NCBI GenBank assembly: GCA_044221955.1
Contig: JBGAOD010000002.1
Location: 1,197 to 65,196 of the forward strand
Source of the DNA: Phycisphaerales bacterium
GTDB lineage: Bacteria; Planctomycetota; Phycisphaerae; Phycisphaerales; UBA1924
Direction of reading: 5' to 3'
Length of the DNA: 64,000 nt
This document shows, in pieces, positions 1 to 64,000 of this stretch. The notes under the pieces are model-generated. The model made no database searches and was not told where the DNA came from. It saw only the letters and a list, made by a program, of their open reading frames with translations. The position numbers and the translations under genes were made by a program. Numbering within the stretch: position 1 is the first letter of the stretch; each line of letters starts with the position of its first letter.

Positions 1-30
1 CCGCTGATTCGCACGATGCTGGGCGTGTGA

Positions 31-1158
31 TTGGGTATGCTGGGGATTCACACCGGGAGAATCTTCATGCTCGCGCACTCGTCGATGATCGTCACGCTCG
101 TCTGCCTGTTGACCCTGGTTGGATGTACCGCGACGGACGCGCGCGATTTCGACGCGCCGGACCCAACAACCCCGAACCCAGCGCCGAGCACCGTCGCGCT
201 CAACGACCCGTTCAAGGGATCTCCACGCCGCCCCGTCTCCACCTACTCAATCGTCGCGCGCGATGCCGCGACTGGGCAGATGGGTGTGGCCGTGCAATCG
301 CACTGGTTCAGCGTCGGCTCCGTCGTCCCCTGGGCCGAGGCCGGCGTGGGCGCGGTGGCCACGCAGAGCTTCGTGGATGTGAAATACGGCCCGCTCGGGC
401 TCGCCATGATGAAGGCCGGCAAGACCGCGAACGAATCGCTCAAAGCGCTCACGGCCTCAGATTCCGGCGAGGCCGTGCGTCAGGTCGCCATGATCGACGC
501 GGCCGGGAACGTCGCCACGCACACGGGGGCCAAGTGCATCGCCGAAGCAACGCACGCCAACGGCAAAGCGCCCGACGGCTCGGTCTACTCCTGCCAGGCG
601 AACCTCATGCGGAAATCAACCGTGCCCGCCGCGATGGCCAAGGCGTTCGAAGCATCGTCGGGCCCGCTCGCGGATCGCTTGATCGCGGCCCTTCGCGCGG
701 CCGAGGGCGAGGGCGGCGATATCCGAGGCCGGCAGTCCGCTGCAATTCTCATCGTGCGCGCGACCGCGACGGGCAAGGTCTGGGACGACCGCCTCGTGGA
801 CCTGCGCGTGGAAGACAACCCCGCGCCGGTCGATGAACTGGCCCGGCTGCTCACGCTGCACGCCGCGTACGACCGCATGAACGCGGGCGATCTGGCGGTC
901 GAGAAGAACGACATGGCCGGGGCGATGCGGGAGTACACCGCCGCCCACAAGCTCGCGCCCACGAGCGCCGAGATGGTCTTCTGGGCGGGCGTCGCGCTCG
1001 CTAACGCGGGCAAGGTGGACGACGCGTTGCCGATGTTCAAAGAGGCTTTCAAGGACAAGGCCGGGGACTGGCGCGAAACCTTGCGCCGCTTGCCCAAGTC
1101 GGGGCTGCTGCCTGATGACGCCGCTCTGATGGAGAAGCTGCTCAAGGCCGGGAGTTGA
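31..1158 (+). CDS. DUF1028-family (Ntn-hydrolase-like) secreted lipoprotein
   Basis: 375-aa ORF. Hydrophobic leader ends in a lipobox-like LVGC. The mature part carries the DUF1028-type signature 'TYSIVARDaaTGQMGVAVQSHWFSVGS'. The C-terminus is helical/TPR-like. The true start may be the internal Met near 67. Confidence 0.7.
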   Translation: MGMLGIHTGRIFMLAHSSMIVTLVCLLTLVGCTATDARDFDAPDPTTPNPAPSTVALNDPFKGSPRRPVSTYSIVARDAATGQMGVAVQSHWFSVGSVVPWAEAGVGAVATQSFVDVKYGPLGLAMMKAGKTANESLKALTASDSGEAVRQVAMIDAAGNVATHTGAKCIAEATHANGKAPDGSVYSCQANLMRKSTVPAAMAKAFEASSGPLADRLIAALRAAEGEGGDIRGRQSAAILIVRATATGKVWDDRLVDLRVEDNPAPVDELARLLTLHAAYDRMNAGDLAVEKNDMAGAMREYTAAHKLAPTSAEMVFWAGVALANAGKVDDALPMFKEAFKDKAGDWRETLRRLPKSGLLPDDAALMEKLLKAGS

Positions 1159-1256
1159 TCGCGCGTCTGCCGTCTCGCACGCTTCGCCCCCCCGCGCGTC
1201 TACGCTCCGCCTGACTCTTCCCGATCTTGAACTCGAACGAAAGGCCGTGAATCCCC

Positions 1257-2537
1257 GTGCGTTCCTACAAGCCCGCCATCGGGTTCATCTTTCTGACCCT
1301 TATGCTCGACGTCGTCGGTTTCGGGCTCATCATCCCCGTTGCGCCCAAGCTCATCGAAACCCTGCAGCCCGGCGGCGAGCAGGCGGCCGCGGGCACGGTC
1401 GGGCTTCTCGCCGCCAGTTACGCGGCCATGCAGTTCCTCTTCTCGCCGATCCTCGGCGCGCTCTCAGACCGCTTCGGCCGCCGACCGGTCATCCTCATCG
1501 CGCTCTTCGGCTCGGGGCTTGACTACTTCGCGCTCGCGCTCGCCCCGACGTTGTGGTTCCTTTTCATCACCCGCGCGATCAACGGCCTGTCGGGCGCGAG
1601 CATGACGGCGGCGAGCGCGTACATCGCCGACATCACCCCGCCCGAAAAACGGGCCGCCGGGTTCGGCATCATCGGCGCGGCCTTCGGTCTGGGGTTCATC
1701 CTCGGCCCGCTCATCGGCGGCTTCCTGGGCGACATCAACATCCACTACCCGTTCTACGCCGCGGGCGGGCTGACGCTCCTCAACTGGCTCTACGGGCTGT
1801 TCGTGCTCCCCGAATCGCTGCCGCCGGAAAAACGCGGCACGTTCTCGTTCGCGCGGGCAAACCCCGTCGGCGCGTTCGCCGGGCTGGGGCGCTACCCGCT
1901 CGTCGCCGGACTCGCGGCCGCGTTGTTTCTCCTGAACCTCGCGCAGTTCTCGCTGCACTCGACCTGGGTGCTCTACACCTCGCACCGCTACCACTGGACC
2001 TCGCGCGACGTCGGGCTCTCGCTCGCGCTGGTCGGCATCGGGGCCGCGGTCGTTCAGGCCGGCCTCGCCCGCAAGATCATCCCCAAGCTCGGCGAACGGA
2101 AATCGTTGTTGGTGGGCATCGCGATCGGCGCGTTCGCGTTCCTTGGGTACGGGCTGGCGACTCAGGGGTGGATGATTTACGCCGTGATCGCGGTCGCGTC
2201 GCTGGGCGGGATCGCCGGGCCGGCCTGCCAGGCGCTCATCACCAAGTCGGTGCGCGGTGATGAACAAGGCGCGATCCAGGGCGCGCTCACCGGGCTCCAG
2301 AGCGTGGCCAACATCATGGGCCCGCTGATCGGGACTTCGACCTTCGCATACTTCATTTCGGCCCGTGCTCCGTTTGAGCTTCCCGGGGCGTCGTTCATCG
2401 TGGCGGCGCTCCTCAGCGTGGTGGCGTTCTTTGTCGCGTTGTGGGTGATGAAGCGGAACCCGCACGTTCCGGCTTCGACCGCAGGGAACGGACCTCCGCT
2501 GGGCGGAAACGGAACGGATCGTGCAGCATCAGAGTGA
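1257..2537 (+). CDS. MFS transporter, TetA/TCR-like drug:H+ antiporter family
   Basis: 426-aa ORF, hydrophobic throughout (about 12 TM). MFS motif A 'GALSDRFGRRPVILI' lies between TM2 and TM3, and the sequence is typical of the Tet/TCR branch. Confidence 0.8.
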   Translation: MRSYKPAIGFIFLTLMLDVVGFGLIIPVAPKLIETLQPGGEQAAAGTVGLLAASYAAMQFLFSPILGALSDRFGRRPVILIALFGSGLDYFALALAPTLWFLFITRAINGLSGASMTAASAYIADITPPEKRAAGFGIIGAAFGLGFILGPLIGGFLGDINIHYPFYAAGGLTLLNWLYGLFVLPESLPPEKRGTFSFARANPVGAFAGLGRYPLVAGLAAALFLLNLAQFSLHSTWVLYTSHRYHWTSRDVGLSLALVGIGAAVVQAGLARKIIPKLGERKSLLVGIAIGAFAFLGYGLATQGWMIYAVIAVASLGGIAGPACQALITKSVRGDEQGAIQGALTGLQSVANIMGPLIGTSTFAYFISARAPFELPGASFIVAALLSVVAFFVALWVMKRNPHVPASTAGNGPPLGGNGTDRAASE

Positions 2538-2568
2538 TCGAGCGGGGACTTCGGCGCGGGAGGATTTG

Positions 2569-2781
2569 ATGGCGGAGTTCATTCTCATCGCGGTGGGGAT
2601 CTATGCGGGGATCGGGCTTCTCTTTGGGATCTGGTTTGTGCTCGCGGGAGTTGGCACGCTGGACGTTGCGGCGGCGCACTCTGCGTGGTCGTTCCGGGCG
2701 ATGATCTTGCCGGGTGTTGCGGCGTTGTGGCCGATCGTTCTCACGAAGTGGCTTGCGGCGCGGCGTTCGGGTGCCGCGTAA
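2569..2781 (+). CDS. small hydrophobic protein (two predicted TM helices), function unknown
   Basis: Internal Met of ORF 2521..2781. 'MAEFILIAVGIYAGIGLLFGIWFVLAGV...' gives two hydrophobic spans. It directly follows the MFS gene. No recognisable family. Confidence 0.35.
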   Translation: MAEFILIAVGIYAGIGLLFGIWFVLAGVGTLDVAAAHSAWSFRAMILPGVAALWPIVLTKWLAARRSGAA

Positions 2782-2789
2782 CCTCTGGC

Positions 2790-4175
2790 GTGGCTGCGCG
2801 TCATCATCCCGAAATCACTCCGGCGGCGTCCCGTGCCGTGGCGGTGGATATTGTGCGGCAGCTCCGAGGGGCGGGCCATGTCGCCTATCTCGCGGGGGGG
2901 TGCGTGCGCGACGAGTTGTTGGGGCAACATCCCACCGACTACGACGTGGCGACCGACGCGCCGCCGCTGCGTATTTCTGAGTTGTTCCCGCGCACGGCCG
3001 AGGTCGGCGCGAGCTTCGGCGTGGTGCTGGTGAAATCAAGCGGTGTGTCGGTCGAGGTCGCGACGTTCCGCAGCGACGGGCCGTATTCGGACCGGCGTCG
3101 GCCTGACACGGTGCGTTTCAGCGATCCCAGGTCCGACGCGCTTCGGCGTGATTTTACGATCAACGCGCTGTTTCTCGATCCGATCGACTCAACCGGCGCG
3201 TGCGTTCCTGTGAGCCCGGGCGTCGGGAGCGGTGGGGGAGCGGCCGGCGGGCGAGTGATCGACTTTGTCGGCGGGCAAGCAGACCTGCGCGCAAAGATCC
3301 TGCGCGCCGTTGGCGACCCGGACCAGAGGCTGTCCGAGGATCACTTGCGGGCGCTGCGGGCGGTCCGGTTCACGGCTCGCCTGGGCTTCACCATCGAGCC
3401 CGCGACGTGGTCCGCGCTGGTTCGACACGCGCAAGGGTTGGAGGGGGTGAGCCGCGAGCGGATCGGCGACGAGCTGCGGCGGATGCTGCTTGACCCGAAC
3501 CGAGCCAGCGCGATCTCGTTGCTCCAGTCGCTGGGCCTGGACGCGCCGGTGCTCCAAGAGCAAAGCTTGTTGCGGGCGCCGGAGCTGGTCGCGGCGGTGC
3601 GTTTTTCTGATGACGACGCCACGACACGGTTCGCGTGCGTGCTGGGCGCGTGGGCGTTGGATCGGGGGCTGTCGGTGCAGCCGGAGGACACGGCGGCGTC
3701 GGGCGGCCCAAAGCCGGGTTCTCAGAGGGGTCGAACTCCGGGCCCGGTGGCTGGCTTGGTTTCGCGTTGGCGATCGGCGTTGTGCCTCTCCAACGACGAA
3801 GTGGGGTTGTTGTCGCGGGTGTTGGTGACGCTGGGAGAGCTCGAACATCGGTGGGCGTCGGCCGGGGTGGCGGCGCGGAAGCGGCTCGCTTCGGCCCAAA
3901 TATTTCCCGAATCTTTGCGGATCTTGCGTGCGAAACACCCGGAGATGGCTGCCGCTGTGGACTCGGATCTTCGGTTGCTCGCGGCGACCCCGAGCGGCCT
4001 CGCGCCCGAACCACTGATTACCGGGGATGTGTTGATCGAGGCGGGGATGAAGGCGGGCCCGGCGTTCAAAGCCACGCTCGACGGGGTGTACGACGCGCAG
4101 CTTGAGGATCGGGTGACCACTCGATCGGAGGCGCTGGATTTGGCGTTTCGAATCGCTCGTGGATCTGTCCGGTAG
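2790..4175 (+). CDS. tRNA nucleotidyltransferase / poly(A) polymerase family protein (CCA-adding-enzyme-like)
   Basis: Class II nucleotidyltransferase head motifs 'YLAGGCVRDELLG..PTDYDVAT' and 'RRDFTINAL'. I placed the start at the GTG after the upstream gene's stop, so it is uncertain. Confidence 0.8.
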   Translation: MAARHHPEITPAASRAVAVDIVRQLRGAGHVAYLAGGCVRDELLGQHPTDYDVATDAPPLRISELFPRTAEVGASFGVVLVKSSGVSVEVATFRSDGPYSDRRRPDTVRFSDPRSDALRRDFTINALFLDPIDSTGACVPVSPGVGSGGGAAGGRVIDFVGGQADLRAKILRAVGDPDQRLSEDHLRALRAVRFTARLGFTIEPATWSALVRHAQGLEGVSRERIGDELRRMLLDPNRASAISLLQSLGLDAPVLQEQSLLRAPELVAAVRFSDDDATTRFACVLGAWALDRGLSVQPEDTAASGGPKPGSQRGRTPGPVAGLVSRWRSALCLSNDEVGLLSRVLVTLGELEHRWASAGVAARKRLASAQIFPESLRILRAKHPEMAAAVDSDLRLLAATPSGLAPEPLITGDVLIEAGMKAGPAFKATLDGVYDAQLEDRVTTRSEALDLAFRIARGSVR

Positions 4176-4333
4176 AGGTACGGGCCGGATCGTTGGAACT
4201 TTGGACTCCGGCAAGCGTCTAAAATAGGTGAACGTTCGATTCACTGCCGGGACCATTCTGCGCCGGCGTCTTTGGGTTTCCTCCTTCTCCTGCCGTGTTG
4301 CCTGAGAACCGGTCCACATTTGGGAGCTTGTCC

Positions 4334-5836
4334 ATGACCAATCAGAACTCGATCCATCGATTGGCCCTGCGTTGCGTGCGGGCTCGGGGTGTTGCCGCCG
4401 CGTTGGTGGTCGCTGCGGGCGTCTTGGTCGGTTCGCGGGCGCTGGCGGTTCAACCCGCCAAGGAACCTGCGAAGGAATCCGCGACGAAGGCGGCCCCGAA
4501 GCAGGGCGGCGAGGACATGCTGATTCTCCGCGACGGGCGGGTGATCAAGGGCAAGTTTGTTTCCGAGACGGACACGGCGGTTCGTTTCCGCGGGACCGTG
4601 GCAGGAATCGAAGTGGAGTCTGAGTATCCCAAGTCAGACATCCTGGAAACACGGCGTGCCGTGGCCGACCCGGCCGCGCCCGCCAAGCCCGGGGACGCGA
4701 AGGCCAAGCCCAAGATTGAGAAGGAGAGCGAACCCAAGAAGGACGCCAAGGAGAAGCCGGCGGCGGATGTCGCGGCGTCCGGTGACGTCAAGTCCAAGGT
4801 CTATGTGCTGGAGCTGGACGGCAAGTTCGGGCGTGACATTTCCCAGACGCCGATCCGCAAGGCCATGGAAGACGCCAAGAAGCTTGGGAGCGAGTACGTG
4901 ATCGTGGTGATGAACAACGACTGGTCGCAGGGAGGGCAGCAGCTCGATGATGACGCGGCGGCGTTCGACCAACTCTCTCGATCGGCGGAGATGGACCCGA
5001 TCTTTGACGTTGAATTGAGCAAGTGGACCAAGCAACCCAAGCTCGTGTTCTGGGTGAAAAAGGCGATGGGCGGCGCGGCGTTCCTGCCGCTGCTGTGCCA
5101 CGACATCTACTTCCACAGCGACGGGAAAATGGGCGGCATCGGCAACCTGACAAAGCTCTTTGACTTCGGCGACGAGGTGGTGCGGCAGAAGCAGTATTCG
5201 CTGCGCTTGGGGCGGGCCGAAGGCAAGGCCAACGAGGGCGGGTACTCGTACCGGCTGGTGCGGGCGATGGCGGTTCCCGAGTACGTGCTGAGCTATTCGA
5301 TCGAGGGCGGGCAGGTGAGGTATTTCGAGCGGATGCCGGAGAACCCCAACGAGTTCCTGCTGACCGATGACGGCAAGGACGCCAACCAGGATTCGGACAA
5401 GGCCATCATCTCGGGTGAGGGCAACGACGTGCTGACGCTCAACGCCAAGCTCGCCAAGGACCTACAGGTGGCCAAGGGGATCGTGGATACCGAAGAGGAT
5501 CTGCTGTTCGAGCTCGGGCTCTCGCGCAACGCCGACAAAACCTACGGGCGCTCCAAGGAGATCATGAAGAGCTGGAGCAAGGATGTGGACCAGGCCGAGC
5601 GGGATATCCAGCGGATGCTGAGCGAGACTCAGGAGCAGCGTCCCAGTTCGACCTATGACGAGCGGGTCCGGTCGCGCGGGATCGAGAAGGCGTTGTGGCT
5701 CAAGATCATCAGCACGCTGGACAGGTACGGCGAGGCTCTTCCCAAGTTCAAGGGTCTCAAGGCCCAGGCGCTCGATCGCATCAAGGCGATCGACAATGAA
5801 TCGACCATGGACGCTCAGCAGCGGAAGAAGAAATAA
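4334..5836 (+). CDS. secreted ClpP/S49 (NfeD-like) fold protein, paralog 1 (Ser position degenerate)
   Basis: Signal peptide 'AAALVVAAGVLVGSRALAVQP', a small beta domain and a K/E/P-rich linker. These are followed by 'VYVLELDGKFG...YVIVVMNNDWSQGG...AMGGAAFLPLLCHDIYFHSDGKMGGIG', which resembles the NfeD/SppA ClpP-like core. Same layout as the next gene. Confidence 0.55.
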   Translation: MTNQNSIHRLALRCVRARGVAAALVVAAGVLVGSRALAVQPAKEPAKESATKAAPKQGGEDMLILRDGRVIKGKFVSETDTAVRFRGTVAGIEVESEYPKSDILETRRAVADPAAPAKPGDAKAKPKIEKESEPKKDAKEKPAADVAASGDVKSKVYVLELDGKFGRDISQTPIRKAMEDAKKLGSEYVIVVMNNDWSQGGQQLDDDAAAFDQLSRSAEMDPIFDVELSKWTKQPKLVFWVKKAMGGAAFLPLLCHDIYFHSDGKMGGIGNLTKLFDFGDEVVRQKQYSLRLGRAEGKANEGGYSYRLVRAMAVPEYVLSYSIEGGQVRYFERMPENPNEFLLTDDGKDANQDSDKAIISGEGNDVLTLNAKLAKDLQVAKGIVDTEEDLLFELGLSRNADKTYGRSKEIMKSWSKDVDQAERDIQRMLSETQEQRPSSTYDERVRSRGIEKALWLKIISTLDRYGEALPKFKGLKAQALDRIKAIDNESTMDAQQRKKK

Positions 5837-5921
5837 CCGCGAGGAGCCCGCATGGTCGTGCGGGTATCACAGTCGGCAGGAATCCGGCCCGATCCGGGCC
5901 TTCAAACACGGAGCACCAGGA

Positions 5922-7304
5922 ATGAAGAAGAATCACGTTCGCGCCCTGCTGGCGGCGGTCTGCACGGCAAGTTCGGTCGTTGCCATGAGTGTGGCGTTCC
6001 CGTCCGCGCTGCCCGCCCGGGCGGGACTTCCCGCGCTCTCGGACGGTGGGTCCGACAAGATCACGGTGAAGAAAGAAGGCAAGCCCTCCGAGGTTCTGGA
6101 AGGCCGAATCACCAAAGAGGTCGAGGGCTGGGTGTGGTTCACGCGCGTGCAGGGCGGCGTAGAGACTCCGATGGTGCTCAACCCCAAGGACATCGAGAAA
6201 ATCGAACGGGGCGATTCGACGCCCGCAGAATCCAAGCCGAAAACCGAAGAGCCCGCCGCCAAACCGAGCGGCAAGGCGGATGACAAGAGCGGCAAGCCCC
6301 GGGCCATCAGCGGGGTCCCCAAGGCGGCGGTGCTGACCCTCGAAGGGCAGGTCGGCGTGCAGTTCGCCGCCAAGCCGCTTGAGGAAGCGATCCCGATGCT
6401 CGAAGAAGACGGCGTGAGCATCGTGGTGTTCAAGATCAACTCGGGCGGTGGGTATCTGTACGAAGTGCAGTTCCTGAGCGATCTGGTCCACCTCAAGTAC
6501 AAACAGAAGTTCCGGACGGTCGCGTGGATCGAGTCCGCGATCTCCGCGGCCGCGATGACCGCCCACTCGCTGGAGGAAATCTACTTCCTGCCCAAGGGCA
6601 ACTACGGAGCCTGCACAGGTTGGAGCGGCGCTCTGGACGCCATGAAGGGGCGGTCGCTCGAGCAGCTCCTGTTGACCGGTGAGAAGTACTCGGCCCGTGG
6701 CAACCATCCCCCGCAGATCATGCGGGCAATGCAGATCTCCTCGGAAGAATCAGAGCTTCAGGCCCTGCAAATCTCGCCGCCCGGCGGACAGCTCTCGGCG
6801 GACATCAACCCCGCCACCGGCGAGGTCACGTGGTACCAGGGCCTCGAAGGGCAGTACACGCTCAATCCCAAGGGCGGCGTTCACATCCTGACCTTCAACT
6901 CCGAGGAAGCCGAGCGGTTCAAGTTCTCGCGCGGGACGGCCAAGGACGTCGCCGAGCTTGGCAAGCTGATGGGGTATCAGGAGATCGAGTGGGTTGGTAA
7001 GGACGTCAAGGGCATTCCTTACCCGGTTTCCCGCGCCGAGGAAAAGCAGATCAAGTGGCGCAAGGACACCACCGAGGCCGAGGAGAACTTCAACACCTAC
7101 ACCAACGAATATCAGCGGAACGTGCAGACGGCCCAATCCACGCAGGACAAGTCCGACCGCGGGCTGTGGATCGGCAAGGCGTCGCGCTCGCTGGACTTCT
7201 TGGAAAACCTGGTCAAGAAGCAGCCGAACCTGGCGCTGTTCAAGGGGCTGAGCAAGGATTGGTTCGCCCAGCAGCGTGAGCTTCTCAAGAAGCTCGCGAA
7301 GTAG
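5922..7304 (+). CDS. secreted ClpP/S49 (NfeD-like) fold protein, paralog 2
   Basis: Signal peptide 'MKKNHVRALLAAVCTASSVVAMSVA'. 'AAVLTLEGQVG...VVFKINSGGGYLYE...AISAAAMTAHSLEEIYFLPKGNYGA' matches the TPGG / (A)xSAxA motifs of NfeD/S49 peptidases. The domain order is the same as in the upstream gene. Confidence 0.55.
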   Translation: MKKNHVRALLAAVCTASSVVAMSVAFPSALPARAGLPALSDGGSDKITVKKEGKPSEVLEGRITKEVEGWVWFTRVQGGVETPMVLNPKDIEKIERGDSTPAESKPKTEEPAAKPSGKADDKSGKPRAISGVPKAAVLTLEGQVGVQFAAKPLEEAIPMLEEDGVSIVVFKINSGGGYLYEVQFLSDLVHLKYKQKFRTVAWIESAISAAAMTAHSLEEIYFLPKGNYGACTGWSGALDAMKGRSLEQLLLTGEKYSARGNHPPQIMRAMQISSEESELQALQISPPGGQLSADINPATGEVTWYQGLEGQYTLNPKGGVHILTFNSEEAERFKFSRGTAKDVAELGKLMGYQEIEWVGKDVKGIPYPVSRAEEKQIKWRKDTTEAEENFNTYTNEYQRNVQTAQSTQDKSDRGLWIGKASRSLDFLENLVKKQPNLALFKGLSKDWFAQQRELLKKLAK

Positions 7305-7446
7305 GTCGGCGCATGTGCTGAATCGTGAGCGCGTTTCGCGCGGGCCCGGACCGATCCGGGCCCGCTCTCTTTTTGGCTTCGACCGATCGCTACACTCGCC
7401 TCACGGACAACCCGTTGATGGACGCCGCCAAGCCGAGAGCCCCACG

Positions 7447-9243
7447 ATGAGCCCACCCTCAGAGTTCGTCCCGAGATCGTTCGACGCGACCCGTTGGGCC
7501 GAGATCGAACCGCTGATGAGGGCGCTCCTCGATCGGCCGATCCGTGACCGGTCCGAGTTGGAAAGGTGGCTGCTCGACCGCAGCGAACTGGACGCCGCGT
7601 GCAACGAGGCGCAGGCGATCCTGTACATCAACATGACCTGCGATACCGAGGACCAGGCGGCCCAGCGGGCGTACACAACGTACATCGAGACCGTTCCACC
7701 CAAGGTCAAGCCGCTGGCGTTCGAGCTGGACCGGAAGCAGACCACGCTGTCGCGGGAGTTGGGGCTGGACACGGTCCCGGACCGAGGCGATCGGTACAAG
7801 GTTCTGGTGCGCGATGCCGCCGTCGAGGTCGAGCTCTTCCGTGCCGAGAACGTGCCCATCCAGACCGAGCTCTCGCTCTTATCTCAGAAGTACGACCAGC
7901 TCGTCGGCGCGATGACGGTGCCCTTCGACGGGCAGGAACGGACCATGCCCCAGATGGCGCGGTACATGGAGTCCACCGATCGCGGGCTGCGCGAGCGGGC
8001 GTGGCGCGCGATGTGGGACCGGCGGCTTCTGGACGCGGACGCGATCAGCGGCACGTTCGACGACATGATCGCCAAGCGCGATCGCGCGGCCCGCAACGCC
8101 GGGTTCACGGATTTCGTGGGCTACGCGTTCAAGGAAAAGCACCGCTTCGATTACGGCGTGAAGGAGTGCGCCGCGTTCCACCAGGCCTGCGCACAGCACA
8201 TCGTGCCGCTTGTCCGCGCTCTCGATCGCGAGCGCCGGTCCGCGCTGGGCCTTGTTTCGCTCCGCCCGTGGGATCTGGCGGTGGACCCCAAGGGCCGCGC
8301 GCCGCTGCGTCCGTTCGAGGGCGGGCGGCAGCTCGTCGCCAAGGCCGCGGCGACATTCGATCGACTCGACCCAAGGCTGGGTCAGATGCTGCGCACGATG
8401 GGGGACGGGTCGAACGCGCGTGGTGCCCGGAACGCCGACGGGTCGATCGCGTACCTTGACCTTGATTCCCGCAAGGGCAAAGCCCCCGGCGGGTACCAGT
8501 ACATGCGCGACCGGGCGCGGGCTCCGTTCATTTTCATGAACGCCGCGGGCCTGCAGGGCGACGTGTCGACGATGCTGCACGAGGCCGGGCACGCGTTCCA
8601 TTCAATGCTGTGCGCCGACGAGCCGCTGGTGAGCTACCGCACCGCGCCGATCGAGTTCTGCGAGGTGGCGAGCATGTCGATGGAGCTGCTTACCATGCCG
8701 TACTGGGGCCGTCCCAAGGGGGGATCGGGCGGCGGTCAGGCGGTCGAGTGTTTTTATTCGGACGAGGCGGACTTGGCGCGGGCGCGGCGTCAGCAGCTCG
8801 AGCGGAGCGTGGGAATCCTGCCTTGGATCGCGACGATCGACAAGTTCCAGCACTGGCTGTACACGAATCCGAAGCACACGCGGAGCGAGCGTCGAGTGCA
8901 CTGGCTCTCGCTCGATGAAGAGTTCGGGCACGAGGTCCAGTGGAGCGGGCTCGACGAACAGCGAAGCCACGCCTGGCAGCGTCAGATGCACCTCTTCGGC
9001 AGTCCGTTCTACTACATCGAATACGGCATCGCCCAGCTCGGGGCGCTGCAGTTGTGGCTGCACGCGACCGAGCACGGCGACAAATCGGCGGTCGAGGCGT
9101 ACCTCGCGGGGCTGCGGCTGGGCGGGTCCAAGCCCTTGCCCGAGCTGTTCAAGGCGTCGGGATTGAGGTTCGATTTCGGAGCCGAGGTCGTGAAGCGGCT
9201 CGTGGACCGTGTTCAGAAAGAGCTGGACGCGCTGCCGATCTAG
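7447..9243 (+). CDS. M3-family oligoendopeptidase (PepF-like zinc metallopeptidase)
   Basis: HEXXH zinc site 'MLHEAGHAFHS', overall length and C-terminal 'FYYIEYGIAQLGALQLW', all typical of M3B oligoendopeptidase F. Start is at the internal Met 'MSPPSEF'. Confidence 0.8.
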   Translation: MSPPSEFVPRSFDATRWAEIEPLMRALLDRPIRDRSELERWLLDRSELDAACNEAQAILYINMTCDTEDQAAQRAYTTYIETVPPKVKPLAFELDRKQTTLSRELGLDTVPDRGDRYKVLVRDAAVEVELFRAENVPIQTELSLLSQKYDQLVGAMTVPFDGQERTMPQMARYMESTDRGLRERAWRAMWDRRLLDADAISGTFDDMIAKRDRAARNAGFTDFVGYAFKEKHRFDYGVKECAAFHQACAQHIVPLVRALDRERRSALGLVSLRPWDLAVDPKGRAPLRPFEGGRQLVAKAAATFDRLDPRLGQMLRTMGDGSNARGARNADGSIAYLDLDSRKGKAPGGYQYMRDRARAPFIFMNAAGLQGDVSTMLHEAGHAFHSMLCADEPLVSYRTAPIEFCEVASMSMELLTMPYWGRPKGGSGGGQAVECFYSDEADLARARRQQLERSVGILPWIATIDKFQHWLYTNPKHTRSERRVHWLSLDEEFGHEVQWSGLDEQRSHAWQRQMHLFGSPFYYIEYGIAQLGALQLWLHATEHGDKSAVEAYLAGLRLGGSKPLPELFKASGLRFDFGAEVVKRLVDRVQKELDALPI

Positions 9244-9250
9244 CGATCCT

Positions 9251-9349
9251 GGTAGGTCGGCTCTCCGAGCCGACTCTTCGCCCCGCAGCATTGGGACTGG
9301 AAGCACGGTCGTTCTGAATTGAAGAGTCGGCTCGGAGAGCCGACCTACC
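9251..9349. repeat. composite palindromic (REP/MITE-like) element: perfect 29-bp inverted arms around a 41-nt spacer
   Basis: The left arm GGTAGGTCGGCTCTCCGAGCCGACTCTTC (9251-9279) is the exact reverse complement of 9321-9349. Each arm also contains its own 8-bp hairpin, GTCGGCTC-TCC-GAGCCGAC. The element starts 8 nt after the pepF-like stop. A homologous copy lies at 42927-43058. Confidence 0.85.
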
Positions 9350-9375
9350 CAAGCAGTCGGAACGAGCGAGGATGA

Positions 9376-10959
9376 TTGATGGACCGCGCTGTGCCGCACA
9401 TGACCCCCGATGAGTTTCGCGCGATCGGCCGTCGCATGGTCGACTGGATCGCCGCGTACTGGGAGAGCGTCGAGACCATGCCGGTGCTCGCGCAGGTCAA
9501 GCCCGGCGAGATCGCCGCCAAGCTGCCCGGATCGGCCGCCGAGTTCTTCGAGAGGAGCGCGGCGGACGGGTCGTCGGGCGGTTCGTCGGTCTGGGACGCG
9601 ATCTTTCGCGACCTCGATGAGGTCATCGTTCCGGGGTTGACGCACTGGCAGTCGCCCAATTTCTACGGGTATTTCCCGGCGAATGTGTCGGGCCCGGCCG
9701 CGCTGGGCGATCTGCTCGCCGCCGGGCTTGGTGTGCAGGGGATGCTCTGGCAGACGAGCCCAGCCTGTACGGAGCTCGAAACGCGGGTGCTCGATTGGTT
9801 GGGTGAGGCGTGCGGGTTGCCCGCCGAGTTTCTTTCGAGCTCAGATACAGGCGGCGGGGTGATCCAGGGCACGGCGAGCGAGGCGGCGCTCGTGGCGATG
9901 ATCGCGGCGCGGAGTCGAGCGATCAATCGGTGGAATCGAATGCCCTCGGCACCGGCACCGGCAACGTCGAAGGGGGCAGGTACACCGCATCTGACGCTGT
10001 ACACCTCAACGCAGGCGCACTCGTCCATCGTCAAGGCCGCGATGATCGCGGGACTGGCGCAGCACCCCGAGGATCGCACGCACGTTCGTGTGATCGATGT
10101 TGACGCGGAGTGCCGAATGGACGTGGCGAAGTTGACCGATGCAATCCGCGTGGATCGGGCCGCGGGGCGGGTTCCGTTCTTCGTGTGCGGGACGATCGGC
10201 ACGACCGGAACGACGGCGATCGACCGCATTTCAGGGATCGCGGAGGCGCTCGGCGGTGACGGGAACGGCGGTGAAGGCCGTCCCTGGCTCCATGTGGACG
10301 CGGCCCACGCGGGCCCGCTCGCGCTGTGCCCCGAGTTTCGCTGGATGTTCGAGGGCGTGGCGCGGGCCGATTCGTACTGCTTCAACCCGCACAAGTGGAT
10401 GCTGACCAACTTTGATTGCAACTGTCTTTGGACGCGCGATCGGCGTGCGGTCATCAACGCGCTGTCCGTCACGCCCGAGTACCTGCGGAACGCGGCCAGC
10501 GACTCGGGCTCGGTCATCGACTACCGCGACTGGCAGATCCCGCTGGGGCGACGATTCCGCTCGCTCAAGCTTTGGTTTGTTCTGCGTCACTACGGGCTGA
10601 ACGCCCTGCAGGACTACCTACGCGAGCACGTCCGCCTCGCGTCGGTCTTTGAGAGTGTGGTCCGCGCCGACGATCGCTTCGAGATCCCGACCCCGCGCAC
10701 AATGAACCTGGTGTGCTTCCGTCTCAGAGGAAGCGGGGCGGAGAGCGACGCGAGGAACCGGGCGCTCATGAACGCTCTCAACGCCGGGGGCAAGTTGTTT
10801 CTGACGCACACGCAGCTTCCGCCGTCGGTCCCCGGCCCGGCCGGTGGACGCGTCGTGCTGCGCCTGGCCGTGGGCGCGACGGGGACGCAAGAGCGTCATG
10901 TGCGGGAGGCTTGGGCGCAGATCTCGCGAGACGCGGAACGGCTCGGCGCGGGCGGTTGA
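9376..10959 (+). CDS. PLP-dependent group II decarboxylase (aromatic-L-amino-acid/tyrosine decarboxylase-like)
   Basis: The PLP-lysine motif 'SYCFNPHKWMLTNFDC', 'HVDAAHAG' and the N-terminal 'HWQSPNFYGYFP' are characteristic of DDC-type decarboxylases. Confidence 0.8.
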   Translation: MMDRAVPHMTPDEFRAIGRRMVDWIAAYWESVETMPVLAQVKPGEIAAKLPGSAAEFFERSAADGSSGGSSVWDAIFRDLDEVIVPGLTHWQSPNFYGYFPANVSGPAALGDLLAAGLGVQGMLWQTSPACTELETRVLDWLGEACGLPAEFLSSSDTGGGVIQGTASEAALVAMIAARSRAINRWNRMPSAPAPATSKGAGTPHLTLYTSTQAHSSIVKAAMIAGLAQHPEDRTHVRVIDVDAECRMDVAKLTDAIRVDRAAGRVPFFVCGTIGTTGTTAIDRISGIAEALGGDGNGGEGRPWLHVDAAHAGPLALCPEFRWMFEGVARADSYCFNPHKWMLTNFDCNCLWTRDRRAVINALSVTPEYLRNAASDSGSVIDYRDWQIPLGRRFRSLKLWFVLRHYGLNALQDYLREHVRLASVFESVVRADDRFEIPTPRTMNLVCFRLRGSGAESDARNRALMNALNAGGKLFLTHTQLPPSVPGPAGGRVVLRLAVGATGTQERHVREAWAQISRDAERLGAGG

Positions 10960-11067
10960 ATCGACGATGTTTTCACGGGACCAGCGTCCCGCCTTGTTCC
11001 CTGCATGTTCGTACCGAATCGGAGAGTTCGAGGTGACGCGGCAAGCCTTTGGAAGTACCCTGATCCC

Positions 11068-11784
11068 ATGAGTCTTCAGCCATCGGTTCGCGTCCGCCCC
11101 GCACGATCACACTCGGTCGGCCCCTGTGGCCCAAAGGGTGCTCGTGGTGCCCGCTCGCGTTGCCTTCTTGTGGCAGGGGTGCTTTCGCTCGTTGCATTCA
11201 TAGCGGGTTGCTCGAGTTTCGTCACGGCGATTCATGTTCCCGACGACCAGTACCCCGACGCGATCGCGGCGACGCGCGACGTCCTGCGTTCATACCGGTT
11301 CCAGATCGACCGCGTGGACGCTGCCCAAGGCGTGGTGACGACTCTGCCCAAGCCCAGCTCGGGGATCGCGACGCCGTGGGACGCCGAGCAGTCCTCGTTC
11401 AACCAGGAACTTGAGGACCTGGCGAACAGCCAGGAACGGCGCGTGCGGGTAGTGTTTCAGAGGCCGGCGTGGTCATCGCCAGAGCCGGGTGCCGGCGCGA
11501 GTTTACCTTCCGAGCCCGCCGTCGGACGGATGATGCACGTCGAAGTCACCATAGATCGCGTCCAACGCCCGGGCTGGCGGCCGACGCCCAAGTCGGTCCG
11601 GCACAGCACGGTGACGATGGACCCGGACCTCGCCGCGCGACAGATGTGGCCGACGTACAGCGTGCCGATCCGGCAGGACCCCGAGTTCGCGCACGAACTC
11701 ATGTTCAAGATCGAAGATCGCCTGCGGGACATTCTGCACGAGCGTGCCCCGGACGTGCCGACAGAACACGCTGGAGCACCCTGA
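11068..11784 (+). CDS. hypothetical lipoprotein
   Basis: Internal Met of ORF 11005..11784. Leader 'LLVAGVLSLVAFIAGCSS' has a lipobox. No recognisable domain. Confidence 0.5.
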   Translation: MSLQPSVRVRPARSHSVGPCGPKGARGARSRCLLVAGVLSLVAFIAGCSSFVTAIHVPDDQYPDAIAATRDVLRSYRFQIDRVDAAQGVVTTLPKPSSGIATPWDAEQSSFNQELEDLANSQERRVRVVFQRPAWSSPEPGAGASLPSEPAVGRMMHVEVTIDRVQRPGWRPTPKSVRHSTVTMDPDLAARQMWPTYSVPIRQDPEFAHELMFKIEDRLRDILHERAPDVPTEHAGAP

Positions 11785-11835
11785 ACAGCGCGCAACCGGA
11801 CAGACATCTCGGAGCGCCGCGTTGTCGTCGGCGGG

Positions 11836-12804
11836 CTACTTCGACTTGGCCGCGAGTTCGGTCGCAACGGAGTCGAAGAACCCGATGCACAACGCGACGT
11901 TTCGTTCCAGCGCTTTGCCCTGGCCGTCCTCGTACTCGACGTAGATCTGCCCCTTGAACCCCTGCCGCTGGAGTTCTTCAAGCATGGCGCGGGCTCGGCC
12001 CTCGCCGGCCCCCCAGGGCTGGTCAACGCCCGACTTGATGTCCTTGAAGTGCAGCTCGATGACGCGCCCTTCGAGTTGCTTGAGGCACTCAACAGTGCCC
12101 AGGCCCGACCGCGGCCAGTGCCCGGTGTCGGCGCACGCGCCCACACGCTTGGTGCGGTCCTTGGCGAACTCCAGCACGGTCTCGGGGTTCCAGTAGAACG
12201 ACGGCTTGGGATGGTTATGTACCGCGACGTTGATCCCGTACTCGTCGGCCAGCTTGGCCACCAGATCCCACGCCTCTTTCTTGGGTTCGCAGGTCAGGGT
12301 GGTCATGCCCATGTCCTTGGCGAACTCGAACTGCGCGCGGGCCTGTTTCTCATCGTTGTCGATGCTTACGACGCCGTAGCTCATGGCCGCGACATTGGCA
12401 GACTTGAGCTTTGCCTTGAGTTCGGCCTTCTGCTCTTTGGTCATGTCGGTGCCGATCTTGACGTCAGGCTTGCCGGGCATCATCTGCTGCCCGGGGTAGA
12501 GCTCGATGTACTTGAGCCCCATGGCGTGGGCGATGTCGATGGCCTCGAACGTGGAGCGGTCGCGGAACGTCCAGGCCTGCGTGCCCAGGTGCCACCCGAG
12601 TTTTTCAGAGGCCGAGCCGTCGCGCGGCGCGACCTTGACCGGGCCGAGTTTCACGCCCGGCACGGGCTGAGGCGCGGGCTGGGTCGCTTTGGCTGGCGGT
12701 TGGGCGGGCGGTTGGGAAGGCCCGTTTGCTTTGGCGTTCATGGAAGCGCACCCCCCGACGATCGCACACCCCGCTGCCACACCGATCAGACGCGATGAAA
12801 TCAT
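11836..12804 (-). CDS. secreted sugar-phosphate isomerase/epimerase (xylose isomerase-like TIM barrel)
   Basis: Lipoprotein-type leader 'VAAGCAIVGGCAS'. 'GLKYIELYPGQ', 'VAVHNHPKPSFYW' and 'GACADTGHW' match the AP-endonuclease-2/xylose-isomerase-like TIM-barrel family. Confidence 0.7.
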   Translation of the reverse strand: MISSRLIGVAAGCAIVGGCASMNAKANGPSQPPAQPPAKATQPAPQPVPGVKLGPVKVAPRDGSASEKLGWHLGTQAWTFRDRSTFEAIDIAHAMGLKYIELYPGQQMMPGKPDVKIGTDMTKEQKAELKAKLKSANVAAMSYGVVSIDNDEKQARAQFEFAKDMGMTTLTCEPKKEAWDLVAKLADEYGINVAVHNHPKPSFYWNPETVLEFAKDRTKRVGACADTGHWPRSGLGTVECLKQLEGRVIELHFKDIKSGVDQPWGAGEGRARAMLEELQRQGFKGQIYVEYEDGQGKALERNVALCIGFFDSVATELAAKSK

Positions 12805-12899
12805 CGATCCTCCGTCACGCCGGGATTCACGCGAAGTGGACGCGGCCCCGGGCGTGCGGAAGAGTGTACGCGACCACGCGGCGCGGTACGCTATGCCCC

Positions 12900-13547
12900 A
12901 TGGCCCTGACCCACCCCTCCTTCTCGAACGTCATCATCTTCGACCACCCGCTGATCCAGCACAAGCTCTCGCACCTCCGCGACGCGGCCGTGACGCACAG
13001 GCCCTTCCGGGCCCTGCTCTACCAGATCGCCGGTCTGATGGTCTACGAGGCGACACGCGAGCTACCGACCACAGAAATCGAGGTCCGCACGCCAATGGAG
13101 ATGACCACCGCACGCCGGCTGTCGGCCAAGACCACGGTCGTGCCGGTGCTGCGTTCAGGCCTGGGCATGGCGGAGGGGATTCTGGAGATGATGCCCGAGG
13201 CCCGCGTGGGCCACATCGGGATGGCCCGCGACGAACACACGCTCAAGCCGCGCACGTACCTGAGAAAACTCCCCAGCGACCTCGCCAGCGGGCCGGTGAT
13301 CCTGGTCGATCCGATGTTGGCGACGGGCGGGTCGGCGGCGGCCGCGGTCACGATCCTGCGCGAGGCCGGGGCCAAAGACCTGCGCATGATCTGCCTGGTC
13401 GCCGCACCAGAGGGGATCCGGTTCATGCTCAGCGAGCACCCGGATCTGAAGATCTATACCGCCGCGGTCGATCGAGGACTCGACGAGCACGGGTTCATCA
13501 GGCCCGGCCTCGGCGACGCCGGCGACCGGATGTACGGAACGGTGTGA
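12900..13547 (+). CDS. upp: uracil phosphoribosyltransferase
   Basis: 'DHPLIQHKLSHLRD', the PRPP loop 'ILVDPMLATGGSA' and C-terminal 'IRPGLGDAGDRMYGT' are diagnostic. Start at the internal Met 'MALTHP'. Confidence 0.9.
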   Translation: MALTHPSFSNVIIFDHPLIQHKLSHLRDAAVTHRPFRALLYQIAGLMVYEATRELPTTEIEVRTPMEMTTARRLSAKTTVVPVLRSGLGMAEGILEMMPEARVGHIGMARDEHTLKPRTYLRKLPSDLASGPVILVDPMLATGGSAAAAVTILREAGAKDLRMICLVAAPEGIRFMLSEHPDLKIYTAAVDRGLDEHGFIRPGLGDAGDRMYGTV

Positions 13548-13569
13548 GCCCGCGCAGGGACAATTTTCT

Positions 13570-13935
13570 ATGCCACGCTGGCTCATCACCATCCTCCTGC
13601 TCATCGCCTCCAACAGCTTCATGACCTTCGCGTGGTACTACCACGTCAAGAAGAGCTCGTGGACGCTGCTCATGGCCATCGGCATCTCCTGGCTCATCGC
13701 GCTCCCCGAGTACATCCTCCAAGTCCCCGCCAATCGTTTCGGGCACGTTGACAACGGCGGTCCGTTCACGCTGCCGCAGCTCAAGGTGATGCAAGAGGCG
13801 ATCACGCTCGGGGTCTTCACGCTCTTCACGGTCCTCGTCGCCCACGAAAAACTCCGCACGACCGACCTGATCGCGTTCGCCCTCATCTTCGCGGCCGTGG
13901 CGGTTTCGATGCTCGGTCGAGGCGCGGCGGCATGA
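13570..13935 (+). CDS. small DMT-superfamily membrane protein (DUF486-like)
   Basis: 121 aa with four hydrophobic spans. 'SNSFMTFAWYYHVK' is typical of the DUF486/DMT small membrane proteins. Overlaps the next gene by 4 nt. Confidence 0.65.
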   Translation: MPRWLITILLLIASNSFMTFAWYYHVKKSSWTLLMAIGISWLIALPEYILQVPANRFGHVDNGGPFTLPQLKVMQEAITLGVFTLFTVLVAHEKLRTTDLIAFALIFAAVAVSMLGRGAAA

Positions 13936-15515
13936 CCTTGAACGATTCGCATCACTCGGCTGCGCACTCCTCGCCGCACGAACCGGGCGAGTCTTCGCCG
14001 GCGTGGCTGAGCTGGTCGGGCCTGTTCCTCGGCCCGCTCGCGGCCGTCGTTCTCTACCTCACGCTCCCGGCTCAAGTCATCGATTCGTCCGGCGCGATCG
14101 TCTCGGGGCTCAGCGGCCCGGCCCGCGCCAACGCCGCCGCGGCCGCGCTCATGGCGGTGTGGTGGATCACGCAGGCCGTCCCCATCGAAGCCACCGCGCT
14201 CGTCCCGCTCGTGCTCTTCCCGCTGCTGGGCATCACCAGCTTCGACAAGGCCGCGGCCCCCTACGCCAACGAGCAGGTCTTCCTCTTCCTCGGCGGGTTC
14301 ATGCTCGGGCTGGCCGTCGAACGCTGGGGTTTGCACAAACGCATCGCCTACCTCATGGTCCTGCTCATGGGCAGCGGCCCGGTCACGCTCATCGGCGGGC
14401 TGATGTTCTCCACCGCGTTCATCAGCCTCTGGATCTCCAACACCGCGACCGCGATCGTCATGCTGCCCATCGCGGTGAGCATGGTGACGCTCATCCCCGA
14501 GCCCGCGCCGGGCGATCACGCGGGGTGGAAGGCACGCCGCAACTTCGGAACCTGCGCAGTAACGGGCGTTGGCTACGCCGCGTCGATCGGCGGCTGCGGC
14601 ACCATCATCGGCACCCCGCCCAACGGCGTCTTCGTCGGCTTCGTGCGAACGACCCTCAACCACACCATTCAGTTCAACGAGTGGCTCTGGGTTGGGCTGC
14701 CGCTGGTCGGCGTGATGACCCCGCTCGTCTGGCTCCTGCTCACGCGCGTGCTCTTCCCCATGAAGGGCGTGAAGCTGGCGGGCGCTCGCTCGGAGATGCG
14801 CGAGCGCTTGCGGCTGCTCGGACCCACCAGCCGCGGCGAGAAATGGGTGCTCGCCGTCTTCGGCACCGCGATCCTGCTCTGGATCGTGCGCGTGCCGTTC
14901 TGCCTTTGGATCGGACTGACGACCGTCGGCGCGAACGGCCAGGCCGTTCCGCGCCTCACGGATTCGGGCATCGCCATGACCGCGGCCCTGGTGCTGTTCC
15001 TGATCCCGACCGACGTGAAGAAACGCGAGTTCGTGCTCGACTGGGAGACCTGCAAGGCCTTGCCGTGGGGCGTGCTGCTCATGTTCGGCGGCGGTCTCAG
15101 CCTCGCCGCCGCGATCACGGCCACCGGGCTCGACACGTCGATGGGTTCGCTCGTCGTTGGCCTCGGCGGGCTCCCGACCTGGGCCCTGGTGACGGCCGTC
15201 TCGGCGATCACGATCTTCCTCAGCGAGTTCGCCAGCAACGTGGCGCTGGTGGCAACCATGCTGCCGGTGGTCCACTCCGTCGAGGTAACACTGAAACTCC
15301 CGCCCGGCACGCTGCTCCTGCCAACGACCCTGGCCGCGAGCCTGGCGTTCATGCTCCCCGTCGCCACGCCGCCCAACGCGCTGATGTACGCGACGCGGAA
15401 AGTCAGCCTTGCCCAGATGCTGCACGCGGGGCTGTGGCTGGACGCTATCAGCCTGGTGCTGATCGTGGTCTTCTGTAGGCTCTTTGGCGAGCACGTCCTG
15501 AACATGCTCTTCTGA
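13932..15515 (+). CDS. DASS/SLC13-family sodium-coupled anion (di/tricarboxylate or sulfate) symporter
   Basis: Polytopic 527-aa protein with the two re-entrant loop motifs 'WISNTATAIVMLPIA' and 'FASNVALVATMLPV' typical of DASS transporters. Confidence 0.8.
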   Translation: MTLNDSHHSAAHSSPHEPGESSPAWLSWSGLFLGPLAAVVLYLTLPAQVIDSSGAIVSGLSGPARANAAAAALMAVWWITQAVPIEATALVPLVLFPLLGITSFDKAAAPYANEQVFLFLGGFMLGLAVERWGLHKRIAYLMVLLMGSGPVTLIGGLMFSTAFISLWISNTATAIVMLPIAVSMVTLIPEPAPGDHAGWKARRNFGTCAVTGVGYAASIGGCGTIIGTPPNGVFVGFVRTTLNHTIQFNEWLWVGLPLVGVMTPLVWLLLTRVLFPMKGVKLAGARSEMRERLRLLGPTSRGEKWVLAVFGTAILLWIVRVPFCLWIGLTTVGANGQAVPRLTDSGIAMTAALVLFLIPTDVKKREFVLDWETCKALPWGVLLMFGGGLSLAAAITATGLDTSMGSLVVGLGGLPTWALVTAVSAITIFLSEFASNVALVATMLPVVHSVEVTLKLPPGTLLLPTTLAASLAFMLPVATPPNALMYATRKVSLAQMLHAGLWLDAISLVLIVVFCRLFGEHVLNMLF

Positions 15516-15682
15516 AAAGGTTCTCCGCGACGGCGTTGGCTTTATTCGAAAGCCGTCGTGCATCTGCCCCCACGAGTCATTACAATCCCTGTCGATGAGC
15601 ACCGCCCGGGCTCGACAACGGCCTCCGGCCATCGTCCGACCCGGCATGGGGTGTTCCGCGAAAGTCTTGGGGGGATCAGAAC

Positions 15683-18376
15683 TTGTCAGACCACGCGCAC
15701 GCGGAACTCCGTCGGTTGTTCGACCTGGCGATCGGACTCGCCGCTGATGATCGTTCCCGGTTGTTGGACCGTGAATGTCGTGGGGATGCCAACCTCAAAC
15801 GACGCGTCGAAGCAATGATCCATGCCGCTCAGGATGAGCGGATCCTCTCCGTTCCGACCGCCGATGCCATGCCGACCGCGGACATGAACTCCGACCCCCG
15901 CGACCCGGACGCGGGCTTGTCCGGCGGTTCCAGCGCCGGCACCGCGGCTCTTCGGAGCGAGAGACCGGGCACGCACATCGGACCCTACAAACTTCTGCAA
16001 CTCATCGGCGAGGGCGGGTTCGGGTCGGTCTTCATGGCCGAGCAAGAAAAACCCGTCGCACGCAAGGTCGCGCTCAAGATCATCAAGCTGGGCATGGACA
16101 CACGCCAGGTCGTGGCCCGATTCGAGCAGGAACGCCAAGCCCTCGCGATGATGGACCACCCCAACATCGCCCGCGTGCTCGACGCCGGCGCGACCGAAGC
16201 GGGCAGACCGTATTTCGTGATGGACCTGGTCAAGGGCGACCCCATCGCGGCGTACTGCGACAAGAACAACCTGAGCATCGAAGCACGGCTCTCTCTCTTC
16301 GAGCAGGTCTGCGCCGCGGTCCAGCACGCCCACACCAAGGGCATCATCCACCGCGACATCAAGCCTTCGAACATCCTGGTCGCCACGCAAGACGGGCGGC
16401 CCAGCGCCAAAGTCATCGACTTCGGCATCGCCAAAGCCACGCAGAGCAAGCTGACCGAAAAAACTCTCTTCACGGAACATCAACAGCTCATCGGCACCCC
16501 CGAGTACATGAGCCCCGAGCAGGCCGAGGGGTCTCTCGACATCGACACACGCACCGACGTGTACTCGCTCGGCGTGCTTCTCTACGAGTTGTTGACGGGC
16601 AGCACGCCGTTTAGCAGCAAGGAGCTCCGCTCCGCGGCCTTCGGCGAGATCCAGCGCATCATCCGCGAGGTCGATCCGCCCAAGCCCAGCACGCGGATCT
16701 CGCAGGCGACGGGCACCATCGCCACCGTGGCCGCCAAGCGCCAGACCGAGCCGCGCAAGCTCGGACTCGTCGTGCGCGGCGAGCTCGACTGGATCGTGAT
16801 GAAGGCGCTCGAAAAGGACCGCCAGCGCCGCTACGAAACCGCCAACGGGCTGGCGATGGACGTCCGGCGCTACCTCAGCGGCGAGGCGGTCGTCGCGGCC
16901 CCGATCAGCCGCGCGTACAGATTCAAGAAGTTTGTCCGCCGCAACAAGGGCGCGGTGAGCGCGGGCGCGGCGATCGCCGCGGCGCTGCTGGCCGGCGTGA
17001 TCGGATTCGCATGGCAGGCGGCGCGGGCGAAACGGGCGGAGGTCGTCGCTACGAGTCGGCTCGCCGAGTCTGAGGCGACGGTGGCGTTCTTGGATGAGAT
17101 GCTCGGTTCCGTGAGTCCCGAGGCGATGGGGAAGAACGTCACGGTCCGCGCCGTACTCGATGAGGCTTCCAAATCCGTCGGAAAGAAATTCGCGGACCGC
17201 CCACTTGTGACGGCACGTCTGCGCGGAACGATCGGTCGAACGTACCTGGCGCTGAGCGTGCACGACGCGGCCGAGCCGCACCTGCGCGAATCGCTGGCAA
17301 TCCGCCAGCGCGAGCTCGGGGCGTCAAACCGTGATACATGCCACGCTCTCAACGAAATGGCGATGCTTCTCATCAAGAACGGAGCGCACGGCGAGGCCGA
17401 GGCGATGCTCGAGAAGGCGATCACGGACCATGCCGCGCTCTTTGGCCGGCGTGACCAGGTGACTTTGGAGAGCATCGATCTTCTGGCGATGCTGTACGGA
17501 TCTCAGCTGCGACCGGAGTTGGCCGAGCCCTTGGTGAAGGAAGTTCTCGAGACTCGTACGGCGACGCTAGGCGCGAAGGATCCGAGCACGGTGGCATCGA
17601 TGACAACACTCGCGACGATCGACACGGACCTGAGAAAGTTCGATGAGTCAGAACGATTGTTCCAGAGCGCAATCGCCATCCAGGACGAACTCACCGGGCC
17701 TGACCACCCGCGGGCGTTGGAGATCCGATCGAATTACGCCTGGATGCAGTACTGGGCCGCGATGGACTCCGAATTGCACGACCCCGTCTTGAAGAAGAAA
17801 TTGCTCGAATCCGCACGCGTGCTGGGCGAGCGGGTGCTACGAGCGCGAGAAAAGATCTTGGGCGCCGATCATCAGGACACCGCCACCTCCGTCAATAATC
17901 TTGCGCTGGTGTGCCAAGAGCTGGGCATGGCGGCAGACGCGGAGGCCCTACGGCGACGAGACCTTGAGATTACGTTGCGGACTCTGGGCGAGTCGCACCC
18001 GGACTCGGCCGTCTCGCTCGCGAACTTTGGCAGTTATCTTCAGAAGCAGAAGCGATACGAGGAGGCAATCACCTACCTGGACAGGTCGTTGAAAGTCTCG
18101 CGCAAGGTATTGCCGCCGGACAATCCCGGGCTCGGCTTCACGCTGGGGTGGTACGGGAGTTGCTTGCGAGAGCTCGGACGATTCACAGAGAGCGAACCGA
18201 TGCTGATCGAGGCACGCGGAATTCTCGCTCGTTCGATGGGTGAGGGTGCCCCGATCACAGGACAGATGAGCCTTTCATTGGCGATGCTCTACGACGCCTG
18301 GAGCAAGGCCGAGCCAGGCAAGGGGTACGACGCCAAGGCCGCGGAATGGAAGGCCAAAGCGGACGCGAAAAAGTAG
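15683..18376 (+). CDS. Ser/Thr protein kinase with TM segment and C-terminal TPR array
   Basis: Hanks kinase motifs 'GEGGFGSVF', 'VALKII', 'HRDIKPSNILV', 'DFGIAK' and 'GTPEYMSPEQ'. One TM follows (AAIAAALLAGVIGFAW), then repeated TPR-like units ('LNEMAMLL..G..EAEAMLEKA'). Confidence 0.9.
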   Translation: MSDHAHAELRRLFDLAIGLAADDRSRLLDRECRGDANLKRRVEAMIHAAQDERILSVPTADAMPTADMNSDPRDPDAGLSGGSSAGTAALRSERPGTHIGPYKLLQLIGEGGFGSVFMAEQEKPVARKVALKIIKLGMDTRQVVARFEQERQALAMMDHPNIARVLDAGATEAGRPYFVMDLVKGDPIAAYCDKNNLSIEARLSLFEQVCAAVQHAHTKGIIHRDIKPSNILVATQDGRPSAKVIDFGIAKATQSKLTEKTLFTEHQQLIGTPEYMSPEQAEGSLDIDTRTDVYSLGVLLYELLTGSTPFSSKELRSAAFGEIQRIIREVDPPKPSTRISQATGTIATVAAKRQTEPRKLGLVVRGELDWIVMKALEKDRQRRYETANGLAMDVRRYLSGEAVVAAPISRAYRFKKFVRRNKGAVSAGAAIAAALLAGVIGFAWQAARAKRAEVVATSRLAESEATVAFLDEMLGSVSPEAMGKNVTVRAVLDEASKSVGKKFADRPLVTARLRGTIGRTYLALSVHDAAEPHLRESLAIRQRELGASNRDTCHALNEMAMLLIKNGAHGEAEAMLEKAITDHAALFGRRDQVTLESIDLLAMLYGSQLRPELAEPLVKEVLETRTATLGAKDPSTVASMTTLATIDTDLRKFDESERLFQSAIAIQDELTGPDHPRALEIRSNYAWMQYWAAMDSELHDPVLKKKLLESARVLGERVLRAREKILGADHQDTATSVNNLALVCQELGMAADAEALRRRDLEITLRTLGESHPDSAVSLANFGSYLQKQKRYEEAITYLDRSLKVSRKVLPPDNPGLGFTLGWYGSCLRELGRFTESEPMLIEARGILARSMGEGAPITGQMSLSLAMLYDAWSKAEPGKGYDAKAAEWKAKADAKK

Positions 18377-18398
18377 CCGGGAAACCTAAGATATTCCC

Positions 18399-19166
18399 AT
18401 GCTCGAACTCCGACCCAACTGCGAGTGCTGCGGCGTCGATCTCCTGCCCGCCGCGCCCGACGCCCGGATCTGCTCCTTTGAATGTACGTTCTGCGCGAAC
18501 TGCGCCGAGGTCAAACTCGCCGGGGTCTGCCCCAACTGCGGAGGCGGCTTCACGCCACGCCCGATCCGCCCCGCGAACAAACTGGCCGCCGACCCGCCCT
18601 CGACGCTGCGAGTCCACAAACCCGCTTCCTGCGAACCCAGGCCCAGCGCCCCACCCGCCAGCACCCGCCCGCGCGACATCCCCGCCTACTCACCGCGCCC
18701 GATCCGATTCCTGCGATCGGTCGCCGATCACGCCTGGACCATCAAGGTGTACAGCATCGCGGCGGGCCCGGGCCCGGCCGACCCCACCGCGGTCGATGCC
18801 GCGGTCAAGCTTGCCCTGGCCCACCTGCACGCCGCGCCCCGCCCCTGCGCGGCGACGTGTGTCAACCTCGCCTCGCTCCCTTCCCACGGGCTCGCGTTCC
18901 TGATCGTTCATCAGGCCCGCGACGCGATCTTCGCGGTGCTGGAAACCTGGTTCGGCGGCTCCATGCTCCGGCACGAGGTCTGGATCGCGCCGCTTTCTCA
19001 GGTCACCCGCTTTGAGTCGGCGACCAGCAGCGGGCTCAACGTCTGCGTCTGGGAACTGGCCGTGCTCGAACACGAACGCCGCGCCTGGCTGCGATGGATG
19101 CTAACCCCGGGCGCAACGTCCGACCGGGCCGCGTACCTCGCCGACGTGCTCAACGCCGACGTGTAA
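18399..19166 (+). CDS. DUF1272-type Cys-rich zinc-ribbon protein with uncharacterised ~170-aa C-terminal domain
   Basis: N-terminal 'MLELRPNCECCGVDLLP...CSFECTFCANCAE..L.GVCPNCGGGFTPRPIRP' matches DUF1272. A Pro-rich linker and an unrecognised C-terminal region follow. Confidence 0.6.
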   Translation: MLELRPNCECCGVDLLPAAPDARICSFECTFCANCAEVKLAGVCPNCGGGFTPRPIRPANKLAADPPSTLRVHKPASCEPRPSAPPASTRPRDIPAYSPRPIRFLRSVADHAWTIKVYSIAAGPGPADPTAVDAAVKLALAHLHAAPRPCAATCVNLASLPSHGLAFLIVHQARDAIFAVLETWFGGSMLRHEVWIAPLSQVTRFESATSSGLNVCVWELAVLEHERRAWLRWMLTPGATSDRAAYLADVLNADV

Positions 19167-19194
19167 GCGCGGGCTCAATTCGCCGCCCGCCCCG

Positions 19195-22100
19195 TCAAGC
19201 TCGCTCGATCTCCGCCGTCGCGTCGGTCGCGGCCCATCCGGTCGCCGGGGCGAACGAAAGATGGACGACGTGCTGATCCATATCCACCACGGTGAGGGCC
19301 ATCGGCGTGCCCCCGCCGCTCGCGTACGCCGAGACCCTCGGGCTGAACCGTCGATCCTTGAACGCGGGCACCGCGATCTGCAGGCTGTCGGCGTACCACT
19401 TGCCGCTCTGCGGCGACCACCAGTACACCCACAGACGCCCCTTGGCGTCCACCCCGGCAATGTTCTGCCCGCCCCAACTCGTCGAGTACCCGACAACGGA
19501 CTCCTTGACGAGAATCGGACGTGCAGAATCAACCACCGCGTCGGCCAAGGCCACGAACCTCCACTCCCCCCCAAGGCTCGGCGCCCACCACACAGTGCGG
19601 AGCGATGAATCCGAGTCGGTCAGCCCGATCCCGCCCCAAGGCAGCACGTTCACCGCAAGGCGCTCAAACCCGCGCGCCTTCGTCGGGTCTTCCTGCGAGT
19701 CCGCAAGGTTCGTGAAGCGCCACCCGTCGAGCCCGGGTGCGGTCCAGAACACAACCGGCTCGCCGTCGGCGTTGAGCCCGGCGATGTTGAGCCCGTTCCA
19801 AGGCGTGACGTAGGTCACAAGGTCGCCGTGCAAGTCGGGGTCCGCGATCTCAAAGCGCGTGAGCACGGTGTGAGAGAGGTTCTCAAAGCCCCACGCCGTG
19901 CGCTCGTCGGGGTTCGCGGCCTTGCTGTCGTAGAACACAACCTCGTTTTCGCTGTTTACTCCCGCAATGAGGAGAGTGCCGTCGTTCTCACGCACGAGCC
20001 GGATGCTCCGAGTGATCGCCGTCGCACCGGTCACGGATGTGGTGAGGTTCCGAGTTTCCCAAGATCCCGCCGAATTGCGCGCGAGCCGCAAGACACCCTG
20101 ATCGGTCGCCAGGGCCACGCCGTTCTCCCACACGACCGCGCCGGAGACCAGCGCGCCGACCGGAAGGGGCAGTTCAACCACGCTCCAGGCATCGCCCGCG
20201 CTCTCGCGACGGTAATAAACGAGTTCACCGAAGCCATTGAATCCCACGATCGCGGTCCCGGATTTGCCGACGGGTGAGTCGGCGAGGATTCGCGCGGAAT
20301 CAATCTCGTTGGAGCCGACCAGCACGCGTTGATCTAACGAGAACGCGTCGGCGTCGTGCAGCGCGTAGAGCCGCCCAAATGGGCTGAGCGCGAGGGGCGT
20401 CAACGACTCGCTTCCATCGTGAAAGCTCGGCCCGCGCAGCCAATCCTGCCCTGCAAGGTCGATCGGTGTCCAGCCGGTGACGAGATTGTGAGCAAAGAGC
20501 ACGGCGTGGGTCTTGCCGTCCGCGGTGATCGACGCGAAAGCGTCGAGATTGCGATCCACACTGATGGGCGCGGCGTCGATCCCATCGACTTGGTCGAGGT
20601 CCGCCATCTGCAGATCCACGCCGTCCAACGGCGAGTTGAAATACCCGACCACGGCTTTGTGGTCTGTGCGGCGGACTCCGACGAAGCCAGCGGCCGTCAC
20701 CGCCGTGATGTCCACTCCCCCGGGGACCGGGAACAGGGACGGGACGAGGCCGGTCAGCCCGACCGGCCGCTCGGAGATGAACCACGAGGTCGCGTCGATG
20801 ACGCCTTCCGTTCCGCTGACGGAAAACGTCCTGCCGTCCGCAGAAATGCCGCCGGGTGTTCCGTCGAAGAGATAGACCAGCTCGTAACCCGAGTCATTGG
20901 CGTTGCGACGGAGCAGCCACGTCGTCTGGACGGCGGTTTCTCCAGGGTTTTCGCGCCACACTTCGACTAAGCCACCCCGGGCGTTCGAGGCAAGCCTTGA
21001 GTTCTTGAACTGTGTGTAGGTGCCGGCGGGCTTGGGCCGGAATCCGGCGTTCGTGCTGAGCTGGTCGACCTGCGGAAGGTTGGCGAGCAGCGTGCGCACG
21101 CCAGAGTCGAGAATAAAATCTCCAGCGTTCAGTCCCCCTGTTGATCCAATCACAACACCGAGCGTATTGGCGTCACTGACCCTGTCGGTGACGAGTGCTC
21201 CGCGCAGCTTCGCGGCGATCGTGACGACCCCGTCGACCGTGACGAAATCCTGCCCCCGGATCGTGCCAAACGCAATCCCCGCGGAGTTCACGCGCGTGAC
21301 GATCGGCGTCTCGAACTGCATCAGCGGGACAATCGTGATGAAAGGGTTTGTCGTCGCCTTCCCCTCGCGCGGCGACTCGCCCTGCTGCCCGCCCACCAGC
21401 AACTCGTTGAACCCGTCGCCGTCCAAGTCGCCCACCGCGATCGAAGACCCGAAGAAGATATTCCCCGTCGTCCGCCCCCAGTCCGAAACCACCTCCGTGC
21501 CGGTGAACTCGTGGAGGACCACCCCGTTTCGCCCCGATCGGATCTGAAGCGTGCTCTGGCGCAACGAAGGGTTGGCCATGATGCCCAGGTCGTTGACACC
21601 GTCGCCATTGAAATCGCCGACGGTGGCGAACCCGATCTGGCTGAGTCCACTCTCTTTGGTCCAGGGGATCGACTCCTTGACCCAGATGGGCGTGGAGAGG
21701 TTTGAGTCGTTGAGCGAATAGACCGACACCTTGGCGGCCAGCGTGCCCGTCGTCGTGTCGCGGTCGTAGCTCACGACGGCGAAATCACCGATGCCGTCGG
21801 AATTGACGTCCCCGAGGAACGCGACGCGGTTGCCGGCCACGTTGGTGATGGTCCCGACCTTCCAGGCGCGGAGCAACGAACCGTTGCTGCCCGAAAGAAG
21901 GAACACAGCTCCGAGCACGCCCGGCGCGCGGTCGAGGTCGTCCCCGCCCACGAGCAGGTCCCCCTTGCCGTCGCCGTTGAGATCTCCGACGGGAACAATC
22001 GCGCTCATGACCCGTTGGGGGTCGTAGTAGTTCGTCCCCGACGCGGGCGCCGACTCCCAGATCAACGAACCGGTGCGGGCCGAGTACGCCCGGAGCAGCA

Positions 22101-22713
22101 CTGGGTTCCCGGCCACCTGGGTCGGGAAAACGCCGCTGATGACCAGATCGCCCTCACCATCGCCGTCGAGATCACCGACGCTGGCGAAAGTCCCCAGCGA
22201 GGAATTGGAGTTGTTGACGGAGAACGCCGTGAGCTGCAGCCCGCTTCTCGATGAGAAGACCCGGATCGTGCCCGCGCCTCCGTTCGTGACAGCGTTGAAG
22301 TCCGAGACGATGAGATCCCTTGTGCCGTCAGAGTCCTGATCTTCGCCGAGCACCATGAGGTTGCCGAACGACGTGTCGGAGTGGTCCTTTGTGTTCGTGA
22401 GTTCGCGGATGAGCGTGCCGTCTTTCCCGTCGAACAGCCGAACCACCCCGAAGTTCCTGGTAACCCCGAATTGGTCCTTGGCCGAAGCGATCCCGCTCGC
22501 CGCAATCTCCTTGACCCCATCGCCGTTGAGATCATCGAGCACGACGATGTTCGCGTTGGCACCAACCCCTCCCAGCCGGTCCGTCGGCAGCTTGAGAAAG
22601 CTTTCCTGCCCGCTGTACTGGTACGACGCGTCCATCATCACCCGTGCTTCGAGCGACTCGAAAGGAACTTGGCCGCGAGGAGCCCTCGCGGTACGATCGA
22701 AGCAATTCGACAT
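19195..22713 (-). CDS. very large secreted FG-GAP (integrin-alpha/VCBS-like) repeat protein with C-terminal 7-fold Trp-containing repeat
   Basis: Multiple FG-GAP Ca-binding loops ('DLNGDGVKE', 'GDLDGDGEGDLVISG', 'GDLNGDGKGDLLVGG', 'GDVNSDGIGDFAVVS', 'GDFNGDGVNDLGI', 'GDLDGDGFNELLVGG'). The N-terminus is 'FESLEARVMM'. The last ~390 aa form seven units of the type 'AG.N..GE.VVFW....G.W.F.NL'. Confidence 0.85.
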   Translation of the reverse strand: MSNCFDRTARAPRGQVPFESLEARVMMDASYQYSGQESFLKLPTDRLGGVGANANIVVLDDLNGDGVKEIAASGIASAKDQFGVTRNFGVVRLFDGKDGTLIRELTNTKDHSDTSFGNLMVLGEDQDSDGTRDLIVSDFNAVTNGGAGTIRVFSSRSGLQLTAFSVNNSNSSLGTFASVGDLDGDGEGDLVISGVFPTQVAGNPVLLRAYSARTGSLIWESAPASGTNYYDPQRVMSAIVPVGDLNGDGKGDLLVGGDDLDRAPGVLGAVFLLSGSNGSLLRAWKVGTITNVAGNRVAFLGDVNSDGIGDFAVVSYDRDTTTGTLAAKVSVYSLNDSNLSTPIWVKESIPWTKESGLSQIGFATVGDFNGDGVNDLGIMANPSLRQSTLQIRSGRNGVVLHEFTGTEVVSDWGRTTGNIFFGSSIAVGDLDGDGFNELLVGGQQGESPREGKATTNPFITIVPLMQFETPIVTRVNSAGIAFGTIRGQDFVTVDGVVTIAAKLRGALVTDRVSDANTLGVVIGSTGGLNAGDFILDSGVRTLLANLPQVDQLSTNAGFRPKPAGTYTQFKNSRLASNARGGLVEVWRENPGETAVQTTWLLRRNANDSGYELVYLFDGTPGGISADGRTFSVSGTEGVIDATSWFISERPVGLTGLVPSLFPVPGGVDITAVTAAGFVGVRRTDHKAVVGYFNSPLDGVDLQMADLDQVDGIDAAPISVDRNLDAFASITADGKTHAVLFAHNLVTGWTPIDLAGQDWLRGPSFHDGSESLTPLALSPFGRLYALHDADAFSLDQRVLVGSNEIDSARILADSPVGKSGTAIVGFNGFGELVYYRRESAGDAWSVVELPLPVGALVSGAVVWENGVALATDQGVLRLARNSAGSWETRNLTTSVTGATAITRSIRLVRENDGTLLIAGVNSENEVVFYDSKAANPDERTAWGFENLSHTVLTRFEIADPDLHGDLVTYVTPWNGLNIAGLNADGEPVVFWTAPGLDGWRFTNLADSQEDPTKARGFERLAVNVLPWGGIGLTDSDSSLRTVWWAPSLGGEWRFVALADAVVDSARPILVKESVVGYSTSWGGQNIAGVDAKGRLWVYWWSPQSGKWYADSLQIAVPAFKDRRFSPRVSAYASGGGTPMALTVVDMDQHVVHLSFAPATGWAATDATAEIERA

Positions 22714-23175
22714 CGCTGCACTCCCTAGCTGGGTGAGGAACTGCCCGGTGGTGGCTCGTCGGGCTGGGTGCTATTGCCTTCGCCGGACCTGGAGTTCGGT
22801 TCCAAAGAGTTCGGTCCTAGGGAGTTGTTCCCCGGGGTTCGCTTCTCCAACCGGCGTGCTACCGCACCCTTGGAGTCGGCCCTGCTCCGCAACTCTCAAA
22901 GCACCCAAGTCTGACGTTCATCGACGCTCCCGTCAAGGGGAATAGTCCAAGCCCAAACCGCGAAGGACCGGCAGGGCGATCACTGCATGGCCCGGGTCTC
23001 GTTCGATCATAAGTCCCCTACGCCGCTGGGGTTCGGCGCGTCTACCGTGTTGAGGGCCGATCGGGCCGATCGGGCCGTTGCCCGAAGCCCAACAGTGTTC
23101 GGTGCCCCGGCGTCGCGCGGGCCGGCGGAACACGCGGCCGGCCCGGATCGGCACCTTACTGCCCGGAGTGCCAGA

Positions 23176-23715
23176 GTGCAGTGTGAAGACCGCGCCTCAT
23201 CTCCTCCCGAGTTGTTGGTGGGCAGACGCCGTTTCATGGCCCGCATCGCCGGTGGTTCGCTCGCGGTGGGCGGACTGGCGGGTGCTCCGCTCTGGCTCGG
23301 CTGCGAGTTCCTGGAGCCCGAGAGCGTTCAGGTCACATGGAACGAGCTGGTGCTCGGCCTGCTCCCGCTCGAACTCGTCACCGCCCACGCCCTCGGCCGG
23401 CGCTTCGCCCAGTCCGGCTTCCCCGGCGCGACCGCCGCGTCCTTCCTCTCTTCGCTCCCCGATTTGCCGGGAATCGACTGGGAGGAATCGGGTGCGCGCT
23501 GGCGCGGCGACCCGTGGATCGTGCCCCCCGCCATCGAACACGCCGTGCGCGAACAGTTCGCCGCCGCCGACGCCGTCGTGATTGACTCCTGGGTGCTCTC
23601 ACGCCTCGAAGCCACCCTCTGCGCGATCTCCGCGTTCGCCGCCGCGAGCGCTTCGTCGCGAGCGCCGACAATCTCGACCGTCGCGTGTTCCAAGGCGTCA
23701 TCCCATGTTTCGTGA
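23176..23715 (+). CDS. Tat-signal small subunit, gluconate 2-dehydrogenase subunit-3-like partner of the GMC oxidoreductase
   Basis: Twin-arginine leader 'GRRRFMARIAGGSLAVGGLAGAPLWLGC'. The protein is small, precedes the GMC gene and overlaps it by 11 nt. The start codon is uncertain (GTG 23176 or 23218). Confidence 0.5.
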   Translation: MQCEDRASSPPELLVGRRRFMARIAGGSLAVGGLAGAPLWLGCEFLEPESVQVTWNELVLGLLPLELVTAHALGRRFAQSGFPGATAASFLSSLPDLPGIDWEESGARWRGDPWIVPPAIEHAVREQFAAADAVVIDSWVLSRLEATLCAISAFAAASASSRAPTISTVACSKASSHVS

Positions 23716-25150
23716 CTTCCAGACCGATCCCATCCCCGACGGATACCGCTGCGACCTGTGCATCATCGGCGCAGGCCCCGCCGGGATCACCATCGCCCGA
23801 CAGTTCGACGGCACACCCATCCAAGTCTGCCTCGTCGAGAGCGGCGGGTTCGAGCGCGACCCGCGGACCGACGCGCTCCACGAAGGCGAGAACGCGGGGC
23901 ACGACTACTCAATCACCGGCTCGCGCCTCCGCTACTTCGGCGGCACCAGCAACCACTGGGAAGGGATGTGCGCACCGCTCAACGAACTCGATTTCGAGCC
24001 ACGCGATTGGGTTCCCCACAGCGGCTGGCCGATCAACCGCGCAACCCTGGACCCCTACTACGCCCGGGCCCACGAGATTCTCGACCTCGGCCCGTTCCAA
24101 TACGATCCCGCACGCCTGCCCCCCGCGGCCGGAGCCTTCGCGCCGGTGGACGATCACATGCTCGTCACCCGCCTGTGGAGACACAGCCCGCCGACGCGAT
24201 TCAATACCAAGTACCGAGCCCAGGCCGCCGCCTCGTCCAACATCACCTGCCTCCTCCACGCCAACGCCGCGGAGTTCACAACCATCGCGGACGGCTCCGA
24301 ACTCCGCTCGCTCTCGGTGCGTTCACTCACCGGGCAAACAGCCACTATCAGGGCACGCTACTACGTCCTCGCCTGCGGCGGGCTCGAAAACCCACGCATC
24401 CTGCTGAGCAACAACCTCGGAAACCGGCACGGCGTCGTGGGCCGTTACTTCCTCGAGCACGTCCATATTTACTCCACAGCGATCGTCGTGAGCAGCAACG
24501 ACACGCTCGGCCGATGGTGGGAGGCGTACCAGCGCTTCTCCCGCGAGGGCACCGACTTCACGCCCGGGCTCTGTCTCAGCCCCGACGCGCAGCGCCGCGA
24601 GAGACTGTTGAACTACGCCGCCATGCTCCCGAGAACCGAGAGCCCGCCCGGAGCCCGCGCGGGCCGCGAGAGCGCCCGACTCTACGTGGTCTCCGAGCAG
24701 GCACCCAACCCCGACAGCCGCGTGACACTCGCCGATCCCATCGACGAACTGGGCGTGCGCCGCCTGAGACTGCAATGGAAGCTCACGGAGCCCGATCGAG
24801 CCACGGTCGAGCGTGGCGCGATGATCATCGCCCAAGAACTCGGCCGGCTCGGCCTCGCACGACTGACGCTCAACCCCGTTCTTAACCCCAAGACCTGGCC
24901 CGCCGGCGTCTGGGGGGCCAGCCATCACATGGGCACCACCCGCATGAACAACGACCCAACCCGCGGCGTCGTCGATCGTGACTGCCGCGTCCACGGCGTG
25001 GACAACCTCTTCATCGCCGGCAGCAGCGTGTTTCCTACCGGCGGCTACGCGAACCCCACGCTCACCATCGTCGCCCTGGCGCTGCGCCTCGCGGAGGAAC
25101 TCGGGAACCGTCTCGGAAACACCCCTATTCCAGCGCGCCACACCGAATAG
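23705..25150 (+). CDS. GMC-family FAD-dependent oxidoreductase
   Basis: N-terminal FAD fold 'CDLCIIGAGPAGITIA' and C-terminal 'SHHMGTTRMNNDPTRGVVDRDCRVHGVDNLFIAGSSVFPTGGYANPTLTIVALALR', the GMC_oxred_C signature. Confidence 0.85.
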   Translation: MFRDFQTDPIPDGYRCDLCIIGAGPAGITIARQFDGTPIQVCLVESGGFERDPRTDALHEGENAGHDYSITGSRLRYFGGTSNHWEGMCAPLNELDFEPRDWVPHSGWPINRATLDPYYARAHEILDLGPFQYDPARLPPAAGAFAPVDDHMLVTRLWRHSPPTRFNTKYRAQAAASSNITCLLHANAAEFTTIADGSELRSLSVRSLTGQTATIRARYYVLACGGLENPRILLSNNLGNRHGVVGRYFLEHVHIYSTAIVVSSNDTLGRWWEAYQRFSREGTDFTPGLCLSPDAQRRERLLNYAAMLPRTESPPGARAGRESARLYVVSEQAPNPDSRVTLADPIDELGVRRLRLQWKLTEPDRATVERGAMIIAQELGRLGLARLTLNPVLNPKTWPAGVWGASHHMGTTRMNNDPTRGVVDRDCRVHGVDNLFIAGSSVFPTGGYANPTLTIVALALRLAEELGNRLGNTPIPARHTE

Positions 25151-25194
25151 CGCACACGCTCCCCGCCCGATTTCCGTCCCAACCGCTCGGACTG

Positions 25195-26631
25195 TCAGAC
25201 CCTCGCTCGGCGATGGAACACGCCGCCGTAGAGCACGGCCGCCACGACGATCCACCCGCCCGCGATCACGATCGAAACCCGCGCCCCCGGGTCCGCCGCT
25301 GCGCCGATCAGCACGCCGATCTCGGCCACGACAAACAACAGCGGCACCACCGGATAGCCCGGCACCTGGAAACCCGCCTCTCCCGCTTCCGATCTCGCCC
25401 CTGACTTCTTCTGCCTCCGCCTGAACACCAGCAACGCCAGCCCCGTCAGCGCAAAGAAAATCGTGTCCACGAACACCACGCCGCTGGTGAGCTTGTCCAC
25501 CGCGTCCTTGCCCCCGGCCGCGAAGAGCAGCACCAACGCCGTAATGGTCAGCAGCAAGATCGCGGCCACGGGCGTTGCGAACCTCGCGCTCAGCCGCCCA
25601 AAGACCTTGAAAAACCGCCCGTCCGTCGCCATCCCGTAGATCAACCGCGGGCCCGAGAGAAGCTGCGCGTTCAGCACGCCGAACGACGACAACGCCACCG
25701 CCGCCGCGATCGCGCGGCGCCCCCAATCCGGGAAAACGACCGCGACCGCGTCGGCGGCGAGCGTCTTGCTGCTCGCGACGCCCGCGTGCCCCAGCAGCTG
25801 CAGGTACGCCCAGTTCGCGAGCAGGTACACCGTGACGACGAGCACGACACCGCCGATGATCGCACGCGGCAAGGTCTTCTTCGCTTGCTTGACCTCGCCC
25901 GAGATCCACAGCGCGTGCTGCCACCCGCCGTAGGCGAACAGAGCCGGTGTGAGCGCCGAAGGAATCCCAATCCAGCCACGCGAAGGAACCGCCGCGGCCC
26001 CGACCGTCGCAGCATCGACATCACCCGCGCTCGTCCGCGACCCCGCGAACACCGCGATCCCCGTCACCGCCAGCAGCGTCAGCACCTTGGCGTACACGGT
26101 CAGGTTCTGAATCCGCGAGCCCCACTTCACGCCCACGATGTTCGCGAGCGTGACCAGAAACACCAGGGCCGTCGCGAGCACGAGCGCCAGCGTGCCGTCG
26201 TCCTTCCCGATCGGGTGCCCAACCGCCACCGCCAGATTCTCCGCGCAGATCACCGCGATGATCCCGATCGCCCCCGGCTGCACCGCCGTCGCGTTGCAGA
26301 AGACGAACAAGAACGCCCACATCGGCCCGTACGCGTCCCGCAGGATCTCGTACTGCGCCCCGCTGGAGTGGTACCGCCCGCCAAGCTCCGCAAACGAGAG
26401 CGCGCCGCAGAGTGCGATCGCACCCCCGATCGCCCACGCTAGCATCGCCGCCCCTGAAGAGTCGGTGAGCGCAGCGATACGAGAAGGCGTAAAGAAGATC
26501 CCCACACCGATGATCGCGCCGATGACAACGCAGGCGCAGTCAACCCCTCCGAGCACGCGGACGGGCTGGGTTGCCAGAGTTTCGGAGCGCAGGTCCGGTG
26601 CCGGTCCGCTCGCCTGAGCAGGGTCGTTCAT
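25195..26631 (-). CDS. APC-superfamily amino acid permease
   Basis: About 12 TM. 'VVIGAIIGVGIFFTPS' and 'AELGGRYHSSGAQYEILRDAYG' are typical of APC amino-acid/polyamine transporters. Start at the internal Met 'MNDPAQ'. Confidence 0.8.
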   Translation of the reverse strand: MNDPAQASGPAPDLRSETLATQPVRVLGGVDCACVVIGAIIGVGIFFTPSRIAALTDSSGAAMLAWAIGGAIALCGALSFAELGGRYHSSGAQYEILRDAYGPMWAFLFVFCNATAVQPGAIGIIAVICAENLAVAVGHPIGKDDGTLALVLATALVFLVTLANIVGVKWGSRIQNLTVYAKVLTLLAVTGIAVFAGSRTSAGDVDAATVGAAAVPSRGWIGIPSALTPALFAYGGWQHALWISGEVKQAKKTLPRAIIGGVVLVVTVYLLANWAYLQLLGHAGVASSKTLAADAVAVVFPDWGRRAIAAAVALSSFGVLNAQLLSGPRLIYGMATDGRFFKVFGRLSARFATPVAAILLLTITALVLLFAAGGKDAVDKLTSGVVFVDTIFFALTGLALLVFRRRQKKSGARSEAGEAGFQVPGYPVVPLLFVVAEIGVLIGAAADPGARVSIVIAGGWIVVAAVLYGGVFHRRARV

Positions 26632-26678
26632 CCTCGAAGGATACCGACCGCGCCGTTGGCGTGCGGCGATACCCGCGA

Positions 26679-27731
26679 TCAGCACCCGTTCACAAAGTCG
26701 TTCACGAACAGGTCGAAGTCATCACCGGTCACGAACCCATCGTCGTTGTAATCCGAACCGGTGTCCCCGGCCTCAAACAACAACACGAACGCGTCGTAGT
26801 CATCACCGTTCAGGAAGCAGTCCTTATTCAGGTCCGCCTTGCAGCGATTGTCGCTGGGGAACCCGATGACGCGGATCAGGTGGTTGCCGCCGCTGAACGT
26901 CCCGAAGATGAAATCGCCAGTGACCGGATCGATGAAACTCCCCTCAGCGCCGCTCAGCCCCACCACAAAGTCACGCCGCGACGCGGGGTTCGGGTCGCCC
27001 TCGTCGTTCACGCGGTAGGCCGACACGCGGTTCTGCCCGTACTCACAGACCAGCACGCTCGCCCCGGAAAATCCCGGCGAGCACTGCGGAACGTACACCG
27101 TGCTCTCAGGACCGGTACCAGCCAGCGCCGATTTCAGCGTCGCGCCCGTCACGATGTAGAGCCCGTCAGACCCGATGGTAAACGTCGCATCGAACCAGTT
27201 GCCCGAGCCGTAGGACAGAATCTTCAACCGCCCCGCCCCCGGCTGACCTTCCGGCACGATCATCACGCCGCCCACCGAACCCACGACGCCCAGCGCGTTG
27301 AGGTCCGTGACCAGCGCGTCGCTCGTCGTCCCGGACTTCCACTGGCCGAGCTGGTTGAAAGGGTATTTGGTGTACAGGAACGTCCCGTTGGGAGCGTACA
27401 CGGCCCCGCCGTCGTTATACGCCGCGTCCCCATGCCTCACCGCCGGACCCACAAACCCCGTAATGTGGTTGTTGGAGTCGCGCGTCAGCCCGACCCGATA
27501 CACCGCGCCCGTTGAACCGTTCGCACCGCCCGCGATCAACAGCGTGTTCGAGTCGCCCGGCTTGATCGCCATCCCGCCATAATTGGCCGGAACGTCCGCA
27601 ACGCTCCCAAGGTCCTTCAATGAATAGTCCACCGCGAAAGCCGCGCCGAGTGTCTGTGCGTGAGACACCGAAACGAACGAACCAGCGAAGCACGCCGCGA
27701 AGACCACGGCGGAAGAACGAGTAATCAACAT
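26679..27731 (-). CDS. secreted protein with C-terminal dockerin/EF-hand-like module ending in 'GC'
   Basis: Signal peptide 'AVVFAACFAGSFVSVSHAQ'. The body looks beta-rich or propeller-like. The C-terminus is 'DLNKDCFLNGDDYDAFVLLFEAGDTGSDYNDDGFVTGDDFDLFVNDFVNGC', the same module as at the end of 44291..47257. Confidence 0.7.
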   Translation of the reverse strand: MLITRSSAVVFAACFAGSFVSVSHAQTLGAAFAVDYSLKDLGSVADVPANYGGMAIKPGDSNTLLIAGGANGSTGAVYRVGLTRDSNNHITGFVGPAVRHGDAAYNDGGAVYAPNGTFLYTKYPFNQLGQWKSGTTSDALVTDLNALGVVGSVGGVMIVPEGQPGAGRLKILSYGSGNWFDATFTIGSDGLYIVTGATLKSALAGTGPESTVYVPQCSPGFSGASVLVCEYGQNRVSAYRVNDEGDPNPASRRDFVVGLSGAEGSFIDPVTGDFIFGTFSGGNHLIRVIGFPSDNRCKADLNKDCFLNGDDYDAFVLLFEAGDTGSDYNDDGFVTGDDFDLFVNDFVNGC

Positions 27732-28412
27732 CGCAACTCCTCAGGGCTCTGCCCAATGTACAAACACACCACCCGTCCGGGAATCCCAGCCCAGCCGCCA
27801 AAGTCAGTCGAAGGAATACAGGAAGACACCACCACGCCAAGTATGCGCGCGCCCCACGAATCTGACGGGTGAAAGCCCATCGATTCGACGAAATCGATTC
27901 GCGAACATCGGAAATCAGGAAAGCTCGGGGGAATGGGGTGCGCAGCCGCTCCCTGCTAGGCCAGTGTGATGCCAGACCAGCGGTCGTGGCCGTGGCGAGC
28001 CTCGCAGCCGAGGATCGCCGAAGCCTTCGCACCCTCACCTCTCAATTCATCCCCCCGCGGTCGCGCCGACACCGGCGGCACCGGATGACGGCGCTTATGG
28101 CTGCCGCGATCAAGCTCTGACCAGGTTCACGGGCCACGTGCAGAGCCCGGCCGCCGACCGGGGACGAATCACTCCACAGTACGCCCCGCCACGCCCCAAC
28201 GCCACGACCCGACCTCCAAACCCTGCATCCATCCCAAACCCCCCGCGTACACCCACGTATGAACGTGCCCAGGCCGAGCGTAACCCACTCCGCCGCCGAT
28301 CAAGCCGCGTTCACACCCCGCCCACGCCCCCTCCCCCATCCCGGCCAACCCGCTCGAAGCCGACCAATCCCAACGAAAAGTCCTCCTCACCATCGTCCGC
28401 GTTGTCTTCGTC

Positions 28413-29687
28413 GTGGTGCTCCTGAGCGTCACGCTCCTCCGCGTCCTCGGCGTCACGCCCACCAGCGACCCGGGTGAAAAAGAACTCCTCCGCCTCTGGT
28501 ACCTCACGCTCGGGCTCGCGGTCGTTCTTGGCTTCGTGTCCATCACGATCGACCTGCTCACCAAGAGAAAGAAAATCGCCACACTCACCGGAATCTTCGC
28601 CGGCGTCGTGATCGGCATGCTCCTCACCGGCGCGCTCAGCTTCGTCATCGAACTCCTGCTCAAGACCTACCAGCTCGACTCCACCTGGGGCTCGATGCTC
28701 AAGATCCTCGTGGGCATCTGCTTCTGCTACCTCGGCGTCACCATCGTCCTACAAACCCAGGACGATTTCCGACTCGTCATTCCTTACGTCGAGTTCGCCA
28801 AACAGATGCGCGGCGTGCGCCCGCTCATGCTCGACTCCTCCGCCCTCATCGACGGCCGAATCGTCGACGTCGCCGCCACCGGCCTCGTCCAAGCACCCAT
28901 CGTCATCCCACGCTTCGTGGTCCTCGAACTCCAGGCCCTCGCCGACAGCGCCGACAAACTCAAGCGCGCCCGAGGCCGGCGCGGGCTCGACATGGTCGGC
29001 AAGCTCCAACGCAACGGCAAGCTCGACATCTCCATCGACCCCAAGGCCGTCCCCGGCAAGGGCGTCGACCAGATGATCGTCGAACTCGCTCGCCAGCTCG
29101 ACGCGATGGTCGTCACCACCGACTCCGGCCTCTCGCGCGTCGCGTCGATCCAAGGCGTCCCCGTCCTGAACCTGCACGACCTCGCCGTGGCCGTGAAGCC
29201 GTCGCTGGTCACCGGCGAAACCCTCGAACTCCGCCTCGTCAAACGCGGCGAACAACCCCAGCAAGGCGTCGGCTACCTCGACGACGGCACCATGGTGGTG
29301 GTCGAAGACGGCCGGGAGGCGATCGATCAGGAAGTCGAGGTCACGGTGGTCTCCACCCTGCAGACCTCGGCGGGGCGGATGATCTTCGCGAAGTTGGCAC
29401 GAGGGATGGCGGAATATGCGGCGAAAGACGGTGCGAGAGATGGGGTTGGGCCGCCGGGGCCGACGGTCGAGCTGACGCAGTTGGCGGCGGCCGACAACGG
29501 CGATTCGACGATCGCGGATGATGAGATCACCGAACCCGAGGCCTCCAATTCACGCGACGCGGTCAACCAGCACACGGCCACGAACCCCGAACCTCACGCC
29601 GCTGAGCCCACCCCACGCGAGAAGTCCGGGCCGTTCCCGCCGAACGCGCCGCGCAGGCCGAACCGCTTACGCAACCCGAGGCGATAG
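28413..29687 (+). CDS. YacL-like membrane PIN/TRAM domain protein
   Basis: N-terminal TM helices, PIN core 'LMLDSSALIDGRIVDVAATGLV..IVIPRFVLELQALADS', 'KRARGRRGLDMV', and TRAM 'GETLELRLVKRGEQPQQGVGYLDDGTMVVVEDG'. The reading frame is open and hydrophobic ('KVLLTIVRVVFVV') for 43 codons upstream of the first canonical start, so the annotated start is doubtful. Confidence 0.8.
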   Translation: MVLLSVTLLRVLGVTPTSDPGEKELLRLWYLTLGLAVVLGFVSITIDLLTKRKKIATLTGIFAGVVIGMLLTGALSFVIELLLKTYQLDSTWGSMLKILVGICFCYLGVTIVLQTQDDFRLVIPYVEFAKQMRGVRPLMLDSSALIDGRIVDVAATGLVQAPIVIPRFVVLELQALADSADKLKRARGRRGLDMVGKLQRNGKLDISIDPKAVPGKGVDQMIVELARQLDAMVVTTDSGLSRVASIQGVPVLNLHDLAVAVKPSLVTGETLELRLVKRGEQPQQGVGYLDDGTMVVVEDGREAIDQEVEVTVVSTLQTSAGRMIFAKLARGMAEYAAKDGARDGVGPPGPTVELTQLAAADNGDSTIADDEITEPEASNSRDAVNQHTATNPEPHAAEPTPREKSGPFPPNAPRRPNRLRNPRR

Positions 29688-29743
29688 AAGATCGTCGCCG
29701 AGTTCGATCTCCGTGGCGCTGAGCTGAGGTCTGCGTTATCGCG

Positions 29744-29767
29744 CAGGTGTTCCACATGGAACACCTG
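29744..29767. other. stem-loop CAGGTGTTCC-ACAT-GGAACACCTG (10-bp stem) downstream of the PIN/TRAM gene
   Basis: Read directly from the sequence. No T-tract follows, so it is not a canonical intrinsic terminator. It shares CAGGT...ACCTGCCC ends with the hairpin at 55632-55652. Confidence 0.5.
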
Positions 29768-29775
29768 CCCGGCCT

Positions 29776-29794
29776 GGGGGGGGGGTGGGGGGGG
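29776..29794. repeat. G10-T-G8 homopolymeric tract
   Basis: GGGGGGGGGGTGGGGGGGG, read directly. The position is anchored by the GTG of track ORF 29785. It is intergenic, 9 nt after the hairpin. Confidence 0.9.
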
Positions 29795-29992
29795 AGCGGA
29801 ATCCGGCGTGGCGTTGCTTGACTTGGGGGATCGCGCGGTCGTGTGCGCGCTTGATCGTGCACATGGGAGGGCATCCTCGCGCCGCTGAAGTCGCCTGGCG
29901 GTTACTTCCGCGCTCCCCCGTTGTTGGCGGCTTCGGTGCTTGGGCGAGGTCGGCGCTCGGGTCGTCGGTTGGGCAGGATCAAACCAAAGGCT

Positions 29993-30050
29993 CACTGAGG
30001 TCGCCTTCGGGGTGCTGGGAACTTGGAAGTCCAAGGAGGCGACCTCAGTG
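29993..30050. other. long stem-loop (14-bp perfect stem CACTGAGGTCGCCT / AGGCGACCTCAGTG, 30-nt loop) 3' of the SIR2-like gene
   Basis: Read directly. It lies 29 nt beyond the stop of the minus-strand gene 30079..31071, at the GC-rich edge of the low-GC island. It could be a terminator or a boundary structure. Confidence 0.55.
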
Positions 30051-30078
30051 CCACGAAGTCAGTTCCACCTGCCGCCGC

Positions 30079-31071
30079 CTAGGATTGATTACAAATGTGC
30101 CAGGGGAACGCAGTCCGAAGGAATCTTGCTGCGTCCATCTTTGAATCTGTCACCATAACGTTTTCATCAATGCCACGCAATATTGATTCGAATCGAAAGC
30201 GCTCTTGTCCGTCTAGTTGAAATCCTGTTGCGAAGCACCGGGCTCGCTTGGTAGAAGTGGAAAAGGCGCCTTGTACGATTTCCTGTAGATTTTGACCGGC
30301 CTGACCCACGCCAAGCACTCCAACAATCCTACAGCTTCTAAGCCTTTCGACCAAATGGTCAGCATCTAGGGATGAATCACTTGGCTCGTGCCACATCCTA
30401 AAGTGATCTATTAGACCCTTACACCTCTTGATCGAAGAAACCTCATCGAATGGAACGCTTCGCGGATCATTCTCGCGTCCCGGCGCGAAGTCGCCAACCT
30501 TCCCGTGCACATGGATAATTGGGATTTTCGAAATTGCGTTCCAGGCTTCGGTTGCAGTAATACCCCAAGCGTGCTGCATCGCTGTTGTGAGATACATTTC
30601 AAGAAGTCGATCGTAATTGAATGTAATAAAAACAATCTTGTGCTTCACAAAATCTTCGGGAGGGCACTTTATTCGGTCCCACAGCACTCTCATCCAGTCT
30701 GAATCTCGCTCGCCATCAAGTAAAAGCTGAAGGTTCTTGTCCCTTTCGGAGGCCTCGTACTCCTTATGCCGGATCAGTAATGCAACCAGCAGTTTCCCCC
30801 ATGAAACAAGATCGGGATTCGAAGATCGGGTGCGAAGAAACTCGTCAATGGAAAAAAGCCTAGATCCATACAATTCTTTTCGAAACTCGGAATGAGCTAG
30901 TCGAAATCTATTCAATTCGTCTGGACTTAATCCTTTTGTCATGAAGTCGGAAAAACTCGCGTTGATAATCGACTCGACGAGTCCGGGACCGGACGGGAAT
31001 TTAAATGGAATGCTCGTCCCAGCTCCGAGAATAAATGCCGTTGGCTGTTGAATTATGGTGTCAAACTGCAT
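30079..31071 (-). CDS. stand-alone SIR2_2-type (ThsA/DSR-like sirtuin-fold) protein, candidate NAD+-consuming defence effector
   Basis: This is the only long ORF in an AT-enriched island. Motifs are 'FILGAGTSIPFKFPSG', 'IVFITFNYDRLLE' and 'IPIIHVHGKVG'. A C-terminal ~110 aa is unassigned. I placed the start at Met 'MQFDTII'; the track ORF extends to 31149. Confidence 0.7.
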   Translation of the reverse strand: MQFDTIIQQPTAFILGAGTSIPFKFPSGPGLVESIINASFSDFMTKGLSPDELNRFRLAHSEFRKELYGSRLFSIDEFLRTRSSNPDLVSWGKLLVALLIRHKEYEASERDKNLQLLLDGERDSDWMRVLWDRIKCPPEDFVKHKIVFITFNYDRLLEMYLTTAMQHAWGITATEAWNAISKIPIIHVHGKVGDFAPGRENDPRSVPFDEVSSIKRCKGLIDHFRMWHEPSDSSLDADHLVERLRSCRIVGVLGVGQAGQNLQEIVQGAFSTSTKRARCFATGFQLDGQERFRFESILRGIDENVMVTDSKMDAARFLRTAFPWHICNQS

Positions 31072-31220
31072 GTGTGATTCCGAAGCGAATAAGTGCCATT
31101 CTTGCCAATCGCCTTGCCAAATCCCTTTTAAACTCGCGATCAGCAGCAAGCCGCTCTCAACATCGCTTCTGACAGTACCGAATACGTTCGGCCACTTCGG
31201 ATGACAGCTCTACCTCGACT

Positions 31221-32501
31221 CTACAACTTCTTCAACGCCCCCACTAGCTCATCAATATGCCCCGTCGTGTGCGCCGCCGAGATCTGGCAGCGCAGTCTCG
31301 CGTGGCCCTCGGCCACCACTGGGTAGCCGAAGCCGATCACGAAGACGCCCAGTTCCAGCAGGCGTTTGCTCATGGCGATGGCCTTGGCGGTGTCGCCCAC
31401 GATGATGGGGCAGATGGCGGTGGGTGATTTGAGCACGTCGAACCCGGCCTCGGCGATCTTCTTGCGGGCGTAGGCCACGTTGTCGCGGAGTTTGGCCACG
31501 CGCTGGGGCTCGCGGAGCACGATCTCGATCGCTTTGCGGGCCGAGCAGGCGATGGTGACGGGGAGGGCGTTGGAGAAGAGCGTTGGTCGGCCGCGTTGGA
31601 TCAGCAGTTCGATCACGCGCGAAGAGGCCGCCACGAATCCGCCGGCGCCGCCGCCGAGGGCCTTGCCGAGCGTGCCGGTAAAAATGTCAACGCGGCCTGG
31701 GTTCTTCCCGCCGTCGATCATCCCCCAATGCTCGTGCGTGCCGCGGCCGAGCTGCCCCATCACGCCGTGGCCGTGGCTGTCGTCCACCACCAGCATCGCG
31801 TTGAACTCGTCGCAGAGTTTCCGCATCGCGGGCAGGTCCGCGAGCGAGCCCTCCATGCTGAAGACGCCGTCGGTCACGACCCAGATCTGGCCGGTGACTT
31901 CCTTGTTCGCGGCCGCTTTCTGCAGGGCCTCGCGCAGGGAGCCTTCGCCCTCGAGCCGGTTGTTTTTGTAGATGCCCTTGTGGATGCCCTTCTTGATTGT
32001 GGTGGCGAGGCGGATGGAATCGATGATGCAGGCGTGGTTGAGTTCGTCGGAGATGATGATGTCGCCGGGCTCGCAGAGGGTCGGGAAGACGGCCTCGTTG
32101 GCGGTCCACGCGCTCACGAACGAGTAGCTCGCTTCCGTTCCCATGTATTCCGTGATCGTCCGTTCGAGCGTTTCGTGCGGGCCGAACGTGCCGCAGATGA
32201 AGCGCACGCTGGCGGTCCCGGCCCCGAAGTCCTTCAGTCCCTTCAACCCGGCCTCAACGACCTCGGGGTGGTTGGCGAGCCCGAGGTAGTTGTTCGAGCA
32301 GAAGCACAGTACCTCGGCGATCTTGCCGTCGGGCTTGCGCATCTTGACCACGGCGTCCATGGGGCTTTCGAGGGTTTGAAGGTGCTTGTAGAGGCCTTCC
32401 TTGCGGATCTGTTCGAGCAGCCCGGTTGCCCGGGAATCGAAAATCGTTGAGTGAGTGTGGCCGAGTTTGTTTGTGCGCGTTTCGGGTTTGGTGCTCAACA
32501 T
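31221..32501 (-). CDS. kbl: glycine C-acetyltransferase (2-amino-3-ketobutyrate CoA ligase)
   Basis: Alpha-oxoamine synthase motifs 'FCSNNYLGLANHPEV', 'ASVRFICGT', 'DELNHACIIDSIRL', 'DGVFSMEG', 'VDDSHGHGVMG' and the PLP lysine in 'GTLGKALGG'. The N-terminus may be shorter than the ORF. Confidence 0.9.
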   Translation of the reverse strand: MLSTKPETRTNKLGHTHSTIFDSRATGLLEQIRKEGLYKHLQTLESPMDAVVKMRKPDGKIAEVLCFCSNNYLGLANHPEVVEAGLKGLKDFGAGTASVRFICGTFGPHETLERTITEYMGTEASYSFVSAWTANEAVFPTLCEPGDIIISDELNHACIIDSIRLATTIKKGIHKGIYKNNRLEGEGSLREALQKAAANKEVTGQIWVVTDGVFSMEGSLADLPAMRKLCDEFNAMLVVDDSHGHGVMGQLGRGTHEHWGMIDGGKNPGRVDIFTGTLGKALGGGAGGFVAASSRVIELLIQRGRPTLFSNALPVTIACSARKAIEIVLREPQRVAKLRDNVAYARKKIAEAGFDVLKSPTAICPIIVGDTAKAIAMSKRLLELGVFVIGFGYPVVAEGHARLRCQISAAHTTGHIDELVGALKKL

Positions 32502-32797
32502 TCGTGGTTCGCTCTCGAAAATGATGCATCAAAGCGGGCGGCGTAAGTAATTTGTTTGGTCACGAGCTACGGCGGAGGCCATGATTCTACCGCTCCCGCG
32601 GGGTGAGAATGCTGCGAGACCCAGCGGTCTTGCTGGCGTTCACCGCCTGGTCCGGCCCGTCGCGCAAAGTCTTGCGGGAAATAAGTCAGTTCGTTGGCAC
32701 ACCGGCGCATTTGGTGTTAGCCTATCTCTGGGAGAGCGGCGTTGGTCTGACGCCGAGGACGGCAGGAAGAGTCGAGTTTCCGAGTACGGGAGAACGG

Positions 32798-33910
32798 ATG
32801 ATGGCACGGATGCTTCGCGCGCCGCGCGGCTCGGGAACGCCCAGACCGGTTTGGGCAAGGCTTGCGGGAACCAGCGCTGGAATCATTCTCGGCACAGGTC
32901 TTTGCTGCGGGGTGGCGTCCGGCGGGATGATCTCGTTCCAGGGTCTGGGGACCAACGCCCGTCCCAACGCGGTTTCCGCGAACGGGTCCACGGTCGCCGG
33001 CAACGGTTTCGTCTGGCACGCGAACACCGGGCTGGCGGCACTCCCCTTCACCCGGGCCAACGGCGTGAGCGCTGACGGTTCGATCATCGTCGGACGCAAC
33101 GGCACCCGGGCGGTCCGCTGGGACGGCAACGTCGTCCGGGACCTCAACACGTTCGGCTGGGGCGAGTACAGCACCGCCAACGGCGTCTCCGGCGACGGTT
33201 CGGTCGTCGTGGGGAACGGCGCAACCGACGGTGATTTCCCCGAAACCAAAGGCTACCGGTGGACCAGCGGGAACGGGACTCAGTCCTGCGGATCTGGGAT
33301 CACCGGCGGGCTGTACGAAAACTGGGGCGCGATCGCCGCCAGCAACGATGGGTCCGTTGTCGTCGGCAACCAGGGTTACACGCCCCGCGCCTTCCGATGG
33401 ACCGCCGGCTCCGGTCCTGTCGAGCTCTTCCCCGACCTCCCGTACTCAACAGCGACCGGTGTTTCGTCCGACGGTTCGATCATCGCCGCGACCATCGCCA
33501 CCGATTCGCCTTCCGATCGTCACGCGACCCGCCTTGTTCTTGGCTCTAGCGCCCAGGTCCTCGGCGAACTTCCCGGCGGCGAATCCAGCAGTGCCAACGG
33601 GATCTCCGGGAACGGCACCATTGTGGTGGGCCTCAGCGGGTCCACCGACGGCAACCGTGCGGCCATGTGGGCCAGCTCCGTCAGCCCTCAGTCCATCACG
33701 AACTTTCTGAGCACCGCTGGCGTGGTCGGGCACGCCGGATGGACGCTCACCGAAGCCACGGCGATCTCGTCCGACGGCTCGACCATCGTTGGCGTCGGGC
33801 TCAACGCTTCGGGCTCCAGCGAATCGTGGGTCGCGACCATCCCCGCGCCGGCCAGCGTGCCGCTTCTGGTGGCCGCGGGCGTCTTCACGATGCGGCGCCG
33901 CGTTCGCTGA
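32798..33910 (+). CDS. secreted HAF-like repeat protein with PEP-CTERM-like C-terminal anchor
   Basis: Repeated units are 'ANGVSADGSIIVG', 'ANGVSGDGSVVVGN', 'ASNDGSVVVGN', 'ATGVSSDGSIIA', 'ANGISGNGTIVVG' and 'ATAISSDGSTIVGVG'. The C-terminus 'IPAPASVPLLVAAGVFTMRRRVR' has a PEP-like motif, a TM and a basic tail. Confidence 0.7.
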   Translation: MMARMLRAPRGSGTPRPVWARLAGTSAGIILGTGLCCGVASGGMISFQGLGTNARPNAVSANGSTVAGNGFVWHANTGLAALPFTRANGVSADGSIIVGRNGTRAVRWDGNVVRDLNTFGWGEYSTANGVSGDGSVVVGNGATDGDFPETKGYRWTSGNGTQSCGSGITGGLYENWGAIAASNDGSVVVGNQGYTPRAFRWTAGSGPVELFPDLPYSTATGVSSDGSIIAATIATDSPSDRHATRLVLGSSAQVLGELPGGESSSANGISGNGTIVVGLSGSTDGNRAAMWASSVSPQSITNFLSTAGVVGHAGWTLTEATAISSDGSTIVGVGLNASGSSESWVATIPAPASVPLLVAAGVFTMRRRVR

Positions 33911-33944
33911 AACAATCCGGGCACAAACTCGGAGTCCCCGATCC

Positions 33945-34778
33945 TCACGCCGCGCGGGCTCGGTTGCCCTTGAGCATCTCGTCGTAGCGAGCGCGCATCT
34001 CCGGGTCGCGGAGGATTGTGTACGCCTTGCTCACGCGTGCGAACTGCTGGTCCGCGTCCGCAGCCTTGTTGCGATCGGGGTGCAGCGTGCGAGCCAGGGC
34101 ACGGAACGCGGCGTGAACTTCGTCCTTGGTCGCGCTCCGGGCGACCGCCAGCACGGCATACAAATCCTCAACCTCGATCGTCGCCGTCGCCGCGCCCGAC
34201 CCGCCGCTCGAAGCTCCGCTCGATCCCGAGCGCGACGTGTTCGCCGATCCCGAACCGGTGGGCTTCGCCCCGGGCGACGAATCCGTCTCCCCGGCCGCCT
34301 TGGGCCGCAGGAACCCGAACCTCGCCATTTCGATCAGGCTCTCGGTCAGCTCGGGCGTCAACTCGATGAAGTGAAGCCCCACGTCGAAGAGAGATCTGGA
34401 CTCGCGTGCCCGCCGCACCCACACCACGCGGGCGCGAAGCTCAAGCCGCGAGGTCCCGTTGGTGATGTTCATCCGCACCACGTCGGTCGCTTCCAGGGCT
34501 GGTTTGGATTTGCACCGCACGCGCGCGCCGGAGGCCGAAAGGTCCAGCACGTCGCCCAGCCGACACGACAGCCCGATCGGATTGAACCGCTGTCCAATCC
34601 GTGGCGAAGAGGCCATCTGATCCGGGGTTCTCTTGGGGGCGCGAGCCCAAGGCCAGTCCATCGCAAGATTGTCGGACCGCCTTCCGTACGGCTTTGGCTC
34701 TTCGCGGAGCTTGCGGGCCCGAGGGCGTACCTTGCGACGGATGCGCCGCGGGGTTGGCCGCGAGCGCCCCATCGACAC
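33945..34778 (-). CDS. PilZ domain / C-terminal J-domain (DnaJ-like) fusion protein
   Basis: PilZ c-di-GMP motifs 'RIGQR' (RxxxR) and 'DLSASGA' (DxSxxG), then a Ser/Gly-rich linker, then the J domain 'DLYAVLAVARSATKDEVHAAFRALARTLHPDRNK...YTILRDPEMRARYD' with an intact HPD. The start is uncertain (alternative Mets at 34661 and 34616). Confidence 0.7.
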   Translation of the reverse strand: MSMGRSRPTPRRIRRKVRPRARKLREEPKPYGRRSDNLAMDWPWARAPKRTPDQMASSPRIGQRFNPIGLSCRLGDVLDLSASGARVRCKSKPALEATDVVRMNITNGTSRLELRARVVWVRRARESRSLFDVGLHFIELTPELTESLIEMARFGFLRPKAAGETDSSPGAKPTGSGSANTSRSGSSGASSGGSGAATATIEVEDLYAVLAVARSATKDEVHAAFRALARTLHPDRNKAADADQQFARVSKAYTILRDPEMRARYDEMLKGNRARAA

Positions 34779-34825
34779 GATTCCCGGACCGACGAATCGC
34801 CCGAGAGATGTCGAAACTTAATCCC

Positions 34826-35317
34826 TCACAAGGGTTTGCGACGCCAGAGCCCGCCGGGCTTCCCGTCGTTCTGGGCTTCGCGCTGGTCGCGGGCGTAGCG
34901 GCGCTGGGCCTCGCCCCGGAGCACGAACGACCCCGAGGCCGCTCCGCGCACGGCGTCGATGATCGACTCGGCGTCGTCACCCTTGGACACAAACCCCCAG
35001 GCCCCGGCGTCGATTGCTCGGTCGATGAGTTCGCTGCCCACGCGCTCGCTGAGCATGACGACATGAGCCTTTGGGAATCGCCGAGCGAGGTCGTCGGTCG
35101 CCTCGAACACGTTCGGGCCGGCCATGTCCACGTCCAGCACCACGACGTCCGGTCCGCAACGCGCGACTTCTTCCGCCAGACCGATCGACGTGTGCATCCA
35201 GCCGATCCACTCGAACCCCCGATCAGGGGTGAGGTGGCGGCGTAGCGCATCGGCGACAAAGTCGTTGTCGTCAACACACAGAACACGGATCGCACTGACA
35301 GCGGAACCCCGAGCCAT
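34826..35317 (-). CDS. single-domain response regulator (CheY-like receiver)
   Basis: 'IRVLCVDDNDFV', 'PDVVVLDVDMAG' (phospho-acceptor Asp) and 'HVVMLSERV...AGAWGFVSKG'. No output domain. It lies immediately upstream of the PilZ/J gene on the same strand. Confidence 0.75.
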   Translation of the reverse strand: MARGSAVSAIRVLCVDDNDFVADALRRHLTPDRGFEWIGWMHTSIGLAEEVARCGPDVVVLDVDMAGPNVFEATDDLARRFPKAHVVMLSERVGSELIDRAIDAGAWGFVSKGDDAESIIDAVRGAASGSFVLRGEAQRRYARDQREAQNDGKPGGLWRRKPL

Positions 35318-35446
35318 CTTACGGCCTTTCGAGAAACGCAGGCCGAACGCCGAGTGTAATTTACCAGACAGGCGTGCCTGGCACAACGGCATTTGTCGGT
35401 TATTCGCGCGGAACGGTCGGAGGCGTGGTGTCTATTGTGTGCTCCG

Positions 35447-36016
35447 ATGGGACTCATCCGACCCCGCACATTGGCGCTAAAGCCAAGCGATCGCAGCACT
35501 TCGAGTTGCGTCGTGCGGTGCGCCCGCGAGCAGGACGCCGAAGCCGTGCTGGGGCTGCTCCGCGAGTTGGCGGACGAACCGGTGTTCACGGTGTACGAGC
35601 CCGACGAGTTTGTGCGCACGCTCGACACGGAACGTGCCAACATTGAGACTTACCGAGCGGACCCCGGGCGGTTGTTGCTTGTCGCGGAGGTCGGCGGCGA
35701 ACTGGCGGGGCAGTTGACGTTTCGATCGGGGAAATACCGCCGAATCGCGCACGTCGGTGAGATGGGGATGAGTGTCGCGGCCCGTTGGCGCGGGCTGGGC
35801 ATCGGGCGAGCGCTGCTTTCTCACCTGATTCAGTGGGCGACGGAACATCCCGTGATCGAGAAGATCAACCTTCGTGTGTTCTCCAATAACGATCGCGCGA
35901 TCACGCTCTACCGTTCGATGGCGTTTTTCGAGGAAGGGCGGCGCGAGCGGGAGATTCGGATTCATTCTGGTGTTTGTGTGGACGATCTTTCGATGGCGCG
36001 GTTCGTAAAGCCTTGA
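35447..36016 (+). CDS. GNAT-family N-acetyltransferase
   Basis: Acetyl-CoA motif A 'MSVAARWRGLGIGRALLSHLIQWA', and 'INLRVFSNNDRAITLYRSMAF'. Confidence 0.75.
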   Translation: MGLIRPRTLALKPSDRSTSSCVVRCAREQDAEAVLGLLRELADEPVFTVYEPDEFVRTLDTERANIETYRADPGRLLLVAEVGGELAGQLTFRSGKYRRIAHVGEMGMSVAARWRGLGIGRALLSHLIQWATEHPVIEKINLRVFSNNDRAITLYRSMAFFEEGRREREIRIHSGVCVDDLSMARFVKP

Positions 36017-36151
36017 AGTTGTGGGAACGTGTGTTTGTTCGCACGGAAATGTGTCCGTGAAGCGGGTACCCCCGGGTAGAGCGTCTCGCGCCGCGCTCCG
36101 CTGCAGGAAATGTTCGGAGAAGTGCGCGCTCGCGGGTACAATCGCCTCCAC

Positions 36152-37777
36152 ATGACCTCCAAGGGCACTCCCAGCAACGGACCACGAAGCAGATCTGGCT
36201 CGCGGTCCGGCTCGCGCACGGGACAGCCTCTTGCTCAAGCCCCGAGTGATTCGGCCAGCAGCTTGGATTCCCCGAGCAAATCAAAGATCGGCAAGCCATC
36301 CGCGCCGCGTGTGTTCCCGAGCTACGAGGCCGCGACGGAGTACCTGCTGGGGCGGATGAACGTTGAGAAGACTCGCCCCGAGAAGATCGATCCCGCGCTG
36401 TTCAAGCTCGAGCGGATGCGTGCGATGCTGGCGGCGATGGGCAACCCGCACCACACCACCAAGTTTGTCCATGTGGCGGGGAGCAAGGGCAAAGGGAGCG
36501 TGTGCGAGATGGTGGCCTCGTGCCTTTCGGCGTGCGGGTACACCACCGGGCTGTTCACCAGCCCGCACCTGGTCGATCTGCGTGAGCGGATCCGAATCAA
36601 TCAGCAGATGATCTCGTACGCCGACTTTGCCGCGTACCTGAGCCAGGCGGCGACCGCGGCCGATAGGGTCGAGGCCGCGCACGGCGAGGCAACATTTTTC
36701 GAGGTTGTGACCGCGCTGGCGCTCGCGTACTTTGCGGAGCAGGCGGTGGACGTGGCGGTGATCGAGGTCGGTCTGGGCGGACGGCTTGACTCCACCAACG
36801 TCATCACGCCGGAGGTTTGTGCGATCACCGCGATCCAGCTCGAGCACACGCAGATCCTCGGAGGCACGGTCGAGGAGATCGCGCGCGAGAAGGCCGGGAT
36901 CTTCAAGTCGGGCGTGCCGGCGATCACCGTTCCGCAGCAATCACCGTCGATCCTGGAGGTGTTCAAGCAGGTTGCGGGCGAGGCGGGCACGCAGGTTCTG
37001 ACGGTCGGCGAGGAGATCGAGTTCAGCAGCCGCTTTGAGTCGACCACGGAGCTGGGGCCTCACATGCGGGTGTGCCTGAACACGCCCCGCTCGCACTTTG
37101 AGCACCTGCCCGTGCCGCTCAAGGGCGAGCACCAGGCGGCGAACTGCGGGCTGGCCCTTGCGGTGCTGGACGTTCTCCGCGCGCGCGGGTTCGAGACCCC
37201 GGAGCGGAACGTGGCGGTCGGGCTGGCGCGGACTCCCAACCAGGGTCGCGTCGAACTGGTTTCAACAAGCCCGCGCGTGATCATCGACGGAGCTCATAAC
37301 CCGGAGAGCGTTCTGGCCCTCATGCGGGCCATCGGGGCGCACGTCAAGTACGACTCGATGGTCGCGATCTTCGGGTGCGCGGCCGACAAGAACGTCGCGG
37401 GGATGCTCGCCAAGCTCGTGACCGGTGCCGACAAGATCATCTTTACCAGGGCGGTGGGTACGCCGCGCGCGATGGACCCGCGCGAGCTGCAGCGCAAGCT
37501 CTCGGAGGTGAGTCACCGCGTGGCGCAGATCGCGCCGACGATCAAGGAAGCGATGTCCATCGCCGAGCGGGCGGTGGGGCGGGGCGATGTCATCTGCGTG
37601 ACCGGCTCGTTCTACCTCGCGGGCGAGGCCAAGAAGTACCTGGCGGATCGAGCCCGGAAGGAAGCGGGGTCCGCGGCGGGCACTGGGCCGACGGGCACGG
37701 GGAACGGGGGCCCCAACGCGAGCGCCGAGATCGAGCCCAAGACCGGGCTCAAGCCGCGTCCTTCGACCCGTCCTTGA
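36152..37777 (+). CDS. folC: bifunctional folylpolyglutamate synthase / dihydrofolate synthase
   Basis: Mur-ligase P-loop 'VHVAGSKGKGSV', 'TSPHLVDLRERI', 'EVGLGGRLDSTNV' and 'IIDGAHNPES'. Low-complexity N- and C-terminal extensions. Confidence 0.85.
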   Translation: MTSKGTPSNGPRSRSGSRSGSRTGQPLAQAPSDSASSLDSPSKSKIGKPSAPRVFPSYEAATEYLLGRMNVEKTRPEKIDPALFKLERMRAMLAAMGNPHHTTKFVHVAGSKGKGSVCEMVASCLSACGYTTGLFTSPHLVDLRERIRINQQMISYADFAAYLSQAATAADRVEAAHGEATFFEVVTALALAYFAEQAVDVAVIEVGLGGRLDSTNVITPEVCAITAIQLEHTQILGGTVEEIAREKAGIFKSGVPAITVPQQSPSILEVFKQVAGEAGTQVLTVGEEIEFSSRFESTTELGPHMRVCLNTPRSHFEHLPVPLKGEHQAANCGLALAVLDVLRARGFETPERNVAVGLARTPNQGRVELVSTSPRVIIDGAHNPESVLALMRAIGAHVKYDSMVAIFGCAADKNVAGMLAKLVTGADKIIFTRAVGTPRAMDPRELQRKLSEVSHRVAQIAPTIKEAMSIAERAVGRGDVICVTGSFYLAGEAKKYLADRARKEAGSAAGTGPTGTGNGGPNASAEIEPKTGLKPRPSTRP

Positions 37778-37860
37778 GTTCGGGCTCACTCGACGATCCG
37801 AGCGATTTCGGGGCGGTTTGCGGCATGTTTGGGCGACGCCTTCCCTAGACTCGGTGCGAG

Positions 37861-40800
37861 ATGTCTTCCGCACCACCATCGTCAGTCCCCGGCACTGCCC
37901 CGGACCCCGACCACCCGTTCCGGTACACGGCCTCGCTTGCTGGCTCGATTGAAACGCGCTGGCAAGATGAGTGGAGGGCACGCCGGAGCTTCGTCGCGAG
38001 GAACCCGGGTGAGGTCGGGTTTGACCCGAGCAGGCCGAAGTTTTATTGCCTGGACATGTTCCCCTACCCGTCGGGGGCGGGGCTTCATATCGGGCACCCC
38101 GAGGGGTACACGGCGACCGACATCGTCTGCCGGTACAAGCGGGCCAAGGGGTTTAATGTTTTGCACCCGATGGGATGGGATGCGTTTGGGCTGCCGGCCG
38201 AGCAGTACGCGATCCAGACGGGCGTACACCCGGCGAAAACGACGCGGGCGAGCATCGAGAACTTTCGCCGGCAGTTGCAGCGGTTCGGGTTCTGCTACGA
38301 CTGGGAGCGTGAGTTCGGGACGATCGACGAGAGCTATTACAAGTGGACGCAGTGGATTTTTCTGAAGCTGTACGGCAGTTGGTTCGACCCGCGGCGGAAC
38401 TCGGCGCGGCCGATCGAGGAGTTTGTCGAGAAGTTGAAGTCGGGCGTGTTCGGGGTTGCGCCGGACGGTTCGGTGGTTCACTTTGGTGACGGCGAGCGCG
38501 GGGCCGTGCCGCCGGCGGGGACGCGGCGGTGGCACGATCTGAGCGCGGGCGAGCGCGGCAACGTGGTGGACAACCAGCGGCTGGCGTTCCTTGCTGAGAC
38601 GACGGTGAACTGGTGCCCGAAGCTGGGGACGGTGCTGGCCAACGACGAGGTGATCGACGGCCGGAGCGAACGCGGCGGGCACCCCGTGATGCGCAGGCCT
38701 TTGAAGCAGTGGATGTTCCGGATCACGGCGTACGCCGAGCGGCTTTTGTCGCAGTTGGGGAGGTTGGACTGGCCGTCGAGCACGAAGGCGATGCAGGCGG
38801 AGTGGATCGGGAAGAGCGAGGGGGCGGAGATTGAGTTTAAGATTGTGAACCCGCCCCACGCGGAGCGTGGGGGTACCCAGGGCGAAGAATCGCTTCGCGT
38901 CTTCACTACCCGCCCGGACACGCTTTTCGGCGCGACGTACATGGTCGTGGCGCCCGAGCACGAGTTGTGCGCCAAGGCCGGCAACGGCGAGTTGGGTGTC
39001 GATCCCAACACCGCGGCGGCCCTCCGGTCTTACTGCGAGCGAGCCCGCAACCGCAGCGACATCGAGCGGCAGCAGGAGACGAAAGAGAAGACTGGCGCGT
39101 TCACGGGCGTGTACGCGATCAACCCTGCGAGCGGCGTGCGCATCCCCATCTGGACCGCGGATTATGTGCTCATGGGCTACGGCACGGGCGCGATCATGGC
39201 GGTGCCGGCCCACGACGAGCGGGACTACGAGTTCGCCAAGGCCTTCGACCTGCCGATCCGCGACGTGGTGTACTCGGGGATCACTTGCGCGATGGATTTT
39301 TTCGCGCGGCGTGCGTCGCCCGACGAGCAGGTCAGCGAGGCGTGGGCCGGGATGCTGGCGGACCTGCTGGGCGTGACGGTGTCGCGGAGCATCCCGCCTT
39401 CGCGGCTTGACGAGGCGATCAACATCGTCCGCCACGGTCGGCCCAAGGGATCGCCCGTCCCGCCGCCGGACCGCCGCGGTTCGGTGCAGACCGAGTGGCT
39501 CGACATGATCGCGACCGTCGGGCTGAAGGACTTCGAGGATTTCCGCGATGTTTTTCTCGCGGCCAGTTTCCATCGCGCCAGCGGAGCGGCGTTCACGCAG
39601 ACGGGGTACGCGGTCAATTCGTCGAGCAAGGCCGTGGACATTAACGGTCTGCCCACCGAGCACGCCAAGGTGGCGATGATTTCGTGGCTGGAGCGCTCGG
39701 GGATCGGGCGCGGGAAGGTGAATTATCGCTTGCGCGACTGGACGTTCAGCCGGCAGCGGTACTGGGGCGAGCCGTTCCCGATCGTGTACGACGCGGCGGG
39801 GAAGGCGTACCCGATCTCCGAATCGCACCTGCCGGTGACGCTGCCCGAACTGGCGGATTACGCGCCGGTCGAGAGCGACACGCCGCAGCCGCTGCTGGCC
39901 AAGGCGACGGCGTGGATGAACACGACGGCGGGAGCGGCGGGCGTTGACCGGGCGCTGCTGCCGCCCGGGACGCCGGTGACGCGCGAGACGAACACCATGC
40001 CGGGGAGCGCGGGCTCGTCGTGGTACGCGATCCGGTATTGCGATCCGAAGAACGCAGGGAGACTGGTGGGCAAAGAGGCCGAGGCGTACTGGATGGGCGG
40101 CGAGGCCGGGGCCCGCGGCGTGGACCTGTACCTGGGCGGCTCCGAGCACGCTGTCGGGCACCTGCTGTACTCGCGCTTCTGGCAGAACGTGCTGTTCGAC
40201 CTGGGCGAGGTCAGCACGCCCGAGCCGTTTCATAAGCTCGTTCACCAGGGGCTCATCACCAGCTTTGCGTACCAGCGGCCCGACAAGACGATCGTGCCGG
40301 TGGACGAGGTGAAAGAAGTTCTCGACGGCGAGAAGGTCTCGCACGTCGAGATCGCCACGGGCAAGGCGGTCGCGCCGATCGTGACGAAGATGTCCAAGCG
40401 GTACAAGAACGTGGTGAACCCCGACGACGTGATCAACGAGTTCGGGGCGGACACATGCCGGCTCTACGAGATGTACATGGGGCCGCTGGAGGCGAGCAAG
40501 CCGTGGAACCCGCGCGATATCAGCGGGTGCCACCGGTTTTTGCAGCGGGCCTGGCGGCTGTGTGTTGATGAGAAGACCGGGGCTCTCAAGCCCGTCGCCG
40601 CGGCCGACGCGAACATCGAGAAGCTGCTGCACCGGATGATCGCGAAGGTCGGGGCGGACATAGAGCGGCTGGCGTTCAACACGGCGATCGCGGCGATGAT
40701 CGAGTTCGTGAACGCGGGCACGACGGCTGGGGGATTGACGAGCCAGCAGATGTCGGGCTTTGCGCTGGTGCTGGGGCCGTTCGCGCCGCACATGGCCGAG

Positions 40801-41073
40801 GAGCTGTGGGCGAAGCTGGGCAATCAGCGACTGCTGTGCGACGTGGCCTGGCCGACGGTCGATGAGTCCAAGCTCAAGGACGATCAGGTCGAGATCCCGG
40901 TGCAGATCATGGGCAAGGTTCGCGGTCGTGTGATGGTCGCGGCCGCGGCGGATGAAACGGCGGCGCGGGCGGCGGTGATGGCGGATGCCAAACTCGTCGA
41001 GGCGATGGGCGGCAAGGCGATCAAGAAGGTGATCTATGTGCCGGGGCGGATGATCAATTTGCTGGTGGGGTAA
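37861..41073 (+). CDS. leuS: leucine--tRNA ligase
   Basis: HIGH motif 'PYPSGAGLHIGHPEGY', the CP1 editing region, 'NYRLRDWTFSRQRYWGEPFP' and the KMSKS motif 'KMSKRYKN'. At 1070 aa it is long for a bacterial LeuRS (extra ~85-90 aa around 39270-39600). Confidence 0.95.
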   Translation: MSSAPPSSVPGTAPDPDHPFRYTASLAGSIETRWQDEWRARRSFVARNPGEVGFDPSRPKFYCLDMFPYPSGAGLHIGHPEGYTATDIVCRYKRAKGFNVLHPMGWDAFGLPAEQYAIQTGVHPAKTTRASIENFRRQLQRFGFCYDWEREFGTIDESYYKWTQWIFLKLYGSWFDPRRNSARPIEEFVEKLKSGVFGVAPDGSVVHFGDGERGAVPPAGTRRWHDLSAGERGNVVDNQRLAFLAETTVNWCPKLGTVLANDEVIDGRSERGGHPVMRRPLKQWMFRITAYAERLLSQLGRLDWPSSTKAMQAEWIGKSEGAEIEFKIVNPPHAERGGTQGEESLRVFTTRPDTLFGATYMVVAPEHELCAKAGNGELGVDPNTAAALRSYCERARNRSDIERQQETKEKTGAFTGVYAINPASGVRIPIWTADYVLMGYGTGAIMAVPAHDERDYEFAKAFDLPIRDVVYSGITCAMDFFARRASPDEQVSEAWAGMLADLLGVTVSRSIPPSRLDEAINIVRHGRPKGSPVPPPDRRGSVQTEWLDMIATVGLKDFEDFRDVFLAASFHRASGAAFTQTGYAVNSSSKAVDINGLPTEHAKVAMISWLERSGIGRGKVNYRLRDWTFSRQRYWGEPFPIVYDAAGKAYPISESHLPVTLPELADYAPVESDTPQPLLAKATAWMNTTAGAAGVDRALLPPGTPVTRETNTMPGSAGSSWYAIRYCDPKNAGRLVGKEAEAYWMGGEAGARGVDLYLGGSEHAVGHLLYSRFWQNVLFDLGEVSTPEPFHKLVHQGLITSFAYQRPDKTIVPVDEVKEVLDGEKVSHVEIATGKAVAPIVTKMSKRYKNVVNPDDVINEFGADTCRLYEMYMGPLEASKPWNPRDISGCHRFLQRAWRLCVDEKTGALKPVAAADANIEKLLHRMIAKVGADIERLAFNTAIAAMIEFVNAGTTAGGLTSQQMSGFALVLGPFAPHMAEELWAKLGNQRLLCDVAWPTVDESKLKDDQVEIPVQIMGKVRGRVMVAAAADETAARAAVMADAKLVEAMGGKAIKKVIYVPGRMINLLVG

Positions 41074-41099
41074 AGCGGAACGATTGAACCGAATCCGTC

Positions 41100-43346
41100 C
41101 TACAGCCCGTACTCGCGCCAGCGTTGCGTGACAGTTCCCGCGATCGCGCTCTCCATCTTCAAAATCGGCGGCCAGGGCCGCACCGGCCAGCCGTGGGCCT
41201 CGTCGCCGGGGACTTTGGGCATCCCTTCGAACGCGACGCGCCGGCCGCAGACGCTGAGGTAGCGGTCGCGCTCGTGCGAGCTGTGGGCCATCCAGTGGAA
41301 GAGAACGCGGTCGAGGTCGGCGAGGTCGGCGTCGGGACCGACGACGAGGGTCCAGCGCGGCAGGGCGCACGCTTCGGTCACGCCGCCGAGGGCTTTGATG
41401 ACTTGGGTTCCGTCGCCGGGGTTGTGCTTGTCGGCCTGGAGCACGAGCCAGTGCCCGCCGAGCTCGTTGGGCACGCGTGCGTCGCGCACGCCGGGAAGAG
41501 ATTTCACGCGGGCTTCGGTCGCGCGGGCCGCGGCGCCGATGGCGGGCGCGATCGGGCCGGTGGCGCACAGTTCGGCGGCGAGGCCGCTGTTGGCGCGGTG
41601 GGTCTCGGCGGGGCTCGATTTTCTCGTCGCGTCGAGCCCGAGCTTCCCGCCCGCCCCAAGGAACGGGGCGGCGTGGTCGAGGATGTCGAGCGGGCCTCGG
41701 ACGAGTTCGCAGTCGCGGGCCGGCTCGCAGTGCTCGCCCACGGCCCGCAGCACGGCGTCGCGGTCGTGTACGTCCATGTCGGCGTCCACCACCACGATCG
41801 TCTTGGTCCAGCTCATCTGCCCCGCGCCCCAGATCGCGTGCATCACGCGGCGGGCGTGCAGCGGGTACTCCTTCTTGATCTTCAGGAACGCGCAGTTGTG
41901 GAAGCAGCCAAAGAGCGGGAGGTCGTAGTCGATGATGTCGGGCACGATCGTGCGCAGCAGCGGCAGGAAGATCCGCTCGGTGGCCTTGCCGAGGAAGTAG
42001 TCTTCTTGGGGTGGAAGACCGACGATGGTGGTTTGATAGATGGGGCGGCGACGGTGCGTGATCGCGGTGACTTCCAGGAGCGGGTAACGATCGGGGAGTG
42101 AGTAAAAACCGGTGTGGTCTCCGAAAGGACCTTCGAAGACGGCGCCCGACCCCAACCCAAACCCTCCTCCTTTGGCAATTTGGACCTTTGGCGATTTGGC
42201 AATTTCCCTCGGGTCCCAGTCGATGAAGCCCGCCTCGTTGCTCACGTACCCCTCGATCACGATCTCCGCGTTGGCGGGTACGTCGATGGGGACGGTCTTG
42301 CACGCGACGAGCGGGATCGGGCCTTTGTTCAGGAATCCGGCGAGAAGGAACTCGCTGATGCCCGGCGGCATGGGCGCGGTGGCGGCGTAGGGCAGCACGC
42401 TTTCGCCGCCGATCGCGATGGCGACGGGCATGCGCTGGCCCTTGGCCTTCCAGGAGCGCCAGTGGCGTGCGCCGTCGTGGTGCATGTGCCAGTGCATGGC
42501 CATGTGTTTTTTGCCGAGGAGCTGCACGCGGTACATGCCGATGTTGCGGCTGGTAGGTTGCGGGTTTCCAAGGTCGTCGGCGTGGATGGTGTGGATGCCG
42601 CCGAGGGTGATGTATCGGCCGCGGGAGTTCTTCTCCCAGTCCGGTCCGGAGCCGAGGCCGGGGATGCCGTCGTTGATGCCGGCGGGGTATCCGAGCGCGG
42701 CGTAGTCGCCGTCGTGAGGCCAGCAGCGGAGAAGCGGCAGGCGTGTGAGGTCGATGTCGTCGCCGGTTTTCACGACGTCCTGGCACGGTCCGGATTTGAC
42801 TCTTTTCGGCGGGATTTTGACGAGTTCGAGCAGCTCGGGGATTTTCTGGAGCTTGGCGAGGAGCGTGGGGGGGGGCTCGGGCTTGACGAGCTTGCCGATG
42901 CGCTCGGCGAGGGCTTCGAGGCCTGTGGTAGGTCCGCTGGTAGGTCGGCTCTCCGAGCCGACTTCTTCGCGTGCGTTCGTTCCGGCGATTGCATTGGAAG
43001 CGGAGGGTGAGGAAAGAGAGGGAGGAGAGGAAGAGTCGGCCCGGAGGTCCGACCTACCACTGCATCCCAGCGCCATCTCGATGCGTCGGTAGCTGCCCAG
43101 TGCGTTGATGAGCACGGGGATGTCGGAGCCTTCGACGTTCTCGAAGAGGAGGGCCGAGCCGCCGAGGTGGTGGAAGCGCGGGTCGGTGCGGCGCGTGGAT
43201 TGGCTGCCGAGGTTGGGGGCCGGTGATTTGCTGACGCGATCGGCGATCTCGGTGATTTCAAGCACGGGCGAGACGCGGGCGGCGATGCGCTTGAGTTCAC
43301 CGGCCTGGTCGAGCGCTCGGACGAACTGTTCGGTCGTGTCGTACAT
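41100..43346 (-). CDS. UbiD-family (prenyl-FMN-dependent) decarboxylase, probably quinone biosynthesis
   Basis: Collinear with E. coli UbiD as I remember it: 'GELKRI...VLEITEIADR', 'ALLFENV', 'KLVKPEPPP', 'YRVQLLGKKHMAMHW', 'EGPFGDHTGFY' and 'LGLDATRK'. It carries several insertions, one of which is the repeat at 42927-43058. Confidence 0.85.
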   Translation of the reverse strand: MYDTTEQFVRALDQAGELKRIAARVSPVLEITEIADRVSKSPAPNLGSQSTRRTDPRFHHLGGSALLFENVEGSDIPVLINALGSYRRIEMALGCSGRSDLRADSSSPPSLSSPSASNAIAGTNAREEVGSESRPTSGPTTGLEALAERIGKLVKPEPPPTLLAKLQKIPELLELVKIPPKRVKSGPCQDVVKTGDDIDLTRLPLLRCWPHDGDYAALGYPAGINDGIPGLGSGPDWEKNSRGRYITLGGIHTIHADDLGNPQPTSRNIGMYRVQLLGKKHMAMHWHMHHDGARHWRSWKAKGQRMPVAIAIGGESVLPYAATAPMPPGISEFLLAGFLNKGPIPLVACKTVPIDVPANAEIVIEGYVSNEAGFIDWDPREIAKSPKVQIAKGGGFGLGSGAVFEGPFGDHTGFYSLPDRYPLLEVTAITHRRRPIYQTTIVGLPPQEDYFLGKATERIFLPLLRTIVPDIIDYDLPLFGCFHNCAFLKIKKEYPLHARRVMHAIWGAGQMSWTKTIVVVDADMDVHDRDAVLRAVGEHCEPARDCELVRGPLDILDHAAPFLGAGGKLGLDATRKSSPAETHRANSGLAAELCATGPIAPAIGAAARATEARVKSLPGVRDARVPNELGGHWLVLQADKHNPGDGTQVIKALGGVTEACALPRWTLVVGPDADLADLDRVLFHWMAHSSHERDRYLSVCGRRVAFEGMPKVPGDEAHGWPVRPWPPILKMESAIAGTVTQRWREYGL
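42927..43058. repeat. second, diverged copy of the 9251-9349 palindromic element, inside the UbiD-family CDS and in frame
   Basis: The left arm GGTAGGTCGGCTCTCCGAGCCGACTTCTTC starts at 42939, preceded by a partial duplicate GGTAGGTCCGCT. The right arm GAAGAGTCGGCCCGGAGGTCCGACCTACC is at 43030-43058. The spacer shares the GCATTGG...GAAGC core with the first copy. The segment 42939-43058 is 120 nt. Confidence 0.8.
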
Positions 43347-43375
43347 TCATGCAGCCTATGGGGGATCACGGAGAC

Positions 43376-44056
43376 ATGCCTGACCACGATTCAAAGCCTG
43401 AGTTGAAGCTCGCGGGGAAGGCGCACGTTTACGCGGCGGTGCGCGATTGGCCTCGGTACTACGACGCGGTGGACGGGAAGCCGGCGCGGGAGACGTTGCT
43501 CAAGGCCTTGGACCTGTTCGACGCGGCCAAGGTTTCGGATGAGCAGAAACTGGCCGTGGACCTCGGCTGCGGCACGGGGCGCGACACGTTCGAGCTGCTG
43601 AAGCGTGGCTGGCGGGTGATCGCGATGGACAGCTCGGAGGAGGGTTTGTCCCGGTTGCTCGCGCACGCGGAGGCTCTATTCACGCCCGAGGTCCGGGGAC
43701 GGTTGAAATGCAGTCTGATGAAGTACGAAGAGTTCTCCGTGCCCAACTGCACGCTGGTGAACGCGAGCTTTGCGCTGCCGTTCTGCGACCCGGCCAGGTT
43801 CCCGGAGGTTTGGGCGCGGATCGTGCGTGCGCTGCCGGTAGGCGGGCGGTTCGCGGGGCAGCTGTTCGGAGATCGCGACGGCTGGGCGGTGCTCCCCGAC
43901 CGCAGCCACCAGAGCCGTCCGCAGGTAGAACGTTTGCTCAAGGACTTTGTGATCGAAGAGATGCGTGAAGAGGACAAGCACGAGGCGGGGGTCACGGGGG
44001 AGATGAAGGACTGGCACCTGTTCCATCTGGTGGCGCGGAAGCGGTTCGAGGCGTGA
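43376..44056 (+). CDS. class I SAM-dependent methyltransferase
   Basis: Motif I 'AVDLGCGTGRDTFELL' and post-I 'RVIAMDSSEEGL'. It is divergent from the UbiD-family gene with almost no spacer. The start could also be 43349 or 43358. Confidence 0.75.
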   Translation: MPDHDSKPELKLAGKAHVYAAVRDWPRYYDAVDGKPARETLLKALDLFDAAKVSDEQKLAVDLGCGTGRDTFELLKRGWRVIAMDSSEEGLSRLLAHAEALFTPEVRGRLKCSLMKYEEFSVPNCTLVNASFALPFCDPARFPEVWARIVRALPVGGRFAGQLFGDRDGWAVLPDRSHQSRPQVERLLKDFVIEEMREEDKHEAGVTGEMKDWHLFHLVARKRFEA

Positions 44057-44290
44057 CGTGCGTGCGCGAGATCGCGGGCGCGATGAATTTTCGGTCGATT
44101 CTGAAACTGGTTGGTGCGGCATCCGAAGCAACGGTGGTCGGTACGTCGGTCTGGCAACGAATACGACGGAGCTTTCTCGGGCGTTGATTTTTCTTGCATG
44201 GGTGGTTGCTTCGCGTAGACTTCGTACCGGCGTTCCGGGGAGGATCGGCCGAACCCTGCGGGCTGGAACGATCACGAGACAAAGGGGATA

Positions 44291-47257
44291 TTGATGGCGC
44301 GGTACATCGAGGGCGTCTGGGCGGCATCTCTCGCGGCGGTCGGGGCTGCGTGCCTGGGCGGAGCGGCGTCGATGTGGGACGAGGGCCCTACGCCCCCGGC
44401 GCATCCGGCGGTCAACCCGTCATTTGTGAACTGGGAGACCCCGCAGAGTCATCCCATCGACCGCACGCCCGACGGCAGCACGCTGCTGGTCACGAACACC
44501 TCCGACAACCGCATCGAGCTCTTTGATCTCGCGGCCGGCACTCCGAAAAACATCGGGTACGTGGCGGTCGGTCTTGACCCGGTCTCGGTTCGGCCGCGCA
44601 CGAACAACGAGGTGTGGGTTGTCAACCACATTTCGGACACGGTGAGCGTGGTGGACCTGACGACGCGGAATGTGATCCGCACGCTCGACACGCTCGACGA
44701 GCCGTGCGACGTGGTGTTTGCGGGCTCGCCGGCGCGGGCTTTCGTGACTTGCTCGCAGGCCAACACCGTGCGGGTGTTCAACCCGGCGGACCTTTCGGCC
44801 GCGCCCGTGGATATCGCGATCGACGGCGAGGACCCGCGGAGCCTGGCGGTGAGCCCGGACGGTTCGACGGTGTACGCCGCGATCTTTGAATCGGGGAACC
44901 GCTCGACCTTGCTGGGCGGCGGATCTTCTGGCGTGGGAACGGTGGCGTTCCCTCCCAACGCCGTGAGCGACCCGGCCGGACCCTACGGCGGCGTGAACCC
45001 GCCCCCCAACAGCGGCACGGCGTTCAGCCCGCCCATCGCCCCCGGGAACAACCCGCCTGTGAAGGTCGGGCTCATCGTTAAGAAGAACGACGCGAACCAG
45101 TGGATGGACGACAACGCGCACGACTGGACCTCGATGGTGTCGGGCGTGAACTCAGTGAAATCCGGCCGGAGCGCAGGCTGGGACATGCCCGACCGCGATC
45201 TGGCGGTGATCAACGCGAACACGCTGAGCGTTTCCTACGCGACGACGCTCATGAACATGTGCATGTCGGTGGGTGTGAATCCCGCGACCGGTGCGATCAC
45301 GGTGATCGGCACCGACGCGACCAACGAGGTCCGCTTTGAGCCGGTGGTGAAGGGAAAGTTCACGCGCGTGAACATGGCGACCGTCAACCCCGGCACGCTG
45401 GCGAAGACGGTGGTCGATCTCAACCCGCACCTTACCTATGCGACCGCTTCGATCCCCATGAGTGAACGGTTCAAGTCGATCGGCGACCCGCGCGCGATCG
45501 TGTGGAACGCGGCGGGGACCAAGGGGTACGTCGCGGGCATGGGGTCCAACAACGTGATCGTGATCAACCCCGCCGGCGCTCGCGCCGGTCTCAGCCCGAC
45601 GATCCCCGTGGGCGAAGGACCGACGGGCATCAGCCTGGACGAAGCGCGCGGGCAGATGTACGTGCTCAACCGGTTCTCCGGCACGGTGTCGGTGGTGAAC
45701 CTGGCGGCCGAGTCGCAGGTGGCGCTGGTGCCGTTCTACGACCCGACTCCCAGCGCGATCAAGGTCGGGCGTAAGCATCTTTATGACACGCACCTGAACT
45801 CCGGGCTGGGACAGATCGCGTGCGCTTCGTGCCACGTCGATGCGCGGATGGACCGCTTGGCGTGGGATCTGGGTGATCCCTCCGGGACGATCGCGCCGCT
45901 CACCGATTTGAATCTGGGCTTCGGGTTGCCCGGGCTTTCCGCCGGCACCACCAGCCCTGCGTTCGCGCCGTTCCATCCGATGAAGGGCCCGATGACGACG
46001 CAGACGTTGCAGGACATCGTGGGGCACGAGCCGCACCACTGGCGCGGAGATCGCTCGGGGCTCGAGGCGTTTGCGCCTGCGTTCGTGGGGCTTCAGGCCA
46101 AGGACTTTCAGCCCAACGCGGTCGAGCTGCAGGAGTTCGAGGATTTCCTCGCGACCATCACGTTCCCGCCCAACCCGTTCCGCACGATCAGCAACGGGCT
46201 GCCCACCAGCCTGCCGCTGCCCGGGCATTACACCACTGGGCGGTTCGGCGCGGCCGGCGTGCAACTCCCCAACGGCAACGCGGTCAACGGGCTCGCGATC
46301 TACCGCAGCGCTTCGCGGCGCGTTGACAACAACGCCTTCGCGTGCGTGACCTGCCACACACTGCCGACCGGCGGCGGCCCGGACATGAAGCTGGTGGGCA
46401 GCATCTACCAACCGATCGCGGTCGGGCCCAAGGGCGAGCACCACGTCGGCGTGGTCTCGGTGGACGGCTCGAACAACATCACGATCAAAGTGCCTCAGAC
46501 GCGCAACGCCTACGAAAAATCGGGGTGCAACTTCATCAAAACCTCGTCCAACGCCGGGTTCGGGTACGTGCATGACGGGTCCGTGGACTCTCTGGAGCGG
46601 TTCGTCGATGAGCCCGTGTTCAAGCTTAACAGCGACCAGGAAACGGCCGACATGGTCGCATTCCTGCTCGCGCTGAGCGGGTCGGACCTCCCGCAAGGCC
46701 TCCCCAACACACCGCTCGAACCGCCGGGTCCGTCCAGCCTTGACACTCACGCGGCCGTGGGCAAGCAGACCACGCTGGTGAGCCAGTCTTCGGCCTCGGC
46801 CGCGCAGCTCGCGCTGATCTCGACCTTCGTGAATCTCGCCGACTCTGGAAGGGTCGGGCTGGTGGTCAAGGGGGTTCAGGCGGGCGTGCAGCGCGGGTGG
46901 GCCTACGTGGGGGCGAACACGTTCCAGTCAGACCGCGCGGGGCAAACGGTCTCGGCCGCGGCGTTGCAGGCGTCGGCCGCGCCGGGGAGCGAGTTGACCT
47001 ACACCGTCGTTCCCAAGGGGACCGAGACGCGCATCGGCATCGACCACAACCTCAACGGTTGCCTCGACGCTGACGAGCGTGTGATCTGCGCGTGCCCGAG
47101 CGACTTCGACCAGAACGGCTTCGTCAACGGTGATGACTTCGACGGGTTCTCGCAGGCCTTCGAGCTCGGTTTCTCCACCGCCGACTTCAACGGCGACGGG
47201 TTCGTCAACGGCGACGACTTCGACGCGTTCGTTGATGCGTTCTATGCCGGGTGCTAG
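44291..47257 (+). CDS. secreted YVTN-type beta-propeller / two-CXXCH (cytochrome c peroxidase-like) protein with C-terminal GC-ending dockerin-like module
   Basis: Propeller-type units include 'DGSTLLVTNTSDNRIELFDL', 'EVWVVNHISDTVSVVDL', 'GYVAGMGSNNVIVINP' and 'MYVLNRFSGTVSVVNL'. Heme motifs are CASCH (45821-45835) and CVTCH (46343-46357). The C-terminus is 'DFDQNGFVNGDDFDGFSQAFELGFSTADFNGDGFVNGDDFDAFVDAFYAGC'. Confidence 0.8.
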   Translation: MMARYIEGVWAASLAAVGAACLGGAASMWDEGPTPPAHPAVNPSFVNWETPQSHPIDRTPDGSTLLVTNTSDNRIELFDLAAGTPKNIGYVAVGLDPVSVRPRTNNEVWVVNHISDTVSVVDLTTRNVIRTLDTLDEPCDVVFAGSPARAFVTCSQANTVRVFNPADLSAAPVDIAIDGEDPRSLAVSPDGSTVYAAIFESGNRSTLLGGGSSGVGTVAFPPNAVSDPAGPYGGVNPPPNSGTAFSPPIAPGNNPPVKVGLIVKKNDANQWMDDNAHDWTSMVSGVNSVKSGRSAGWDMPDRDLAVINANTLSVSYATTLMNMCMSVGVNPATGAITVIGTDATNEVRFEPVVKGKFTRVNMATVNPGTLAKTVVDLNPHLTYATASIPMSERFKSIGDPRAIVWNAAGTKGYVAGMGSNNVIVINPAGARAGLSPTIPVGEGPTGISLDEARGQMYVLNRFSGTVSVVNLAAESQVALVPFYDPTPSAIKVGRKHLYDTHLNSGLGQIACASCHVDARMDRLAWDLGDPSGTIAPLTDLNLGFGLPGLSAGTTSPAFAPFHPMKGPMTTQTLQDIVGHEPHHWRGDRSGLEAFAPAFVGLQAKDFQPNAVELQEFEDFLATITFPPNPFRTISNGLPTSLPLPGHYTTGRFGAAGVQLPNGNAVNGLAIYRSASRRVDNNAFACVTCHTLPTGGGPDMKLVGSIYQPIAVGPKGEHHVGVVSVDGSNNITIKVPQTRNAYEKSGCNFIKTSSNAGFGYVHDGSVDSLERFVDEPVFKLNSDQETADMVAFLLALSGSDLPQGLPNTPLEPPGPSSLDTHAAVGKQTTLVSQSSASAAQLALISTFVNLADSGRVGLVVKGVQAGVQRGWAYVGANTFQSDRAGQTVSAAALQASAAPGSELTYTVVPKGTETRIGIDHNLNGCLDADERVICACPSDFDQNGFVNGDDFDGFSQAFELGFSTADFNGDGFVNGDDFDAFVDAFYAGC

Positions 47258-47306
47258 GGCGGGCTGGCGCCTCGGCGGCGCGGGATCGGATGGGATCGAA
47301 GGGGGT

Positions 47307-49208
47307 TCAGCGTGTATTCTGTAGCGTGCTGGGCCCGGGCTTGCCCGGCCTTGGCGGGGCCGCCATCTCGATCTTGATCGTGCCATGGACGACACCGTCC
47401 CGGGGCGTGAAGCACTCGCTGGTCAGGAGCTCGAACCAGCGCAGGGCACGGAAGGAGTCGGGAAGCGTCGGAGCGCGCGAGGCGAGCGTCTGGAGAATGA
47501 GCGCGGGCCGGATGACGACGCGGGCGATGAGGGCGGGCTGGTCGGGCTTGCTTTCGCGTTCGAGCCGGCGCATGAGGTCGAGCCGTCCGACGGCGGTGTC
47601 ACGCGGGCCGGGGCCCAGGGCAACGCTGGTGAGCCACCACCCGGGGATCGGTTGCCCTCCTCCGAGCGCCGGGTCTTGTTGCGGAACGCACGCCCAGGCG
47701 ACGCTCGCGTCCGTGACGCTCTCCCCGCCCTCTTGCGGTTCGCTCCGCCTTTCGAGCGTGCGTGTCTTCCACGGTTCAAACCCGGAGAACTCAAGTTCCG
47801 AGATGGTCGCCGCTGCGAAACCCTGTCGGCCGGATGCCTTACCCTGACGGATCGCCCACGACACGAACTCATCGGCGTCGCGGGCGGTGGCGTCGATGTC
47901 GTCGGTGCAGACGGCGAGGCTGAGCGCGATCTGGGTCGGTGAGTCGGCCTCGAGCCCCTGCGCCTCGGGGTGAAGGGCGAACACGACGGTCGATCCGAGG
48001 TGCCCGAGCAGCGCGGGGGGCAACCCGGGCCAGAACATCGAGGTGAGTTGTTTGAGTTCGCGGGTGCCGTTCTCGCCCTCGAGCGGGAGCGTGCCCGCGT
48101 ACGACATCATCGCACCGCGTTCGATCTCCGCGGCCGCGCCCGGGAGCGGTGCCGCGTGGGCCGCGTCCCAGGTCGCGACGTTGGCGCTCGCGACGAACTC
48201 GGCGTCCCACCCGCTCGGCGAGGTGATAGCCGAGAACCCGCAGAAGTCGGAGGGGCCCGGCGTGTGCTTCTCGCCCGGGACAAGGCTCCCGAAGGCCTCC
48301 GAGCCATTGCACCAGACGAACAGGTCGCTGTTCCCCAGGTCTTTGGAGTGCTGCCACGGCTTGGTCTTCCCGATGGACTCGTTCGGCTCCTCCCCAGAGA
48401 GCACGGCCAGGAGTTCATCGAACAAGCGCGGATCGTCGGTCGGCGCGAGCAGGATCATTTCGTCGCTGGGCGACCCGGGCGGGGACAGGCGTCCGGGGCG
48501 CCCGGCCGTGGTGGCGAGCTCGTAGGCCCCGCGCTCGAGAGAAAGTATCGGCCGCCCGCGCTCGATGCTGCGCGGCGCGGGCGCGAGCCCCCGGCGGATT
48601 CGGCCTTCGATATTCGGAGAAACCTCGCTCATCAGCGCCCACCGGACCGGTTTGCCCTCCCCGGAGTGCGCGAAGACGAGCAGGGCCCGGCGTCCCAAGA
48701 GATCGTCGAATGCCTGCTCGGGCGAGACCTTGAGCGTGGCGGCGAGCTCGACCCACGCGCCCTGAGTTCGCTGCATCAACCGGGATTCCCGGATGAACTC
48801 CCAGAGTGACCGGCCCGGATTGGACACGCGGAGCTGTGCGGCGTGATCAACCGCGACTGCGAGCGTGACCGACGACGGGAGCCGCGCGATCAGTTCACGG
48901 GTGCTGGCGATGGGCGTGCGATCGACCGGCGCGGCTTCCACAGGCTGGGCGAGCACGGGGCGGGCCGGGTCCGCGCGGCCAAACGGCAGCGTCAGGGCGC
49001 TCGCCGTCAGCCCAAAGATTCTCGTGCGGGTACTCAGCAGCAAGATCCACCTTTGCACAAACGTCACAGGACGATCAGGACCTCTGTGGTTGCGAGGATT
49101 CGGGGGAGAGTAACCTCCCGCGCGCACATCAGCGTACCAAAGGACGCTCTGCGGCCGAGGATGATTGCAAAGAACCGCCTCGTACCGCTGGCTCACGGCG
49201 AAGAACAC
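47307..49208 (-). CDS. large hypothetical protein, last gene of the ECF sigma/anti-sigma cluster
   Basis: 633-aa ORF with non-shadow amino-acid composition and a possible leader 'WILLLSTRTRIFGLTASALTLPFG'. No family recognised. The start is uncertain (possibly GTG near 49058). Confidence 0.55.
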   Translation of the reverse strand: MFFAVSQRYEAVLCNHPRPQSVLWYADVRAGGYSPPNPRNHRGPDRPVTFVQRWILLLSTRTRIFGLTASALTLPFGRADPARPVLAQPVEAAPVDRTPIASTRELIARLPSSVTLAVAVDHAAQLRVSNPGRSLWEFIRESRLMQRTQGAWVELAATLKVSPEQAFDDLLGRRALLVFAHSGEGKPVRWALMSEVSPNIEGRIRRGLAPAPRSIERGRPILSLERGAYELATTAGRPGRLSPPGSPSDEMILLAPTDDPRLFDELLAVLSGEEPNESIGKTKPWQHSKDLGNSDLFVWCNGSEAFGSLVPGEKHTPGPSDFCGFSAITSPSGWDAEFVASANVATWDAAHAAPLPGAAAEIERGAMMSYAGTLPLEGENGTRELKQLTSMFWPGLPPALLGHLGSTVVFALHPEAQGLEADSPTQIALSLAVCTDDIDATARDADEFVSWAIRQGKASGRQGFAAATISELEFSGFEPWKTRTLERRSEPQEGGESVTDASVAWACVPQQDPALGGGQPIPGWWLTSVALGPGPRDTAVGRLDLMRRLERESKPDQPALIARVVIRPALILQTLASRAPTLPDSFRALRWFELLTSECFTPRDGVVHGTIKIEMAAPPRPGKPGPSTLQNTR

Positions 49209-49220
49209 GCCGGGAACGAT

Positions 49221-50228
49221 CTAACGCCGAGCCATCGCGTCGCCGGGGGTGTAGCCGGAGGTTGATTCGATCCACGCCTTGAGCCACCAGGAGCCCTGGG
49301 CCGCCGAACCTCGGGAGAGCGATTCGTCCTCCCGGAAGCGCAGTGCGCTGTCTGGTTCCCAGTCGCACCGCAGCACACGCACGTCGGGGACCGCCGACGC
49401 GAGGAGTCCCGCGTGGGCGCTCACGCCTTGCCAATCTTGTTTTCGCAGCGTTGCGCCCGTGCGCCCCGATCCGCTGGGAGAGCTGATCTCGCCGGCCGCC
49501 ACGGTGGTCCAGACACTCCGGGGTTCGCCGGACTTTCCGTTCATGGCCAGCTTTGGGGTCGCACGGTTGGTAGGTTTGGAGGTCTGCACGGAAGAACCGT
49601 CGGCGAGCCGGTTGGTCCCGAGCGGCGAAGCGACGGCCCGCACGACGCCCTTGGTCGCGTTCACGGCCGAGGCGAGCCCGTCGGCAGCGTCGTTCCGCCC
49701 CGCGTTCTCGAGGGTCGCGAGAGGCGTCGGGGACGCACCATCGAAGAAGATCGGATGAGCGCGCTCGGCCCAGATCGCGCCGCCGGCCGCCATCGCGAGG
49801 CTCGCGGCGAGCGCCGCCCGCACACCCCAGACCCGGAGGCGGGCCGAACGCAGCATGAAGCGGCGCTGACGGTCGACTTCGGCGAGGATCGGTTCGGTCC
49901 GATCCCTCAGCCCCGGAGTGGCTCGGAGCAGCTTGAGAGACTCGCGTGTTTCCTCGCACTCTGCCCGCAAGGTCGGGTCGCGCTGCAAGTGCCCGTTCAG
50001 GGCCGCCTTGCCAACCGCGTCGAGTTCGCCGTCGAAGTACTGATCGAGGAGGTCGCGCGGCGTGGTGCTCGCCGACTCGCGGGTAGCCCCGGACGCCGGG
50101 ATGTTCGTGCGTGCCGGGTAGCGGTTTTCGCTCTGGATGCGCGACACCATCGCGCGGATGTCCTCGGGGCTCAGTCGGCCTGGGACGTTCGTGCGTTCAT
50201 CGCCCGGGAAGCGGTTGGAGTGGTTCAC
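49221..50228 (-). CDS. anti-sigma factor (single TM, periplasmic C-terminal domain)
   Basis: The GTG start overlaps the sigma stop (GTGA). The N-terminal 'LLDQYFDGELDAVGKAALNGHLQRDPTLRAECEE' is an anti-sigma (zf-HC2-like, Cys-less) helix pair. TM 'ALAASLAMAAGGAIWA'. Confidence 0.65.
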   Translation of the reverse strand: MNHSNRFPGDERTNVPGRLSPEDIRAMVSRIQSENRYPARTNIPASGATRESASTTPRDLLDQYFDGELDAVGKAALNGHLQRDPTLRAECEETRESLKLLRATPGLRDRTEPILAEVDRQRRFMLRSARLRVWGVRAALAASLAMAAGGAIWAERAHPIFFDGASPTPLATLENAGRNDAADGLASAVNATKGVVRAVASPLGTNRLADGSSVQTSKPTNRATPKLAMNGKSGEPRSVWTTVAAGEISSPSGSGRTGATLRKQDWQGVSAHAGLLASAVPDVRVLRCDWEPDSALRFREDESLSRGSAAQGSWWLKAWIESTSGYTPGDAMARR

Positions 50229-50707
50229 GACAGAACCCCCTCGACCGTCTGGGCCGCGCTCTCGGTGTGGGTGAGGATCTCGCGCATCCGGCGCCGACCG
50301 CGGTGCAGGTGGCTTTTGACGGTCCCCTCGGGCATCTCGAGACTCTGCGCGATGAGCCAGATGGGCCAATTCTGCTGGTGAAAAAGGATGAGGATCTCGC
50401 GTTGCTCGATCGTGAGCATCGCGAGCCCCCGTTGGAGTTGGTCCTTGAGGATGCCGCCCGAATCGCGGTCGACCGCAAGGTCGTCGGGGGCGTCGCCTCC
50501 CGCGCCGGCGCGGCACTCCAGGGCCTCTGAGTTGTACGAGGGAGCGTGCTTCTGAACGCTGTTGAGATAGAGCCGGCGCGCGATCGTGAAAAGCCATGTT
50601 GAGAAACGGAACCGAGGGTCGAACCGTTCGAGGTTCGTGAGCACGCGAACGAAAGCGTCCTGCACGATGTCCTCGGCAACGTCCGGCCGCCCGGACATGC
50701 GGAGCAT
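50225..50707 (-). CDS. ECF (sigma-70 family, group IV) RNA polymerase sigma factor, apparently N-terminally truncated or frameshifted
   Basis: Region 2 'AEDIVQDAFVRVL...FSTWLFTIARRLYLN' and region 4 'LSIEQREILILFHQQNWPIWLIAQSLEMPEGTVKSHLHRGRRRM'. The conserved helix 'AGDREAAEVFIRAFQGQLFAY' is encoded in frame upstream of the first start codon. Confidence 0.8.
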   Translation of the reverse strand: MLRMSGRPDVAEDIVQDAFVRVLTNLERFDPRFRFSTWLFTIARRLYLNSVQKHAPSYNSEALECRAGAGGDAPDDLAVDRDSGGILKDQLQRGLAMLTIEQREILILFHQQNWPIWLIAQSLEMPEGTVKSHLHRGRRRMREILTHTESAAQTVEGVLS

Positions 50708-50939
50708 GTACGCGAAAAGCTGCCCCTGGAAGGCGCGGATGAAGACTTCCGCCGCCTCCCGGTCGCCCGCTGGCGGCCCGTCGGATCAGCCTCAGTTCTT
50801 CGAAAGTGCTTCATTCGCTTCTTACCCTGCCGTTCGCCGGTGCCCCAAGGGCTGTCGGGCGATCGTCGCGGTGATGCGAACGTCGCGGCCACCCGACCAG
50901 TGTACAGGAGGTATGCCCCGGCGGTTGCCTCAACACAAC

Positions 50940-51533
50940 TTAGGGTGCCGTCGGTGTTGATTTTCGGGCTTTGATAGCGCTATCAAGGATCGAGCGCACG
51001 GTCCGAATCGCCGCGGCCACGACCGGTACGGCCGCGGCGTCGGGCTGGGCGAGGCGGATGGCGGTTTCGCAGCGCTCGAAGTGCTTGCGTTCCGGGCCGC
51101 CGCCGTCGCGGACGGAGTTGGAGTCGAAGAAGTTGTCGTAGGTGTCCGCGAGCTTGATGAGCCGGACGCGCCAGTCGGCGGCGGCGAGGCGGGCCTCGTA
51201 CTCGGCCTCGCGCTGACGCTCGGGGAGCGCCATGTTCTTGGTGAGGGCGGCGACCATCTCGGCGATGTGAGTTCCGAACTGGTCGGCGATGTCGTCAAAG
51301 TCCGTGGTCGTGTCCTCGATGGTGTCGTGCAGGAGCGCGGCCGTCACAGCGGCGATGTCGTCGCACGCGAAGACGTGGCGCACGGTCATGGCCACGCGAT
51401 AGACGTGCGCGATGTACGGGGTCTTGCCGTCCTTGCGGAGCTGGTGACGATGGGCGCGAGCGGCGAAGCTGGCGGCGGCCTGGATGGCTGTGAAATCTGC
51501 GGCGGTCGATGGCTGGTGGCGCTCCGGGGTCAT
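50940..51533 (-). CDS. HD-domain (p)ppGpp hydrolase-like protein (small alarmone hydrolase, SpoT/Mesh1-type)
   Basis: 'AARAHRHQLRKDGKTPYIAHVYRVA', 'ALLHDTIEDT' and 'EMVAALTK' are the RelA/SpoT hydrolase HD motifs. At 197 aa there is no synthetase domain. Confidence 0.75.
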   Translation of the reverse strand: MTPERHQPSTAADFTAIQAAASFAARAHRHQLRKDGKTPYIAHVYRVAMTVRHVFACDDIAAVTAALLHDTIEDTTTDFDDIADQFGTHIAEMVAALTKNMALPERQREAEYEARLAAADWRVRLIKLADTYDNFFDSNSVRDGGGPERKHFERCETAIRLAQPDAAAVPVVAAAIRTVRSILDSAIKARKSTPTAP

Positions 51534-52042
51534 GTCCGACTATAGCCGGAGGCGTTGCCCGGATTGGACGCGGCGGGGCGGGTGGCGTGGTGGGCGTTGA
51601 GCCGCGTGTCGACCAGCTTCTGGAAGTCGTCGTGGAAGATCTTCATCGACGGTTTGTCGAGCATCTTCTGGAACGACGGCTCCTCGCGGATCTGCTCCAT
51701 GCGTTTCATCCAGCTCTCGAAGTAGTCGTCGGGGAGCTGGCCCATCTTGTGGCTGAACCAGACGATCTCAAAGACGCTGAGCTGCATGAGGTTCACGAAG
51801 TACGCGCGGACCTCCTCGGGAGAGTTCAGACCTTCCATGTCGTGCGAGTGGACGCTGCCGAGGCTTGGATCATCCACGCGCATCCGCCGCAGCGACATCT
51901 GCAGCTCGACGAGCTTGGTGAAGTTGGCGACGTGCTGGGCCCGGCGCGTGTTGCGGAATTGGATCGCGGCGTAGAGCAGCGAAGCCGCAATCGCGGTGCT
52001 GGAAATGAACTGAAGAAAGACCTGGATGGTTTGGAGTTGCAT
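51530..52042 (-). CDS. hypothetical N-terminally anchored membrane protein
   Basis: Internal Met of ORF 51530..52246. One TM 'FLQFISSTAIAASLLYAAIQF' is followed by a helical soluble part. By the track coordinates its stop overlaps the HD gene start by 4 nt. It looks somewhat less GC-rich than its neighbours by eye. Confidence 0.5.
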   Translation of the reverse strand: MQLQTIQVFLQFISSTAIAASLLYAAIQFRNTRRAQHVANFTKLVELQMSLRRMRVDDPSLGSVHSHDMEGLNSPEEVRAYFVNLMQLSVFEIVWFSHKMGQLPDDYFESWMKRMEQIREEPSFQKMLDKPSMKIFHDDFQKLVDTRLNAHHATRPAASNPGNASGYSRT

Positions 52043-52119
52043 AGGAGGTAGCGAGGGAGTGGCGAATGGCGAGTGGCGAGTGGGGCGGACGTGCCTCGGC
52101 ACGCTCGGTTGGTTTGAGC

Positions 52120-54060
52120 CTACATGCGGTCGAGCGTGGGCATGCCGAGGACGTTGAGGCCGTCGGAGAGCACGCGGGCGGTGAGGTCGCAGAGGCGGAG
52201 GCGTGCAAGGATCTTTTCGGGCTGGTCCGCCTGCAGCACGGGGCACTGGTCGTAGAACGTGCTGAACGCGCCGGCGAGGTCGTAGAGATACTGGCAGAGG
52301 CGGTGCGGTTCCATCGCGTCGGCCACGCCGCGGACGGCGGCGTTGTAGCGGATGAGCTGGAGGGCCAGCGCTTTCTCGGCGGGCTCGGCGACCTTGAGCG
52401 GTGTTGAAGACCAGTTGGAGCCGATGCCGCGCTCGGCGGCCTTGCGGAAGATGTTGCGGATGCGCGCGTAGGCGTAGAGCAGGTAAGGGCCGGTGTTCCC
52501 TTCGAAGGCGAGCATGCGATCGAAGCTGAAGGCGTAGTCGCGGACGCGGTCGTTCACGAGGTCGGCGTACTTCATCGCCACCACGCCGATGACCTCGGCC
52601 CGGGCCCGGAGCTCGGATTCACTGACCGCTTCACCGGCTTTGTTCGTCTTGGCGGCGTCCTCGTCGGCGCGGAGCTTCACGGCGGTGTACGCACGCTCGA
52701 CGGCCTCGTCGATGAGGGATTGCAGGTTGACGTTGTCGCCCGAGCGAGTTTTGAAGGGCCGGCCGTCGTCGCCCAGCACCGCGCCGAACGCGGCGTGCTG
52801 CATGATCGCGACCTTGCCCGTGACGGGGTTGGTCGCGTACCCGGCGCGGGTGCTCGCGCCGAAGACCTGACGCATGTGCAGGTTCTGCCGGGCGTCGATG
52901 ACGTACACGAGACGGTCGGCGTGGAGCTTCTGCACGCGGCGGCGGATGCCCGCAACGTCGGTCGTTGCGTAGAGATAGCCGCCGTCGGTCTTGCGCATCA
53001 GGCAGGGTTCCTTGATGCCGCCGTATTGCGGTTCTTCGAGATGGATGACGAGCGCGCCGCGGTCGATGGTGGCGATGCCGCGGGACTCAAGCTCGGCGAC
53101 CATGGGCGCGAGTTCGGCCGCATAACTTGACTCGCCGGCGCTGTGCTCGGCGGTGACGTTGACGTGCAATCGCTTGCACACCGCGAGGCACACGGCCATG
53201 GTGACATCGGCGATGCGCTGCCAGACGGCGAAGGTCGCGGGCTCATGGGCCTGCAGTTTGATGAGTGTTTGACGGGCCTGCGTGAATGATTCGGTCGCAC
53301 CGTCGACTTGCGCTTGCAATTCGGCGACGGCCTTGGGGTGGTTGTATTTCGTGGCGGCGGCGAGGCCGTCGAGGTCGCGCTGGCACTCGGCCTGGGCGGC
53401 TTTGTACGCGGCGTCGAGCTGGTCGAGCGTGATGGTGTCGAGGTTGATCTCGCCCTTGGCGGCCTGGCGCATGAGACGGGCCGTGACCATGGCGATGGGC
53501 AGGCCCCAGTCGCCGACGTGGTTCTGGCGGAGGACTTTGTGCCCGAGACGTTCGAGCGCGCGCGCGATCGCGTCGCCGATGACGGGGCTGCGCAGGTGCC
53601 CGACGTGCATCTGCTTGGAGAGGTTGACGCCCATGAGATCGACGACGACGGTCTGCGGTTCGGCGGCGGGCACGACGCCGAGGCTTGGATTGTCGATCGA
53701 TTCGAGCAGTTCCGAGAGCGCGGAGGCGCGGAGGCGGATGTTGATGAAGCCCGGGCCCGCGATGGATTTTTCGGTGAGCGGCTCGGCGATGGTGCCCAGG
53801 TCGAGCTTGGCGATGATCGCGGCGGCGACATCGCGCGGCTTCGCGCCGAGCTTTTTGGCGAGGCCCATGGCGATGTTGGATTGGAAGTCGCCGAACTCGG
53901 GCTGGCGGCTCGCGGCGATCATGGGGTCGATCGGGCCGTCGGCATCGGCAAACGCGGCGGGGAAGGCGGCGCGGACGGCGTCGATGAATCGCGAGCCGAG
54001 GAACTGGATGGGGTCTTCGACGGAAGTCTGGGCGGCGTTGGATGGGCTCGATGCTGGCAT
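52120..54060 (-). CDS. argS: arginine--tRNA ligase
   Basis: 'GPGFINIRL', HIGH-type 'KQMHVGHLRSPVIGD', 'RKTDGGYLYATTD', the DALR anticodon-binding C-terminus and the characteristic terminal '...DRM'. Confidence 0.95.
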   Translation of the reverse strand: MPASSPSNAAQTSVEDPIQFLGSRFIDAVRAAFPAAFADADGPIDPMIAASRQPEFGDFQSNIAMGLAKKLGAKPRDVAAAIIAKLDLGTIAEPLTEKSIAGPGFINIRLRASALSELLESIDNPSLGVVPAAEPQTVVVDLMGVNLSKQMHVGHLRSPVIGDAIARALERLGHKVLRQNHVGDWGLPIAMVTARLMRQAAKGEINLDTITLDQLDAAYKAAQAECQRDLDGLAAATKYNHPKAVAELQAQVDGATESFTQARQTLIKLQAHEPATFAVWQRIADVTMAVCLAVCKRLHVNVTAEHSAGESSYAAELAPMVAELESRGIATIDRGALVIHLEEPQYGGIKEPCLMRKTDGGYLYATTDVAGIRRRVQKLHADRLVYVIDARQNLHMRQVFGASTRAGYATNPVTGKVAIMQHAAFGAVLGDDGRPFKTRSGDNVNLQSLIDEAVERAYTAVKLRADEDAAKTNKAGEAVSESELRARAEVIGVVAMKYADLVNDRVRDYAFSFDRMLAFEGNTGPYLLYAYARIRNIFRKAAERGIGSNWSSTPLKVAEPAEKALALQLIRYNAAVRGVADAMEPHRLCQYLYDLAGAFSTFYDQCPVLQADQPEKILARLRLCDLTARVLSDGLNVLGMPTLDRM

Positions 54061-54091
54061 GGGGCAGCATGGTAGGGAAGGCTGGCGCGGA

Positions 54092-55057
54092 TCAGTGCGG
54101 GCCGGGCGCAAGGGCGCGCGGCGTCAGCGACTCGGAGAGTTGGCCCGCGAGTTGGTCGGCCATGTGGTCCGCGAGGCGGGCCATGGCCGTGCTGGGGAGG
54201 AGCGCGAAGGGGTCGTCGAGCAGGATGATCTTCCGAGCTCGGGCGGCCCGGAGGTTGACCTTCGAGAGCGGGCCCAGCAGCGTGGTGATTTCCGTGTCGC
54301 TGAGATGGGCGTTCGCGGCGCGAGGCTGCGCGGTTGTGGCGCGCGGGATCACGAAGACGACCACGTCGGGGTCGAGCTTGAGCACGTCCTCGGCGTCCAG
54401 TTCGATGTACGGCGAGCCCGAGGTCAGCGCGGGCGTGCCGCCGATGGCCGTGAGGATCTGGTGATGGAACGAGCCCGGGCCCAACGCGGCCGGCGGGGAC
54501 GCGGAGAGGAGCAGCAGCACGCGGCCCGCGGCGGCGAGGGGCGGCGTGCGCGAAGACCAGGCTTGGTTAAGACGCTCGCGCGGAGATTCTTCCGTCGCGC
54601 GGTCGTGTGCCGCGTACTCGCGCCAGAGTTCTTCGGTTGACGTACGGATGTCGTCGAGCGTGAGGAGCGTGAAGTTGCGGATTTTCCAGCGGTTGCTCTT
54701 GGCGAGTTCTTCAAGCCGCTCCGGCAGCGGGCGTGCTCCCCATTCGATGAGAACGTCGGTGGGGTTCGCGCGGATGAGGGCCTCGTAGTCGATGCCGGAC
54801 TGGTCGCCGCAGACGGGGATGCTGGGATCGAGCGCAAGGTCGTAGCCGTGGCGGCCGACGATGAGGTGCGCGAGGTGGAGGTCGGTCAGTGTGACGGCGA
54901 GGGCGGGGCTGAGGACGACGAGGCGGGGTTGGTTCGGCGCAGACGCGGCACGGCCAGGCGAGGATTTGTCGCGGCACCCGCTGGCGACGATGAACATGCC
55001 CGCGAGCGTCAGCGCGAAAACAACACTCGCGAGGATGGATCGACCGGCGAGGTTCAT
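54092..55057 (-). CDS. periplasmic binding protein, class III (BtuF/siderophore-type helical-backbone) ABC substrate-binding protein
   Basis: Lipoprotein leader 'LTLAGMFIVASGC'. 'RLVVLSPALAVTLTDLHLAHLIVG', 'ANPTDVLIEW' and 'PDVVVFVIP' are typical of the PF01497 family. No cognate permease or ATPase is nearby. Confidence 0.65.
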   Translation of the reverse strand: MNLAGRSILASVVFALTLAGMFIVASGCRDKSSPGRAASAPNQPRLVVLSPALAVTLTDLHLAHLIVGRHGYDLALDPSIPVCGDQSGIDYEALIRANPTDVLIEWGARPLPERLEELAKSNRWKIRNFTLLTLDDIRTSTEELWREYAAHDRATEESPRERLNQAWSSRTPPLAAAGRVLLLLSASPPAALGPGSFHHQILTAIGGTPALTSGSPYIELDAEDVLKLDPDVVVFVIPRATTAQPRAANAHLSDTEITTLLGPLSKVNLRAARARKIILLDDPFALLPSTAMARLADHMADQLAGQLSESLTPRALAPGPH

Positions 55058-55112
55058 AGTGACGTTGCGAGCCCTTTCACGCACACCCTCATGGTGCGAA
55101 GACGATCCGCGT

Positions 55113-55538
55113 CTACAGCCCGGCCAGCTCGCGCAGGACGGCGTCGATCTCCGGCGGGACGGGCATGACGCTCAGGCGGCTCTGCGTGACGAGAGCAAAC
55201 TTGGCGAATCTTTTGTCGGCCTTGATGGTTGAGAGCGTCACCGGAGATTTGGCGGCGCGGACCGGGGCGATGTCCACGACCGCGAATTTCGGCTCGCCTT
55301 TGGCGTTGAGCTCGGGCTTGGCAGGGTCGGGGAAGGGGTTGGTCGTGACCTTGGCTAGCCCGACGATCGCCTTCTCGTCGCCGGTGTGATAGAACAGCAC
55401 CGAGTCACCCTTGCGGCAGGCCCGCAGCGCGAGCAACGCGGCGTTGTTGGTCACGCCGGTCCATGATGTACTTTTTTCCGCGCGGAGCATGTCGAACGAG
55501 TAGACGCTGGGCTCGGTTTTGAAGAGGAACGTGGGCAT
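55113..55538 (-). CDS. EVE (PUA-like, DUF55) domain protein
   Basis: 'FLFKTEPSVYSFDML....TSWTGVTNNAALLALRACRKGDSVLFYHTGDEKAIVGLAKV' matches the EVE domain. Start at the internal Met 'MPTFLFK'. Confidence 0.75.
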   Translation of the reverse strand: MPTFLFKTEPSVYSFDMLRAEKSTSWTGVTNNAALLALRACRKGDSVLFYHTGDEKAIVGLAKVTTNPFPDPAKPELNAKGEPKFAVVDIAPVRAAKSPVTLSTIKADKRFAKFALVTQSRLSVMPVPPEIDAVLRELAGL

Positions 55539-55631
55539 GAATGGAGTGTAGCGATGGATCCAAGAACCCCGTTCTTCAGGAGTGCCTGCGTGAACATTCG
55601 GTGGCACAGGTATTCATCCTGTGCGGCTCTC

Positions 55632-55652
55632 GGGCAGGTTGAAAACCTGCCC
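55632..55652. other. stem-loop GGGCAGGTT-GAA-AACCTGCCC between guaB and the EVE gene
   Basis: 9-bp stem read directly from the sequence, 29 nt past the guaB stop on the minus strand. No U-tract. It shares CAGGT...ACCTGCCC ends with 29744-29767. Confidence 0.5.
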
Positions 55653-55680
55653 CACTTTCAAACTGAGGCGCTCCCGTCGT

Positions 55681-57288
55681 TCACTCTTTCTTCGAGTCCA
55701 TCATGTAGTTCGGCGCTTCCTTGGTGATGCGGATGTCGTGCGGGTGGTTCTCGACGACCGTCGCACCCGAGACCTTGCAGAACTGCGTGCGGTCGCGGAG
55801 TTCTTCGATCGTCTGGCAGCCGCAGTAGCCCATCGCGCTGCGGATGCCGCCGACCAACTGGTACACGAACTCGGCCAGGCTCCCGCGGTAGGGCACCAGG
55901 CCCTCGACGCCCTCGGGCACGAACTTCATCGTGGCCTTGCCGTCGGCGCCGACCTTCTCGGCCTGGCGGTAGCGGTCGGCGCTGCCGGCGTTCATCGCGC
56001 CCTCGCTGCCCATGCCGCGATAGGTCTTGTAACGACGTCCGCCGGAGATCACGAGTTCGCCGGGCGATTCGTCGAGTCCGGCGAAGAGCGAGCCCATCAT
56101 CACGCAGTCCGCGCCGGCCGCGATCGCCTTGGGGATGTCGCCCGAGTGGCGGATCCCGCCGTCGGCGATGATGGGGATGTCCTTGCCCGTCGCGGCCACG
56201 CCCTCAGCGACGTTCATGATCGCGGTGATCTGCGGCACGCCCACGCCGGTAACGACGCGCGTCGTGCAGATCGAACCCGGGCCGATGCCGACCTTGACCG
56301 CGTCGGCTCCCACTTCGATCAAATCCTGCGCGGCCCGCGCAGTGGCGATGTTGCCGGCGATCACGTCGACGTTGTGGAGTTCCTTGATTTTGCGGACGGT
56401 GCGGAGGACGTTCTCGGAATGGCCGTGCGCGGTATCAACGACGATAAGATCGACCTCGGCGGCGAGCAGCGCCTCGACTCGGGCGAGCTGGTCCACGCCC
56501 ACGGCCGCTCCGCAGCGGAGCCGCCCGCGCGAGTCGGTGCAGGTACGCGGGAAACGCGCGAGACGGTCCACGTCGTGCATGGTGATGAGGCCGGCGAGGC
56601 GGAACTGCTTGTCAACGATGATGAGCTTCTCGACCTTGTTCTTGTTGAGGATCCCCTCGGCCTGGACGAGCGTTGTGCCCACAGGCGCGGTGATGAGGCC
56701 CTTGGAGGTCATCACGTCCTTGATGGGCGTGGAGTTGTTCTCGACGAATTTGAGGTCGCGGCGGGTGAGGATGCCGAGGACTTTCCCCTTGTCGCGCTGG
56801 TTGGCCGATCCGTTCTCGGTGATGGGGAAGCCCGAGACATTGTGCTGGCGCATCAGTTCGCGGGCCTTGGAGACGGTGTCGTCGGGCCCGAGGGTGAGCG
56901 GGTCGAGGATGACGCCGTGGGCGGAGCGTTTGACCTTGGAGACCTCGCGGGCCTGGGCCTCGACGGAGAGGTTTTTGTGGATGATCCCCAGGCCGCCCTC
57001 TTGGGCGAGGGCGATGGCGAGGGCCGACTCGGTGACGGTGTCCATCGGCGCGGAGAGCAGCGGGATGTTGAGGCGGATTGACCTTGTCAGGCGCGTGGAC
57101 GTGTCGGCCTCGGCGGGCATGACGGCGCTACGGGCCGGGAGCAGCAGGACATCATCGAACGTGATGCCGTCGTAGGCGATTTTCGGGGGGCGCGGCTCGG
57201 TTGATCGGGGCCGGCCGGGCGTGGTGCGAACCGTCGGCACGGGCGAGCGGGTGTTCGATCGAGCTGCGGTAAGTTTTTGGGCTGCCAT
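55681..57288 (-). CDS. guaB: IMP dehydrogenase
   Basis: '[11 protein letters not shown]', '[12 protein letters not shown]', a tandem CBS pair, the catalytic loop '[14 protein letters not shown]', and 'GGIRHSGDI' and 'GMGS'. Start at Met 'MAAQKL' (ATG at 57288); the track ORF extends further upstream. Confidence 0.95.
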
Positions 57289-57538
57289 GGATGAGTGTCG
57301 CGGGCTGGGAATCGAAGTCAAGGCGGGTTCATGGCGGACGCCGCGGGCGGGTAGATCGGCGGTGAAAAAACCGACTGGCGCTGGTGTTCCGCGTGGTGGG
57401 GCGAGTGCGATACGGTTGAGGGAGGTCGGGCTGAGTCCGTTCATGCGTCCGAACGGGCTGACCGAGGAAGAGAAGCTTTGTGCGATCGCGCGAGAGATGA
57501 GCCGCAGTTGACCCTGAATCCCTGAAGTCTGAACCCCG

Positions 57539-59824
57539 ATGACCACAACCGCACCCGAACGAACCGAGCAGTCGCCGACCCCGACCTTCATCCGACGGGC
57601 CCAGCCCGAGCACGATCGCGCCGACGGAACGCCAGCGCTGGATATCGGCACCGAATGGCTCCTGACCGACGGCCAGGGCGGGTTCTCGATGGGCACTATC
57701 GCGGGCGTGCCGACGCGTCGTTATCACGCCTGGTTGGTGGCGGCCACCGCCCCGCCGGTGGGCCGCGTCGCGATGCTCAACGCCTGCGTGGAGCACCTCA
57801 TCGTGGACGCGGGGACGCCCGACGAGCAGCGCTTCGATCTCTCGACGTTCGTCTTCCCGAGTTCCAAGTTCCACCCCACCGGGGCCGCCAATCTGGAGAG
57901 CTTCGAGGTCGGCGTCACCTGCCGCTGGCGCTACGCCCTGGGCGATCCCTCGAATCCGATCCGCGTCGAGCGTGAGCTGTGCTTGCTGCGACCAGACCGC
58001 GTGGTGCCCGGGCGGGCGGAACCCGGAACGACCGCCGGCGGTGCGATCATCGTGCGCTACCGCGTCGAACCCGCCGGCCGGCGCGTCACCCTGCAGACCC
58101 GACCGCTCGTCTCGATCCGGGACTTCCACAACCTGCTCGAAGGCCGCTCCTGCCCCGACCGCTTCAACGTGCTCAACCTGAACAACGTGGTGAGCGTGGA
58201 CGTGACCGCCAAGTACGGGCGGTGGCTCCCGCGCCTGAACCTCTCGTGCGGCAACTCGCTCTTCGTCGGTTCCGCCCAGTGGTGGTACGACTTTGAGTAC
58301 CCGCGCGACGCCGAGCGCGGGCAGCCCTGCCGCGAAGACCTCTTCAGCCCCGGCATGTTCCTCATCGAATGCACCGGCGGCGACCGGCCGTCCACCGCCG
58401 AGTTCGCCGCGTGGACCGGAACAATCGCCGGCCGTCCAACCGCCGGGATGGACGCGGCCAGGTCGTCACAGGCCACTCGGCTCACCGCGATCATCGAACG
58501 GGCCGAACAGATCGCGTCGATCCCCGCCCGAGGTCTCTCGCAGCGCGTCGGCGTCGCGCCGATGGCCCCATCGCCGCACGCCAAGCTCGCCGCGCCCTTC
58601 GACCTCGACGCCGCGATCGCCGCCCTGACCTCCGCTTCCGACAAGTTCATCGTCCGCCGCGCCATGCCCGGCGGGGGCACGAGCGCCACCGTCATCGCCG
58701 GCTACCCCTGGTTCAGCGACTGGGGCCGCGACACCATGATCTGCCTGCCCGGATTGCTGCTTTCGACCGGCCGCTTCGAGGAAGCACGCCAGACTCTCGA
58801 AACCTTCGCGACCATGTGCCGCGACGGGCTGCTGCCCAACTGCTTCGACGACGCCACCGGCGCCGCCGACTACAACACCGTCGATGCCCCGCTCTGGTTC
58901 ATCCACGCCGCCTGCCGATACGCCGAAGAGACCGGTGACAGCACGGTCTACCGCGGCGTCATCGGCCGCGCGTGCCTGGAGATCATCAACGCCTACAAAC
59001 GCGGCACGCTCCACGGCATCAAGATGGACCCCGCCGATTCGCTCATCATGGCCGGCGACGCGACGACGCAGTTGACGTGGATGGATGCCAAGCGCGACGG
59101 CGTGGTCTTCACGCCGCGCTTCGGCAAGTGCGTCGAGATCAACGCGCTGTGGTATCACGCGCTCCGCTCGTTCGCCATGGGGATCGAGAGCGACCAGCCC
59201 GCGCTGTGGTACCAGCTCGACGAACTGGCCGAGAAAGTGGCCGCCAGCTTCCGCGCCAAGTTCTGGAACCCGCGCACGACCTCGTGCTTCGACGTGCTCA
59301 ACCTCGACGGCGGCGTGTGGAAACCGCTCGCGGCCGGGCAGCAGACGAGGCCCAACCAGATCTTCGCCGCCAGCCTCGGGCATTCACCCTTGAACGAGGC
59401 CGAGCGTGCCGGCGTGGTTCAGACCGTGTGGGACCGCCTCGCCACACCGATGGGCCTGCGCTCGCTGTCGCCCTCGGACCCCGGGTACGTCGGCCGCTTC
59501 GCCGGCACGCTCTTTGAGCGCGATCGCGCGTACCACAACGGCACCGTCTGGCCCTGGCTCGTCGGGCCGTTCGTCGAGTCCGTGCTCAGAAAATCTGCTT
59601 TCGCTCACTCGGCCTGCGAGGACGGGCTGCGCCTGCTCGCGCCGCTCGTCGCCGAACTCAACAGCCAACGCCCGGGCCGCCTGCTCGGGCAGCTCGCCGA
59701 GGTCTACGACGGCGACGACCACGCCGAGAACCCCCGCGCCGCCTCGGGCTGCCTCGCCCAGGCCTGGTCGGTCGCCGAGGTGCTGCGTCTGCTGGTCACG
59801 ATCCGACGTGCTTCCGGCGGGTGA
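57539..59824 (+). CDS. glycogen debranching enzyme family protein (amylo-alpha-1,6-glucosidase, GDE_N + GDE_C)
   Basis: 'EWLLTDGQGGFSMGTIAGVPTRRYHAWL' (bacterial GDE N-domain), 'IAGYPWFSDWGRDTMI', 'DAPLWF' and 'YHNGTVWPWLVGPF' (six-hairpin glycosidase core). Confidence 0.85.
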   Translation: MTTTAPERTEQSPTPTFIRRAQPEHDRADGTPALDIGTEWLLTDGQGGFSMGTIAGVPTRRYHAWLVAATAPPVGRVAMLNACVEHLIVDAGTPDEQRFDLSTFVFPSSKFHPTGAANLESFEVGVTCRWRYALGDPSNPIRVERELCLLRPDRVVPGRAEPGTTAGGAIIVRYRVEPAGRRVTLQTRPLVSIRDFHNLLEGRSCPDRFNVLNLNNVVSVDVTAKYGRWLPRLNLSCGNSLFVGSAQWWYDFEYPRDAERGQPCREDLFSPGMFLIECTGGDRPSTAEFAAWTGTIAGRPTAGMDAARSSQATRLTAIIERAEQIASIPARGLSQRVGVAPMAPSPHAKLAAPFDLDAAIAALTSASDKFIVRRAMPGGGTSATVIAGYPWFSDWGRDTMICLPGLLLSTGRFEEARQTLETFATMCRDGLLPNCFDDATGAADYNTVDAPLWFIHAACRYAEETGDSTVYRGVIGRACLEIINAYKRGTLHGIKMDPADSLIMAGDATTQLTWMDAKRDGVVFTPRFGKCVEINALWYHALRSFAMGIESDQPALWYQLDELAEKVAASFRAKFWNPRTTSCFDVLNLDGGVWKPLAAGQQTRPNQIFAASLGHSPLNEAERAGVVQTVWDRLATPMGLRSLSPSDPGYVGRFAGTLFERDRAYHNGTVWPWLVGPFVESVLRKSAFAHSACEDGLRLLAPLVAELNSQRPGRLLGQLAEVYDGDDHAENPRAASGCLAQAWSVAEVLRLLVTIRRASGG

Positions 59825-59906
59825 GTGAGACTCCCGATATCAGCCGCTCGGTGCTTCAACCCGCAATCCTGTACACTCAGCCGAGTCCACCCAGGAAAGG
59901 CACCCC

Positions 59907-60236
59907 ATGCGCACCCGCACCCCGTTCTCCCCCGCCCGGTTCTCGGTCGCCCTGGCCGCCCTCGTCTCCGTCGCCGCCCTCACCGCGTGCGAGAGCAAGC
60001 TCAACCAGGAGAACTACGACAAGATCACCGTCGGGATGGACCTTACCCAAGTCGAGCGCATCCTCGGCAAGGGCGAAGAGCAGGCCAACCAGGGCACGTC
60101 GATCGGCGCGGGCGGGCTGACCGGCGGGGCCGGAAGGAATAGCCAGAAGACCTACGTCTGGCACGAACCGAACAAAGACATCAGCGTGGTCGTCGCGGAG
60201 GGGAAAGTGGTGTCGAAGAACAAATCTGGGCTGTAA
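59907..60236 (+). CDS. small lipoprotein (SmpA/OmlA- or DUF3862-like)
   Basis: Leader 'ALAALVSVAALTAC' with a lipobox. 'NYDKITVGMDLTQVERILG' resembles the BamE/SmpA-like small lipoprotein fold. Confidence 0.55.
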   Translation: MRTRTPFSPARFSVALAALVSVAALTACESKLNQENYDKITVGMDLTQVERILGKGEEQANQGTSIGAGGLTGGAGRNSQKTYVWHEPNKDISVVVAEGKVVSKNKSGL

Positions 60237-60253
60237 GGAAGACGTACCGCGGA

Positions 60254-60565
60254 ATGCGTGCTACGACGATCGCCATAATCGTTGCACTCGGGCTCGCCCT
60301 TACCGGCGTCGCTCTGGGGCTTCTCTACATGGACACACGGGAGTGGCAGGCAACTGTTCTGCGCGAGCGCCTGAACGGGCACCCGATCGTCGATTCGGAC
60401 GACCTCCCCGGCGGACACAACATGCCGCGCAGGGTGGGCGCGCTGGTGTGTGGTTCGGTGGGCGTCGGTCTGACCGGATTTGGTGCTGTGCTGCTGCTGT
60501 GTAGAACGAGGTTCTTCGCGGGGGAGGGTTTCAGTCACCCCATAGGTTCTGAATCCCGAGAATGA
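60254..60565 (+). CDS. hypothetical small membrane protein (two TM)
   Basis: 'TTIAIIVALGLALTGVALGLLY' and 'ALVCGSVGVGLTGFGAVLLL'. Its 3' end overlaps the convergent His-rich ORF by about 35 nt, so one of the two ends may be shorter. Confidence 0.4.
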   Translation: MRATTIAIIVALGLALTGVALGLLYMDTREWQATVLRERLNGHPIVDSDDLPGGHNMPRRVGALVCGSVGVGLTGFGAVLLLCRTRFFAGEGFSHPIGSESRE

Positions 60566-60878
60566 CCAAGAGGACGATGGACGCGACCGTCAGCAGTACG
60601 AAGACTTTGCTCGCCGAGTGCATACATCGCTTCAGCGCGGAGCTTCGGCGCGTCGATGAGTCCGGCCCAGTCGGCATCCCGCCCATCCACGCGAACCAGG
60701 TGTGCGTCGAGTCGTGAGAATGGCCGTTGTGCGTCTCGTGCCCCGAGCATCCGTGACCGTGCGGTATGTGCGAGCCAAGTTCGGACCCGCTGTGGCCGGT
60801 GTCGCCGCCGTGTCCGCCGAAATCTCCGCCTCCGCCCTCCATGTGTATCCCCGTGCTTTGAAAACCTCCCCGGAACAC
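60531..60878 (-). CDS. histidine/glycine-rich tail-anchored membrane protein
   Basis: The N-terminal ~60 aa contain 11 His by my count ('GGHGGDTGHSGSELGSHIPHGHGCSGHETHNGHSHDSTH'). A single C-terminal TM is 'VFVLLTVASIVLLVILGI'. It lies 58 nt downstream of the Mrp/ApbC gene on the same strand. Confidence 0.5.
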   Translation of the reverse strand: MFRGGFQSTGIHMEGGGGDFGGHGGDTGHSGSELGSHIPHGHGCSGHETHNGHSHDSTHTWFAWMGGMPTGPDSSTRRSSALKRCMHSASKVFVLLTVASIVLLVILGIQNLWGD

Positions 60879-60935
60879 CCAGCGGGCCGCAAGTCAAGCC
60901 CATCCAGCTTTGGCGAGACACAAGCCGGGCCCGCC

Positions 60936-62189
60936 TCACGAGATCGTAAGACTCGGCCTCGAACTCCCCTGCCGCAGCGCCGCCAGCGCAACCTGCGACT
61001 CCAGGTTGTTCAGCACCTCCTCGAACGCCGCCGCCAGCGCTCCGCCCGCCGTGAAGTTCGATGTCGGGTCACCCGAGTCCGAGTTTTTCCGCAACGCCAT
61101 CGTGATCGGCACGCTCCCCAGGAACGGCACGTTGAGCCGTTGTGCCATCGCCTCGGCCCCGCCGCGCCCGAAGATGTCGTACTCCTTCGCCACGCCGTCC
61201 CGATCCGGGTCGCCCACGAAATAGCTCATGTTCTCCACCACACCCAGCACCTCGATCCCCAACTGCTGGAACATCTTGGTCGCGCGCACCGCGTCGTCCT
61301 GCGCCACCTTCTGCGGCGTACACACCACCACCGCCCCCGTCAGTTGCATGAGCTGCGCCATAGTCAGCGGCACATCGCCAGTGCCCGGTGGCAGGTCGAT
61401 GATCAAATAGTCGAGCTCGCCCCAGTTCGTCTGCTCGGCCAGCTGCTTGAACGCCCCGTGCGCCATCGGCCCGCGCCAGATCAGCGGCTTCTCCGGGTCC
61501 ACCAGCTTCCCGATCGTCATCGCCTTCACACCGTGAACAAGGAACGGCTGCAACCGCCCTGCCAGCACGGCCGTCTCCAGCGCGTGCAGGTTCAGCATCG
61601 TCGGCAACGACGGCCCATAGATATCGCCGTCCATCAACCCCACCGCGTGCCCGCGCCGTGCGAGCCCGACCGCGATGTTCAGCGCGATCGTCGATTTGCC
61701 CACGCCGCCCTTACCCGCGCCGACCGCGATGGTGTGCTTCACGCCCGGCAACGATCGCACCGCGCCCTGCGGTGTCGGCTGCTTGGTCGGCGGAGCGCCG
61801 AGCCCGCCGATGGGTCGATGCCCATCTCCCGCCGGGGGCATCGCCGAGGTTGCGGGCACCACCGTGCTCAATGCCGCCTTGCCCGTGCCCCCATCAAAGC
61901 GTCCGAAGCGCGACGTGTAGATCACATCGCCCGGCTCGTCGACAAACTCGACGATGAATGACTGGACCGCGACGCCCAGCCCCGCCGCCGCGCTCCCGAC
62001 CGACTGCCGAGCTTCGCCCGCGACCCGCTCGAGCTCCCGTGTGGCCGTCGCCTCGGGCAGCCCGAGCTTCACGCTGACATACGCCTCGCAAACCGAAGCC
62101 GATCGGAAGGCCCCGGTCGAAATCAGATCTCCGCCCGCGATGCGAACGCACTTGAGCGCGTCGGCGATGTGCTGCTTGGTCAATGACAT
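60936..62189 (-). CDS. Mrp/NBP35/ApbC-family iron-sulfur cluster carrier ATPase
   Basis: DUF59-like N-terminus, deviant Walker A 'IAVGAGKGGVGKSTIALN', 'GLMDGDIYGPS', 'LDYLIIDLPPGTGD' and 'GVVENMSYF'. Start at the internal Met 'MSLTKQ'. Confidence 0.9.
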   Translation of the reverse strand: MSLTKQHIADALKCVRIAGGDLISTGAFRSASVCEAYVSVKLGLPEATATRELERVAGEARQSVGSAAAGLGVAVQSFIVEFVDEPGDVIYTSRFGRFDGGTGKAALSTVVPATSAMPPAGDGHRPIGGLGAPPTKQPTPQGAVRSLPGVKHTIAVGAGKGGVGKSTIALNIAVGLARRGHAVGLMDGDIYGPSLPTMLNLHALETAVLAGRLQPFLVHGVKAMTIGKLVDPEKPLIWRGPMAHGAFKQLAEQTNWGELDYLIIDLPPGTGDVPLTMAQLMQLTGAVVVCTPQKVAQDDAVRATKMFQQLGIEVLGVVENMSYFVGDPDRDGVAKEYDIFGRGGAEAMAQRLNVPFLGSVPITMALRKNSDSGDPTSNFTAGGALAAAFEEVLNNLESQVALAALRQGSSRPSLTIS

Positions 62190-62470
62190 CGGAATCCATC
62201 CCTTCTGAACGGTGCCTCGAAGAAACAGTATCTCCCGCGGCTCGTTACGGAACTTTCGCCCCGACAACACCTTGGGGCGAGCCGCGAAAACCCGCGCGAA
62301 CCCTGCAGAACCCCCAAAGTCCGATCATGTTTCCACCCCAAGAACCCGGCAATACGCGCCGCCCGATCGCGTTAGACCGATGTCCCTCGTGGGGTTTGAC
62401 CTGCAACCATCAATGCGTGCTCGCCGACGCCCGAACTCGGCCGCTCGTGCGAGCACCAACGGAGTCTCTG

Positions 62471-63502
62471 ATGAACATGAACCATCCTTCCAGCCCGTCT
62501 CGGACCGCCCAGATTGGCACGTGCATCGCTGCCCTGCTCCTCGCCTCGCTCGCCGGTACCGCCATCGCCCAGCCCGAGCGCCGCCCGCGTGAAGACGCGC
62601 CGCCGCGCGAGCCGGCCCTCCGAGGCCCGGAAGTCCGCGACGATTCAATCCCCGGCGAAAAGCGCCGCTTCGCGCCCGGCAAGCCCCAGGGCAAGGACCG
62701 CCTCGACGACCGTGGCACGCCCCCGCGCCTCTTCATGCAGGCCGTGCGAGTCCTCCGTGAAGATGACACGCCCGCCGACGCCCGCCTCACCCCCGAGCAG
62801 GACCAAAGACTCCAGGCCATCGGCAAGGGCTTCCGCGACCAGGTCAAGGCGTACATGGACCAGCACCGCGAGGAGGTGCAGTCACTCCGCGAGAAGATCG
62901 GCCCCGAAGCCAATGCAAAGATCGAGGGCAAGCTCCGCGCCGCCGGGTTCCCCGGAGCCGGCGGCAAGGACGGCCCCGAAGGCCGTCCCGAAGGTCGGCC
63001 CGAAGGCCGCGGCGGGAAACGCCCGCCCCGCGACGCCGGACCCGACATGAAGCCCGACGGCGACCAGCCCCCGCCCCCACGCGGCAAGCCGCGCAAAGAA
63101 GGGAAGCCCGTTGCCGAGGACCCTGCCGCGGCTCAGCGCTTGAAAGAAATCATGGAAGCCGCTCCCAAGTTCAAGGACTCCGAGGCCCAGGCCTGGGCCG
63201 TGCTCACGGAAAAACAGCGCCCCATCGTGCAGGACGAACTCGCCAAGCTCCGCGAGAACGGCATGCCCCGCCTCAACCCCGGCGAAGGCCGCCCACCCAA
63301 GGGCCGCCCCGGTGAAGGTCCCAACGCCGGTGGTCCCCGCGAGAGAGCCCGCGAACGCCTCGAAAACCTCTCGCCCGAACAACGCGAGCAACTCAAGCAG
63401 AAGCTCCAGGACCGTCGCGCCAAGCGCGGCCCGGCCGACGGCCAACCCAAGCCCCCGCCGCCTATGGAAGAGGTCGACGTCCCGCCGCCCGCGCCCAAGT
63501 AA
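62471..63502 (+). CDS. secreted low-complexity protein with LTXXQ (Spy/CpxP-like) motifs
   Basis: Signal peptide 'CIAALLLASLAGTAIAQ'. Three LTXXQ-type motifs are 'LTPEQDQRLQ', 'LTEKQRPIVQ' and 'LSPEQREQLKQ'. Pro/Arg/Glu/Gly-rich spacers include 'GPEGRPEGRPEGRGG'. Confidence 0.6.
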   Translation: MNMNHPSSPSRTAQIGTCIAALLLASLAGTAIAQPERRPREDAPPREPALRGPEVRDDSIPGEKRRFAPGKPQGKDRLDDRGTPPRLFMQAVRVLREDDTPADARLTPEQDQRLQAIGKGFRDQVKAYMDQHREEVQSLREKIGPEANAKIEGKLRAAGFPGAGGKDGPEGRPEGRPEGRGGKRPPRDAGPDMKPDGDQPPPPRGKPRKEGKPVAEDPAAAQRLKEIMEAAPKFKDSEAQAWAVLTEKQRPIVQDELAKLRENGMPRLNPGEGRPPKGRPGEGPNAGGPRERARERLENLSPEQREQLKQKLQDRRAKRGPADGQPKPPPPMEEVDVPPPAPK

Positions 63503-63566
63503 GGCCCAACCTCGCGCTCCGAGTTCCCAACGGGCGCCGATCGCTGAAAGCCGAGTCTCCTCAAAG

Positions 63567-63605
63567 AAAACCGGGATCGGCGAGCGAGCGCCGGTCCCGG
63601 TTTTT
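63567..63605. terminator. bidirectional rho-independent terminator
   Basis: AAAA-CCGGGATCGGCG-AGCGAG-CGCCGGTCCCGG-TTTTT. The 12-bp GC-rich stem has one mismatch and is flanked by an A-tract and a T-tract. It sits between the convergent genes ending at 63502 (+) and 63626 (-). Confidence 0.75.
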
Positions 63606-63625
63606 CATGAAACTCAAACCAACGA

Positions 63626-64000
63626 CTACTTCACCTCACGCGGCACGGCGATCGGGCCCGGCTGAATCACACCCGGCCCCTGGTCCGCCGCGATCGTCGG
63701 GGCCTGCCTCAACTCCGAGTACGTAATCCCGGCCAAAGTCCCCGCCAGCACGAGCGGCCCGGCCACTCTCGCCGCCCCGATCCAGCGTGGCAATCCAATC
63801 TCGCTCCCCTTCGCCACCCGCGACGCCGCCAGCACCAGCACCATCAGCACCATCGGTTCCAAGTAGCGCTGCCACGCGAAAAACGTCGCCGTCTGCGCCG
63901 CCGTGAACCCGATCAGGCTCACGATCAGAACCCACGCTTCGCGCCGCGGGACGCTGGCCCACACCAACCCCAGCATCGCACCGCCGACCACCGACCCGAC
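63626..64000 (-). CDS. C-terminal part of a polytopic membrane protein (gene continues beyond the window)
   Basis: The frame is open to the window edge and carries hydrophobic spans ('AWVLIVSLIGFTAAQTATFFAW', 'MVLMVLVLAASRV', 'GPLVLAGTLAGI'). The family cannot be determined from this fragment. Confidence 0.5.
   Translation of the reverse strand, partial: VGSVVGGAMLGLVWASVPRREAWVLIVSLIGFTAAQTATFFAWQRYLEPMVLMVLVLAASRVAKGSEIGLPRWIGAARVAGPLVLAGTLAGITYSELRQAPTIAADQGPGVIQPGPIAVPREVK

Follow-up and report, generated by a model that had tools for sequence, protein, structure and literature searches.

A low-GC single-gene island in a Phycisphaerales genome encodes a stand-alone SIR2-domain protein, a candidate NAD-depleting module from a large mobile family

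Between a YacL-like gene and a kbl-like gene of a Phycisphaerales bacterium there is a single gene of low G+C content, which the first-pass annotation took to encode a candidate SIR2-type defense NADase. To our knowledge, in every mechanistically studied SIR2 defense that depletes NAD+ the SIR2 domain is coupled to either a sensor domain or a partner protein; the exception is AbiH, for which the mechanism is not known. The locus raises the question of whether a SIR2 domain has arrived here entirely alone, and if so what it might do. We have examined the gene within a window of 64,000 nucleotides (64 kb), this being the whole stretch of DNA analyzed. The features are collected in Table 1.

The composition of the island is foreign to the host. 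The G+C fraction calculated in 300-nt windows is 0.44-0.52 at ~30050-31250, compared with 0.59-0.70 on both sides and ~66% around. The 1-kb bin 30001-31000 has a value of 0.488, all other 1-kb bins of the window lying between 0.61 and 0.70, and the lowest 1-kb window (0.474) is 8.9 standard deviations below the rest of the 64 kb (z = -8.9). GC3 is 0.477 for the SIR2 gene, compared with 0.876 for kbl, 0.861 for the yacL-like gene, and 0.815 and 0.796 for further neighbors. The tetranucleotide L1 distance between the island and the rest is 0.675, while that for equal-sized pieces is 0.276 +/- 0.029 (z = +13.9). The drop in G+C content and the shift in codon usage between the YacL-like gene and kbl that were remarked upon in the first-pass annotation are thus borne out by sliding-window G+C, GC3 and tetranucleotide distance. 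The edges are sharp, being 31221 (the kbl stop codon) on one side and ~30055 on the other.

The reading frame 30079..31149 on the minus strand, starting at TTG, would give a protein of 356 aa, while starting from the ATG at 31071 gives 330 aa. All the homologs start at the position of this ATG, and 30079..31071 is therefore the better gene model, in agreement with the original proposal. No other ORF within the island is longer than 74 aa, and all overlap the SIR2 gene in other frames. The 149-nt leader, which was presumably imported along with the SIR2 gene, has no ORF of its own beyond one of 49 aa on the opposite strand, and no terminator-like site is predicted between kbl and the SIR2 gene. 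At the 3' edge the inverted repeat is a candidate terminator; the predicted fold has the stem, yet the z-score is only -1.25 for a 111-nt piece. We found no tRNA or Rfam match at the island, and no target-site duplication, flanking direct repeats or terminal inverted repeats. The ORF scan gave no integrase within it.

Table 1. Features of the SIR2 island and its flanks, in window coordinates. Residues are numbered from the ATG.
Feature	Coordinates	Strand	Basis and remarks
Host gene, PIN-TRAM (YacL-like)	28413..29687	+	Pfam TRAM, PIN, PIN_9; GC3 0.86; convergent with SIR2 gene
Candidate terminator at island 3' edge	29993..30050	-	Perfect 14-bp inverted repeat, 30-nt loop, then CCUUUGGUUUG on minus strand
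Low-GC single-gene island, ~1.17 kb	30055..31220	.	Composition; limits are the kbl stop codon and, 24 nt beyond the SIR2 stop codon, the other edge
CDS, stand-alone SIR2 (SIR2_2/SIRim-type) protein, 330 aa	30079..31071	-	ORF, Pfam, family profile, AF2, Foldseek; GC3 0.48
Degenerate C-terminal Rossmann motif LGVGQAGQN	30289..30315	-	Family consensus LGFGYxxxN; weakly aligned to KomC IGYSLSDIN
Putative catalytic His motif IIHVHGKVG	30493..30519	-	H189 aligned to KomC H146; HG to KomC FHG
Putative catalytic Asn motif FITFNYDRLLE (N152, D154, R155)	30598..30630	-	Aligned to KomC TTNYDRWIE; segment matched by Pfam SIR2_2
Family-specific motifs in helical insertion, S74-x-D76-x-F-L and G92-K93	30793..30852	-	60-member family alignment, AF2 model; E104 further on
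Predicted NAD-binding Gly loop LGAGTSIPFKFPSG, residues 15-28	30988..31029	-	Aligned to KomC GAGVSMNLGLPS
Leader, 149 nt, between kbl stop and SIR2 ATG	31072..31220	-	Composition; G+C 0.51
Host gene, Kbl/BioF-family PLP acyltransferase (kbl-like)	31221..32501	-	Pfam Aminotran_1_2 1.3e-44; GC3 0.88

The corresponding junction was examined in related genomes. The kbl-like protein, which scores 424.8 bits with the NCBIfam glycine C-acetyltransferase model against a cut-off of 460, is 68-82% identical across 80 Phycisphaerales loci, and none of the 80 has the SIR2 gene near kbl. In at least five relatives kbl and the yacL-like gene are adjacent and convergent with nothing between them, with junctions of 17-367 bp in five. 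The relatives providing the empty site are distant (74-76% aa identity for kbl and 54-57% for YacL), and synteny is weak in the order; kbl identity reaches 82% at best, and yacL is the sole gene ever shared. Comparison of the island junctions with the 'empty' intergenic regions showed these to be too divergent, the sole match being 12 nt to an octamer repeat. The suggestion of horizontal transfer into a housekeeping neighborhood stands, based on the foreign composition, the absence of the gene at 80 of 80 related kbl loci and several gene-free kbl/yacL junctions. That the SIR2 gene is horizontally acquired, minimal and single is well supported. The absence of tdh following kbl had also been noted. 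It is uninformative, and irrelevant for this lineage, since kbl is not followed by a tdh-like cluster at any of 75 related loci.

What kind of protein does the gene encode? The three motifs originally picked out, FILGAGTSIPFKFPSG, FITFNYDRLLE and IIHVHGKVG, are all present. The Asn and His numbered 178 and 215 in the TTG reading frame are indeed 37 residues apart, and become N152 and H189 when counted from the ATG. The Pfam SIR2_2 model (PF13289) gives 23.1 bits (E = 8.7e-5), just under the gathering cut-off of 24.5, and the match spans only residues 147-194 (positions 2-52 of the 141 of the profile). Of 60 relatives, 55 match SIR2_2 at E <= 0.01 (best 1.3e-6), and about a quarter have a precomputed PF13289 match. 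Judged by these scores the family appears to lie at the fringe of the Pfam model. Against a family profile made without it, the window protein scores 199 bits over its full length. When the 60-member family profile was compared with the PDB, KomC was matched with E = 1.3e-5 and with GAGxS, NYDR and HG aligned; the only matches were KomC and another KomBC chain named as an NAD-dependent deacetylase. G16, G18, S20, N152, D154 and H189-G190 align with the GAGVS, TTNYD and FHG (H146) of KomC, and are conserved in 58-60 of the 60 sequences. In the 58 family sequences that cover the column, G16 and G18 never vary; F-N-Y-D-R and H187 are invariant in all 60, and H189 is found in 58, with Tyr in the other two. 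An entry for KomC(H146N) is present in the PDB. From the alignment, the Gly loop, Asn, Asp and His of the SIR2-superfamily catalytic site are retained.

The AF2 model of the protein has pLDDT = 89.8 and pTM = 0.90. All 50 matches listed in a Foldseek comparison with the PDB are SIR2 domains or SIR2-containing complexes, with a probability of ~1.0 over 296-427 alignment columns, and among the matches listed SIR2-HerA (4e-5), KomC, DSR2 and SPARSA come ahead of SIRT3 and CobB. The model therefore predicts a SIR2-superfamily fold (DHS-like NAD-binding Rossmann) over the whole protein. The first-pass annotation had left a C-terminal region of ~110 aa unassigned. Rather than a candidate sensor, this region appears to form the remaining half of the SIR2 Rossmann fold. 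It is conserved family-wide, and its GFGYxxxN aligns weakly with IGYSLSDIN of KomC. There are five Cys in the protein and no CxxC pairs, so that it lacks the Zn module of the sirtuins. On the basis of the Foldseek ranks, the profile matches and the lack of a Zn module we class the protein as an immune-type ('SIRim') SIR2, as opposed to a classical sirtuin. The original assignment to a SIR2_2-type fold with Asn and His at catalytic positions agrees with the structure and the KomC alignment, though the Pfam score is under the cut-off. The description 'SIR2_2/ThsA-like' holds in its first part, but 'ThsA-like' is too loose, since the nearest structures are SIR2-HerA, KomC and DSR2. PADLOC 'SIR2' models give weak matches in 57 of 60 family members (best 5e-12, window protein 4e-4), E-values that indicate a relative and not a member, and no PADLOC system model, PHROG or NCBIfam claims the family. 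A further feature is a helical insertion, in which S74, D76, G92 and E104 are invariant in 60 of 60 family sequences. The region of these motifs is entirely helical in the AF2 model, and they are a candidate ligand or substrate site.

Comparison with known systems shows both likeness and difference. KomC, the SIR2-domain NADase of the Kongming system (PDB 8zsf, 9v0g, 9xvc), is the best sequence-profile match in the PDB and is also matched by Foldseek. It shares the GAGxS loop, (T/F)NYDR and HG with the window protein and, more weakly, (F/Y)-G-(Y/S)...N, and it too is small (264 aa), with little beyond the SIR2 domain. However, the identity is ~14%, the helical insertion is longer in our family, and the SIR2 gene has no adjacent komA or komB, its flanks being the kbl-like and PIN-TRAM host genes. 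KomC operates together with KomB as a complex, for which dITP is the activator (PMC13454610). The top structural matches are to SIR2-HerA (Nezha; PDB 8suw, 8sub, 8j4u), with E = 4e-5 to 9e-4 and TM ~0.45, covering the whole query. SIR2-HerA requires an adjacent HerA ATPase, with which it forms a 12:6 complex. By contrast, no HerA is found at 103 distinct loci of our family, nor in the island or the 64-kb window.

The same catalytic SIR2_2/SIRim domain is the NAD+-depleting effector of DSR1/DSR2, ThsA, SIR2-APAZ/short pAgo (SPARSA) and Avs5. There it is accompanied by sensor or regulatory modules on the same protein (the DSR C-terminal domain, SLOG/Macro, APAZ or STAND) or by dedicated partners (ThsB, pAgo). 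Unlike these, the window protein has all of its 330 residues taken up by the SIR2 fold, and has no partner. DSR1 and DSR2 are longer (~1,000 aa), and have a large sensor region at the C terminus; in comparison with ThsA of Thoeris, no residues are left for a SLOG/Macro domain, and there is no TIR gene in the island or window. Classical sirtuins such as CobB and SIRT3 share the Rossmann fold and its Gly loop, Asn and His, but occupy ranks 28-49 among the Foldseek matches listed, with weaker scores (E = 4e-3 to 1e-2, TMq ~0.31-0.35). Our protein differs in having no CxxC...CxxC Zn module and in having NYD rather than QNID, and its gene is mobile and patchy rather than core. The one-gene architecture is shared with AbiH of Lactococcus, an abortive-infection protein encoded by a single gene (~330-350 aa) on mobile elements, that is sirtuin-like by HHpred and AlphaFold, and for which the mechanism is not known but NAD depletion is proposed (PMC13064643). 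There is a weak match to Pfam AbiH (PF14253) over the N..H segment of the window protein, but at 14.5 bits (E = 0.039) against a cut-off of 30.9, and with just 3 of 60 members at E <= 0.01, this is a different family. [quoted passage not shown]

The family to which the protein belongs is large, unnamed, unstudied and stand-alone. At E <= 1e-30 it is matched by 6,607 cluster representatives, and nearly all of the best 150 of these are ~300 aa in length. At 117 of 117 surveyed loci (103 distinct) the protein is 300-350 aa, or is cut by the end of the contig. We found no published description of a stand-alone ~300-aa SIR2 family in the literature searched. The family behaves as mobile single-gene cargo. 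Its hosts range from 28 to 70% G+C, and the G+C content of the gene is lower than that of its flanks in 97% of 65 loci (p = 7e-12). It is present on 23 IMG/VR contigs, which are probably prophage or island cargo because the neighbors there include integrase, portal and Mu-protease genes. Distant plasmid copies that were examined adjoin HipA, IS66, Fic and restriction endonuclease genes. Split or degraded paralogs are seen elsewhere (L135). We also considered a phage gene, and rejected this: there are no matches in 50,697 isolated phage genomes, no PHROG and no significant BFVD structure.

Taken as a whole, we give about an even chance to the following reading. The island is a horizontally acquired solitary gene encoding a minimal stand-alone SIR2 domain of immune type, a divergent member of this very large mobile family of ~300-aa proteins. 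The protein would bind and cleave NAD+, acting as an NADase and possibly in ADP-ribosyl transfer. By analogy with every characterized member of the immune SIR2 clade and with single-gene AbiH, it could plausibly be a self-contained NAD-depleting anti-phage module, leading to abortive infection or growth arrest. Since a sensor domain is lacking, the SIR2 domain would have to provide its own control. The most likely seat of this is the helical insertion of ~115 residues, in which Ser74, Asp76, Gly92 and Glu104 are invariant, and/or oligomerization that depends upon a trigger, for which the filaments of KomC and the dodecamers of SIR2-HerA provide precedents. Transcription might occur by read-through from kbl, or start within the imported 149-nt leader.

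Alternatively, the protein might not be immune at all. It could be an NAD-dependent enzyme with another role, such as an ADP-ribosyltransferase or deacylase with a protein or small-molecule target, or else a toxin-like gene of a selfish kind, in either case accessory cargo that is immune-like by ancestry only. Many family members lie amid housekeeping genes, including those for Cys-tRNA synthetase, CTP synthase, DNA polymerase III delta' and MscL. The 64-kb window contains no defense island, PADLOC matching only kinase-type models there, and no defense database claims the family. Moreover the invariant S74, D76, E104 and R155 go beyond what NAD hydrolysis alone explains. Yet the structural neighbors are immune SIR2 proteins before deacylases, the Zn module is missing, and a patchy, compositionally foreign, single-gene distribution is typical of defense or mobilome cargo, not of metabolic enzymes. 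The same is true of integrase, methylase, TIR and prophage neighbors. In raw counts, 149 family neighbors include three methylases, three integrases, three TIR_2 proteins and one caspase together with many housekeeping genes, and phage portal genes are found among the neighbors too. We regard a non-immune role as unlikely.

A second alternative is that the protein is an NADase activated in trans, the signal or partner being provided from another part of the genome, so that it would not be autonomous. Examples would be a TIR/ThsB-like signal synthase, an ATPase of HerA type or a Kongming-type nucleotide-modifying enzyme. The closest characterized short SIR2 effectors (KomC and the SIR2 proteins of SIR2-HerA and SPARSA) all need partners, TIR_2-domain proteins make up three of the 149 neighbors, and the invariant polar residues of the helical insertion could make a ligand pocket. 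We searched for a partner by clustering up to three ORFs on each side of the gene at the 117 loci (103 distinct). A conserved partner gene was ruled out, the top recurrence being in 3 of 103 distinct groups (an integrase and a DNA methylase). An antitoxin of a type III or type II toxin-antitoxin system located upstream was likewise ruled out, as neither ToxI-like repeats nor a conserved short ORF upstream were seen; TRF analysis of 64 flank pairs gave only short repeats of two to five copies with no pattern, and the upstream same-strand ORFs of family members vary in length (61-929 aa) without forming clusters. Of the 45 likely genes in the 64-kb window, none matches HerA, TIR, pAgo or Kom-like models. 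The original observation that no partner ORF is present therefore holds for the island, for the window and, in the lack of any recurrent partner, for the family. Spread by itself into many hosts is hard to reconcile with dependence on a partner left behind, and activation in trans seems distinctly unlikely.

It might also be argued that the gene was acquired, but is now inactive or being lost in this genome. Among the 60, the window protein diverges most, scoring 199 bits compared with 239-387 for the others, which were themselves included in the profile. In the C-terminal motif, otherwise nearly invariant as GFGY, G254 and N261 are kept but F255 is replaced by Val and Y257 by Gln, each unique among 60. 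From this divergence and these substitutions the protein could be weakened, and there are the degraded paralogs mentioned above. Against this, the gene has an uninterrupted reading frame of full family length, 12 of 12 invariant residues are kept (including N152, D154, H187 and G190), and the AF2 model is confident throughout. Furthermore the unameliorated composition suggests a recent arrival, and not a long decay. A decaying passenger is thus improbable. Lastly, a chimeric join in a metagenome-assembled contig is extremely improbable: the source is evidently a MAG and the identical protein is recorded once, from one 79-kb NCBI contig, no further assembly with this locus having been found, but the foreign segment is exactly one complete gene plus leader lying between intact host genes that are neighbors in other genomes, with host sequence extending ~30 kb on each side, and chimeras do not normally have such a pattern.

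Returning to the solitary immune-type SIR2 domain, the family comprises that domain alone, in thousands of sequence clusters, its gene traveling unaccompanied. Were it active and protective, the switching of a lethal NADase between off and on would have to be managed with no accessory module. It would also be a very compact new entry for the catalogs of defense systems, which now miss the family. If it is not immune, the gene still marks out a large mobile enzyme family. For the host genome alone, the island is a clean textbook case of a single gene inserted by horizontal transfer. We suggest tentatively, as something possible although doubtful at present, that the ~300-aa family is a widespread and unrecognized single-gene anti-phage system, in which a sensor-less SIR2 NADase would sense infection via its helical insertion or by trigger-induced oligomerization. 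If true, no autonomous SIR2 immune module would be smaller, and the 64-kb window would show a fresh insertion of it into a core-gene junction of a planctomycete.

The G+C content falls abruptly between the YacL-like gene and kbl, as the first-pass annotation had claimed. In 300-nt windows it drops from 0.66-0.69 to 0.44-0.52 across about 30050-31250, and then returns to 0.66-0.68. The 1-kb bin 30001-31000 has a G+C content of 0.488, with all others of the 64-kb window at 0.61-0.70, and the lowest-GC 1-kb window is 8.9 SD below the remainder. The tetranucleotide profile of this island departs from the window average by 13.9 SD more than do the profiles of pieces of equal size, and GC3 is 0.48 for its gene vs 0.80-0.88 for four neighboring genes. 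The compositional break is real and sharp. An ORF scan of the island confirmed that it contains one credible ORF; the remaining ORFs are of ≤74 aa and overlap the SIR2-like gene in other frames. The ATG at 31071 coincides with the start of all homologues, giving a protein of 330 aa. The three motifs described earlier were correct, as was their numbering, in which N178 and H215 of the TTG-initiated ORF correspond to N152 and H189 from the ATG. The features are collected in the table.

Features of the island and its flanks in window coordinates
Feature	Position	Strand	Remark
YacL-like gene, PIN-TRAM protein	28413-29687		flank of island; host-like
Near-perfect 15-bp palindrome	29740-29771		just past YacL-like stop
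Long G run, G10-T-G8	about 29775-29795		
12-nt match to octamer unit	30050-30061		island's 3′ boundary
Perfect 14-bp hairpin, U-rich tail	29 nt past SIR2-like stop codon		at composition boundary; candidate terminator
SIR2-like ORF	30079..31149	-	sole credible ORF of island
kbl-like gene, Kbl/BioF-family acyltransferase	31221-32501		other flank of island; host-like

We compared 80 Phycisphaerales kbl loci (68-82% amino acid identity), none of which contains anything related to the SIR2-like gene. Gene order around kbl is weakly conserved in the Phycisphaerales. The sole recurrent linkage is with a yacL-like gene (15 of 80 loci), which is also the gene most often found immediately downstream of kbl. 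At five or more of those loci the two are convergent neighbors, separated by a high-GC, gene-free spacer of 17-367 bp; in the window they are 1,533 bp apart. Together with the compositional break, the lack of the gene in related loci and the gene-free spacers bear out the proposed horizontal acquisition. The absence of tdh, remarked on previously, says nothing about insertion because the related loci have no tdh-like cluster downstream of kbl. We found no tRNA, Rfam match, integrase, target duplication or terminal repeat at the island. The 14-bp hairpin may be the terminator. No terminator-like site is predicted between kbl and the SIR2-like gene, so that transcriptional read-through from kbl is possible.

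Several further observations concern the flanks. The kbl product reaches 424.8 bits with the NCBIfam equivalog for glycine C-acetyltransferase, short of the 460-bit cut-off, and carries an N-terminal extension of ~25 residues; it is probably Kbl, not another BioF/Kbl-family enzyme. The PIN-TRAM gene has a putative GTG start, and its product has an acidic/Pro-rich C-terminal tail of ~80 residues uncovered by homologues in most relatives, where tblastn matches stop at residues 327-353; three extend to 400-405. The palindrome and G run that follow may act as a terminator or be prone to slippage. Two kbl-yacL spacers of relatives (L091:7213-7295 and L065:7213-7334) have a tandem array of 6-9 copies of the octamer GAAGTCAC immediately 3′ of the kbl stop. 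The 12-nt match in the window (GACTTCGTGGCA) has the opposite orientation; with E 0.024 against a very small database it may be fortuitous, or it may be what is left of the same spacer. Housekeeping genes make up the other 45 likely genes of the window, whose PADLOC matches are of the kinase type only. One encodes a TPR-containing Ser/Thr protein kinase that strongly matches PD-T4-6 and related kinase models (1e-72). Such kinases are common in Planctomycetota, and the match therefore probably reflects generic kinase-domain similarity, not a defense gene.

The window protein matches Pfam SIR2_2 with 23.1 bits, over the Asn-to-His segment only and just under the cut-off of 24.5 bits. It has no NCBIfam match, and PADLOC gives weak matches only, to 'SIR2' and LmuA models. 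A database search returned 67 relatives of ~300 aa, all unnamed and with ≤40% identity. Sixty family members were aligned, of which 55 match SIR2_2, and share the signature GAGxS...P.G, SxDxFLE, GK, E, (T)FNYDRSLE, IIHVHG and LGFGYxxxN. The family profile matches KomC, the SIR2 NADase of Kongming, with E = 1.3e-5. The Gly loop, TFNYDR/TTNYDR and VHG/FHG correspond, while the C-terminal motifs (LGFGY..N and IGYS..DIN respectively) align more weakly. The family His aligns with KomC H146, the residue replaced in a mutant PDB entry (H146N). This residue (H189, at 30505-30507) is Tyr in two members (P0056 and P0060) whereas H187, two residues upstream, is invariant (60/60), so that H187 and H189 are both candidates for the catalytic His of the family. 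With a profile that left it out, the window protein scores 199 bits, compared with 239-387 for the other members, which were in the profile. It retains 12/12 invariant residues, and F255V and Y257Q in the GFGY motif are unique to it. By alignment it is a divergent member that spans the full family length.

Modeled with AlphaFold from the family alignment, the protein is confidently predicted (pLDDT 89.8, pTM 0.90) to form a single alpha/beta domain that contains a long helical insertion. The highest-ranking PDB structures for this model are SIR2 subunits, those of SIR2-HerA/Nezha, KomC, DSR2 and SPARSA, with classical sirtuins ranking after these. The sequence has no Zn-binding Cys cluster. 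Sequence and predicted structure thus identify an immune-type SIR2 domain and no further domain. The C-terminal region to which no domain had been assigned appears to complete the Rossmann fold as its second half; its conservation runs throughout the family, and the profile alignment extends through residue 321. The earlier SIR2_2-type identification largely stands on fold and catalytic-site motifs, with the Pfam score just short of the cut-off. The gene resembles known systems in fold and catalytic site. Yet it belongs to none of Thoeris, SIR2-HerA, Kongming, DSR or SPARSA because their partner or sensor is lacking: the partner for SIR2-HerA and Kongming, the sensor for DSR, and partner or sensor for Thoeris and SPARSA. 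Nor is it AbiH (14.5 vs 30.9 bits). It represents a separate stand-alone lineage of SIR2-type proteins, and our literature searches returned no description of such a ~300-aa lineage.

The family is large. An exhaustive profile search gave 12,049 cluster representatives with E ≤ 1e-3, of which 6,607 reach E ≤ 1e-30, and nearly all of the best-scoring 150 listed are ~300 aa in length. The protein measures 300-350 aa at each of 117 loci drawn from genomes, metagenomes and IMG/VR, except where a contig end cuts the gene. When as many as three ORFs per flank were clustered at 103 distinct loci, no neighbor family exceeded three occurrences; those reaching three are an integrase and a DNA methylase. 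Pfam and PADLOC assigned methylases, integrases and TIR_2 (three each), a caspase, a phage portal and a Mu-like protease among 149 neighbors, along with housekeeping Cys-tRNA synthetase, CTP synthase, DNA pol III delta′ and MscL. Neither a ToxI-like repeat array nor a conserved small upstream ORF was found at family loci. In 97% of 65 loci, in hosts of 28-70% G+C, the family gene is poorer in G+C than the sequence on either side (mean −7.3 points, p = 7e-12). There are no matches in isolated phage genomes or PHROGs. Plasmid copies are rare; distant ones, annotated as 'SIR2 family protein' or hypothetical, adjoin HipA, IS66, Fic and a restriction endonuclease. The picture is of solitary, often transferred cargo.

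Some individual loci differ in arrangement. At L135:489-4219 and L131:173-4161 two divergent paralogues (38% identity) are adjacent. One is broken into two ORFs, the first covering the N terminus as far as the NYD region and the second running from HLHG on, and is therefore probably a pseudogene; the pair points to turnover and diversification inside the family. At L012:1696-6816 and L013, near the end of an 843-kb contig, a ~4.2-kb unit comprising a 271-aa member, a 267-aa gene and a PemK-toxin gene is tandemly duplicated, with a Schlafen/AlbA_2 gene close by. Member P0007, on 110 contigs (L001-L006, about 3191-7026), lies 20 bp after a 929-aa RNase_T-DinG-type exonuclease-helicase, and is closely followed by a RelB/ParE pair. 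The gene and the exonuclease-helicase gene may form a two-gene unit specific to this lineage; the pairing does not recur outside the P0007 lineage. The three TIR_2 proteins (L157:9326-12763 and two other ORFs), one a 509-aa TIR-TPR, lie within two genes of family members, and could be occasional Thoeris-like pairings or mere defense-island co-location.

For the window gene, whose SIR2 fold, catalytic residues, solitary architecture and horizontal origin are established, we hypothesize a defense function by analogy. The protein would cleave NAD+ and act in abortive infection or growth arrest, because all characterized immune SIR2 domains do so, because the immune SIR2 clade (SIRim) is enriched 12-fold near defense systems (10.1101/2024.09.18.613514), and because AbiH provides the precedent of a sirtuin-like Abi encoded by a single gene (PMC13064643). 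Since a sensor is absent, regulation would rely on the helical insertion, with its invariant S74, D76, G92 and E104, or alternatively on oligomerization, as in KomC filaments and SIR2-HerA rings. The protein might instead be an orphan effector dependent on an unlinked partner, but the solitary spread of the family argues against this. Other alternatives are a non-immune role, as an NAD-dependent enzyme or selfish toxin, and a passenger gene that has lost its activity. A chimeric assembly is very unlikely, since the inserted segment amounts to precisely one gene and the genes on either side of it adjoin each other in other genomes. The locus itself is one well-documented horizontally acquired gene, and the significance lies mainly in the family.

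What the first reader, a model, noticed from the sequence alone, without database searches (positions are those of the whole stretch)
42927..43061. Palindromic repeat element inserted in frame and translated inside a UbiD-family decarboxylase gene
Seen: the second copy of the element lies within CDS 41100..43346 (minus). The arm-to-arm segment 42939-43058 is 120 nt, a multiple of three. The reading frame stays open and reads '...RRIEMALGCSGRSDLRADSSSPPSLSSPSASNAIAGTNAREEVGSESRPTSGPTTGLEALAERIGKLVKPEPPP...'. The right arm has diverged (GTCGGCCCGGAGGTCCGAC), which weakens the hairpin.
Established (from my memory of E. coli UbiD): the flanking segments correspond to '...[33 protein letters not shown]', where only a handful of residues separate them. 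So about 45 aa here are extra and map to a surface linker.
Inference: a non-coding palindromic element was tolerated or exapted as a low-complexity loop in an essential-pathway enzyme. If real, this is a clear example of repeat-driven protein-insertion evolution. Alternatively the gene is a decaying pseudogene copy.
Basis: partly seen in the sequence, partly recalled or inferred. Interest (0 to 1): 0.65.

Follow-up and report, generated by a model that had tools for sequence, protein, structure and literature searches.

The report
Mobile DNA hairpin translated inside enzyme
A 120-base mobile palindromic repeat (a REP pair, or REPIN) sits in frame inside an intact menaquinone-biosynthesis gene of a Phycisphaerae bacterium and is read as a floppy 40-residue surface loop; this kind of event is already documented, but the case is unusually well supported.

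Summary
Window 42939-43058 is a 120-nt inverted pair of 24-nt GTAG-tagged hairpin repeats (REP units), that is, a REPIN. A perfect intergenic copy lies at 9251-9349.

The REPIN lies in phase inside gene 41100-43346(-), which encodes a UbiD-family menaquinone decarboxylase (TIGR03701). It codes residues 97-136 (GRSDLRAD...VGSESRPT).

- **Absent elsewhere:** E. coli UbiD and all homologues at 78% identity or less lack the segment. The three closest orthologues (about 90%), from independent assemblies, carry it at the same site.
- **Gene is alive:** dN/dS is about 0.10.
- **Structure:** AlphaFold gives a confident UbiD fold. Its only long low-confidence stretch is residues 100-136.
- **Arms versus spacer:** the REP arms are almost frozen, even at synonymous sites. 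The spacer drifts, and all indels keep the frame.

The same REP family is common in Phycisphaerales genomes. About a quarter of the sampled clusters lie inside genes, and 19 of 20 checked ORFs were conserved genes. It hit this gene family at least three separate times.

A matching REP-associated transposase (RAYT) exists in related genomes. There it sits, remarkably, in frame inside leuS.

In-frame REP and RPE insertions are already documented, so this is a new member of a known kind.

The parts
41100..43346 (-). Host gene: UbiD-family menaquinone biosynthesis decarboxylase (futalosine pathway, SCO4490/MqnL type), 748 aa, intact
   Evidence: Pfam UbiD_N, UbiD and UbiD_C. TIGR03701 scores 525.7 bits against a cut-off of 495.9. 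Foldseek gives TM 0.84 to E. coli UbiD 5m1d. dN/dS is about 0.10.
42939..43058 (.). REPIN: two inverted REP units plus spacer, 120 nt, equal to codons 97-136 read in phase 0
   Evidence: The RNA fold of 151 nt around the element is -62.3 kcal/mol, z -3.9.
43035..43058 (-). REP unit, 5' arm in gene orientation. It is the variant GGTAGGTCGGACCTCCGGGCCGAC, translated GRSDLRAD (aa 97-104).
   Evidence: 3 mismatches to the canonical unit. Identical in L001, L002 and L127, and recurrent in other genes.
42963..43034 (-). 72-nt spacer, pyrimidine-rich on the coding strand, translated as a Ser/Pro-rich low-complexity stretch (aa 105-128)
   Evidence: About 60% identity between orthologues, with indels that restore the frame. 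dN/dS is 0.4-1.0.
42939..42962 (+). Canonical REP unit GGTAGGTCGGCTCTCCGAGCCGAC, the 3' arm in gene orientation. Its reverse complement is translated VGSESRPT (aa 129-136).
   Evidence: 0 mismatches. (frame translations).
42926..42937 (.). 12-nt tandem duplicate of the REP head (TGGTAGGTCCGC), contributing SGPT (aa 137-140)
   Evidence: family D2. Similar head duplications and a (CCAA)n expansion occur in L001.
9251..9349 (.). Intergenic sister REPIN, 99 nt, with perfect arms (9251-9274 + and 9326-9349 -). It lies 8 nt after the stop codon of an M3-peptidase gene and before a PLP-decarboxylase gene.
   Evidence: The ssDNA fold is -41.2 kcal/mol, z -8.1.

Best explanation
**What it is**
The element is a REPIN: two inverted copies of a GTAG-tagged repetitive palindrome (REP, GTAG plus an 8-bp stem and a 3-nt loop) separated by a spacer. 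It belongs to a REP family that is widespread in Phycisphaerales.

**How it got there (inferred)**
A copy inserted into the coding sequence of the menaquinone (futalosine-pathway) UbiD-type decarboxylase gene. By analogy with other REPINs, it was mobilised in trans as single-stranded DNA by a REP-associated tyrosine transposase (RAYT).

**Where it sits**
It lies in a naturally length-variable linker between helix 86-93 and helix 142-154.

**Why it survived (inferred)**
- Its length is a multiple of three.
- Five of the six reading frames of the REP unit have no stop codon.
- The site tolerates extra residues.

**What happens to it now**
The ribosome reads it through as about 40-44 extra residues (GRSDLRAD, a Ser/Pro-rich stretch, VGSESRPT, SGPT). 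These are predicted to form a disordered surface loop, and the enzyme stays under purifying selection.

**Age and evolution**
The insertion predates the split of at least three sampled lineages (dS about 0.43). Since then the two REP arms have stayed nearly unchanged. The spacer has evolved about as fast as, or faster than, synonymous sites, with only frame-preserving indels.

**Shown:** identity as a REP pair, in-phase position, absence from relatives, shared ancestry of the insert, purifying selection on the host gene, low-confidence loop.
**Inferred:** RAYT-mediated insertion, actual translation, neutrality of the loop.
For: **Repeat identity and copies**

**Family distribution**
The exact 23-mer occurs in more than 107 genome stretches, mostly Phycisphaerales and Phycisphaeraceae.

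**Phase and frames**
The element starts and ends on codon boundaries. Only one of the six REP frames has a stop codon.

**Absence from relatives**
- E. coli UbiD residues 86 and 87 are contiguous across the insert.
- All homologues at 78% identity or less lack it. The linker has a median of 15 aa against 47 here.
- The empty site is seen in L003 DNA.

**Shared ancestry**
The same site and the same asymmetric arm pair occur in L001, L002 and L127, which come from independent assemblies.

**Selection**
- Gene: dN 0.045, dS 0.43.
- Arms: 1-2 differences in 48 nt per pair, dS 0-0.08.
- Spacer: about 60% identity, dN/dS 0.4-1.0.
- Arms against spacer: Fisher p about 1e-6.

**Structure**
Mean pLDDT is 87 and pTM 0.88. 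The only long segment below 50 is residues 100-136, predicted as coil. The fold matches UbiD.

**Generality**
- 25 of 105 REP clusters in the sampled non-Neisseria loci (mostly Phycisphaerales; also other Planctomycetota and Sumerlaeia) lie deep inside coding-like ORFs.
- 19 of 20 such ORFs are conserved genes by Pfam.
- This gene family took separate REP insertions in L111, L112 and L113.

**Cognate transposase**
A RAYT-like gene (NF047646, 75.7 and 78.4 bits; HUH and Tyr motifs) adjoins REPs of this family: they flank it on both sides in L020, and one follows it in L070, whose 5' side is cut by the locus end.

**Published precedent**
PMC3733652, PMC3116915, PMC3333891.
Against: - There is no direct evidence of translation or of enzyme activity. 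No proteomics or expression data exist for this uncultured organism.
- No RAYT gene was found in the 64-kb window, and the rest of the source genome could not be searched.
- The RAYT hits score just under NCBIfam's curated cut-off of 80 bits.
- Low pLDDT is compatible with disorder but does not prove it. The distance to the active site was not measured.
- The near-absence of synonymous change in the arms is not what a purely neutral passenger predicts. It points to some extra constraint or to concerted evolution. The sample is small: 48 nt and 3 lineages, with binomial p of 0.02-0.09 per pair.
Confidence: 0.85

Rival explanations
1. The insert is not a neutral passenger. It is kept by selection at the nucleic-acid level (mRNA hairpin affecting stability or translation pausing, or a RAYT or other protein binding site) or at the peptide level. 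It would then be an exapted, dual-coding element.
For: - The arms are nearly invariant, including at third codon positions (dS 0-0.08 against 0.43 gene-wide), in three lineages.
- The mRNA is predicted to form a -62 kcal/mol hairpin, z -3.9.
- In near-identical strains, other genic REPINs keep 100% identical arms while their spacers change.
Against: - The sample is small.
- REP arms are more conserved than spacers in intergenic REPINs too (PMC3116915), so the pattern is a property of the repeat family, not of this gene.
- The same variant arm exists elsewhere in related genomes, so gene conversion between copies could also keep the arms uniform.
- Most orthologues work without any insert.
Confidence: 0.2
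2. The gene is a decaying pseudogene copy, and the open frame across the repeat is fortuitous.
For: The gene is 748 aa, against about 500 aa for E. coli UbiD, and it contains low-complexity sequence.
Against: - dN/dS is about 0.10 over 695 codons in each of three pairwise comparisons.
- TIGR03701 scores above its curated cut-off.
- The protein carries every column that is invariant across 120 homologues.
- The long form (about 700-720 aa) is the norm in this clade.
- All indels in the insert restore the frame.
- There is no second UbiD copy in the window.
Confidence: 0.02
3. The 120 nt are an assembly artefact, with a repeat collapsed or chimerically joined into the gene.
For: Repeats can mislead short-read assemblers, and the source is probably a metagenome-assembled contig.
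Against: The insert is at the same site with the same arms in four independent assemblies: the window, Logan SRR23621027 (L002), JGI Ga0105047 (L001/L123) and ENA ORBV01000326 (L127). Each has its own lineage-specific spacer.
Confidence: 0.01
4. The gene is really split. The REPIN would be an intergenic spacer between a 95-aa N-terminal ORF and a separately initiated downstream ORF, so the repeat is not translated.
For: REPs normally sit just downstream of stop codons, as the sister copy at 9251-9349 does.
Against: - There is no stop codon before or inside the element in any of four orthologues.
- Length differences between lineages net to multiples of three (117 and 120 nt arm to arm), including a 1-nt and a 2-nt gap in L002's spacer that together total three. 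That is unnecessary for a non-coding spacer.
- AlphaFold packs residues 1-95 against the rest with pLDDT above 90.
Confidence: 0.03

Closest known systems
Intragenic GTAG-tagged REPs (Di Nocera et al. 2013, PMC3733652), most numerous in Opitutus terrae
   Same: - A short GTAG-headed hairpin repeat, single or as inverted dimers.
- Located wholly inside ORFs for known proteins.
- Dimers encode 20-30 aa.
- tRNA synthetases and repair genes are among the hosts, and some genes are hit twice.
- The authors already proposed that such inserts sit in flexible linkers or loops.
   Different: - A different REP sequence family and a different lineage. That study covered Planctomyces brasiliensis and P. 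limnophilus, not Phycisphaerae.
- UbiD/MqnL was not found among the intragenic hosts in the supplements held here.
- This insert has a long 72-nt spacer and encodes 40 aa.
- Orthologue comparison here dates the insert and separates arm evolution from spacer evolution.
Rickettsia palindromic elements (RPE; Ogata et al. 2000 and 2002, summarised in PMC10969869 and PMC3733652)
   Same: - Palindromic repeats of about 100-150 bp inserted in frame into unrelated housekeeping genes.
- They are translated at positions compatible with the protein fold.
   Different: - The sequence is unrelated.
- RPE-4 and RPE-6 carry the CGTC tag rather than GTAG, and no dedicated transposase is known for them (PMC3733652).
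- The host is an obligate intracellular alphaproteobacterium, not a free-living planctomycete.
REPIN/RAYT systems (Bertels & Rainey 2011, PMC3116915; Nunvar 2010, PMC2817692; Ton-Hoang 2012, PMC3333891; Messing 2012, PMC3479197)
   Same: - An inverted REP doublet that forms a long hairpin.
- The spacer is less conserved than the REPs.
- There is a cognate Y1/HUH transposase gene flanked by the same REPs.
   Different: - Classical REPINs are almost entirely extragenic.
- Here about a quarter of the sampled clusters are inside genes.
- The only RAYTs found for the family are themselves in frame inside leuS.
E. coli UbiD (PDB 2idb, 5m1b-e) and SCO4490-type MqnL decarboxylases
   Same: - Three-domain UbiD fold, with TM 0.84 normalised to the target.
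- About 32% identity.
- The conserved EGPFGDHTG region.
   Different: - The 40-44 aa REPIN-derived loop.
- Other clade-specific loops.
- A C-terminal extension of about 160 aa that E. coli UbiD lacks.

Membership tests
REP (repetitive extragenic palindrome), GTAG superfamily | A 20-40 nt unit with an unpaired GTAG tetranucleotide at one end followed by a G+C-rich imperfect palindrome (PMC3733652) | tested here: met
   The unit is G-GTAG-GTCGGCTC-TCC-GAGCCGAC: the GTAG head, an 8-bp stem and a 3-nt loop.
REP (repetitive extragenic palindrome), GTAG superfamily | Many dispersed copies per genome | tested here: inconclusive
   There are 4 units in the 64-kb window against 0 expected. More than 107 stretches occur across genomes, with 10 or more loci in single MAGs such as SJ456. 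The copy number in the source genome itself could not be counted.
REP (repetitive extragenic palindrome), GTAG superfamily | Extragenic location | tested here: not met
   This copy is inside a CDS, as are 25 of 105 sampled clusters. The name-giving feature fails, as it does for the published intragenic REPs.
REPIN | Two REPs in inverted orientation with a spacer, able to fold into one long hairpin in ssDNA or RNA (PMC3116915) | tested here: met
   Arms are 26 nt and 88% complementary. The RNA fold is -62.3 kcal/mol, z -3.9. The sister copy folds at z -8.1.
REPIN | A cognate RAYT (Y1 HUH transposase) gene flanked by the same REPs | tested here: inconclusive
   Met in related MAGs. In L020 the RAYT-like ORF lies between REPs at 5437(+) and 6125(-); L070 is similar. 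NF047646 scores 75.7 and 78.4 bits against a cut-off of 80. Pfam Y1_Tnp scores 32.6 bits for L070, above its cut-off of 23, but 20.4 bits for L020, below it. No RAYT was found in the window, and the source genome is not available.
REPIN | Mobility (excision or insertion events) | not testable with these tools
   The only evidence is indirect: independent insertions in the same gene family, and the same asymmetric arm pair in three of the four unrelated genes that carry the variant arm; no second arm was found in the fourth, CarB.
UbiD family / menaquinone decarboxylase TIGR03701 (SCO4490, MqnL type) | The whole protein scores above the curated equivalog cut-off, with the UbiD_N, UbiD and UbiD_C architecture | tested here: met
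   525.7 bits against 495.9, and three Pfam domains.
UbiD family / menaquinone decarboxylase TIGR03701 (SCO4490, MqnL type) | UbiD three-dimensional fold | tested here: met
   The AF2 model matches 5m1d_B, E 3.6e-44, TM 0.84 normalised to the target.
UbiD family / menaquinone decarboxylase TIGR03701 (SCO4490, MqnL type) | prFMN-dependent decarboxylase activity and a role in the futalosine pathway | not testable with these tools
   Inferred from family membership only. Individual cofactor-binding residues were not checked.
Rickettsia palindromic elements (RPE) | Sequence membership in one of the RPE families, or a CGTC tag | tested here: not met
   The tag is GTAG, not CGTC, and the element belongs to a different repeat family. 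It behaves like an RPE but is not one.

The most novel reading that the evidence does not exclude
In this Phycisphaerae lineage the whole REP/RAYT system may have moved into coding sequence.

- REPINs would be maintained, not merely tolerated, inside housekeeping genes. Their arms are frozen at the nucleotide level and their spacers are hypervariable. That would turn them into rapidly evolving disordered loops in otherwise conserved enzymes.
- The cognate transposase would be expressed as an in-frame insertion within the essential leucyl-tRNA synthetase gene. That arrangement would be intein-like in the sense that the element cannot be lost without repairing an essential gene.
Probability: 0.2. 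Interest if true: 0.75.

Novelty: new member of a known kind. Interest (0 to 1): 0.45.

Why it matters
- **A clean, datable case.** A selfish DNA repeat became part of a protein. The empty site, the occupied site in several lineages and a free intergenic sister copy are all visible.
- **Arms and spacer can be separated.** The arms are constrained as DNA or RNA, while the spacer drifts or is hypervariable.
- **A lineage-wide pattern.** In the sampled loci, mostly Phycisphaerales, about a quarter of REP clusters are genic. They hit tRNA synthetases, DnaK, topoisomerases, CarB, PurM and others. This matters in three ways:
  - for annotation, because the peptides GRSALRAD, VGSESRPT, VGRLSEP, SARRADLP and RLGEPTY flag REP-derived loops;
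  - for alignment and phylogeny of these proteins;
  - for understanding how bacterial proteins acquire disordered loops.
- **Limits.** It does not change what is known about the mechanism of REPs or of UbiD enzymes.

Tried and rejected
1. **Protein-level census of REPIN-bearing proteins.** A 42-aa concatenation of two natural REPIN peptides found no candidate sharing words. The exhaustive HMMER search with the window's 40-aa insert returned only two low-complexity matches. Short repeat peptides are below the reach of these tools, so the census was done at DNA level instead.
2. **RAYT in the window.** tblastn with an E. coli RAYT-like sequence recalled from memory, used only as a lead, plus a motif regex gave only a chance-level hit inside the M3 peptidase gene (Pfam check). 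The lead did uncover the L070 RAYT, which Pfam and NCBIfam then verified.
3. **How common RAYT-in-leuS is.** The RAYT insert as query found six small stand-alone transposase-like proteins and no fusion. This is unresolved.
4. **Rfam.** No family matched anywhere in the window.
5. **Terminator or promoter role for the intergenic copy.** No consensus sites were found.
6. **Distance of the loop from the prFMN site.** The model coordinates are not exposed, so it was not measured.
7. **The idea that the variant arm is copy-specific decay.** Rejected, because the same variant recurs in other genes, paired with a canonical or near-canonical arm where a second arm was found.
8. **Pseudogene, misassembly and split-gene readings.** Rejected; see the rival explanations.
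Full report
**1. The observation**

ORF 41100-43346(-) is open for 748 codons and contains '...RRIEMALGCSGRSDLRADSSSPPSLSSPSASNAIAGTNAREEVGSESRPTSGPTTGLEALAERIGKLVKPEPPP...'.

The 24-mer GGTAGGTCGGCTCTCCGAGCCGAC occurs four times in the window. None is expected in 100 dinucleotide-preserving shuffles.
- 9251-9274(+), exact
- 9326-9349(-), exact
- 42939-42962(+), exact
- 43035-43058(-), 3 mismatches

The two genic units are inverted arms: 26 nt, 88% complementary, 70 nt apart. The arm-to-arm segment 42939-43058 is 120 nt and corresponds exactly to codons 97-136. A 12-nt tandem duplicate of the unit's head (42926-42937) adds four more codons.

The first copy lies between an M3-peptidase gene, whose stop codon ends at 9243, and a PLP-dependent decarboxylase gene. 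It has perfect arms and folds as single-stranded DNA at z = -8.1.

**2. What the repeat is**

Each unit is G-GTAG followed by an 8-bp stem and a 3-nt loop (GTCGGCTC-TCC-GAGCCGAC). That is the architecture that defines GTAG-tagged REPs (PMC3733652). An inverted pair able to form one long hairpin is a REPIN (PMC3116915).

- Most hits are in Phycisphaerales, Phycisphaeraceae and Tepidisphaera MAGs.
- Some are in other Planctomycetota and in Sumerlaeia.
- Unexpectedly, many are in Neisseria sp. HSC-16F19.

The units occur as singletons, as inverted pairs and as direct tandem arrays. No Rfam family matches.

**3. What the host gene is**

The protein has the UbiD_N, UbiD and UbiD_C domains. It scores 525.7 bits on TIGR03701, the menaquinone biosynthesis decarboxylase of SCO4490 type, against a cut-off of 495.9.

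Its homologues are Phycisphaerae proteins of about 700-720 aa. A divergently transcribed methyltransferase gene upstream is syntenic in every locus fetched. A leucyl-tRNA synthetase gene is also close by in the window and in L001.

**4. Is the segment an insertion?**

- HMMER against E. coli UbiD (2idb) aligns query 2-102 to chain residues 6-86 and query 145-213 to chain residues 87-155. About 42 residues have no counterpart.
- Among 120 aligned homologues, the linker between the conserved Gly94 and Gly142 has a median of 15 residues (range 1-63). The window has 47. Only P0002 (47) and P0003 (63) are comparable. These two are also the only homologues above 78% identity, at 90-91%.
- At DNA level the window, L002 (P0002) and L001 (P0003) carry the REPIN at the same place. 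L003 (P0006, 73-77% identical) shows the unoccupied site...MALGCEEGPASLAGLEG....
- A fourth assembly, L127, carries it too.

Four independent assemblies, each with a lineage-specific spacer, rule out misassembly.

**5. Is the gene alive?**

Nei-Gojobori estimates for the window against L002 and L001, leaving out the insert, give dN of about 0.045-0.049 and dS of about 0.43. That puts dN/dS at about 0.10, or 0.08 for the UbiD core.

The protein has every residue that is invariant across 120 homologues. There is no second UbiD gene in the window. The pseudogene reading is rejected.

**6. How the insert evolves**

The 5' arm in gene orientation, GGTAGGTCGGACCTCCGGGCCGAC, is identical in all orthologues. 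The 3' arm differs by at most one base.

| Region | Result |
|---|---|
| Two arms (48 nt) | 1, 1 and 2 differences per pair; dS 0-0.08 against 0.43 gene-wide |
| Arms against gene-wide divergence | binomial p = 0.02, 0.02 and 0.09 |
| 72-nt spacer | about 60% identity, dN/dS 0.4-1.0 |
| Arms against spacer | Fisher p about 1e-6 |

Indels in the spacer net to multiples of three. In L002 a 1-nt gap and a 2-nt gap compensate each other. So the frame is under selection, the spacer sequence is not, and the arms are constrained beyond what coding requires.

**7. The 'diverged' arm is a recurrent variant**

A metagenome scan for the variant arm found 14 stretches. Besides the UbiD orthologues, it lies in frame inside the following genes.
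- A class I/II aminotransferase (Kbl/BioF-like): L114, L119, L124
- PurM: L120, L121, L126
- CarB: L115, L117

In the first two genes it is again paired with a canonical or near-canonical second arm; in CarB no canonical second arm was detected. The variant also keeps one compensatory stem change, T-A to C-G.

Between near-identical strains, with flanks 99.2-99.5% identical, the arms are 100% identical. The spacers differ more.
- PurM spacer: 76% identical, 8 mismatches and 6 gap positions. Mismatches against flanks give Fisher p = 6e-8.
- Aminotransferase spacer: a 12-nt indel.
- UbiD pair L123/L127: identical spacers.

Spacer hypervariability is therefore frequent but not universal. That arms are better conserved than spacers is already known for intergenic REPINs (PMC3116915).

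**8. Structure**

AlphaFold2 with the 120-sequence alignment gives mean pLDDT 87 and pTM 0.88. The only long segment with pLDDT below 50 is residues 100-136, predicted as coil. It lies between helix 86-93 and helix 142-154.

The model matches E. coli UbiD structures, with E down to 5e-46 and TM up to 0.84 on the target. I could not measure the distance to the cofactor site because the coordinates are not exposed.

The mRNA across the insert is predicted to form a long hairpin of -62.3 kcal/mol, z -3.9.

**9. The phenomenon is general in this lineage**

In the loci fetched by the REP scan, 25 of 105 REP clusters outside Neisseria lie at least 60 codons from the upstream end and 30 from the downstream end of long ORFs with coding-type GC3 periodicity. 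Of 20 such ORFs scanned against Pfam, 19 are conserved genes.
- A RimO/MiaB-type methylthiotransferase with two REPINs
- Aminotransferases
- Kynureninase
- ThrRS and CysRS
- DnaK
- Topoisomerase VI-B and topoisomerase I
- Acetyl-CoA synthetase
- MnmG
- MeaB
- CarB
- PurM
- The SdhA/FrdA-type flavoprotein
- A NuoL-type subunit
- An MqnC/CofH-type radical-SAM enzyme
- A BlaR1-type peptidase
- An FAA hydrolase

All five stop-free frames of the unit are used: GRSALRAD, VGRLSEP, VGSESRPT, SARRADLP and RLGEPTY. Only the frame that reads TAG is closed.

The UbiD family itself was hit separately several times.
- P0033/L112 has a REPIN with a 13-nt spacer in the same linker but in another frame.
- P0078/L113 has a diverged unit in the same linker.
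- P0109/L111 has five tandem units in a different loop, just before EGPFGDH.

**10. The transposase**

No RAYT is present in the window. In related MAGs a RAYT-like ORF adjoins REPs of this family: in L020 it lies between inverted REPs, and in L070 (cut at its 5' end) a REP follows it.
- It carries an HUH motif (SNHVHWLV or PDHVHWII) and a Tyr motif (YIARNPVE or YVVRNPVE).
- NF047646 'REP-associated tyrosine transposase' scores 75.7 and 78.4 bits against a cut-off of 80.
- Pfam Y1_Tnp scores 32.6 bits against a cut-off of 23.

These results come from L020 and L070.

RAYTs bind the REP hairpin with its GTAG head and cleave single-stranded DNA (PMC3333891, PMC3479197, PMC8266576). That this enzyme put the REPIN into the UbiD gene is an inference.

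**11. Comparison with what is known, and verdict**

In-frame palindromic repeats in genes were described for Rickettsia RPEs (summarised in PMC10969869). GTAG and CGTC REPs inside genes were described for many bacteria, most numerous in Opitutus terrae. The proposal that they sit in flexible loops was made there too (PMC3733652).

That study did not cover Phycisphaerae, and the supplements held here do not list a UbiD host.

It is a new member of a known kind. Three things go beyond the literature I could read.
- The dated, multi-lineage view of arm evolution against spacer evolution.
- The high genic fraction in this lineage.
- The RAYT sitting in frame inside leuS (see the items noticed in passing).

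Noticed in passing
L020 4373-7999 (+) and L070 3-2702 (+): A whole REPtron (REP, RAYT-like ORF, REP; about 234 codons) sits in frame, with no stop codon, inside the leucyl-tRNA synthetase gene. It lies between '...SEGAEVEF' and 'LRVFTTRPDT...', the start of the editing domain. This occurs in two MAGs from different studies (JAIYDA010000064.1 and Tepidisphaera sp. WGNV01000004.1), and the two RAYT parts are 57% identical. The window's own LeuRS (37861-41073 +) aligns on both sides of the insertion and has only 18 residues at that site. No paper describing this turned up in the library search.
   Followed up: partly
L008-L010, L014, L021, L022, L025, L032, L034, L036, L037, L040, L042, L046, L056, L063, L074, L077, L082, L083: The identical 23-nt REP is abundant, as tight inverted pairs with spacers of about 15 nt, in Neisseria sp. 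HSC-16F19, a betaproteobacterium. It also occurs in Sumerlaeia MAGs. One exact REP sequence is therefore shared across three phyla, which suggests either horizontal transfer of a REP/RAYT system or strong convergence.
   Followed up: no
L004 1591-3294 (-); L007, L024, L033, L041, L045, L053, L055, L067, L073, L088, L099, L115, L119, L121 and others: REP units or REPINs of this family lie inside many conserved housekeeping genes of Phycisphaerales, including a RimO-like gene with two REPINs, ThrRS, CysRS, DnaK, Topo I, Topo VI-B, CarB, PurM, MnmG and Acs. 25 of 105 sampled clusters are genic, and 19 of 20 checked ORFs are real genes.
   Followed up: yes
L121 vs L126; L119 vs L124: Between strains whose flanking DNA is 99.2-99.5% identical, the REPIN spacer inside PurM is only 76% identical, and the one inside a Kbl/BioF-like gene has a 12-nt indel. 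The arms are 100% identical and the frame is kept. These are hypervariable loops in housekeeping enzymes.
   Followed up: partly
L111 gene nt 1008-1188 (P0109 aa 336-396): Five direct tandem REP units with a 42-nt period are translated as repeated VGSESRPTPE(S/P)A(I/V)G inside a different loop of the same decarboxylase family, just before the conserved EGPFGDH motif.
   Followed up: partly
window 42926-42949; L001 10286-10312 and about 10433-10460; L116/L118/L122/L125: The REP head (GGTAGGTCG...) is tandemly duplicated next to several copies. In L001 one end has expanded into a (CCAA)n microsatellite translated as NQPTNQP. The cause is unexplained and could be slippage or a footprint of transposase action.
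   Followed up: no
window 41100-41590 (protein residues about 586-748): This Phycisphaerae clade of UbiD-type decarboxylases has a C-terminal extension of about 160 residues. It is conserved (invariant C700-G-R-R703), confidently folded in the AlphaFold model, and has no Pfam match and no counterpart in E. coli UbiD.
   Followed up: no
window 9251-9349: The intergenic sister REPIN is exactly 99 nt, also a multiple of three. Its spacer shares a short motif (CTTCGNCCGCAG) with the spacers of the genic copies in PurM and the aminotransferase. This suggests that the whole doublet of about 100 nt, not the single REP, is the unit that moves.
   Followed up: no
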